32,000 bases of DNA from Methylorubrum extorquens. Its GTDB lineage: Bacteria > Pseudomonadota > Alphaproteobacteria > Rhizobiales > Beijerinckiaceae. A model generated the notes under the pieces. It saw only the letters and a program-made list of their open reading frames with translations. It was not told the DNA's origin and did not search any database. How positions within the stretch are numbered: the first letter of the stretch is position 1; each line of letters begins with the position of its first letter. Below, piece by piece: positions 1 to 32,000 of the stretch. The DNA lies in contig LT962688.1 in the NCBI GenBank assembly GCA_900234795.1, positions 2,880,001 to 2,912,000 of the forward strand, in the 5' to 3' direction. Position numbers and translations under genes: made by a program.

Positions 1-1507
1 AGGCCACGTCGAAGAGCGGCTGGCCGCCGAGGCGCTCGATCGCCTCCGGCGTCAGGCGGACGGGCAGCAGCGTGTCGGTCGGCGTGCCGAAGCGGATCAG
101 AGGGTGATCGCTTTCGATCAGCTTCTTCGCGTTGCGCTCGCCGATCCGGTAGTAGCTCATGGTCTCGACTTCGAGCCCTGGCACAATTGCCTTGACCACG
201 CCGATCCCGCCGCCGGGCGGCGTGCAATCGACGTAGAGCACATCGAAGCCTGCCTCCTCCAGCCGGTCGCGGGCGATCTTTCCGCGAGCGTGACCGTCCG
301 GGGCCGGTGTTGTCGGCAAGTCGGAAAACGCCTTGGTGCTGCGCTCGGAATAGACCGTGTTGCTCAGAACCCCACGCAGCTCGGCCGACGAGAGGTCGAG
401 CCATGCGAGCATGGCCTGCAGCGCGCGGCTCTCCTCCAGATCGAGGCTCGGCAATGCCTTCTGGATGAAGGATTCGACATAGCCGGGCGGGGCCACCGTG
501 TCGGCAAGCGCCAGCGGCCCGTGGCCGAAGGTTTTTCGGACGCGCGCCGCCTGAAACTCGAGAAGCGCCTTGCGCAAAGCCCGCTCGCGGTCCGGATCGC
601 AGGCCTCGCCGCAGGCCGAGAGCGCGATCGGCGCGGGCGTCCGGGCCGGGTCCTCGTCGTAGCCGACGACGTAGAGGTTGGTGAGACCGAACTGATCGGT
701 GGCGAATTTCGGCAGCGCCCGGATGCCGAGGCTTTCCAGCCGGTCGAGCATGCCGCGCGTCTCGGGGCCGATCCCGTCGAGATCGAGCATCACGCCCTGA
801 TCGAGGGCCCGGAACAACAGGCCGTTGCCGTCGCGCTGGAGCAGTTCGAGCAGACCGTGGCCCAGCGCAAAGTTCACGTCCGGCCCGGCGCCGAGGCCGT
901 TCGTGATGAGGTTGGTGAAGGGCTGATAGCCCTCGCGCAGCTCGAAGTAGTCGGTCGCGGCGATATCGAGCGGCATCCACACCGACTCGCCGGTGCGGGC
1001 GCGGACCGCCTTAGTCCAATCGAGCGGGGTATCGCGGCCGACGGAGGAACCGGCGGGCAGGCACAAAGTCAGCGGATCGGCGACGGAGGATGCGCCGTAG
1101 ACGCGCACGAGGTCGGCGTAGGAGACGGCCGCTTGGTTGTCGGCCTTGCGTGGCAGCAGGGCGACGGACGGCATCAGGTTCTCGGCGATCTCGGCCACCG
1201 CGCCGATCAGCGCTTCGTCGTCGGTGGCGCCGTAGCCGATGCCGGAAGGCATGGCGCCGACATAGAACGGATCATCGAGAAAGAGCGCCACGAACCAGAC
1301 CGGGATGCCGGTGCGGTCGAGCCCCGCGAGATTGAAGCCGACGACCCGGCCCTCCGGCAGCACATCGAGATAGGCCTTCACGACATCGGGCAGCCGCGCG
1401 GGCAGCCCCTCGATCTTGCGCGGAGAGCCGCGGTGATAGGGGCGCGGCGCCGCCAGATTCGGGTGGTGGGCGCGGTCGTCCCGGTCGAGGGCGTCGGTCG
1501 CTGTCAT
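1..1507 (-). CDS. YcaO-domain protein (C-terminal end lies beyond the window start)
   Basis: It is absent from the ORF track because it has no stop codon inside the window. Hand translation of the minus strand from ATG (1507-1505) stays open down to position 1, about 502 codons: MTATDALDRDDRAHH...LTPEAIERLGGQPLFDVA. It carries YcaO-type motifs PSGIGYGATDDEALIGAVAEIAEN (GxGxGxT...A...A..E..E) and TNGLGAGPDVNFALGHGLLELLQRDG (NGxxAG....E..E/QRD). The listed + ORF 104..1561 is its antisense shadow. Confidence 0.75.
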   Translation of the reverse strand, partial: MTATDALDRDDRAHHPNLAAPRPYHRGSPRKIEGLPARLPDVVKAYLDVLPEGRVVGFNLAGLDRTGIPVWFVALFLDDPFYVGAMPSGIGYGATDDEALIGAVAEIAENLMPSVALLPRKADNQAAVSYADLVRVYGASSVADPLTLCLPAGSSVGRDTPLDWTKAVRARTGESVWMPLDIAATDYFELREGYQPFTNLITNGLGAGPDVNFALGHGLLELLQRDGNGLLFRALDQGVMLDLDGIGPETRGMLDRLESLGIRALPKFATDQFGLTNLYVVGYDEDPARTPAPIALSACGEACDPDRERALRKALLEFQAARVRKTFGHGPLALADTVAPPGYVESFIQKALPSLDLEESRALQAMLAWLDLSSAELRGVLSNTVYSERSTKAFSDLPTTPAPDGHARGKIARDRLEEAGFDVLYVDCTPPGGGIGVVKAIVPGLEVETMSYYRIGERNAKKLIESDHPLIRFGTPTDTLLPVRLTPEAIERLGGQPLFDVA

Positions 1508-1537
1508 CGTTACCCTGTTTGCGGCTCGCCGGAACTC

Positions 1538-1670
1538 ACCCAACCCACGGCCTCATCCTGAGGTGCGAGGCGAAGCAGAGCCTCGAAGGATCCTCCAGTT
1601 CCCACGCGGTCGCTGGAGGATCCTTCGAGGCCGCTCGCGCGGCACCTCAGGATGAGGGCATGGGTTGGAT
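1538..1670. repeat. Nested-palindrome intergenic repeat element, copy 1 (REP/MITE-like)
   Basis: The core is 1551..1657. The outer arms CCTCATCCTGAGGTGC / GCACCTCAGGATGAGG pair over 16 bp. The inner arms GCCTCGAAGGATCCTCCAG / CTGGAGGATCCTTCGAGGC pair perfectly over 19 bp around a 14-nt loop. Imperfect arm extensions (CCAACCCA.. / ..TGGGTTGG) reach about 1538 and 1670. The same arms recur at 11691..11800 and, in diverged form, at 9619..9759. Confidence 0.85.
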
Positions 1671-1694
1671 GTGCCGGTCTCCTCCCAAATCTCG

Positions 1695-2726
1695 TCAGGC
1701 CGCGTCGCGGCCGGCCGGTTTGCCCGCCGCCGCGTAGGCGCGGGCGATCAGGCGCATGGTGTGCAGGTCGCGCTCGGCGTCCCAGGCGGTGCGCTCGTCC
1801 CGTTCGCGCAGGGCGCGGCCGAAGGCGCGCACCTGTTCGAGGAAGGGCGAGGCCGTCGTGTCGAAGGCGATGTCCTCGACCCGGCCATCCGCCCCGTTCG
1901 TGAAGGTGACGCTGCCGCCCGCGGTCTGGCCCATCGTGTCGGTCGCGGTGAGCATCCCACCGGTGCCAACCACCTCCAGCCGGCGGCGCGGCAGGGCGTC
2001 GGGGCAATTGTAGGCCACGTTGAGCTGGGCAAGCGCGCCCGAACCGGTGCGGCCGATCAGCAGGGCACCGTCATCGACGGCGTAATCCTGCGCACGGGCC
2101 TGGGTCATGGCCGCGATCTCGTCGATCGGCTCGCCGAGCAGGAAATCCACGAGGTCGATCCCGTGGGGCGCGAGGTCGATCAGCGCGCCGCCGCCCGCCT
2201 GGGTCGGATCGATGCGCCAGTTGTCCTGGCCCCGGAACGACGCCCAGGCCCGATCGAGCCAGCAGGCGTAGACGATGCGCACCGCCGTCACCGTGCCGAG
2301 CCGGCCCGCGCGGATGAGGTCGCGCATGGCACGGTGGCCGGGATGGTGGCGCTGGTCGAAGGCGGTGCCGTAGAACGCGCCGGACTTGCGCACCGCCGCC
2401 GCCATCGCTTCCGCATCGGCGAGAGAGGCGGCCATCGGCTTCTCGCACAGCACCGCCTTGCCGGCGGCACAGAGCGCTTCGACCGCGCCGCGATGGAGAT
2501 GGTTCGGGGTGGCGACATAGACCGCCTCGACCTCGGGCTCGGCGATCAGCCCGGCGAGGTCGGCATGCGCCCGCGCGCCCTCGGCTTCCGCCGCCGCACG
2601 CGATGCCGCGCCGGGGTCGGCAACGGCGATCAGGCGGTGCCCCGCGGCGCGGATGCCGGGCGCCATGTAATCGCGGGCGACCCAGCCATAGCCGACGATG
2701 CCCCAGCCGACGCTTCCCACCATCAC
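1695..2726 (-). CDS. Gfo/Idh/MocA family NAD(P)-dependent oxidoreductase
   Basis: 343-aa ORF. It has an N-terminal Rossmann motif GIVGYGWVARDY, the family EKP motif (AVLCEKPMA) and a C-terminal alpha/beta domain. Its start (GTG 2726 or ATG 2723) overlaps the stop of the upstream methyltransferase gene (GTGATG). Confidence 0.85.
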   Translation of the reverse strand: MMVGSVGWGIVGYGWVARDYMAPGIRAAGHRLIAVADPGAASRAAAEAEGARAHADLAGLIAEPEVEAVYVATPNHLHRGAVEALCAAGKAVLCEKPMAASLADAEAMAAAVRKSGAFYGTAFDQRHHPGHRAMRDLIRAGRLGTVTAVRIVYACWLDRAWASFRGQDNWRIDPTQAGGGALIDLAPHGIDLVDFLLGEPIDEIAAMTQARAQDYAVDDGALLIGRTGSGALAQLNVAYNCPDALPRRRLEVVGTGGMLTATDTMGQTAGGSVTFTNGADGRVEDIAFDTTASPFLEQVRAFGRALRERDERTAWDAERDLHTMRLIARAYAAAGKPAGRDAA

Positions 2727-3904
2727 CAGCGCTCCGGCAGATCGACGTATTCGCGGCGGCGCACTCGCGCTGCGTCCGACGTGTTGGGCTTGCCGTTCCA
2801 GTCGATGGCCTCCGGGCCATCCGAATGCAGCGGATAAGTCGCCTGCGAGGCGTACTCAGCCTCGTAGCGCTCCGATGGCCAGCGAATGGCGAAGCCACCG
2901 TCCTCGGGCACGTAGAGCGGATTGAGGTGAAGCGCCGCGTCTGCCGGCGGCAGCGTGATGCCGTCGACGATCGCCCGCGGCGCCGGCCGCATCCCGGGCC
3001 CGGCCACCACCGAGAACGCCTCGCAGCCTCTAAGGTCGCGCGGCTCGCGGGGCTGCGGTGCGCGCGCCTCGACCAGGGCGCGGGTCAGTTCGGCGTCGTC
3101 GTAGACCAGCCCGTCCGGGAACAGCTCCTCGATTTCGGCCGCCGAGATTGCCTTGCCGGCCGAGAAGCCGGGCTGCCCGCTGTTGTGGATGTGGCTGAGG
3201 GCGAGCCAGCCCTCTTCCCCGGCGGTCTGCCGCAGGCAGGACAGGATGCCGGGCTTGTCGTCGAGGAAGTAGAAAGCGTCGTTGCAGATCACGAGATCGA
3301 CCGGCGCCTCGGGAATCGGCCAATGCGGCGACGACGCGTCGAAACAGACGAGCTGCGCCTTTTCGCCGACCACCCAGTGGCGGGCCACCCAGAGCTTGGC
3401 GAAGACCACGTCCGCACCCGCGACCTTCACGCCCCGGCGCTTCAATTCGCGCAGGTAATGGCCGATGCCGCAGGCAAGCTCGAACGCACAGACCGGGTCG
3501 TTCCAGTGCGCCTCCAGCAGGCTCAGGCCCGCCAGGAAGGTCGGGTCGGTCCAGCGGTTGACGAAGTAGTCGCCGACGCGGCCCCAGCCGAGCCAGTCCA
3601 CGGCCTGCCGCAGGGTGGCGCTCGCGCGCTCCCGAACCAGCCGGCGCAACGACTCCGGGTCGGCCGGCGGACCGGTCCACCAATCGTCCTGATCGGCCAG
3701 CAGGAGGACGAGCGCGTCCTCCCGCCGATCGGCGTCGAGATGATCGAGCGCTGCCGCGACGAGGCTATCGCGGCCGGTGCGAAGATAGGGAATGCCGTCG
3801 ATGACCGGCCAGCGGGCTCCGGTTTCGGCGTCGCGCAGGGCATGCGCGCCGTCGGCCTTGAGCCTGTGGCCGGTCTCCGGCGAGAGGAGATCGAAGGGGA
3901 TCAT
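2723..3904 (-). CDS. Class I SAM-dependent methyltransferase with an N-terminal Trm112-like segment and a C-terminal extension of unknown function
   Basis: 393-aa ORF with an ATG start at 3904. SAM motif I is FELACGIGHY, followed by an acidic residue after beta-2 (GADVV) and LVICNDAFYF (motif IV-like). The N-terminal WPVIDGIPYL resembles the Trm112-type YPIxDGIPxL motif but lacks the Zn cysteines. The last ~120 aa have no motif I recognise. Confidence 0.75.
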   Translation of the reverse strand: MIPFDLLSPETGHRLKADGAHALRDAETGARWPVIDGIPYLRTGRDSLVAAALDHLDADRREDALVLLLADQDDWWTGPPADPESLRRLVRERASATLRQAVDWLGWGRVGDYFVNRWTDPTFLAGLSLLEAHWNDPVCAFELACGIGHYLRELKRRGVKVAGADVVFAKLWVARHWVVGEKAQLVCFDASSPHWPIPEAPVDLVICNDAFYFLDDKPGILSCLRQTAGEEGWLALSHIHNSGQPGFSAGKAISAAEIEELFPDGLVYDDAELTRALVEARAPQPREPRDLRGCEAFSVVAGPGMRPAPRAIVDGITLPPADAALHLNPLYVPEDGGFAIRWPSERYEAEYASQATYPLHSDGPEAIDWNGKPNTSDAARVRRREYVDLPERW

Positions 3905-3935
3905 GAGCCTGGATTCTGCCGGACAGCGCGGGACG

Positions 3936-4856
3936 TCACGGGATGCGCATATCGGTCAGAACGCGATCCTGGAAAGCCTTGACCGGCCCGGCATGGACCA
4001 GTTCCATCTCGCCGAGCACCGTATCCATCGTCAGCGAAGCGGCCCGGAGGTGCTGGGCGATCTGCAGGACGCGGTCGATGGAATCGGCGGCGTGGAAGGC
4101 GCGGCCCTCCGCCGTGGCATCATCCGGCAGGACGAGACGGGCGGCACGGACCGTCTCCCGCAGCGGCGGCTCCAGCTCCTCAAGGGCCCATTCCGAACAC
4201 CGCCCGACGATCGGCCAGAGATGGTCGCCGAGCAGCATCTCGCCAGTGAAGCCGGCATCGGGCATCGCCGCGTTGTGGAAGTGGTGCGCCATCGCCGCCA
4301 GGAACACGGTGGTCGGATCGGCCCGGTAGAACGGGCTGAGCAGCACGCCGTAGACAGCGACGACGAGGCAATGCTCGGCGTGGTTCTCGGGCGGTTCGAG
4401 CAGGATGCGCGGCTTGCCGGGGCAGGTCACCCCTGCTCTGGGCTGCTGCGCCAGAGCGCCGACGAAGCCCGGCACGGGCCCGGCCGGTAGAGTGGCGGGC
4501 TCGCGCAGGCAGGCTCGAAGTCGATCCCGCAACCCGGGATCGACCGATTCCGAAACCGCGTCGAGCCCCGCCACCAGTACGGCGGAGGCCTGCGCCTCAT
4601 CGAGCCCGGCGGCCGAGAGGAACGCCGCGTCGAGGTCGCAGAGTCGCGCGGCGGCCAGCGCTTTGGCCGTGATGTCGAGGGCGACGGTCTCCGGCGGAGC
4701 GCCGCCGGTGAGCGCCGACCACCCTTGAGCGAATAGACGCTCGGCGATCGAGCCCGCGCGCCCCGCCGAGCGGACGCGCTTGAGATCGCCGAGTTCGACC
4801 AGCAGTTCCCGCACCGCGACGGGAGCTGCCGGCCCGGTTTGCGAAAAACCCGTCAC
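3936..4856 (-). CDS. Hypothetical protein, possibly HD-superfamily metal-dependent enzyme (divergent)
   Basis: 306-aa ORF with a GTG start 12 nt after the stop of the upstream gene. The His/Asp pattern ENHAEHC ... AMAHHFHNAAMPD ... GDHLWP ... FHAADSIDR is reminiscent of the H..HD..D scaffold (YfbR-like layout). The canonical HD dyad reads HN. The start codon is uncertain. Confidence 0.45.
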   Translation of the reverse strand: MTGFSQTGPAAPVAVRELLVELGDLKRVRSAGRAGSIAERLFAQGWSALTGGAPPETVALDITAKALAAARLCDLDAAFLSAAGLDEAQASAVLVAGLDAVSESVDPGLRDRLRACLREPATLPAGPVPGFVGALAQQPRAGVTCPGKPRILLEPPENHAEHCLVVAVYGVLLSPFYRADPTTVFLAAMAHHFHNAAMPDAGFTGEMLLGDHLWPIVGRCSEWALEELEPPLRETVRAARLVLPDDATAEGRAFHAADSIDRVLQIAQHLRAASLTMDTVLGEMELVHAGPVKAFQDRVLTDMRIP

Positions 4857-4868
4857 GGGCGCGGGGCC

Positions 4869-6062
4869 TTACTGCTGCGCGCCGAGCCAGTCGAACAGCA
4901 TCCGCTGCTGCTTGCCGAAATCGTGCTCCGGACCGTGGCCGTTCTTCACCATCGGCGCCTTGAAGAAGGTCGAGAGCTGCTCCTGCACGCCGCCGTCACC
5001 GCGGGACTTGGCGAGATCCAGCACGCGGGCGATTTCGATCACAAGCGGTGCGGCCAGAATCGAGTCCTTGCAGAGGAAGTTGACCTTGATCTGCATGCGC
5101 TGGCCCATGAAGCCTGTGACGTCGATGTTGTCCCAGGCTTCCTTGTCGTCGCCGCGCGGGCGGTAATAGTGGATGTGCACGAGGTGATCTTCGACCGGGT
5201 AGCCGAGGATCGAATCGAGCACCGTGCCCTTGGTGTTGAGCTTCGATTGCAGCGAGTTTGGATCGTTGAGGGCCAAGCCGTCGCGATTGCCGAGGATGTT
5301 GGTCGAGAACCAGCCATCGACGTGAAGCTGGCGGGCCTTCAGGGCCGGGGCCAGCACCGTCTTCATCATGGTCTGGCCGGTCTTGCCGTCCTTGCCGGCG
5401 ACCGGGACGTTCAGCTCGCGGGCGAGTTCCATCAGGGCCGGCACGTCGGCGGCGATGGAGGGGGTGAAGTTCGCGTAGGGAACGCCGCTCTTGATCGCCG
5501 CATAGGCGTAGAGCATCGCCGGCGAGATCGACTCGTCGCTCGAATCGAGCCCCTTCTCGAAAGCTTCGGCCGAGTTGAGAACCGGCACGGAGAGATCGGG
5601 CCAGCGCTCGGTCGAGGCGAGGTTGATCACCACGACGTCGTCGAGGTTGCTCTCCTTGCGGAAGCGGTTGAGGTCGTTGGCAATGACCGAGACGGTCTCG
5701 CGATGGTCCTTGGCGACGATGCGGTTGCCGCCGTCGATGTTCTTGCAGAACTTGGCCGAGCCGACCGCCGGCCAGGGCGTGATGCCCTTGAGCGCCTGGG
5801 CGCCATTCTCGATATCCTCGCGGCTCAGCACGCCGTGGCCGGTGGCGGCCGAAGCGAGGTCGTCGCCGTTCAGATCCCAACCGCCGAAGACGAGATCCTT
5901 ATAGTCGGCCATCCCGGCGACGGAGACACCCGCGAGCGGAAGGCCATCCAGACGGTTCGAACCCGATTTGATGGTTTCGATGCCGGCGATAGCTGTCGTC
6001 GCGACTGCACCGCCCATGCCAACGAACGCCACTCCGACGCGTCGACCGGTCTGAATGCCCAT
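4869..6062 (-). CDS. Inositol-3-phosphate synthase (myo-inositol-1-phosphate synthase family)
   Basis: The ORF spans 4869..6140. The likely start is the internal ATG at 6062 (MGIQTGRRVGVAFVGMGGAVATT, an NAD-binding GxGxxA motif). Family motifs present are VVINLASTERW, FSTNILGNRDGLAL and LQSKLNTKGTVL. Confidence 0.85.
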   Translation of the reverse strand: MGIQTGRRVGVAFVGMGGAVATTAIAGIETIKSGSNRLDGLPLAGVSVAGMADYKDLVFGGWDLNGDDLASAATGHGVLSREDIENGAQALKGITPWPAVGSAKFCKNIDGGNRIVAKDHRETVSVIANDLNRFRKESNLDDVVVINLASTERWPDLSVPVLNSAEAFEKGLDSSDESISPAMLYAYAAIKSGVPYANFTPSIAADVPALMELARELNVPVAGKDGKTGQTMMKTVLAPALKARQLHVDGWFSTNILGNRDGLALNDPNSLQSKLNTKGTVLDSILGYPVEDHLVHIHYYRPRGDDKEAWDNIDVTGFMGQRMQIKVNFLCKDSILAAPLVIEIARVLDLAKSRGDGGVQEQLSTFFKAPMVKNGHGPEHDFGKQQRMLFDWLGAQQ

Positions 6063-6377
6063 GGGAACTCGATCTTTCTGTTGTGGTGGCGCTGACGCCT
6101 TAGGATGAGCCCTAACGGGAGGCCGCGCGGCCCATGACAACTGTGACCAACCCGGTCCGTTCCGGTGCCGACCCTGCCATCTTTGCCGCAGGTCCGCTTT
6201 CGCCGGGACTGCATCGTTTGGTTAAAATATCGTAAACACAATGGCTTAACGCTGGATTAACGGGATCACGTTTGGATCACGGGGTGGTCCCATTGTGGTC
6301 ACACCCGGCGGCGAAACCTCCGCCGGTCAAACGAAGCCCGGCACAAAAGAACGCCGAGGCACCAACAAGGAAGACCG

Positions 6378-7496
6378 ATGGGGGTTTACCCGGAGCCGGC
6401 GCGCTGCGCCGACGACGTAAGCCGACTCGTGCCTTGCGGGTCGAATGCCGGCAACGGTGCTGCTTCGCAGCCGTCGCGCGTTCGTTCGCCGCTCGTGCGC
6501 AGCCTTGCCGCCTTGACCGCCAGCGTGACCCTGCTGCTGGCCGGGCCGCAGGCCGTGTCCGCCTACGAGAACGCACATGTCGCGATTTCGATCCCGATGA
6601 TGGTGCGGGCCGATCTCCGCCCGGCCGGGGCCGAGGCGGAATGGGGCGGCACCGCGCTGCTCGGCCAGGCTGGCGGGCTGACCGCCTCGATCGACCGCAT
6701 GCAGGCGTCGCTGGCCAATCCCCGTTCGGACACCGACGACGAGATCCTCCGCTTCGGCGAGATGAGCGTGTCGCGTCCGCTGGTGGAAACGATCCTCAAG
6801 GCCTCCGAGGTGACCGGCGTCGATCCCGTCTACATGATGGCGCTCGCCGACAAGGAATCGAGCTTCGATACCAACGTGAAGTCCTCCGCCTCCTCGGCGC
6901 AGGGTCTGTTCCAGTTCGTCACCGGCACCTGGCTGGAGATGATCCGTCAGTACGGCGCCAAGCACGGAATGGCCGATGACGCCGCCGCGGTGAAGGGCCA
7001 TGGCGCCGGCATCACCATCGCCGACGCGGCGACCCGCAAGCGGGTTCTCGACCTGCGCAACGACCCCTACGTCTCCGGCCTGATGGCCGGCGAGTTGATC
7101 AAGCGGGACCGTAGCCGGATCGAGGCGCGGATCGGCCGCGAGTTGAAGACCACCGAACTCTATCTCGCGCATTTCCTCGGCACCGCGAGCGCCGGCAAGT
7201 TCCTGTCGCTCAGCGCCGAGGATCCGGACAAGGTCGCCAAGGCCGCCTTCGGCCGGGCCGCGCGTGCCAACCGCGCCATCTTCACCGCCAAGGACGGGGG
7301 CAAGCGCCGCAGCCTCACCGTGGCCGAAGTCCACGAGAAGCTCGACGGCATGATCGACCGGCGCCTGAGCCAGTATCAGGCCATCGCCGATCTCGCGCAG
7401 CAGCAGGCCGAGGAGCCGGCCGCACCGATCCTCGACGCCCGCCTGCGTCTCAGCGAGGACGTGGTGCCGTCGCTGGCGATCCGCTCGGTTCAGTAG
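6378..7496 (+). CDS. Secreted lytic transglycosylase (SLT) domain protein
   Basis: 372-aa ORF. A signal-peptide-like segment SLAALTASVTLLLAGPQAVSA is present. The SLT catalytic region is MALADKESSFDTNVKSSASSAQGLFQF (an E-S catalytic motif plus a GLxQ-like motif). The true start may be the GTG at 6495, just before the signal peptide. Confidence 0.7.
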   Translation: MGVYPEPARCADDVSRLVPCGSNAGNGAASQPSRVRSPLVRSLAALTASVTLLLAGPQAVSAYENAHVAISIPMMVRADLRPAGAEAEWGGTALLGQAGGLTASIDRMQASLANPRSDTDDEILRFGEMSVSRPLVETILKASEVTGVDPVYMMALADKESSFDTNVKSSASSAQGLFQFVTGTWLEMIRQYGAKHGMADDAAAVKGHGAGITIADAATRKRVLDLRNDPYVSGLMAGELIKRDRSRIEARIGRELKTTELYLAHFLGTASAGKFLSLSAEDPDKVAKAAFGRAARANRAIFTAKDGGKRRSLTVAEVHEKLDGMIDRRLSQYQAIADLAQQQAEEPAAPILDARLRLSEDVVPSLAIRSVQ

Positions 7497-7505
7497 GGAC
7501 CGGGC

Positions 7506-8486
7506 TCAACCCCACAGTTCGGGCTGCGGCGGATAGACCGTGCTGCCCTCGTAGCGCAGGGCCGGCGCCCGGTCCTGGGCGAGCAGCAGCGGCCCGTCGA
7601 GATCGACGTAAGCCGCGTGGTGGGCGAGCAGCAGAGCCGGTGCCATGGCGAGCGACGAGCCGACCATGCAGCCGACCATGATCTCGAAGCCGCGCGCCCG
7701 CGCCTCGTGGGCGAGCTTCAGCGCTTCCGTGAGACCGCCCGCCTTGTCGAGCTTGATGTTGATCGCATCGTAGCGCTTGGCCAGGGCATCGAGCCCGGCG
7801 CGGTCGTGCAGGCTTTCGTCGGCGCAGATCGGAATCGTGCGGTCGATCTCAGCGAGTAAACCGTCCTCGCCCGCTGGCAGCGGCTGCTCGATCAGGCCGA
7901 CACCCGCCGCCGCGCAGGCCGCGAGGTTGTCGCGTATCGTCTTGGGCCGCCACGCCTCGTTGGCATCGACGATGAGGCGCGAATCCGGCGCACCGCGGCG
8001 CACGGCGGCAATTCGCTCAGGGTCGCCCTCGCCGCCGAGCTTCACCTTCAGCAGCGGCCGGTGCGCCGCCCCACGGGCCGCTTCCTCCATCGCGTCCGGA
8101 TCACCAAGGCTCAGCGTGTAGGCGGTGGTGACCGGAGCCGGTGCAGCAACCCCCGCAAGCTCGTAGGCGGGCCTGCCGGTGCGCTTCGCTTCGAGATCCC
8201 ACAGGGCGCAATCGAGGGCGTTGCGGGCGGCACCCGGCTTCATCCGCCCGGCGAGGTCGAACCGCCCTCCCCCGTCGGCGATCCATGCTGCCTGCTCATC
8301 GAGGAAGGCGGCGACATTCTCGACCGTCTCGCCGTAGCGGGCATAGGGCACGCACTCGCCCCGGCCGCGAAACGAACCGTCCTCCACGGTCGCGACGACG
8401 ACGACCGCCTCGGTGCGGCTGCCGCGGGAGATCGTGAACGATCCGGCGATCGGGAAGCGCTCGACGGCAACGGTCAGACGCGGCAT
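7506..8486 (-). CDS. dgcA: Enolase-superfamily epimerase/racemase (dipeptide epimerase / N-acetyl-D-glutamate racemase DgcA-like)
   Basis: 326-aa ORF. It has the muconate-lactonizing-enzyme-subgroup signature: KxK (LLKVKLG), metal ligands VDANEAW, LIEQPL and ICADESL, and a second catalytic Lys in NIKLDKAGG. It lies 13 nt downstream of a DUF1611-type gene. Confidence 0.75.
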   Translation of the reverse strand: MPRLTVAVERFPIAGSFTISRGSRTEAVVVVATVEDGSFRGRGECVPYARYGETVENVAAFLDEQAAWIADGGGRFDLAGRMKPGAARNALDCALWDLEAKRTGRPAYELAGVAAPAPVTTAYTLSLGDPDAMEEAARGAAHRPLLKVKLGGEGDPERIAAVRRGAPDSRLIVDANEAWRPKTIRDNLAACAAAGVGLIEQPLPAGEDGLLAEIDRTIPICADESLHDRAGLDALAKRYDAINIKLDKAGGLTEALKLAHEARARGFEIMVGCMVGSSLAMAPALLLAHHAAYVDLDGPLLLAQDRAPALRYEGSTVYPPQPELWG

Positions 8487-8499
8487 CGGCTCTTCTCCC

Positions 8500-9510
8500 T
8501 CAGGCCGGAAACTCGGCGGCGATCCGATCCACGATCCCCTCGACGCCGAAGCGCACGGGATCGGTGGCGGGCAGGCCGTGAACGGATTCCGCCTCGCTCA
8601 GCAGCGCGCGCGCCTGCGATTCGGACAGGGCCTGCGTGTTCACCGCGATGCCGACGGGGCGGATGCCCGGATTGGTGAGCGAGCCGCAGCGGATGGTCAG
8701 GTCGATGACCTCCTGGATCGTCGGGAGGCTCGCCTCGACGCCGCGCATGCGGGTGCGGGTCGGCTCGTGACAGATCACGAAGGCATCGGCCTGCGCGCCG
8801 TGCAGCAGGCCGAGGCTGACGCCAGCAAAGGAGGGGTGGAACAGCGAGCCCTGCCCCTCGATCAGATCCCAGTGATTCGGCTCGGCCGCCGGGGAGACCC
8901 ACTCCACGGCACCGGAGATGAAGTCGGCAACCACTGCGTCGATGGCCACGCCCCGGCCGGAAATGAACACGCCGGTCTGGCCGGTGGCACGGAAATCGGC
9001 ATCGAAGCCGCGCTCGCGCATGCCACGTTCCAGGGCGAGTGCGGTGTACTTCTTGCCGACTGAGCAATCGGTGCCGACGGTGAGCAGGCGCCGGCCCGGA
9101 CGCTTCGTGCCCTTTCCGGTGGGGAAGGTCTCGGTGGTGTGGCGGACGTCGTGCAGGGCGCGCCCATTGCGCTTCGCCGCCTCGGCGATCTGGGGGATCG
9201 AGCCGAGCCGCACATGCAGCCCGCTCGCCACGTCGAGCCCGGCATCCAATGCCGCCACGATCTCCGCGACCCAGTGGTCGGGTAGTACACCGCCGGCATT
9301 GACGACGCCGACGACCATGGTCTTGCAGCCCTTGGCGACGGCCTCCTCCAGAGTCAGATCGGGGATGCCGAGATCGGCGGCACAGCCCTCCATCCGGAAT
9401 TGGCCGACGCACCATTCGGGGCGCCAGTCATTGATGCCGTAGGCGGTCTTTGCGGCGAGCCGGTCCGGCACGTCGCCGAGAAACATCAGATAGGGCGTGG
9501 CGATCTGCAT
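8500..9510 (-). CDS. dgcN: DUF1611-family protein (D-glutamate N-acetyltransferase DgcN-like)
   Basis: 336-aa ORF with an ATG at 9510. It shows a P-loop-like VGTDCSVGKKYTALAL and the overall DUF1611 layout. Its pairing with the enolase-superfamily gene immediately downstream is the characteristic DgcN-DgcA arrangement. Confidence 0.65.
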   Translation of the reverse strand: MQIATPYLMFLGDVPDRLAAKTAYGINDWRPEWCVGQFRMEGCAADLGIPDLTLEEAVAKGCKTMVVGVVNAGGVLPDHWVAEIVAALDAGLDVASGLHVRLGSIPQIAEAAKRNGRALHDVRHTTETFPTGKGTKRPGRRLLTVGTDCSVGKKYTALALERGMRERGFDADFRATGQTGVFISGRGVAIDAVVADFISGAVEWVSPAAEPNHWDLIEGQGSLFHPSFAGVSLGLLHGAQADAFVICHEPTRTRMRGVEASLPTIQEVIDLTIRCGSLTNPGIRPVGIAVNTQALSESQARALLSEAESVHGLPATDPVRFGVEGIVDRIAAEFPA

Positions 9511-9618
9511 AGGCGATGGTCCCGTCCGGAGCGAAGCTCCGCCTGAGAACGCGTCTATGCGTGATCCGTGCCCGATGCGCGAGGGATGACCTCGGCATTG
9601 CTGTAACCCCGCTTCGAT

Positions 9619-9759
9619 CCCTCATGCTGAGGTGCCGAGCGCAAGCTCGGCCTCGAAGCACGCCGCGGCGGTTCTGCCTTCGCTGGGAGCCGCGCGCCGG
9701 GCCTGGATCAACCTTCCACCGTGCTTCGAGGCCCGTTGCGCGGGCGCCTCAGCATGAGG
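9619..9759. repeat. Nested-palindrome intergenic repeat element, copy 2 (diverged)
   Basis: CCCTCATGCTGAGGTGCCGAGCGCAAGCTCGGCCTCGAAGCAC ... GTGCTTCGAGGCCCGTTGCGCGGGCGCCTCAGCATGAGG. It has the same architecture as copies 1 and 3, but with paired substitutions in both arms. Confidence 0.8.
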
Positions 9760-9799
9760 TGCGGGGTGGAAGCCAGAACCGGTGCGATACAAGAATGCC

Positions 9800-11635
9800 C
9801 TACGGCTCGATTCGTCTCACTGCCCCCTTGGCGGCGCTGGTCGCGAGCATCGCGTAGGCGCGCAAAGCCGTGCTGACTTTGCGCTTACGGGGCGTTGCCG
9901 GACGCCAGCCCTCCGCGTCGCGAGCGGCGCGGCGCTCGGCCAGCACGGCCTCGTCCACGGCGAGGTGGATGCGCCGGTTCGGGATGTCGATCTCGATCCG
10001 GTCACCCTGCTCGACGAGGCCAATCAGACCGCCCTCGGCGGCTTCCGGCGAGACGTGGCCGATGGACAGGCCCGAGGAGCCGCCGGAGAATCGGCCGTCG
10101 GTGACGAGCGCGCAGGCTTTGCCGAGGCCCTTCGATTTCAGGTAGCTCGTGGGATAGAGCATCTCCTGCATGCCGGGGCCGCCGCGCGGGCCCTCGTAGC
10201 GGATCAGCACCACCTCGCCGGCCTTCACGCGGCCGTTGAGGATGGCATCCACCGACGCATCCTGGCTCTCGAAAACATGGGCGGTGCCGGTGAAGGTCAG
10301 GATCGAGGCATCGACGCCGGCCGTCTTCACGATGCAGCCGTCTTCCGCGAGGTTGCCGTAGAGCACGGCCAACCCGCCATCCTTCGAGTAGGCGTGCTCG
10401 GCCGAGCGGATGACGCCGGCCTCGCGGTCGAGGTCGAGCTCGTCCCAGCGCGAGGCCTGGCTGAAGGCCACCTGGGTCGGCACGCCGCCGGGCGCGGCGC
10501 GGAAGAAGGTCTGGACCGACTCGCTTTGCGTCTTCTTGACGTCCCAGCGATCGAGCGCCGCGCCGAGCGTCCCGGAGCCGACATTGCCGACGGTCCGGTC
10601 GATCAGCCCGGCGCGGTCGAGTTCGCCGAGGATGCCCATGATTCCGCCGGCCCGGTGCACGTCCTCCATGTGGACGTTCGCGACGGCCGGGGCGACCTTG
10701 CACAGAACCGGCACGCGGCGCGACAGCCGGTCGATGTCGGCCATCGTGAAGGGCACCTCGCCCTCATGCGCGGCGGCGAGCAGGTGCAGCACCGTGTTGG
10801 TCGATCCGCCCATGGCGATGTCGAGGGTCATCGCGTTCTCGAAGGCGGCCATCGTCGCGATCGAGCGCGGCAGGACGCTGGCATCGTCCTGCTCGTAGTG
10901 GCGGCGGGCCAGATCGACGATGAGGTGGCCGGCCTCGACGAACAGGCGCTTGCGGTCCGCATGGGTCGCGAGCGTCGAGCCGTTGCCGGGCAGCGACAGG
11001 CCCAGCGCCTCGGTGAGGCAGTTCATGGAATTGGCCGTGAACATGCCCGAGCACGAACCGCAGGTCGGGCAGGCCGAGCGCTCGATGACGGCGACGTCCT
11101 CGTCCGAGACCCGATCATCGGCCGCGGCCACCATCGCATCGACGAGGTCGAACTTGCGGGTGACGCCGTTCATCACGACCTTGCCCGCCTCCATCGGCCC
11201 GCCGGAGACGAACACCGCCGGGATGTTGAGGCGCAGCGCCGCCATCAGCATGCCGGGGGTGATCTTGTCGCAATTCGAGATGCAGACCATGGCGTCGGCG
11301 CAATGCGCGTTGACCATGTACTCGACCGAATCCGCGATCAGCTCGCGCGACGGCAGCGAGTAGAGCATCCCGTCATGGCCCATGGCGATGCCGTCATCGA
11401 CTGCGATGGTGTTGAATTCCTTGGCCACACCGCCCGCCTGCTCGATCTCGCGGGCCACGAGCTGGCCGAGATCCTTCAGATGGACGTGGCCGGGCACGAA
11501 CTGCGTGAACGAGTTCACCACCGCGATGATCGGCTTGCCGAAATCTGAATCCTTCATGCCGGTGGCGCGCCACAAGCCGCGGGCGCCGGCCATGTTGCGG
11601 CCATGGGTGGTGGTGCGGGAGCGATAGGCGGGCAT
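9800..11635 (-). CDS. ilvD: Dihydroxy-acid dehydratase
   Basis: The ORF spans 9800..11674. The canonical N-terminus [26 protein letters not shown] starts at ATG 11635. Motifs present are [39 protein letters not shown] and [12 protein letters not shown]. Confidence 0.95.
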
Positions 11636-11690
11636 TTTTCGAGACTTTTCGAAGCTGATCGACCAACCGGCCAATCGTCCAAGAACACGC

Positions 11691-11800
11691 CCTCATCCTG
11701 AGGTGCGAAGCGAAGCGGAGCCTCGAAGGAGGGCTCCAGCCAGCCTCGCGATCCCTAGAGCTCTCCTTCGAGGCCGCAACCGCGGCGCCTCAGGATGAGG
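11691..11800. repeat. Nested-palindrome intergenic repeat element, copy 3
   Basis: CCTCATCCTGAGGTGCGAAGCGAAGCGGAGCCTCGAAGGAG ... CTCCTTCGAGGCCGCAACCGCGGCGCCTCAGGATGAGG. The arms are almost identical to those of copy 1, and the central loop differs. Confidence 0.85.
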
Positions 11801-11826
11801 GGGGTGGGGTGGGATCGAACTGCGGC

Positions 11827-13389
<1,563 letters not shown>

Positions 13390-13812
13390 GGGTCTTCGTT
13401 CCTCGCAGCCGGCGCGCTCGACACGTTGGGAGCGGCGCCGGAAAAGCCTGTCTTCCGGTCGATGGGCGGCATCCCCTGAGAGCCCAGGCGATCGCGCCCG
13501 GACGGCCCTCAGGGGCGGCTAAGAAGCAGGCCTACGAGAATGAGCGCGCACGACGAAGCGGCCGCGAGAGCGGCGCCATCGTTCGTCTGCGCAGGGCGGC
13601 CAGGGGCCACGCTCGATTCTCCTCAAGAGGCTGACTCGCCGGAAGACCGTCACGAGACCAGGGTGGCGGTATGTACCGATTGGCGGGGATCGTGACAAGC
13701 ACATGGCTGTGCCGCGTCTGTCCGATGATTGACCCGCCCACCTGCGGGAGGCACAAACCGCCGGCCAAGCTTGGCTGCAGCGAACCTCGTCTCGCAACCG
13801 GAGAGACCCGTC

Positions 13813-14139
13813 GTGCCCGCGCCGCTTCCCCGTGCCGTCTCCATTCTCTTCCTCGGCTGCGCCTTGAGTGGCTGCCAGTCGAGTGCACCGCCTCCGGTCG
13901 CGGCCGTTGCCGCCGCACCGGTTGTCACCGCCCTCCCGACCGGCACCGGGTGCGGCCCGACCATCGCCCGGACCCAGGCCATCGTCGCGGGCGACGTGAA
14001 GACCGGCGATCTGTCGGCGGCCGTCGGCACGCGCTTCAGCGCCGATCTCGACAAGGCGGCGGGCGCCTGCGCCGCCGGCCGCGAGGGCGAGGCGATGAGC
14101 CTGCTCGCGGCGGCCAAGGCGCGCTACGGCTACCGGTAA
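13813..14139 (+). CDS. Small putative lipoprotein
   Basis: Within ORF 13729..14139, an in-frame GTG at 13813 sits 7 nt after GGAGAGA. Signal peptide plus lipobox: VSILFLGCALSGC. The mature part has no recognisable domain. Confidence 0.5.
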   Translation: MPAPLPRAVSILFLGCALSGCQSSAPPPVAAVAAAPVVTALPTGTGCGPTIARTQAIVAGDVKTGDLSAAVGTRFSADLDKAAGACAAGREGEAMSLLAAAKARYGYR

Positions 14140-14150
14140 CGGCCGGGCAT

Positions 14151-14882
14151 TCAGGCCGGGAAGACGCTCGCGAGATAGGCCTGGACGAAGCCCGGCATCC
14201 GGGCGGCGTCGATGTCGGAGCGCGAGCGGGCGATGATGCTGTGGGCGAGTTCCGGCTCGTCCTCGTGGCCGCGATGCGATTCGATGCGAGCCTTCAGCGT
14301 CTCGGCCGAGCAGTCGAAGCGGACCGGGCGCAGGAAGGCGAGTTGGCCGTCGCCGCGCAGCAGCACCCATTCCTCCTCCGCCCCCTCGGGGAGCGTCAGG
14401 CCGGTCTCCTCCAAGAGCTCGCGCGCCGCGCTGCCGGCGAGATCGACCGTGCCGTCATCGCGCAGGTCGCCGGGATCGGGCGTGCCGCAAGGGAAGTAGA
14501 TCTGGCCGGCATTGGCGGTCTGGGCGCCCATCACGCCGAGCAGAACCGCCCCGTCTCGGCTGTGCGGGACGATCGCCGCGAAGGCGTTGGCCACCAGCGC
14601 GTCGGGCACGCCCGCATCGCGGAAGGCGAGGAAGCGCGAATAGCGCACCTCGAACAGGCTCGCCTCGCAGGCGCCGTCCGCCAGGACGCAACCGCTGGCG
14701 AGGTAGACCGGCCCGTCGAACAGGCCCGGCGTCTCCGCCAGGCGGCGCTCCCAGTTGCGGTCGATCGCCTCGGCGTTGTCCCGCGCCCAGGCCCAATCAT
14801 GCTCGACGCGCCGCGCGGAGATCCGATCCAACGGCGTGAGGCTGAAACCGGGTGCGGCGTCGCCCGCGATCTCAATCGACAC
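14151..14882 (-). CDS. NUDIX-like hydrolase
   Basis: 243-aa ORF. The Nudix-box core RELLEETGL (REUxEExGU) is present, but the upstream G-x5-E part is degenerate. The start overlaps the stop of the PhzF-family gene by 11 nt. Confidence 0.55.
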   Translation of the reverse strand: MSIEIAGDAAPGFSLTPLDRISARRVEHDWAWARDNAEAIDRNWERRLAETPGLFDGPVYLASGCVLADGACEASLFEVRYSRFLAFRDAGVPDALVANAFAAIVPHSRDGAVLLGVMGAQTANAGQIYFPCGTPDPGDLRDDGTVDLAGSAARELLEETGLTLPEGAEEEWVLLRGDGQLAFLRPVRFDCSAETLKARIESHRGHEDEPELAHSIIARSRSDIDAARMPGFVQAYLASVFPA

Positions 14883-15801
14883 GCAGCACGCCCTCGCTCA
14901 CCACCACGGCCTGTCCGCCGATCTCGACGGAGCGCAGGGTGCCCTCCGCGATGACGACCTGAAGGTCGATCGTGCTCGGCCGCCCCATGGCGACACCCTG
15001 GCGGATCACCACGTCGTGGGTGCCCTCGCCCAGCGGCTCGAACTGCATCAGCACGCCGGCGAAGGCCGCCGCGGCGCTGCCCGTCGCCGGGTCTTCCGCA
15101 ACACCGAGATGGGGCGCGAACATCCGTGCCTGGTAGCTTTGCCCGAGGCCCTGCGCGTCGAGAGCATAGAGGTAGAGCGCGTCGGGCTCGGCATGGCGGA
15201 ACAGGCGCTCGAACCGGGCGGTATCGAGCCGGGCCTGCGCCAGCGCCTCGCCGGAGGCGAGCGGCACGAAGGTGAAGGCGGGGCCGGCGCCGTGCCGGCT
15301 CGGTTGATGGCGGTTGAAGCCGAGATCGCCGGGCTTCAGTCCCAAAGCCGTGGCCAGGGCTTCATTGGCGGGTGCCTCGCCGAGATAGGTCGGCAGAACC
15401 GGCAGCTTGAAACGGGCACGACCGTTGTGGCCATCCTCCGCCGCCTCGACGACGCAGGAGACGATACCGATCTCCTCCTCGAGGCCGAAGGCGGCGGCAT
15501 CCGCCAGCGCCACCGCCTGCCGCTCGGCCCGGTCGCGGAGGGCGAGCAGCACCGCCGTTCCAACCGTCGGGTGGCCGGCAAAGGGCAGTTCGCGGGTCGG
15601 TGTGAAGATGCGCAGGCGGGCCCGGTGACGCGGCTCGGCCGGCGGCAGGACGAACACCGTCTCCGACAGGTTGAACTCGCCGGCGATCGCCTGCATCGCC
15701 TCGGCGCTGAGCCCGTCGGCATCGAGCACCACCGCGAGCGGGTTTCCGGCCAGCGGCGCGTCGGTGAACACGTCGAGGGTGGCGAAGCGGCGTTCCGGCA
15801 T
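14872..15801 (-). CDS. PhzF-family isomerase/epimerase-like protein
   Basis: The ORF spans 14872..15849. The preferred start is ATG 15801 (or 15804), just after AAGGAG. Motifs are FATLDVFTDAPLAGNPLAVV and NLSETVFV, with two-domain PhzF/DapF-like repeats. Confidence 0.8.
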   Translation of the reverse strand: MPERRFATLDVFTDAPLAGNPLAVVLDADGLSAEAMQAIAGEFNLSETVFVLPPAEPRHRARLRIFTPTRELPFAGHPTVGTAVLLALRDRAERQAVALADAAAFGLEEEIGIVSCVVEAAEDGHNGRARFKLPVLPTYLGEAPANEALATALGLKPGDLGFNRHQPSRHGAGPAFTFVPLASGEALAQARLDTARFERLFRHAEPDALYLYALDAQGLGQSYQARMFAPHLGVAEDPATGSAAAAFAGVLMQFEPLGEGTHDVVIRQGVAMGRPSTIDLQVVIAEGTLRSVEIGGQAVVVSEGVLRVD

Positions 15802-15820
15802 CATGACTCCTTGAGAAGGT

Positions 15821-16672
15821 TCAAACGATCTCGACGGGAAAGGCCGCACTCGGCGCGACGAACTCTTCCTGCGCGGCGACGGTCAGCAGTTCGTCCGAAC
15901 CGGCCTCGGCGGTCCGGCGCAGGAGGCCGTGGATCGAGGCCGCCGCCATGCCGAGCGCCAGGGCCGCCGAGCCGGTGCGCAGGTAATGCACGAGATAGAG
16001 CGCCGCGACCGCATCGCCCGCGCCCGAGACCGCTTTCAGGTCGAGCCGGGGCGTGCGCACCCGCCAGAACGAACCGCCCTCGGCCGCCATCATGTCGATC
16101 GCATCCGGCGGCGTCTCCGTCGTGACGAGCGAGGTGACCAGCAGAACGCGGGGGCCGAGCGCCTGCACCGAAGCGGCCGCCGCCTTGGCCGCCTTGAGCG
16201 TGTCGCTCGGCGCATCCGAGATGAGGTCGAGTTCGAACTGGTTCGGGGTGAGGATGTCGGCCGCCGGAACGGCCTGCGACCGCATGAAGTCGGCGATGCC
16301 GGGGCGGACGTAGACGCCGGAATAGGTGTCGCCGATCACCGGATCGCAGCAATAAAGCGCCTCAGGGTTGGCCGCGCGCACGGCGGCGACCGTCCGCAGG
16401 ATCGCGGTGCCGATATCGGCCGAGCCCATATAGCCAGAGAGCACGGCGTTGCACTCCTTGAGCGCGCCACGCTCGGCCACGCCCTGCACCACCTCCTCCA
16501 CCGCCGGCCCGTCGAAGACGCGCCCGCGCCACTGCCCGTAGCCGGTATGGTTGGAGAACTGCACCGTATGCACCGGCCAGACCTCGACCCCGAGTCGCTG
16601 CATCGGAAACACGGCGGACGAATTGCCCACATGGCCGTAGGCGACATGCGACTGGATCGACAAGACCTTCAT
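15821..16672 (-). CDS. pdxY: Pyridoxal/pyridoxamine kinase
   Basis: 283-aa ORF. The N-terminus VLSIQSHVAYGHVGNSSAVFPMQRLG is diagnostic of PdxY/PdxK ribokinase-family enzymes. A GAGD anion-hole motif (VSGAGDAVAA) is present. Confidence 0.85.
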   Translation of the reverse strand: MKVLSIQSHVAYGHVGNSSAVFPMQRLGVEVWPVHTVQFSNHTGYGQWRGRVFDGPAVEEVVQGVAERGALKECNAVLSGYMGSADIGTAILRTVAAVRAANPEALYCCDPVIGDTYSGVYVRPGIADFMRSQAVPAADILTPNQFELDLISDAPSDTLKAAKAAAASVQALGPRVLLVTSLVTTETPPDAIDMMAAEGGSFWRVRTPRLDLKAVSGAGDAVAALYLVHYLRTGSAALALGMAAASIHGLLRRTAEAGSDELLTVAAQEEFVAPSAAFPVEIV

Positions 16673-16890
16673 GGTGCTCCGGTATCCGCTCCTGCATCGT
16701 GATAACCCGGCGGGCCCCCGCGCGCATCCGATCGATGGAGCGGCGCGTTAGGGCTCGGCCGACCTTGAGCGCAGCCCGACGAAGCGGTCACCGGTTCGTC
16801 GAAAGAACGCACATCAAGACAAAGACCTAGAGACGCCGGCCGGATGCCATCAGGGTGGATACGGCTCTCGGCCAATCTTCCGGAGTGAGT

Positions 16891-17412
16891 ATGGATTTCG
16901 ACGCCGCCCGCCAATCCGTCCTCACTTTCATCGAGACCTACAAGGCGTGGGCACCCTTGGTGACGGGCGTGATCGCCTTCTGCGAATCGCTGGCGGTCCT
17001 GTCGCTGCTGGTGCCGGCCACCGCGATCCTGCTCGGCGTCGGGGCCCTGATCGGCAGCAGCGGCCTGCCGTTCTGGCCCATGGTGATCGGGGCGGGCATC
17101 GGCGCGGGGCTGGGGGATTGGGTCTCCTACGAGGTCGGGCATTACTACAAGGACGGCGTGAAGCGCCTCTGGCCGATGAGCCGGCACCCGGAGATGACGG
17201 CCAAGGCCGAAGCCTTCCTGCGGCGCTGGGGTGCGGGGGCGATTCTCATCGGCCGCTTCATCGGTCCGGCGCGGGCGGTGGTGCCGCTGGTCGCCGGCAG
17301 CTTCGGCCTCGCCCGCATCCCATTCCAGCTCGCGAATTGGAGTTCGGCCTTCGTCTGGGCCTTCGTCCTGCTCGCCCCCGGTGCGGGCCTGCTGACGTGG
17401 CTGCATTACTGA
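16891..17412 (+). CDS. DedA/SNARE-associated family membrane protein
   Basis: The ORF begins at 16855 (GTG). The ATG at 16891 follows GGAG by 5 nt and is preferred. It has multiple TM segments and the DedA signature GRFIGPARAVVPLVAG. Confidence 0.8.
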   Translation: MDFDAARQSVLTFIETYKAWAPLVTGVIAFCESLAVLSLLVPATAILLGVGALIGSSGLPFWPMVIGAGIGAGLGDWVSYEVGHYYKDGVKRLWPMSRHPEMTAKAEAFLRRWGAGAILIGRFIGPARAVVPLVAGSFGLARIPFQLANWSSAFVWAFVLLAPGAGLLTWLHY

Positions 17413-17418
17413 CGCGCC

Positions 17419-18213
17419 ATGCGCCGCTTTCCGCCCGAACGCATCGTCTGCCTCACCGAGGAGACCGTCGAGACGCTCTATCTGCTGGGCGAGGATCGCC
17501 GCATCGTCGGCGTTTCGGGCTACGCCGTGCGCCCGCCGCAGGTGCGCCGGGAGAAGCCGCGGGTCTCGGCCTTCACCAGCGCCGATCTGCCCAAGATTCT
17601 CGCCCTGGAACCGGACCTCGTCCTCGCCTTCTCCGATCTTCAGGCCGAGATCGTCGCTAGCCTCGCCCGCGCCGGCGTGGCGGTCCACCTGTTCAACCAG
17701 CGAGACGTGGCCGGCTGCCTCGCGATGATCCGCACCGTCGGCGCTCTCGTCGGCGCGGCGGATCGGGCCGACGCGCTGGCGCAGTCCTACGCGACGCACC
17801 TCGCCGAGGCCGCCGCCGAGAGTGCGGGACGCGTCCGGCCGAAGGTCTATTTCGAGGAATGGGACGAGCCGATGATCTCCGGCATCGGCTGGGTCTCCGA
17901 CCTGATCGGCTATGCCGGCGGGCGGGACGTGTTTCCGGACCTCAGCCGCGCGCAGGCGGCGAAGGACCGGATCGTTACCGCGGAGCAGGTGATCGCGGCC
18001 GCACCCGACGTGATCCTCGCCTCTTGGTGCGGCAAGCGCGTCAACGTCGAGCGCATCCGCGCCCGGCCTGGATGGGACGCGATTCCCGCCGTAGCGGCGG
18101 GGCGCATTCACGAAATCAAGTCGCCGCTGATCCTCCAGCCGGGCCCCGCCGCCCTCACGGACGGGTTCGCGGCGATCCAGGCCGCTTTGGCCGTGCGGCA
18201 AAGCGGCGGGTGA
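17419..18213 (+). CDS. BtuF/helical-backbone type periplasmic-binding-protein fold (cobalamin or Fe-siderophore binding-like), no signal peptide visible
   Basis: 264-aa ORF. RIVCLTEETVETLYLLG...IVGVS...DLPKILALEPDLVLAF...EWDEP...G is the typical class III SBP layout. The ORF begins directly with the mature-domain motif. Confidence 0.65.
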   Translation: MRRFPPERIVCLTEETVETLYLLGEDRRIVGVSGYAVRPPQVRREKPRVSAFTSADLPKILALEPDLVLAFSDLQAEIVASLARAGVAVHLFNQRDVAGCLAMIRTVGALVGAADRADALAQSYATHLAEAAAESAGRVRPKVYFEEWDEPMISGIGWVSDLIGYAGGRDVFPDLSRAQAAKDRIVTAEQVIAAAPDVILASWCGKRVNVERIRARPGWDAIPAVAAGRIHEIKSPLILQPGPAALTDGFAAIQAALAVRQSGG

Positions 18214-18282
18214 CACCGAGGTAATCGCGCTGGCAGGATGTGCGGACTCGATTCGGCCTCATCCGCAAGCCAACGCCCCGGC

Positions 18283-18768
18283 ATGTCCACAGCTCTCGCC
18301 CACATCGTCCTGCCGCCGGACCGGCGCCAGTCACCGACCGCGCTCAACATCCAGCGCGGGGTCCGACGCCTGCTCGCCGAAATGGGCTGCGTGAGCCTGC
18401 CGGAATTCTCGCTTGCCAACGGGCGCCGCGCCGACGTGATCGCGCTCTGCGGCGCCGGACGGCTCACCATCATCGAAATCAAATCGAGCGTCGCCGACTT
18501 TCGCGCCGACCGGAAATGGCCGGATTACCGCGACTATTGCGATCGCTTCTTCTTCGCGATCCCCGAGACGGTGCCGGAATCGCTGATCCCCGAGGAATGC
18601 GGCCTCATCGTCGCCGATTCCTTCGGCGCGGCGATCCTGCGCGAGCCGCCGGACCATCCCCTGAGCCCGGCCCGGCGCAAGTCGGTCACCCTACGCTTCG
18701 CCCATTCCGCCGCCGGTCTCCTGCACGCCCTGGCCGATCCCGGCGCGATCCGCGAGGGGGCGCTCTGA
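18283..18768 (+). CDS. mmcB: MmcB-family (DUF1052) DNA-repair nuclease-like protein
   Basis: Within ORF 18238..18768, the ATG at 18283 is preferred. The PD-(D/E)xK-like core is RRADVIALCGAGRLTIIEIKSSVADFRADRKWPDYRDYCDRFFFAIP. Confidence 0.7.
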   Translation: MSTALAHIVLPPDRRQSPTALNIQRGVRRLLAEMGCVSLPEFSLANGRRADVIALCGAGRLTIIEIKSSVADFRADRKWPDYRDYCDRFFFAIPETVPESLIPEECGLIVADSFGAAILREPPDHPLSPARRKSVTLRFAHSAAGLLHALADPGAIREGAL

Positions 18769-19002
18769 CGGCGCGCGCTCGTCGCGAAACGCGCCGAGCA
18801 CGAACACCCGGATCGCGGAGGAGAGGTTGCGCGCGCCGCGCTCGGAATCGATGGCGCCGATCAGCGCCTGCACCGATTGCCCGCGCGCCTGCGCGATCTC
18901 TTGCAACGCAGTCCAGAACTCCGCCTCCAGCGAGACGCTGGTGCGGTGGCCCGCGATCATCACCGAGCGTTTCGCGTTCTCCCGCAGGGGCGCTCGCGTC
19001 AT
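18691..19002 (-). CDS. Ribbon-helix-helix domain protein (RHH_4-like)
   Basis: 103-aa ORF. HRTSVSLEAEFWTALQEIAQARGQSVQALIGAIDSER...NLSSAIRVFVL matches the conserved alphaproteobacterial RHH family. The start overlaps the stop of the upstream DUF4169-like ORF by 4 nt. Confidence 0.65.
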   Translation of the reverse strand: MTRAPLRENAKRSVMIAGHRTSVSLEAEFWTALQEIAQARGQSVQALIGAIDSERGARNLSSAIRVFVLGAFRDERAPSERPLADRAGIGQGVQETGGGMGEA

Positions 19003-19187
19003 TCCTTGTCGGGATCGGCGAGGCGATGACCCTCGTGGCGGGACTGCTCGATCGCCTTGCGCGTCTCGGCCAGTGTCTTCGCCTTCTTCGGCCGGCCGAA
19101 CAGGATGCGGTTCTCCGCGGCCTTGGCCTCTTTCGCTGCCTTCTCACGGTCCTTGCGCACCTGGCGCAGGTTGATGATCTCGGCCAC
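18999..19187 (-). CDS. Small charged protein, DUF4169-like
   Basis: 62-aa ORF: MAEIINLRQVRKDREKAAKEAKAAENRILFGRPKKAKTLAETRK... This is the characteristic N-terminal INLRxxRK motif of the family. Confidence 0.6.
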   Translation of the reverse strand: MAEIINLRQVRKDREKAAKEAKAAENRILFGRPKKAKTLAETRKAIEQSRHEGHRLADPDKE

Positions 19188-19207
19188 CGTGTCAGCCCTC
19201 CGGACGA

Positions 19208-19232
19208 CCCGGCGCGGAGGGTCCGCGCCGGG
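19208..19232 (-). terminator. Hairpin downstream of fumC (terminator-like, no U-tract)
   Basis: A perfect 10-bp GC stem, CCCGGCGCGG-AGGGT-CCGCGCCGGG, sits 16 nt after the fumC stop. No T-run follows it on the transcribed strand. Confidence 0.35.
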
Positions 19233-19247
19233 AAGCGAAACTAGCGC

Positions 19248-20666
19248 TTATTCCGCGCTGGGCGCCAGCATGGTTTCGGGGCGCACGACCCGCTCGAATT
19301 CCTCGTCCGTGACGTAGCCGAGCCGCAGCGCCTCTTCCTTCAGGGTGGTGCCGTTCTTGTGCGCGGTCTTGGCGATCTCGGCGGCCTTGTCGTAGCCGAT
19401 CGAGGGTGCGAGCGCCGTCACCAGCATGAGCGAGCGGCTCATCAGGTCGCTGATTCGGTCAGTGTTGGCCTTGATGCCGACGACGCAGTTGTCGGTGAAG
19501 CTGACTGAGGCGTCAGCCAGGATCCGCACCGATTGCAGCACCGCGTTGGCGATCACCGGCTTGAACACGTTGAGCTCGAAATGACCCTGTGAGCCGGCAA
19601 AGCTCACCGTTGTGCCGTTGCCGACCACCTGCGCGCAGACCATCGTCAGCGCCTCGCATTGGGTCGGGTTGACCTTACCCGGCATGATCGACGAGCCGGG
19701 CTCGTTCTCCGGCAGCGACAATTCGCCGAGGCCCGAGCGCGGGCCGGAGCCGAGCAAGCGGATGTCGTTGGCGATCTTGAACAGACCGGAAGCCAAAGCC
19801 GTCAGCGCGCCCTGGAGGAACACGAGCGCGTCGTGGGTGGCGAGCGCTTCGAACTTGTTCTCGGCCGAGGTGAAGGGCAGCCCGGTCAACTCCGCGACCT
19901 TGGCCGCGAACCGCTCCGCGAATTCAGGATGCGCGTTGAGGCCGGTGCCGACAGCGGTGCCGCCCTGCGCCAGCGCCAGCACGCCGGGGAGCGTGGCGGC
20001 GATACGTGCGCCACCGAGCGCGACCTGCGCGGCGTAACCGGAGAATTCCTGGCCGAGCGAGACCGGCGTCGCATCCTGCAAGTGCGTGCGGCCGATCTTG
20101 ACGATGCTCCCGAACTCCTTCGCCTTGGCATCGAGCGCGGTGTGCAGGTGGGAAAGCGCCGGCAGAAGCCGCTCCTGCACCTCGCGGGCAACCGCGATGT
20201 GCATGGCGGTGGGGAAGGTGTCGTTCGAGGACTGGCCACGGTTGCAATGATCGTTGGGGTGAACCGGCGACTTGCCGCCGCGCTTGCCCCCGAGCCGCTC
20301 GTTGGCGAGGCTCGCGATCACCTCGTTGGCATTCATGTTGGACTGCGTGCCCGAGCCTGTCTGCCACACCACCAGCGGGAACTCGTCGTCGTGCTGTCCG
20401 GCAACCACTTCGGCGGCGGATTCGGCGATGGCGTCGGCGATCTTCGGATCGAGGCCGCCGAGATCCTTGTTCACCAGCGCGGCGGCCTGCTTGACGATGC
20501 CGAGCGCGTGGACGAGCGGCGCCGGCTGGCGCTCGGTGCCGATCTTGAAGTTCTGGATCGAGCGCTGCGTCTGGGCGCCCCAGTAGCGGTGGGCGGGCAC
20601 TTCGATCGGGCCGAAGGTGTCGGACTCGGTGCGCGTCTCGACGGAAGGGTTCTCGTGCGGCGACAT
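19248..20666 (-). CDS. fumC: Class II fumarate hydratase
   Basis: 472-aa ORF. It carries the signature [16 protein letters not shown], the N-terminal [24 protein letters not shown] and [11 protein letters not shown]. Confidence 0.95.
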
Positions 20667-20791
20667 CGTGGCCTCTTCGTTGGCTCTGATGCGGCCCTAC
20701 TTAACGAAGCACGATGACAAGCGCGATGCCAGCCCGGAACGGGGGATGACGCATCGCGCACTCCGTTACCGCCGAGGTTGTTCGCCTGCCG

Positions 20792-22192
20792 ATGCTGGAT
20801 ACGCTGCCCCTCGCGCCTCCGACGACCACACCGCTTTTCCGGCCCAAGGTGCCGCCGCCGCTCACGCAGCCGCTCGGTCTCTTCGCCTTCCTGAAAAAGG
20901 TGCGTGAGAACCCGATCGCGACGTGGATGGACGCGCATTTCGAGGAATTCGTCGTCACGGGCGAGACGGCGATGGGGCGCATCACCGTCGTGAGCGACCC
21001 GGCGCTGGTACGCTACCTGCTGGTGGAGCGTGCCGCCCACTACCGCAAGGACGACCTGCAGAAGCGCGTGCTGGCGCCGGGCCTCGGCGACGGCCTACTC
21101 ACGGCGGAAGGCGACGAGTGGCGGCTTCAGCGGCGCACGCTGGCACCGATTTTTTCCGCGCGCCATGTGGCGGGATTTGCAGCGCAGATGGATGCCGCCG
21201 GCGCGCGGCTCGGCCGGCGGCTGGCCCGGCGCGACGGTGCCACAGTCGATGTCGCCCTGGAGATGACCCGCGCCACCCTCGACGTGCTGGAGCGGACGAT
21301 CTTCACGCAAGGCCTGCCCGGCGATCCCGATGCGCTCGGACGCGCCATCACCCGCCTGCTCGAATCGATCGGACCGATCGACCCCCTCGACGTGTTCGGC
21401 TTCCCCGCCTTCGTGCCGCGACTCGGCCGGCTGCGGGCCCGGCCGGCTTTGCGGTTCTTCGCCGAGGTGGTGGACACGCTCCTCGACGAGCGCAAGGCGG
21501 CACTCGCCCGCGGCGAGGCGCCACACGATCTGATGACGCTGCTGCTGGCCGCCCAGGATCCGGAAACCGGTCGCGGCCTCACCGACCTCGAGGTGAAGGC
21601 CAACATCGTCACCTTCATCGCCGCCGGCCACGAGACCACGGCCAACGCCCTGACCTGGGCGCTTTACTGCCTGTCGCAGGACGAGGCGTCGCGCAACCGC
21701 GTGGAAGCGGAAGTCGATGTTGCCGTCGGACCGGACGGCGCGCTGCAACTCGACCGGCTGCCCTTCACCAAGGCGGTGATGGAGGAGACGATGCGGCTGT
21801 TCCCGCCGGTGCCGTTCCTCAGCCGCCAAGCGCTTCGCGAGGACCGGATCGGGCGGGTGAAGATCCCCCGCAACTCGACCGTCATCATCGCGCCCTGGGT
21901 GATGCACCGGCACCGCAAGCTGTGGGATGAGCCGGACGCCTTCATCCCCGAGCGCTTCCTTGGGGAGCGGCGCGAAAGCGTCGAGCGCTTCGCCTACCTG
22001 CCGTTCGGGGCGGGTCCGCGGGTTTGCATCGGCCAGAGCTTTTCTGTGCAGGAAGCGACGCTGGTGCTGGCTCACGTGGCGCGCGCGGTGCGGTTCACCT
22101 TGCCAGCGGATCATCCACCGGTCACGCCACTTCACCGCGTGACGCTGCGGCCGAAGGACGGCCTGCGGATGCTGGCCCAGCGGCGCGCCTGA
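20792..22192 (+). CDS. Cytochrome P450
   Basis: 466-aa ORF. The heme-thiolate loop is FGAGPRVCIGQSF, the I-helix is FIAAGHETTA, the ExxR motif is EETMRL, and PERF is present. Confidence 0.9.
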   Translation: MLDTLPLAPPTTTPLFRPKVPPPLTQPLGLFAFLKKVRENPIATWMDAHFEEFVVTGETAMGRITVVSDPALVRYLLVERAAHYRKDDLQKRVLAPGLGDGLLTAEGDEWRLQRRTLAPIFSARHVAGFAAQMDAAGARLGRRLARRDGATVDVALEMTRATLDVLERTIFTQGLPGDPDALGRAITRLLESIGPIDPLDVFGFPAFVPRLGRLRARPALRFFAEVVDTLLDERKAALARGEAPHDLMTLLLAAQDPETGRGLTDLEVKANIVTFIAAGHETTANALTWALYCLSQDEASRNRVEAEVDVAVGPDGALQLDRLPFTKAVMEETMRLFPPVPFLSRQALREDRIGRVKIPRNSTVIIAPWVMHRHRKLWDEPDAFIPERFLGERRESVERFAYLPFGAGPRVCIGQSFSVQEATLVLAHVARAVRFTLPADHPPVTPLHRVTLRPKDGLRMLAQRRA

Positions 22193-22196
22193 CGCA

Positions 22197-22229
22197 CGCG
22201 ACCGCCCCCCCGGAGAAGGAGCGGTCGCG
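22197..22229. terminator. Hairpin between convergent P450 and sspB genes
   Basis: The CGCGACCGC ... GCGGTCGCG stem is 9 bp with a 15-nt loop, followed by GGAAAAAAGAA on the + strand. The T-run on the minus strand precedes the stem, so the hairpin is not a canonical terminator for either gene. Confidence 0.25.
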
Positions 22230-22240
22230 GGAAAAAAGAA

Positions 22241-22894
22241 TCAGTTCTTCTTACGGAAGGCGTCGAGGCTCACGACCTCAGCGGTGCCGTCGCGATCGGT
22301 CTTCTCGGCGGCTTCAGGCTTAGCCTCGCTGCCGTCCTCGGACTTGTTGTCCGGCTTGAGATCCGTCTTCGCCTTTCCGGAGGCGGGAAGGGCCGGAACG
22401 ATCTTCGGGCCGTTCTGCACCGTGGCGAGACCCGTGCTCTTCGGCTTGATCTCGGCAGGCTCGGAGCCCGCTCCGCGCGGGCCGGCCTTGGCCGGCGCAC
22501 TCGGCTGCGTTTCCTCCGCCTGCTCGCCCTCGGCACCCTCGTTGAGATCGAATTTGAGGCCGAACTGCACTGACGGATCGAAGAAGCCGGACAGCGCGTC
22601 GAACGGAATCAGCAGCCGCTCCGGCACGCCCGAGAAGGACAGCCCGACCTCGAAGCTGTGCTCGGTCACGCCGAGATCCCAGAACTGGTGCTGCAGGACG
22701 ATCGTCATGTCCTGCGGGTACTTCTCGCGCAGGCGCTGCGACATGCGCACACCCGGCGCCTCGGTGCGGAACGAGATGTAGAAGTGATGCTCGCCCGACA
22801 ACCCTTCACGCGCGGCGTCGGTCAGCACCTTGCGCACGACACCGCGCAGGGCGTCCTGAACCAGGAGATCGTAACGGATCAGATCTTCGGCCAT
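22241..22894 (-). CDS. sspB: SspB-type ClpXP adaptor (alphaproteobacterial form)
   Basis: The ORF spans 22241..22909, with a likely start at ATG 22894 (MAEDLIRYDLLVQDALRGVV). The conserved N-terminal substrate-binding domain (HHFYISFRT...MTIVLQHQFWDL) is followed by a low-complexity linker and a C-terminal tail ending VVSLDAFRKKN (ClpX-binding-like). Confidence 0.8.
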   Translation of the reverse strand: MAEDLIRYDLLVQDALRGVVRKVLTDAAREGLSGEHHFYISFRTEAPGVRMSQRLREKYPQDMTIVLQHQFWDLGVTEHSFEVGLSFSGVPERLLIPFDALSGFFDPSVQFGLKFDLNEGAEGEQAEETQPSAPAKAGPRGAGSEPAEIKPKSTGLATVQNGPKIVPALPASGKAKTDLKPDNKSEDGSEAKPEAAEKTDRDGTAEVVSLDAFRKKN

Positions 22895-22939
22895 CGGCGC
22901 TCGCTTCACCGGTCACGGCCGGGATTGGGCTGCGCCGGG

Positions 22940-23290
22940 TCGTGGAAATTGAGTGGAGGTTTCTGTTGCCAGGTACCTCCGAACCCCGCCTATGCGGTGC
23001 TACCCGCTAGGACTTTAGGTCGGTTTTTGGCACCGCTTACGCGGCGACAGCCACCGGAGCAAAGTTGTCGTTGGCAACTATTGCAAAGGCCCGATAACGG
23101 CGGAACCATGCCGAGCGAAAGTTCACCCTTTACGCCCTCGTCGATCCTATTTCGCCCCCGCCGGAACCCAACACGTGAGGCCGTGCGGCCATCGGTCCTG
23201 GGTTCGGGTGGAGGCGCCGGGTACCGCCCCCGGGTCCGATAGGTTTATTTCGAAGAACGTTTATCGCCATAGCCGGCCTTGCGACCGGCA
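22940..23290 (-). ncRNA. ssrA: tmRNA (SsrA), circularly permuted two-piece type; ends approximate
   Basis: Minus strand. The coding piece begins GGGGGCGAAATAGGATCGACGAGGG at 23159, matching the conserved tmRNA 5' end. The tag frame is GCC AAC GAC AAC TTT GCT CCG GTG GCT GTC GCC GCG TAA = ANDNFAPVAVAA* (23075..23037). Upstream lies a T-arm-like hairpin CCGGG-GGCGGTA-CCCGG, then CGCCTCC-A-CC (23216..23207). That segment pairs with GGGGGCG to give a 7-bp acceptor stem with a G3:U pair. The order is acceptor piece, then a 46-nt spacer hairpin (GAACCCA...TGGGTTC), then the coding piece. Confidence 0.85.
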
Positions 23291-23296
23291 AAGCGA

Positions 23297-23325
23297 ATAT
23301 AGAGAGGCCGACGGCGGTTTTGAAG
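23297..23325 (-). promoter_or_regulatory. Candidate sigma-70 promoter of ssrA
   Basis: On the minus strand: CTTCAA (23325..23320), a 17-nt spacer, then CTATAT (23302..23297). This matches the alphaproteobacterial consensus CTTGAC-N17-CTATAT at 4/6 and 6/6 positions. Confidence 0.4.
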
Positions 23326-23370
23326 AGCGATCTGCGCTCAGACCCGCTCCGCGTTGTGAGCGTGGCCGAT

Positions 23371-24189
23371 ATGCCGCCCGCCGTTGCCGACGCACGCCCG
23401 TCGAAACCCCCGCTCGCGGCGGGTTTGTCATGGTTCGGCCGGGTGCTGCTGCTCATCGCGGTCCCACTCGCCATCCTGCTTCTGGCGAGCGGCCTCGCCA
23501 TCCTCATCGTGCGTGTCGGCGGCGATCTGCGGCTCGGCATCGACCCGTTCACGATCGCCGCCGCGCGCCCGCGGCTGCCCCTGTCGGAGGTGACGGGGCG
23601 CGGCGTCATGATGGATGCCCTGCGGCAAGTGCTGATGGCCGGGCTCGTGATCGGGCTCGCCGCCTGGGCCGGCGGCGGCGCCTGGCGCCAGCGGCTCGGA
23701 CTAGCCCGCCCCCTCGAACCCCGTTTGCCGATGCGGCGGCTCTGGCTGCTGCTCCCGCTCTGGCCGATGATCCACATCGCCTGGGTGACGACGACGGCGG
23801 CAGCACTCCACATGAATTTCGGCAGCGGGGTCCGTCTGTCGCCCTTCCTGAACCCGACGATGCTCGGCCTGTGGTTCGCCTTCGTCGTGGTGCTGGCCCC
23901 GGTCGCCGAGGAGTTGCTGCTGCGGGGCGAGACCTTCGCCCGGGCCAGCGCCTTCCTCGGGCCGGCGGGAACGATCGTGGCGACGGCGCTTCTGTTCTGC
24001 CTCGCCCATGTCTCCCTCGATCCGGGTGCCAAGAGCGCGCTCGCCCGGCCGCTGACCCTGTTGCCGCTCGCGCTGACTCTCGGCTGGCTGCGCTGGCGCA
24101 CTGGCCGGCTCTGGCCCTGCATCCTGCTCCACGGCTGGAGCAATTTTTGTCTCCTCGCCTACCAGCTCGGGCCGAGCCTCCTCCGGTAG
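23371..24189 (+). CDS. CPBP-family (CAAX-type) intramembrane glutamic protease
   Basis: The ORF begins at 23320 with TTG; the first ATG is at 23371. It has multiple TM helices. Motif 1 is PVAEELLLRGE (EExxxR), motif 2 is LLFCLAH and motif 3 is ILLHGWSN. Confidence 0.75.
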   Translation: MPPAVADARPSKPPLAAGLSWFGRVLLLIAVPLAILLLASGLAILIVRVGGDLRLGIDPFTIAAARPRLPLSEVTGRGVMMDALRQVLMAGLVIGLAAWAGGGAWRQRLGLARPLEPRLPMRRLWLLLPLWPMIHIAWVTTTAAALHMNFGSGVRLSPFLNPTMLGLWFAFVVVLAPVAEELLLRGETFARASAFLGPAGTIVATALLFCLAHVSLDPGAKSALARPLTLLPLALTLGWLRWRTGRLWPCILLHGWSNFCLLAYQLGPSLLR

Positions 24190-24284
24190 AGCTCGATCCC
24201 GCGTAACCAAGACCAGGGGAAAGGCGGGACGGCGGGCAGGCCCGACTCGACATCCGACGGGGCAATTGCCAGACCTGAGGGGCC

Positions 24285-25079
24285 ATGCGCGCCTATCACG
24301 ATCTGCTCACCCGCATCCTGTCCGAGGGCGTCCGCAAGGAGGACCGAACCGGCACGGGCACGCTCTCGGTGTTCGGCCACCAGATGCGGTTCGATCTGGC
24401 GGACGGCTTTCCCCTCGTGACGACGAAGCAGCTCCACCTGCGCTCGATCATCTACGAACTGCTGTGGTTCCTGAAGGGCGATACCAACGTCGCCTATCTC
24501 AAGGAGAACGGCGTTACGATTTGGGACGAGTGGGCCGACGCGAATGGCGATCTCGGCCCCGTCTACGGGAAGCAGTGGCGCTCCTGGGCGAAGCCCGACG
24601 GCGGCACCGTCGATCAGATCGCCTGGATCCTCGACGAGATCGCCCGCAACCCGGATTCGCGCCGCCTCATCGTCTCGGCCTGGAACCCGGCCGACCTCGA
24701 TCGGATGGCGCTCGCACCCTGTCACTGCCTGTTCCAGTTCTACGTGGCGGACGGGCGCCTGTCCTGCCAGCTCTACCAGCGCTCGGCCGACGCATTCCTC
24801 GGCGTTCCGTTCAACATCGCGAGCTACGCCCTGCTCACCGCGATGATGGCGCAGGTGACCGGGCTCAAGGCCGGCGACTTCGTCCATACCTTCGGCGACG
24901 CGCATCTCTACGCCAACCATCTGGAGCAGACCCACCTCCAGCTTTCGCGCGAGCCGCGGCCCCTGCCCCGGCTGCGATTGAACCCGGAGGTGCGCTCGCT
25001 GTTCGACTTCCGCTTCGAGGACATCGTGATCGAAGGCTACGAACCGCATCCCGCGATCAAGGCACCGGTGGCGGTCTGA
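24285..25079 (+). CDS. thyA: Thymidylate synthase
   Basis: 264 aa. [31 protein letters not shown], the active-site PCH ([12 protein letters not shown]) and DAHLYANH are all present. Confidence 0.95.
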
Positions 25080-25579
25080 TGGATCGACCCCGCATCTCTC
25101 TGGTCGTAGCCATCGCCCGCAACGGCGTGATCGGCCGCGACAACAGCCTCGCGTGGCGGCTCTCCAGCGACCTGAAGCGCTTCAAGGCGCTCACCATGGG
25201 CAAGCCGATCCTGATGGGGCGCAAGACCTGGGATTCGATCGGCCGCCCCCTGCCCGGACGGCGCAGTCTAGTCATCACCCGCGACCGCAGCCTCACCCTC
25301 CCCGATGTGACCGTCGTGCATGATTGGGACGAAGCGCTCGCCGCCGCCGGGGACGACGAACTGATGGTGGTGGGCGGCGCCGAGATCTACCGGCTCGCCC
25401 TGCCCCATGCCGACCGGCTGCATCTCACCGAAGTCGATGCGGCGCCCGAGGGTGATGCGTACTTTCCGCCCTTCGACCGGGCCCTCTTCCGTGAGACGTT
25501 GCGCGAGGCGCGCGGCCCCGGCGAGCGCGACGAATTCGCGTTTCAATTCGTGGATTTGGAGCGGTTGGGCTGCCGTTGA
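25079..25579 (+). CDS. folA: Dihydrofolate reductase
   Basis: ATG 25079 overlaps the thyA stop (TGATG). ISLVVAIARNGVIGRDNSLAWRLSSDLKRFKALTMGKPILMGRKTWDSIG is the canonical DHFR N-terminus. In the track it appears only as the tail of ORF 24266..25579. Confidence 0.9.
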   Translation: MDRPRISLVVAIARNGVIGRDNSLAWRLSSDLKRFKALTMGKPILMGRKTWDSIGRPLPGRRSLVITRDRSLTLPDVTVVHDWDEALAAAGDDELMVVGGAEIYRLALPHADRLHLTEVDAAPEGDAYFPPFDRALFRETLREARGPGERDEFAFQFVDLERLGCR

Positions 25580-25870
25580 TCGGGCATCCGGCGCTTTGGC
25601 CGCAGGGGCGGAAAGAGTTTCGTGGCACGAACGGCCGTTGCGGTTGACGCGGTGTGGGCCCACCTGCCAGCCTTGACAGGACTGCGCGGCGCCACTCAGG
25701 TGCGCAGCGTCCGTGCGGCACTGCAAACGCGTTCTGGCGCTTGGGAAAATTGGGAAAACCGGCTTTTCCCGCCCCGTGGCGGGGCGACGGACCGCGTTTA
25801 GGGCCAGGGTTTTAGGGCAAGGGTCGTCCGCATTCGCGGGGACCGGCTTCAGCAGGAGTTCACGTCGAGA

Positions 25871-27019
25871 ATGCCTTGGAGCAATCAGAGCGGCGGCGGG
25901 GGTGGCCCCTGGGGCCGTCCCGGCGGCGGCGGCGGCGGTAACGGCGGCGGTCCCTGGGGTGGCGGGGGCGGCGGCAAGACGCCCCCCGATCTCGAGGATC
26001 TGCTCCGGCGCGGCCAGGATCGTCTCCGCGGCGTCATGCCGGGCGGAGGCTTCGGCGGCGGCAAGGGCCTCCTCCTGGCAGCGGGCCTCGTGCTCGGCGC
26101 GTGGCTGCTGACCGGATTCTACATCGTGAAGCCGAACGAGGTCGGCATCAACACGATCTTCGGGCGCTATACCGGCCAGTCCGGTGAAGGCCTGCGCTAC
26201 AACTTCCCCTACCCGATCGGCTCGGTGCAGAAGCCCAACGTCGGCATCGTGAACTCGATTCCGATCGGCTACATGGCTGCCGGCAACACGACGCGTCAGC
26301 GCGACGTGCCGGAAGAGAGCCTGATGCTCACCGGCGACGAGAACATCGTCGACATCGATTTCGAGGTGCAGTGGCGCGTCAACCCGCTCAAGGCGGAGGA
26401 CTACGTCTTCAACCTCGCCAACCCGGACGGGACGATCAAGGCCATCGCCGAGAGCGCGATGCGTGAGGTGATCGGCCGCCGCAACATCCAGGCGATCCTG
26501 ACCAACGAGCAATCCAGCATCTCTCAGGAGGTCAAGGAGATCGTCCAGAGCGCTCTGGACGAGTATGGCGCGGGCGTGCGGATCGAGGTCGTGCAGCTCA
26601 CCAGCGTCACCCCTTCCCCGGAGGTGCGGCCCGCCTTTATCGACGTGAACGCGGCGCAGCAATATGCCCAGCAGGTGCGTAACGAGGCCGAGACCTATGC
26701 CAGCCGCGTGACGCCGGAAGCCCGAGGCAATGCCAGCAAGGTCATGCAAGCGGCCGAGGCCTACAAGTCCCAGGCCACCTCCGAGGCGACCGGTCAGGCG
26801 TCCCGCTTCCGTCAGGTCTACGACTCCTACAAGGTCGCGCCCGAGGTCATCCGCGAGCGGATCTTCCTCGAGACGATGGAGCGCGTGCTCGGCTCCGTGA
26901 ACAAGGTGATCATCGATCAGAACGGTGGCGTGGCCGGTGCCAACGCCGCGGGCGTGCTGCCGGTGCTGCCTCTGATGGAGAATGGGCGGACGCAGACGAA
27001 CGGAGCGACGGGCCGATGA
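25871..27019 (+). CDS. hflK: FtsH protease modulator HflK
   Basis: 382 aa. It has a Gly-rich N-terminus (PWSNQSGGGGGPWG), a single TM segment and an SPFH/band-7 domain. Its stop overlaps the hflC start by 4 nt. Confidence 0.9.
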   Translation: MPWSNQSGGGGGPWGRPGGGGGGNGGGPWGGGGGGKTPPDLEDLLRRGQDRLRGVMPGGGFGGGKGLLLAAGLVLGAWLLTGFYIVKPNEVGINTIFGRYTGQSGEGLRYNFPYPIGSVQKPNVGIVNSIPIGYMAAGNTTRQRDVPEESLMLTGDENIVDIDFEVQWRVNPLKAEDYVFNLANPDGTIKAIAESAMREVIGRRNIQAILTNEQSSISQEVKEIVQSALDEYGAGVRIEVVQLTSVTPSPEVRPAFIDVNAAQQYAQQVRNEAETYASRVTPEARGNASKVMQAAEAYKSQATSEATGQASRFRQVYDSYKVAPEVIRERIFLETMERVLGSVNKVIIDQNGGVAGANAAGVLPVLPLMENGRTQTNGATGR

Positions 27020-27957
27020 ACAATCCAGCCATTCGGACCGGCCTGGTCATCCTCGCGGCGGTCGCCGCGATCGGCCTCTACGCCTCCGTTTTCACCGTAG
27101 GGCAGATGCAGCAGGCGCTCGTGCTTCAGCTCGGCCGTGTGCGCGACGTGCTGAACCCCGTGGGCCAGAACAAGCCCGGCCTCTACTTCAAGGTGCCGTT
27201 CACCGACAGCGTCGTGCTGTTCGACAAGCGGGTGCTGGACCTCGACCTTCCGGTTCAGACCCTGCTCACCGCCGACCGGCAAAACCTCGAAGTGGATGCC
27301 TTCGCCCGCTATCGGATCATCGATCCGCTTAAGTTCTACCAGGCGGCGGGGACGATCGCCCTGGCCAACCAGCGTCTGGCGAGCTTCACCAACTCGGCCC
27401 TCCGCAACGTTCTGGCACGCACCAGCCGCGACGCCATCGTGCGGACCGAGCGTGCCGACCTGATGAACACGATTCAGGAGGACGTGAACAAGCAGGCCAA
27501 GAGTCTGGGCATCGAGATCGTCGATCTGCGCATGACCCGTGTCGACCTTCCCGCCAAGAACAGCCAAGCGGTCTATGACCGCATGACGTCGGAGCGGAAG
27601 AAGGAGGCGACCGACATTCGTGCCAACGGCGATCAGGCGGCGACGCTGATCCGCGCCAAGGCCGACCGCGACGTCGTCGTGATCCTGGCCGAGGCCAATC
27701 AGAAGCAGGAAGAGCTGCGCGGTGAGGGCGACGCGGAGCGAAACCGCATCCTTGCCGAGGCGTTCAGCCAGGATGCCAACTTCTTCGCCTTCTATCGCTC
27801 GATGCAGGCTTACGAGCAGGCGCTGAAGGGGCAGGACACCCGGCTCGTGGTGAGTCCGAACTCGGACTTCTTCCGCTTCTTCAACGATCCGCAGGGACGC
27901 CGTCCGCAGGGTGCCCGCAACGACGCCGAGCCGACGGCTTCGGGCTCCGCGCGCTGA
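27016..27957 (+). CDS. hflC: FtsH protease modulator HflC
   Basis: 313 aa with an N-terminal TM segment and an SPFH domain (YFKVPFTDSVVLFDKRV, RYRIIDPLKFY). It is translationally coupled to hflK. Confidence 0.9.
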   Translation: MNNPAIRTGLVILAAVAAIGLYASVFTVGQMQQALVLQLGRVRDVLNPVGQNKPGLYFKVPFTDSVVLFDKRVLDLDLPVQTLLTADRQNLEVDAFARYRIIDPLKFYQAAGTIALANQRLASFTNSALRNVLARTSRDAIVRTERADLMNTIQEDVNKQAKSLGIEIVDLRMTRVDLPAKNSQAVYDRMTSERKKEATDIRANGDQAATLIRAKADRDVVVILAEANQKQEELRGEGDAERNRILAEAFSQDANFFAFYRSMQAYEQALKGQDTRLVVSPNSDFFRFFNDPQGRRPQGARNDAEPTASGSAR

Positions 27958-27982
27958 GCGATCTGCGACCGATACGACCATC

Positions 27983-28015
27983 GCGGCCGGCACCCTTGAT
28001 CGGGGTGCCGGCCGC
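27983..28015 (+). terminator. Strong hairpin after hflC
   Basis: A perfect 13-bp stem, GCGGCCGGCACCC-TTGATCG-GGGTGCCGGCCGC, begins 26 nt after the hflC stop. It is followed by TGAATCTATAAG, only a weak U-tract. Confidence 0.45.
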
Positions 28016-28068
28016 TGAATCTATAAGTCGGCCTGAAACAGGCACTCTTTGAGCTTGAGGAACCGTCC

Positions 28069-29604
28069 ATGAGACTCGCCGCGAACGCCGTCCGGGGTCG
28101 AACGCCGTCGTTCGCCCGGCGCGCCTCATCGGCCCTGGCCGCTGCGGTGCTGGGCGTCACCGTCACGGTCACCGCACTGCCGCTCCCCGCCTTCGCCCGT
28201 GGCCCGGAATCGCTCGCCGATCTCGCCGACAAGGTGACCGATGCGGTGGTGAACATCTCGGCCTCGACCACGGTCGAAGCCAGCAACCGCGGCGGCCGGA
28301 CCATGCCGCAACTGCCGCAGGGCACCCCGTTCGAGGATCTCTTCGAGGAGTTCTTCAAGCGGCGCGGCCAGGGCGCGCCGAAGGGTGACGACGAAAGCCC
28401 GCGCGGACCGACGCGCAAGTCGAACTCGCTCGGCTCCGGCTTCATCATCGACGCCTCGGGCATCGTGGTGACGAACAACCACGTCATCGGCGACGCCAAC
28501 GACATTCAGGTCATCCTGAGCGACGGCACCAAGCTGAAGGCGGAGATCATCGGCAAGGATTCGAAGATCGACCTCGCCCTGCTTCGGGTGAAGCCGACCG
28601 CCGAGCGCCCCCTCAAGGCCGTGCCCTTCGGCGATTCCGACAAGATGCGCCCGGGCGACTGGGTGATGGCGATCGGCAACCCGTTCGGCCTCGGCGGCTC
28701 GGTCTCCGCCGGCATCGTCTCGGCGCGGGGCCGCAACATCGAGTCCGGACCCTACGACAACTACATCCAGACCGACGCGGCCATCAACAAGGGCAATTCC
28801 GGCGGTCCGCTGTTCAACATGGACGGCGAGGTGATCGGTATCAACACCGCGATCCTTTCGCCTTCGGGCGGTTCGGTGGGCATCGGCTTCGCGGTGCCGT
28901 CGGCAACCGCCGGTCAGGTCGTCGATCAGCTCCGCCAGTTCGGCGAGGTCCGCCGCGGCTGGATCGGCGTGCGCATCCAGAACGTCGATGAGGCCACCGC
29001 CGAGGCGCTCGGCCTGAAGGGCGGCGCCAAGGGTGCGCTGGTGGCCGGCGTCGATGAGAAGGGCCCGGCCAAGACCGCGGGGCTCGAGGTCGGCGACGTC
29101 ATCGTCAAGTTCAATGGTGTGCCGGTGAAATCCTCCAGCGAGTTGCCGCGCATCGTGGCCGCGACCCCGGTGGGCAAGTCCGTGGACGTCCAGGTCGTAC
29201 GCAAGGGCGAGGAGCAGACGAAATCCGTCGTGCTCGGTCGCCTTGAGGACGGCGAGAAGACTCAGGTCGCCAACCTGAAGCAGCCGGAGGCGGAATCGGT
29301 CAATCGCCAGGTCCTCGGCCTCAACCTCTCCGGCCTCAACGACGAGGTGCGGCGCCGCTACGGCATCAAGGAAAGCGTCAAGACCGGCGTGGTCGTCACC
29401 AAGGTCGATCCCAACTCGACCGCCGCCGACAAGCGCATCCAGCCGGGCGAGGTCATCGTCGAGGTCGGCCAGGAGGCGATCTCGAACCCGGCCGACGTGA
29501 CGAAGCGCGTCGAGGCGCTCAAGAAGGAGGGCCGCAAGTCGGTCCTGCTGCTGGTGGCCAGCGCGAGCGGCGACGTGCGCTTCGTGGCGATCGGGTTGGA
29601 GTAA
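28069..29604 (+). CDS. DegP/DegQ (HtrA, Do-family) periplasmic serine protease
   Basis: 511 aa. It has a signal peptide (AAAVLGVTVTVTALPLPAFA), the catalytic triad context VVTNNHVI / DLALLRV / GNSGGPLF, and two PDZ domains. Confidence 0.9.
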   Translation: MRLAANAVRGRTPSFARRASSALAAAVLGVTVTVTALPLPAFARGPESLADLADKVTDAVVNISASTTVEASNRGGRTMPQLPQGTPFEDLFEEFFKRRGQGAPKGDDESPRGPTRKSNSLGSGFIIDASGIVVTNNHVIGDANDIQVILSDGTKLKAEIIGKDSKIDLALLRVKPTAERPLKAVPFGDSDKMRPGDWVMAIGNPFGLGGSVSAGIVSARGRNIESGPYDNYIQTDAAINKGNSGGPLFNMDGEVIGINTAILSPSGGSVGIGFAVPSATAGQVVDQLRQFGEVRRGWIGVRIQNVDEATAEALGLKGGAKGALVAGVDEKGPAKTAGLEVGDVIVKFNGVPVKSSSELPRIVAATPVGKSVDVQVVRKGEEQTKSVVLGRLEDGEKTQVANLKQPEAESVNRQVLGLNLSGLNDEVRRRYGIKESVKTGVVVTKVDPNSTAADKRIQPGEVIVEVGQEAISNPADVTKRVEALKKEGRKSVLLLVASASGDVRFVAIGLE

Positions 29605-29679
29605 GCGGCGACCCGATCGACGGTGTTGCCGTCCCCTGTTCCCGAACCGGGGGAGAGGGGATGGCACGCAGTCGGTTTG

Positions 29680-29699
29680 CGGCCCGAAACTTCGGGCCG
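29680..29699. terminator. Hairpin between convergent degP and serB genes
   Basis: CGGCCCGAA-AC-TTCGGGCCG. A second imperfect hairpin, TCCCCT...AGGGGA, lies at about 29627..29661. Neither has a clear U-tract. Confidence 0.25.
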
Positions 29700-29712
29700 T
29701 GGCCGGAAAAGA

Positions 29713-30609
29713 CTAAGCGACGAACTCCGCCGCCGAGAAACCCTGCAGGTAGAGCAGCGCGGTCAGGTCGCCGTGTTCGATTCGCACCTGCGCCGCCTGC
29801 GCCACCTTCGGTTTGGCGCGGAAGGCGACACCGAGCCCGGCCTCACCGAGCATCGGCAGGTCGTTCGCCCCGTCACCGACAGCAATCGTCTCCGCAGGGC
29901 TCAGGCCCAGCCGCTCGCGCAACTCGATGAGGCTCGCACGCTTGGCCTCCGCGCCGACGATCGGCTCGATCACCCGTCCCGTCAGGTGTCCGTCCGCTAC
30001 ATCGAGGCGGTTGGCGCGGGTTTCATCGAAACCGAGACAGGTGCCGATGGGGCCGGTGAACAGGGTAAAGCCGCCCGAGACGAGGCAGGTAAAGGCGCCG
30101 TGCGCCCGCATCGTGGCAACGAGGGTGCCGCCGCCCGGCGTGAGGCGGATGGCGTCGCGGATCAGACCATCGGTCACGCCGACGGAGAGGCCTTTCAGCA
30201 GTCCCACCCGCTCGCGCAGGGCCGGCTCGAAGGCGACCTCGCCGCGCATGGCCCGCTCGGTGATCGCCGCCACCTGATCCTTGATGCCGACGACATCGGC
30301 GAGTTCGTCGATGCATTCCTGCTCGATCATGGTCGAATCCATGTCGGCGAGAAACAGCCGCTTGCGGCGGTGCTGATCGTGGGGGAGCACGGCCACGTCG
30401 ATCGGCTCGGACCCGAACGCTGCGCGCAGGGCCTCCGTAAGCGCAGGCGCTTCGTCGGGCGCGCCCGGCACCAGAAGCTCGGCCGCGACCTCACCGTGGA
30501 GCGTTCGCGGTTGATGCTCTGTCCGCGCCACGCGGCGCGCCTCGGCGAGCACTGCATCGGTGATGGCGGGCCGAGCCGGGTTTGCTATCAGCGTCGCGAC
30601 GAGGGTCAT
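29713..30609 (-). CDS. serB: Phosphoserine phosphatase
   Basis: 298 aa. HAD motif I is FLADMDSTMIEQECIDELA; SGGF and GDGANDLPML (motif III) are also present. An N-terminal ACT-like domain precedes them. Confidence 0.85.
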   Translation of the reverse strand: MTLVATLIANPARPAITDAVLAEARRVARTEHQPRTLHGEVAAELLVPGAPDEAPALTEALRAAFGSEPIDVAVLPHDQHRRKRLFLADMDSTMIEQECIDELADVVGIKDQVAAITERAMRGEVAFEPALRERVGLLKGLSVGVTDGLIRDAIRLTPGGGTLVATMRAHGAFTCLVSGGFTLFTGPIGTCLGFDETRANRLDVADGHLTGRVIEPIVGAEAKRASLIELRERLGLSPAETIAVGDGANDLPMLGEAGLGVAFRAKPKVAQAAQVRIEHGDLTALLYLQGFSAAEFVA

Positions 30610-30620
30610 GGAGATGTGCC

Positions 30621-31574
30621 GTGCGGAGTCCGGACGGGCAGGAAACAGGGCGCCCGGCCGCCATCCTCATTGCAGGGCCCACCGCCTCGGGCAAGTCGGC
30701 GCTGGGGTTACGAATCGCGCGCGCCTTCGGCGGTACGGTGATCAATACCGATTCGATGCAGGTCTACGCCGACCTTCGCGTGCTCTCGGCGCGGCCCACC
30801 GCCGAGGAGGAAGAGCTGGCCCCCCATCGCCTTTACGGCAGCATCGACGGGGCGGTGAACTTCTCCGTCGGGCACTTCCAACGGCAGGCGGCCGCGCTCC
30901 TTTCGGAGATGGATGCGGGAACCCCGCCGGTCTTCGTCGGCGGCACCGGCCTCTATTTCCGTAGCCTCGACGAGGGCATCTCGGATCTGCCGGAGGTGCC
31001 CGACGCCATCCGGCAGCAGATCCGAGCGGAGGCGGACGGACAGCCGACCGAAACGCTTCACGCCGCGCTCGCTTTGCGTGATCCCGAGAGCGCCGAGCGG
31101 CTGCGGCCCTCGGACCGGATGCGCGTGATGCGAGCGCTCGAGATTCACGCGGCGACCGGCCGCTCCATCGGCTCGTTTCACGAGGCGCGTGTGCCGGGAC
31201 CGCTCGCCGGAAAGCCGCTGCTGAAGCTCTTCCTCGCCACCGAGCGCGAGGCCCTGCGCCAGCGCATCGACGCGCGCTTCGTGACGATGATGGAGCAAGG
31301 CGCGCTGGACGAGGTCGCCGCGCTCCGCGAGCGACGTCTCGATCCGCTGCTACCGGTGATGCGCGCCCACGGCGTGCCGGGGTTGATCGCCTATCTCGAC
31401 GGGACGATCTCCCGCGAGGAAGCGATCCAGCGCGGCCAGGGCGACACCCGCCGCTACGCCAAGCGCCAGTTCACGTGGTTCCGCCACCAGATGGGCGAGG
31501 ATTGGCACTGGACCACGCCGGAAGCAGCGTGGTCCCTGGTCGAGGCCCGGCTTAGCGCTCCAGCCGGGCGATGA
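30621..31574 (+). CDS. miaA: tRNA dimethylallyltransferase
   Basis: The ORF is open from 30582. The in-frame GTG at 30621 places the P-loop AILIAGPTASGKSALG at the usual distance from the N-terminus and avoids overlap with serB. DSMQVY and the RRYAKRQFTWFR motifs are present. Confidence 0.85.
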   Translation: MRSPDGQETGRPAAILIAGPTASGKSALGLRIARAFGGTVINTDSMQVYADLRVLSARPTAEEEELAPHRLYGSIDGAVNFSVGHFQRQAAALLSEMDAGTPPVFVGGTGLYFRSLDEGISDLPEVPDAIRQQIRAEADGQPTETLHAALALRDPESAERLRPSDRMRVMRALEIHAATGRSIGSFHEARVPGPLAGKPLLKLFLATEREALRQRIDARFVTMMEQGALDEVAALRERRLDPLLPVMRAHGVPGLIAYLDGTISREEAIQRGQGDTRRYAKRQFTWFRHQMGEDWHWTTPEAAWSLVEARLSAPAGR

Positions 31575-32000
31575 GGGACGAGGTGTCCCAGCGCTTGCCG
31601 CCCATGGCCTCCACCTCGGCGTAGAACTGATCGACCAGCGCCGTCACCGGCAGCCGGGCGCCGTTGCGGCGCGACTCGGCGAGCAGGATGCCGAGATCCT
31701 TGCGCATCCACTCGACCGCAAAGCCGAAGTCGAATTTGTCCGCGTTCATGGTCCGGCCGCGATTCTCCATCTGCCAGGAGCCGGCCGCGCCCTTAGAGAT
31801 CACGTCGAGCACGGCCTCAATGTCGAGGCCGGCGCGCTTGCCGAAGTGGATCGCCTCCGAGAGGCCCTGCACCGCCCCGGCAATGGCGATCTGGTTGACC
31901 ATCTTGGTGAGCTGGCCCGATCCGGAAGGCCCGAGCAGACGACAGGACTTGGCGTAGGCCATGATGACCGGCTCGGCCTCGGCGTAGGTCGCCTCCTCGC
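31552..32000 (-). CDS. NAD(P)-dependent oxidoreductase of the 3-hydroxyisobutyrate/6-phosphogluconate dehydrogenase family (N-terminus beyond the window end)
   Basis: The C-terminal all-helical domain reads GSGQLTKMVNQIAIAG...AVEWMRKDLGIL. The frame stays open upstream of the listed Met at 31962 (..EEATYAEAEPVIMAYAK..), so the gene continues past position 32000. Confidence 0.8.
   Translation of the reverse strand, partial: EEATYAEAEPVIMAYAKSCRLLGPSGSGQLTKMVNQIAIAGAVQGLSEAIHFGKRAGLDIEAVLDVISKGAAGSWQMENRGRTMNADKFDFGFAVEWMRKDLGILLAESRRNGARLPVTALVDQFYAEVEAMGGKRWDTSSLIARLER

Follow-up and report, generated by a model that had tools for sequence, protein, structure and literature searches.

A conserved nine-gene YcaO operon of Methylorubrum extorquens and its possible role in making a glucosaminyl cyclitol

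Extent and conservation of the operon

The locus raises the question of what a YcaO enzyme contributes to when its gene stands in one string with a cyclitol synthase, an oxidoreductase and a methyltransferase. In the window, the whole 32,000-nt stretch of M. extorquens DNA that was analysed, five co-directional minus-strand genes were confirmed from the open reading frames: the MIPS gene (4869..6062, 397 aa), which opens the operon; the gene of an HD-fold protein (3936..4856, 306 aa); that of a class I SAM methyltransferase with N- and C-terminal extensions (2723..3904, 393 aa); that of a Gfo/Idh/MocA NAD(P) oxidoreductase (1695..2726 from a GTG start or 1695..2723 from an ATG, 342/343 aa); and the YcaO gene (1..1507), with the first 502 of its 539 residues inside the window. 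The genes are spaced, from MIPS to YcaO, by 12 nt, 31 nt, a GTGATG overlap in which the Gfo/Idh/MocA start overlaps the methyltransferase stop codon, and 187 nt, all as given by an earlier sequence-only reading. That reading had also suspected that more genes lie beyond the truncated YcaO end, and four were found there. Only 37 C-terminal YcaO residues fall left of position 1, and the full-length YcaO and its downstream genes were taken from a 99.9% identical genome, which differs from the window by 11 mismatches across 13,904 bp. The five genes of the window are the front part of a nine-gene operon, ordered MIPS, HD-fold, SAM methyltransferase, Gfo/Idh/MocA, YcaO, xylose-isomerase-like TIM barrel, GT4 glycosyltransferase, PIG-L deacetylase and a UDG-like gene of the UDG superfamily.

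The 187-nt Gfo–YcaO gap holds, as had been proposed, a nested palindromic REP/MITE-like element (1537..1671, no strand assigned) with a folding energy of -124.6 kcal/mol (z = -9.35), in which no T-tract terminator was found; the element is dispersed, and the window contains two further copies. Among Methylobacteriaceae species about one third have 40 nt or less at this junction, while the others carry a strongly folding insert of 90–250 nt. Since each of the 80 Methylobacteriaceae species loci examined keeps gene order and strand, and the palindrome is a present/absent insertion, the reading of the string as one operon is upheld. The cassette was also detected in Beijerinckiaceae, Acetobacteraceae, Acuticoccus, Competibacteraceae, Corallococcus and two planctomycete families; eight loci of these other lineages contain full-length orthologues (35–82% identity) within unrelated flanks, and their comparison shows the cassette moving between phyla as a single unit. 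The universal core comprises a carbocycle synthase, the HD-like protein, Gfo, YcaO, GT4 and PIG-L. Synteny of the YcaO clade with the MIPS, methyltransferase and oxidoreductase genes is conserved in relatives, with the methyltransferase as an optional member missing from the Corallococcus cassette; in the two planctomycete families a DHQS-family cyclase (64% identical between them) takes the place of MIPS, and the TIM barrel is missing as well. A Zn-ribbon/MBL gene sits at the Gfo–YcaO junction in other phyla; because this partner, which adjoins or is fused to YcaO elsewhere, is missing from the lineage of the window, the pathway there may be a reduced variant.

Family assignments of the encoded proteins

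Pfam profiles, together with an AlphaFold model of the HD-like protein, bore out the families earlier assigned to the five proteins. MIPS, the most conserved cassette gene (about 90% identity within the Methylobacteriaceae loci), matched PF07994 (218 bits) and PF01658 (119 bits), with PDB matches to 7nwr (300 bits) and A. fulgidus MIPS (204 bits) and only 47 bits to a five-membered-cyclitol synthase. The methyltransferase matched Methyltransf_11 (38 bits) as well as Methyltransf_23/25. Gfo/Idh/MocA matched PF01408 (90 bits) and PF22725 (103 bits), with 1,5-anhydro-D-fructose reductase as its best solved relative (148 bits) and inositol dehydrogenases at 52–68 bits; it scored 112 bits against the IolG model, for which the cut-off is 355. 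No cassette enzyme attains the cut-off of any equivalog model of a characterised enzyme, and among models of characterised inositol pathways the MIPS-side genes reach neither the IolG, the IolE nor the mycothiol INO1 cut-off.

The HD-like protein gave by sequence only a sub-threshold HD_3 match (18 bits). Its AlphaFold model (pLDDT 86) has an N-terminal helical extension followed by 180 C-terminal residues in a predicted YfbR/HDDC2-type HD phosphohydrolase fold (Foldseek probability 0.99, yet E-values of only 0.08–0.5), and residues H159, H162, H191, H192, N195, D200, E206, D258, D261 and H288 are invariant across phyla. The HD dyad reads HH, and the protein is retained in the cassettes of planctomycetes, in which the DHQS-type cyclase would be expected to yield a product without phosphate; the label 'phosphatase' may therefore be wrong.

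The PIG-L protein has intact zinc motifs (PHLDD and HVDH), and its closest solved relatives are the pseudoaglycone deacetylases Dbv21 and Orf2* of A40926 and teicoplanin (65–69 bits), which deacetylate a GlcNAc already placed on a natural-product aglycone; their aglycone, however, is a glycopeptide, and their identity to the cassette PIG-L is low. The GT4 protein scores equally for sucrose-phosphate synthase (SPS), PimA, MshA and BshA, and against the MshA and MshB models the GT4 and PIG-L scores lie far below cut-off. In Craurococcus a GalE gene is translationally coupled to the cassette, which offers a hint on the sugar donor.

YcaO matched PF02624 (162 bits) and yielded an AlphaFold model with a pLDDT of 89.6; with this confident predicted fold, and with acidic and NGLGAG motifs invariant across phyla, the enzyme looks functional. 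The closest structures to the model, and the sole PDB sequence matches, are the TfuA-independent, thioamide-forming archaeal YcaOs (6peu, E = 4e-21, TM 0.76) of M. jannaschii (MJ1094) and M. kandleri, which are likewise single-domain proteins without an E1-like partner and act in McrA glycine thioamidation. On the other hand, identity to these is low at about 19%, they act on a protein backbone amide, and the present clade has a YPLYRE tail conserved at the C-terminus and is surrounded only by genes of sugar and cyclitol enzymes. It also reads E..QRD rather than E..ERD, an invariant Gln replacing the canonical second Mg-binding Glu, and its chemistry may therefore differ from the canonical one.

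To our knowledge, the substrates of all other YcaOs are peptide or protein amides. Several fusions were observed in the clade: PIG-L::YcaO in the native cassette of Acuticoccus, MBL::YcaO in four representatives, Gfo::YcaO in one and, as a weak case, YcaO::TIM barrel. The cross-phylum synteny, the PIG-L, Gfo and MBL fusions and the lack of any conserved small ORF in a comparison of loci outside annotated genes support, on genomic grounds, the assignment of this clade to a non-RiPP sugar/cyclitol small-molecule pathway, in line with the sequence-only reading; an enzyme type otherwise known from peptide modification would here serve a small-molecule step. A literature search found no paper combining YcaO with inositol, PIG-L, cyclitol or mycothiol.

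Proposed pathway and alternatives

The earlier proposal of a methylated, N-substituted inosose as product had lacked half of the operon. With TIM barrel, GT4 and PIG-L present, the logic shifts to a cyclitol that would receive GlcNAc and afterwards lose the acetyl group, as in mycothiol or paromamine. The operon probably makes a soluble pseudodisaccharide-type metabolite in which a modified inositol is joined to glucosamine, and by analogy GT4 and PIG-L most likely form a mycothiol- or paromamine-like module of GlcNAc transfer and deacetylation. MIPS would cyclise glucose-6-phosphate to inositol-3-phosphate, the HD-fold enzyme would take off the phosphate before or after glycosylation, the oxidoreductase and the TIM barrel (as isomerase or dehydratase) would bring the inositol to a keto/deoxy form (inosose or dione), and the methyltransferase would decorate the cyclitol. 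GT4 would then move GlcNAc (or GalNAc) from a UDP-sugar onto a cyclitol hydroxyl, and PIG-L would remove the acetyl group and free the 2-amine. Finally, YcaO with ATP would O-phosphorylate a carbonyl, either on the oxidised cyclitol or a different amide-like one, and loss of the phosphate would give a C–N bond. The condensation of a ketone with an amine requires no ATP, and the putative YcaO substrate must therefore be an amide-like or vinylogous carbonyl. It is a tentative and rather doubtful idea that the freed sugar amine is the nucleophile of this last step, closing on the neighbouring activated (vinylogous) carbonyl to an enaminone or amidine, possibly with a sugar-fused oxazine ring; YcaO would then fill the role of the ATP-grasp ligases in mycosporine synthesis. 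The cluster has no aminotransferase, ligase or sulfur-transfer gene, which counts against the proposed pathway.

Among known systems, the mycothiol front end (Ino1-MshA-MshA2-MshB) shares inositol-3-phosphate formation by MIPS, a phosphatase step, GlcNAc addition by a retaining GT4 enzyme and freeing of the amine by a PIG-L/LmbE zinc deacetylase, whereas the cassette lacks MshC (Cys ligase) and MshD, adds Gfo, TIM barrel, methyltransferase and YcaO, scores far under the MshA, MshB and INO1 equivalog cut-offs and resides in Gram-negative hosts. The paromamine module of 2-deoxystreptamine aminoglycosides (DOI synthase; GT4 BtrM/NeoD; PIG-L BtrD/NeoL) likewise joins a sugar-phosphate carbocycle to GlcNAc and deacetylates it, and planctomycete cassettes begin, similarly, with a DHQS-family cyclase; in contrast, the cassette has no aminotransferases, so that its cyclitol would not be an aminocyclitol. 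It also encodes YcaO and the HD-like protein, and it forms a core operon found throughout the genus, unlike a strain-specific antibiotic cluster. Mycosporine and gadusol synthesis (DDGS or EEVS, O-methyltransferase, ATP-grasp MysC, MysD/E) parallels the proposed carbocycle formation, methylation and ATP-dependent activation of a (vinylogous) carbonyl for a C–N bond, and would suit a stress- or UV-exposed lifestyle; however, the cyclase of the window is MIPS and not of the DHQS family, the ATP enzyme is YcaO and not ATP-grasp, and the amine would come from a hexosamine and not from an amino acid.

Against the glucosaminyl cyclitol, a sugar-free product of mycosporine-type logic, that is a methylated, N-substituted inosose- or inosamine-like cyclitol with GT4 and PIG-L left to late decoration or self-protection, is unlikely: the MIPS, Gfo, methyltransferase and YcaO genes lie side by side and the planctomycete DHQS-type cyclase recalls mycosporine clusters, but GT4 and PIG-L belong to the universal core while the methyltransferase is dispensable, PIG-L is fused to YcaO in Acuticoccus, and the cluster offers no other amine donor or aminotransferase. 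An improbable alternative is a mycothiol-like low-molecular-weight thiol or thioamide built on GlcN-inositol, in which YcaO adds sulfur by N-acetyl thioamidation or replaces the MshC-type ATP-dependent ligation. The Ino1/MshA/MshB logic of MIPS, GT4 and PIG-L and the thioamide-forming nearest solved YcaOs would suit it; the loci lack genes for a cysteine ligase, an acetyltransferase or sulfur transfer, the MshA and MshB scores are far too low, deacetylation by PIG-L destroys the sole amide open to thioamidation, and Gfo, TIM barrel and methyltransferase are left unexplained.

There is likewise little probability that the cassette produces a cell-envelope glycoconjugate for export, whether as a surface glycan unit or as the GlcN-inositol head group of a GPI-like GlcN-PI or some other inositol glycolipid. 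GPI synthesis uses the same pairing of GT4 and PIG-L (PIG-A/PIG-L), the best GT4 matches include PimA, and each lineage has a different transporter- or flippase-like gene nearby (LPG_synthase_TM, MatE, MFS, EamA), but the flippase-like gene is syntenic within Methylobacteriaceae only, genes for lipid linkage, such as one for a CDP-alcohol phosphatidyltransferase, are missing from the cassette, the core proteins carry no annotated membrane domains, and YcaO, Gfo, TIM barrel and methyltransferase would have no role. Very improbable is a RiPP- or protein-modifying YcaO with its substrate encoded elsewhere, the sugar genes glycosylating the peptide or forming an unrelated neighbouring operon. Every characterised YcaO does act on peptide or protein amides and the SagD-type model matches in part; its 94.7 bits, however, are far under the cut-off of 219, and neither a precursor-peptide gene, a conserved small ORF nor a partner of the E1-like, Ocin-ThiF, TfuA or dehydrogenase type was found at the cassette loci examined. 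The YcaO gene moreover lies in the middle of sugar genes that overlap and are translationally coupled, occurs fused with three of these in relatives, and travels across phyla with the whole cassette.

A conserved promoter motif upstream of MIPS

The region upstream of the string (6063..6377) had been noted as AT-rich, and its G+C content is indeed lower than that of the window (59% versus 68%). It contains an ECF-type (EcfG-like) promoter motif, GGAAC-N16-AGTT, at 6139..6163 on the minus strand, about 100 nt upstream of the MIPS start codon. The exact motif occurs in 66 of 74 species-level Methylobacteriaceae loci, against a chance expectation of 0.055 hits per 74-locus set, and the spacer letters between GGAAC and AGTT vary freely. 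The Methylobacteriaceae operon is read from this conserved ECF-type, EcfG-like putative promoter, which suggests that the product is a stress-protective metabolite rather than an antibiotic. In PMC4814048 the EcfG consensus in M. extorquens is given as GAAC-N16,17-(C/G)GTT, from which the operon motif differs in every species by one base, at the start of the -10 box.

Layout, insertion element and predicted promoter of the operon

Five minus-strand open reading frames were observed at the left of the window, encoding a myo-inositol-3-phosphate synthase (MIPS, 4869-6062), an HD-like protein (3936-4856), a methyltransferase (2723-3904), a Gfo/Idh/MocA oxidoreductase (Gfo, 1695-2726) and a YcaO protein that begins at 1507 and continues past the left edge of the window. 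They are separated, in this order, by 12 nt, 31 nt, a GTGATG overlap and 187 nt, and the positions and gaps of the sequence-only reading are borne out by these coordinates; the public gene call places the Gfo start at an ATG one codon downstream. The methyltransferase protein has an exact match in the 5.6-Mb chromosome CP021054.1, whose corresponding locus (L001) has 11 mismatches to the window across 13,904 bp. YcaO is 539 aa long in L001, indicating that the window is without 37 of its residues, and it is followed there by four further genes with overlapping stop and start codons, as had been suspected from the truncated end: a xylose-isomerase-like TIM barrel (PF01261, 113 bits); a GT4 glycosyltransferase (PF00534, 118 bits); a PIG-L deacetylase (PF02585, 72 bits); and a UDG-superfamily protein (L001 16884-17510, left of the window; PF03167, 43 bits). 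GT4 and PIG-L are translationally coupled, as are PIG-L and the UDG-superfamily gene, and the intergenic gaps within the cassette range between 0 and 31 nt, with the exception of a repeat insertion. The initial proposal of a five-gene cyclitol-derived pathway was partly supported and needs enlarging, as the operon is longer than five genes.

The palindromic repeat reported for the 187-nt gap between Gfo and YcaO was found as a nested palindrome at 1537-1671, with a predicted fold of -124.6 kcal/mol (z = -9.35) and no T-tract after it. Its core CCTCATCCTGAGG is also present as inverted pairs at two further intergenic places in the window (9620-9632/9747-9759 and 11691-11703/11788-11800, core CCTCAT[C/G]CTGAGG), which shows that the gap element is a member of a dispersed REP/MITE-like family. 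Rfam returned nothing on the palindrome but a spurious sub-threshold miRNA match, and a terminator scan gave three sites, not above shuffles and none of them at the palindrome. Among Methylobacteriaceae, the Gfo-YcaO junction is at most 40 nt in about one third of the species and 90-250 nt, with a strongly folding insert, in the others; given this presence in some species and absence in others, the element is a tolerated insertion rather than a conserved operon boundary.

The motif GGAAC-N16-AGTT is found on the minus strand at 6163-6139, some 100 nt upstream of the start codon of MIPS. It is exact in 66 of the 74 species-level Methylobacteriaceae loci and takes the form of one-base or spacing variants in the remaining eight. 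Its 16-nt spacer varies freely, with a chance expectation from shuffled sequences of 0.055 matches per set; the motif is a phylogenetic footprint of a predicted ECF-sigma promoter. The published M. extorquens EcfG consensus is GAAC-N16,17-(C/G)GTT (PMC4814048), in comparison with which the conserved motif is EcfG-like but consistently one base off: it ends in AGTT, and the window contains no exact GGAAC-N15-18-CGTT. A sigma-70 scan detected no promoter. Strain AM1 also has a second MIPS paralogue, distinct from that of the operon; this is META1_0140, a shorter protein of 366 aa, which in META1_0138-0142 adjoins a dTDP-glucose 4,6-dehydratase and a glycosyltransferase in a different inositol-related sugar cluster, and whose level is recorded as roughly halved in strains with multiple ecfG deletions (PMC4814048, supplementary file 3).

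Conservation and variation of the cassette

A scan with one genome per species yielded 467 YcaO relatives, of which the best 80 were kept, all from Methylobacteriaceae. Among these best 80 of 467, the order and orientation of the nine genes were the same in every locus with enough flank, and the synteny between YcaO and the MIPS-side genes, on which the sequence-only reading depended, was found to be conserved. LPG_synthase_TM, a PhoR-like kinase and an SLT-domain lytic transglycosylase-like gene (6378-7496, plus strand, divergent from the operon) were rejected as cassette members, being syntenic only inside Methylobacteriaceae.

Distant loci were gathered from a representative library and a homologue search seeded with a PIG-L::YcaO fusion, followed by context look-ups, and their YcaO homologues have identities of 41-64%. 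They comprise a Beijerinckiaceae MAG; a metagenomic contig; Acuticoccus; Tundrisphaera; Corallococcus coralloides; Craurococcus roseus; a Gemmataceae MAG; and a Competibacteraceae MAG, all of which hold full-length orthologues (35-82% identity) amid unrelated flanks. Overall, the cassette is present in no fewer than four phyla, and none of the Methylobacteriaceae species compared (best 80 of 467 relatives) lacks it. Its universal core consists of a carbocycle synthase, the HD-like protein, Gfo, YcaO, GT4 and PIG-L, and its variable members are the methyltransferase, the UDG-like gene, the TIM barrel and a zinc-ribbon protein with a metallo-beta-lactamase (MBL) fold. The methyltransferase is absent from the Corallococcus cassette, and among the loci compared the UDG-like gene was observed only in Methylobacteriaceae, Beijerinckiaceae and Craurococcus. 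The cassettes of both planctomycete families open with a DHQS-family cyclase (PRK06203, 484 and 498 bits; 64% identical to each other) and not with MIPS, which suggests that the role of the first enzyme is the supply of a carbocycle. Both planctomycete cassettes also lack the TIM barrel, which may bring the inositol from MIPS, through inosose isomerisation or dehydration, closer to the kind of keto/deoxy-cyclitol that a DHQS-type cyclase yields directly. As the DHQS-type reaction leaves no phosphate and the planctomycetes keep the HD-like protein, the role of the latter may be other than simple dephosphorylation.

The zinc-ribbon/MBL protein has about 280 aa, with an N-terminal CxxC...CxxC zinc ribbon and a metallo-beta-lactamase fold showing weak ODP/PqsE-like matches. 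It is encoded between Gfo and YcaO in all non-Hyphomicrobiales versions of the cassette, with 50-80% identity, and is elsewhere fused to YcaO; its coordinates in the distant loci are L090 6799-7656, L091 9160-10008, L092 9171-10004, L093 (Craurococcus) 9159-10004, L094 9174-10004 and L095 6267-7118, and in the metagenomic contig (L009) it is relocated and fragmented (about 14333-15184, minus strand). Neither the window nor any Methylobacteriaceae or Beijerinckiaceae locus compared contains the gene. The cassette thus displays a plasticity that is independent of orthologues, with MIPS plus the TIM barrel or a DHQS-like cyclase at the front, and with the MBL partner present, fused or lost. In Craurococcus, a GalE UDP-hexose 4-epimerase gene (L093 14929-15939; 420 bits, above cut-off) overlaps the cassette end, a hint that some hosts may use a sugar of galacto configuration. 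A GT2 gene and an aryl-polyene-like gene set follow GalE in that locus.

YcaO and its partner enzymes

The Pfam scores are well above threshold for YcaO, MIPS, Gfo and the methyltransferase, in agreement with the families first assigned to them. YcaO matches PF02624 with 162 bits over residues 91-446 (curated cut-off 25.7), and its AlphaFold model (pLDDT 89.6, pTM 0.90) has 6peu as best Foldseek hit (E = 4e-21, TM 0.76), followed by LynD, TruD, E. coli YcaO and McbD, the closest structures being TfuA-independent archaeal thioamide formers; on profile and predicted fold the protein is confidently a YcaO. Comparison of the acidic ATP/Mg-binding motifs (ExxE; NGxAxG; E..ERD) exhibited E106, E109, E221, R225, D226 and the C-terminal YPLYRE as invariant across phyla, together with G204 and G206-G208 of the NGLGAG motif, in which N203 is nearly so, whereas the second Glu of the canonical E..ERD is always Gln (Gln224) in this clade. 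Natural fusions were also observed among the 50%-identity representatives of the clade, including PIG-L::YcaO, four MBL::YcaO, one Gfo::YcaO and a weak YcaO::TIM barrel, and the PIG-L::YcaO fusion of Acuticoccus was confirmed within its native cassette.

MIPS scores 218 and 119 bits in Pfam, with 7nwr (300 bits) and the Archaeoglobus MIPS (204 bits) as best solved relatives, and the methyltransferase matches Methyltransf_11 with 38 bits. Gfo, with 90 and 103 bits, has 1,5-anhydro-D-fructose reductase as best solved relative (148 bits), the inositol dehydrogenases reaching just 52-68 bits. PIG-L retains intact zinc motifs (PHLDD and HVDH), and its best solved relatives are the GlcNAc-pseudoaglycone deacetylases Dbv21 and Orf2*, while GT4 scores similarly (60-75 bits) against sucrose-phosphate synthase, PimA, MshA and BshA. 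The UDG-superfamily protein carries the motifs ETPG and HPSP but lacks the four-Cys cluster of family 4.

The HD-like assignment is weak by sequence: HD_3 scores 18 bits, below the Pfam threshold, and a sequence search of the PDB gave no match, but the AlphaFold model (pLDDT 86) places residues ~130-306 in a phosphohydrolase fold of the YfbR/HDDC2/DatZ type, with a Foldseek probability of 0.99 and TM of 0.5-0.64, yet E-values of just 0.08-0.5. A helical extension of about 130 residues precedes this fold. The dyad, canonically HD, is an invariant HH (H191-H192) across phyla; H159, H162, N195, D200, E206, D258, D261 and H288 are likewise invariant, and three residues after the dyad an Asn takes the place of the Glu found in YfbR.

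Known systems and the proposed pathway

To our knowledge, YcaO enzymes have been studied almost exclusively as peptide-modifying catalysts, and a large share of the superfamily is without an assigned role. A precursor peptide was sought in nine loci from separate lineages, with 435 small ORFs in all, and no cross-locus conservation was found outside annotated genes, the sole matches being antisense frames of the MBL gene. No E1-like/Ocin-ThiF, TfuA or FMN-dehydrogenase partner was present among the Pfam assignments of the neighbours in any of the loci compared, and YcaO falls below the cut-offs of the TOMM SagD (94.7 bits vs 219) and McrA-thioamidation (63.9 bits vs 365) models. These absences, the short gaps and the sub-cut-off scores all argue against a RiPP, as the sequence-only reading had supposed, and a non-RiPP sugar/cyclitol pathway with YcaO as an integral enzyme is highly probable. 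One well-defined YcaO clade is locked into this cassette and fused to cassette enzymes in some lineages.

The front end of the operon would work like that of mycothiol synthesis (Ino1/MshA/MshB), with the broad MIPS, GT4 and PIG-L families in place, and, by analogy, like that of paromamine synthesis (cyclase, GT4, PIG-L), of which the GT4 and PIG-L families are present. However, scores remain below the cut-offs for INO1 (44 vs 638), MshA (89.8 vs 462) and MshB (21 vs 224), no locus has an MshC cysteine ligase or an MshD acetyltransferase in its cassette, and the aminotransferases of 2-deoxystreptamine aminoglycosides are likewise missing from all loci; the operon therefore belongs to neither system. 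Its resemblance to mycosporine/gadusol logic is by analogy only: the window has MIPS and no DDGS/EEVS, a DHQS-family gene heads the planctomycete cassettes only, and the ATP-grasp MysC and the MysD/MysE ligases are absent from all loci. For iol catabolism, IolG (112 vs 355) and IolE (21.9 vs 290) are again below cut-off, and the presence of MIPS and GT4 favours biosynthesis. No cassette gene, those on the MIPS side included, reaches a characterised equivalog cut-off (IolG, IolE, INO1, MshA and MshB models). Hopanoid cyclitol-ether biosynthesis was dropped, as it uses HpnI/J/K and is not known to require MIPS. The literature searched contained nothing linking YcaO to inositol, PIG-L, cyclitols or mycothiol. 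The operon encodes a variant of an otherwise familiar type of pathway, at the centre of which YcaO is without precedent.

In the proposed pathway, MIPS would form inositol-3-phosphate, GT4 would transfer GlcNAc onto the cyclitol (possibly GalNAc in some hosts, because GalE is translationally coupled to the Craurococcus cassette), the HD-fold enzyme would take the phosphate off and PIG-L would set the sugar amine free. The inositol ring would take on a keto/deoxy form through the action of Gfo and the TIM barrel, the methyltransferase would decorate it, and YcaO would O-phosphorylate a carbonyl at the cost of ATP so that a C-N bond forms. A cyclitol-hexosamine is the favoured product class, with moderate confidence. 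A more specific guess on the role of YcaO is doubtful: the freed amine would close onto the neighbouring activated (vinylogous) carbonyl, with an enaminone or amidine as the result, perhaps a sugar-fused oxazine, and YcaO would thereby take the place of the ATP-grasp enzymes of mycosporine synthesis. The broader reading seems evenly poised: this may be the first YcaO whose substrate is a small molecule other than a peptide, and it would use ATP as a cyclodehydratase or to form C-N bonds of the amidine type. Its pathway, stress-induced and widely transferred, would lead to cyclitol-hexosamine metabolites of a new class. The cassette points to a probably stress-related metabolite in dominant leaf-surface bacteria, and the status of M. 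extorquens as a model organism makes it a concrete, genetically tractable test of small-molecule YcaO chemistry.

Methylobamine, a UVA absorber of Methylobacterium, is described in a review as a pyrano-oxazine fused to galactopyranose, which also bears an iminoacetic acid and five further carbons in a linear arrangement. No description of its biosynthesis was found in the literature searched, and it is an intriguing, unproven candidate relative of the operon product. As the product itself it was set aside and kept just as a lead, the aglycone described in the review not being a cyclitol, and sugar-fused oxazine UV absorbers of this kind are quite improbable members of the product family.

Beyond the operon, the window contains a D-glutamate utilisation pair with no relation to it, namely DgcA (N-acetyl-D-Glu racemase, 7506-8486, 488 bits) and DgcN (N-acetyltransferase, 8500-9510, 534 bits), both on the minus strand and above cut-off; and a permuted, two-piece alphaproteobacterial tmRNA gene at 22946-23328 (minus strand), with the tag peptide ANDNFAPVAVAA.
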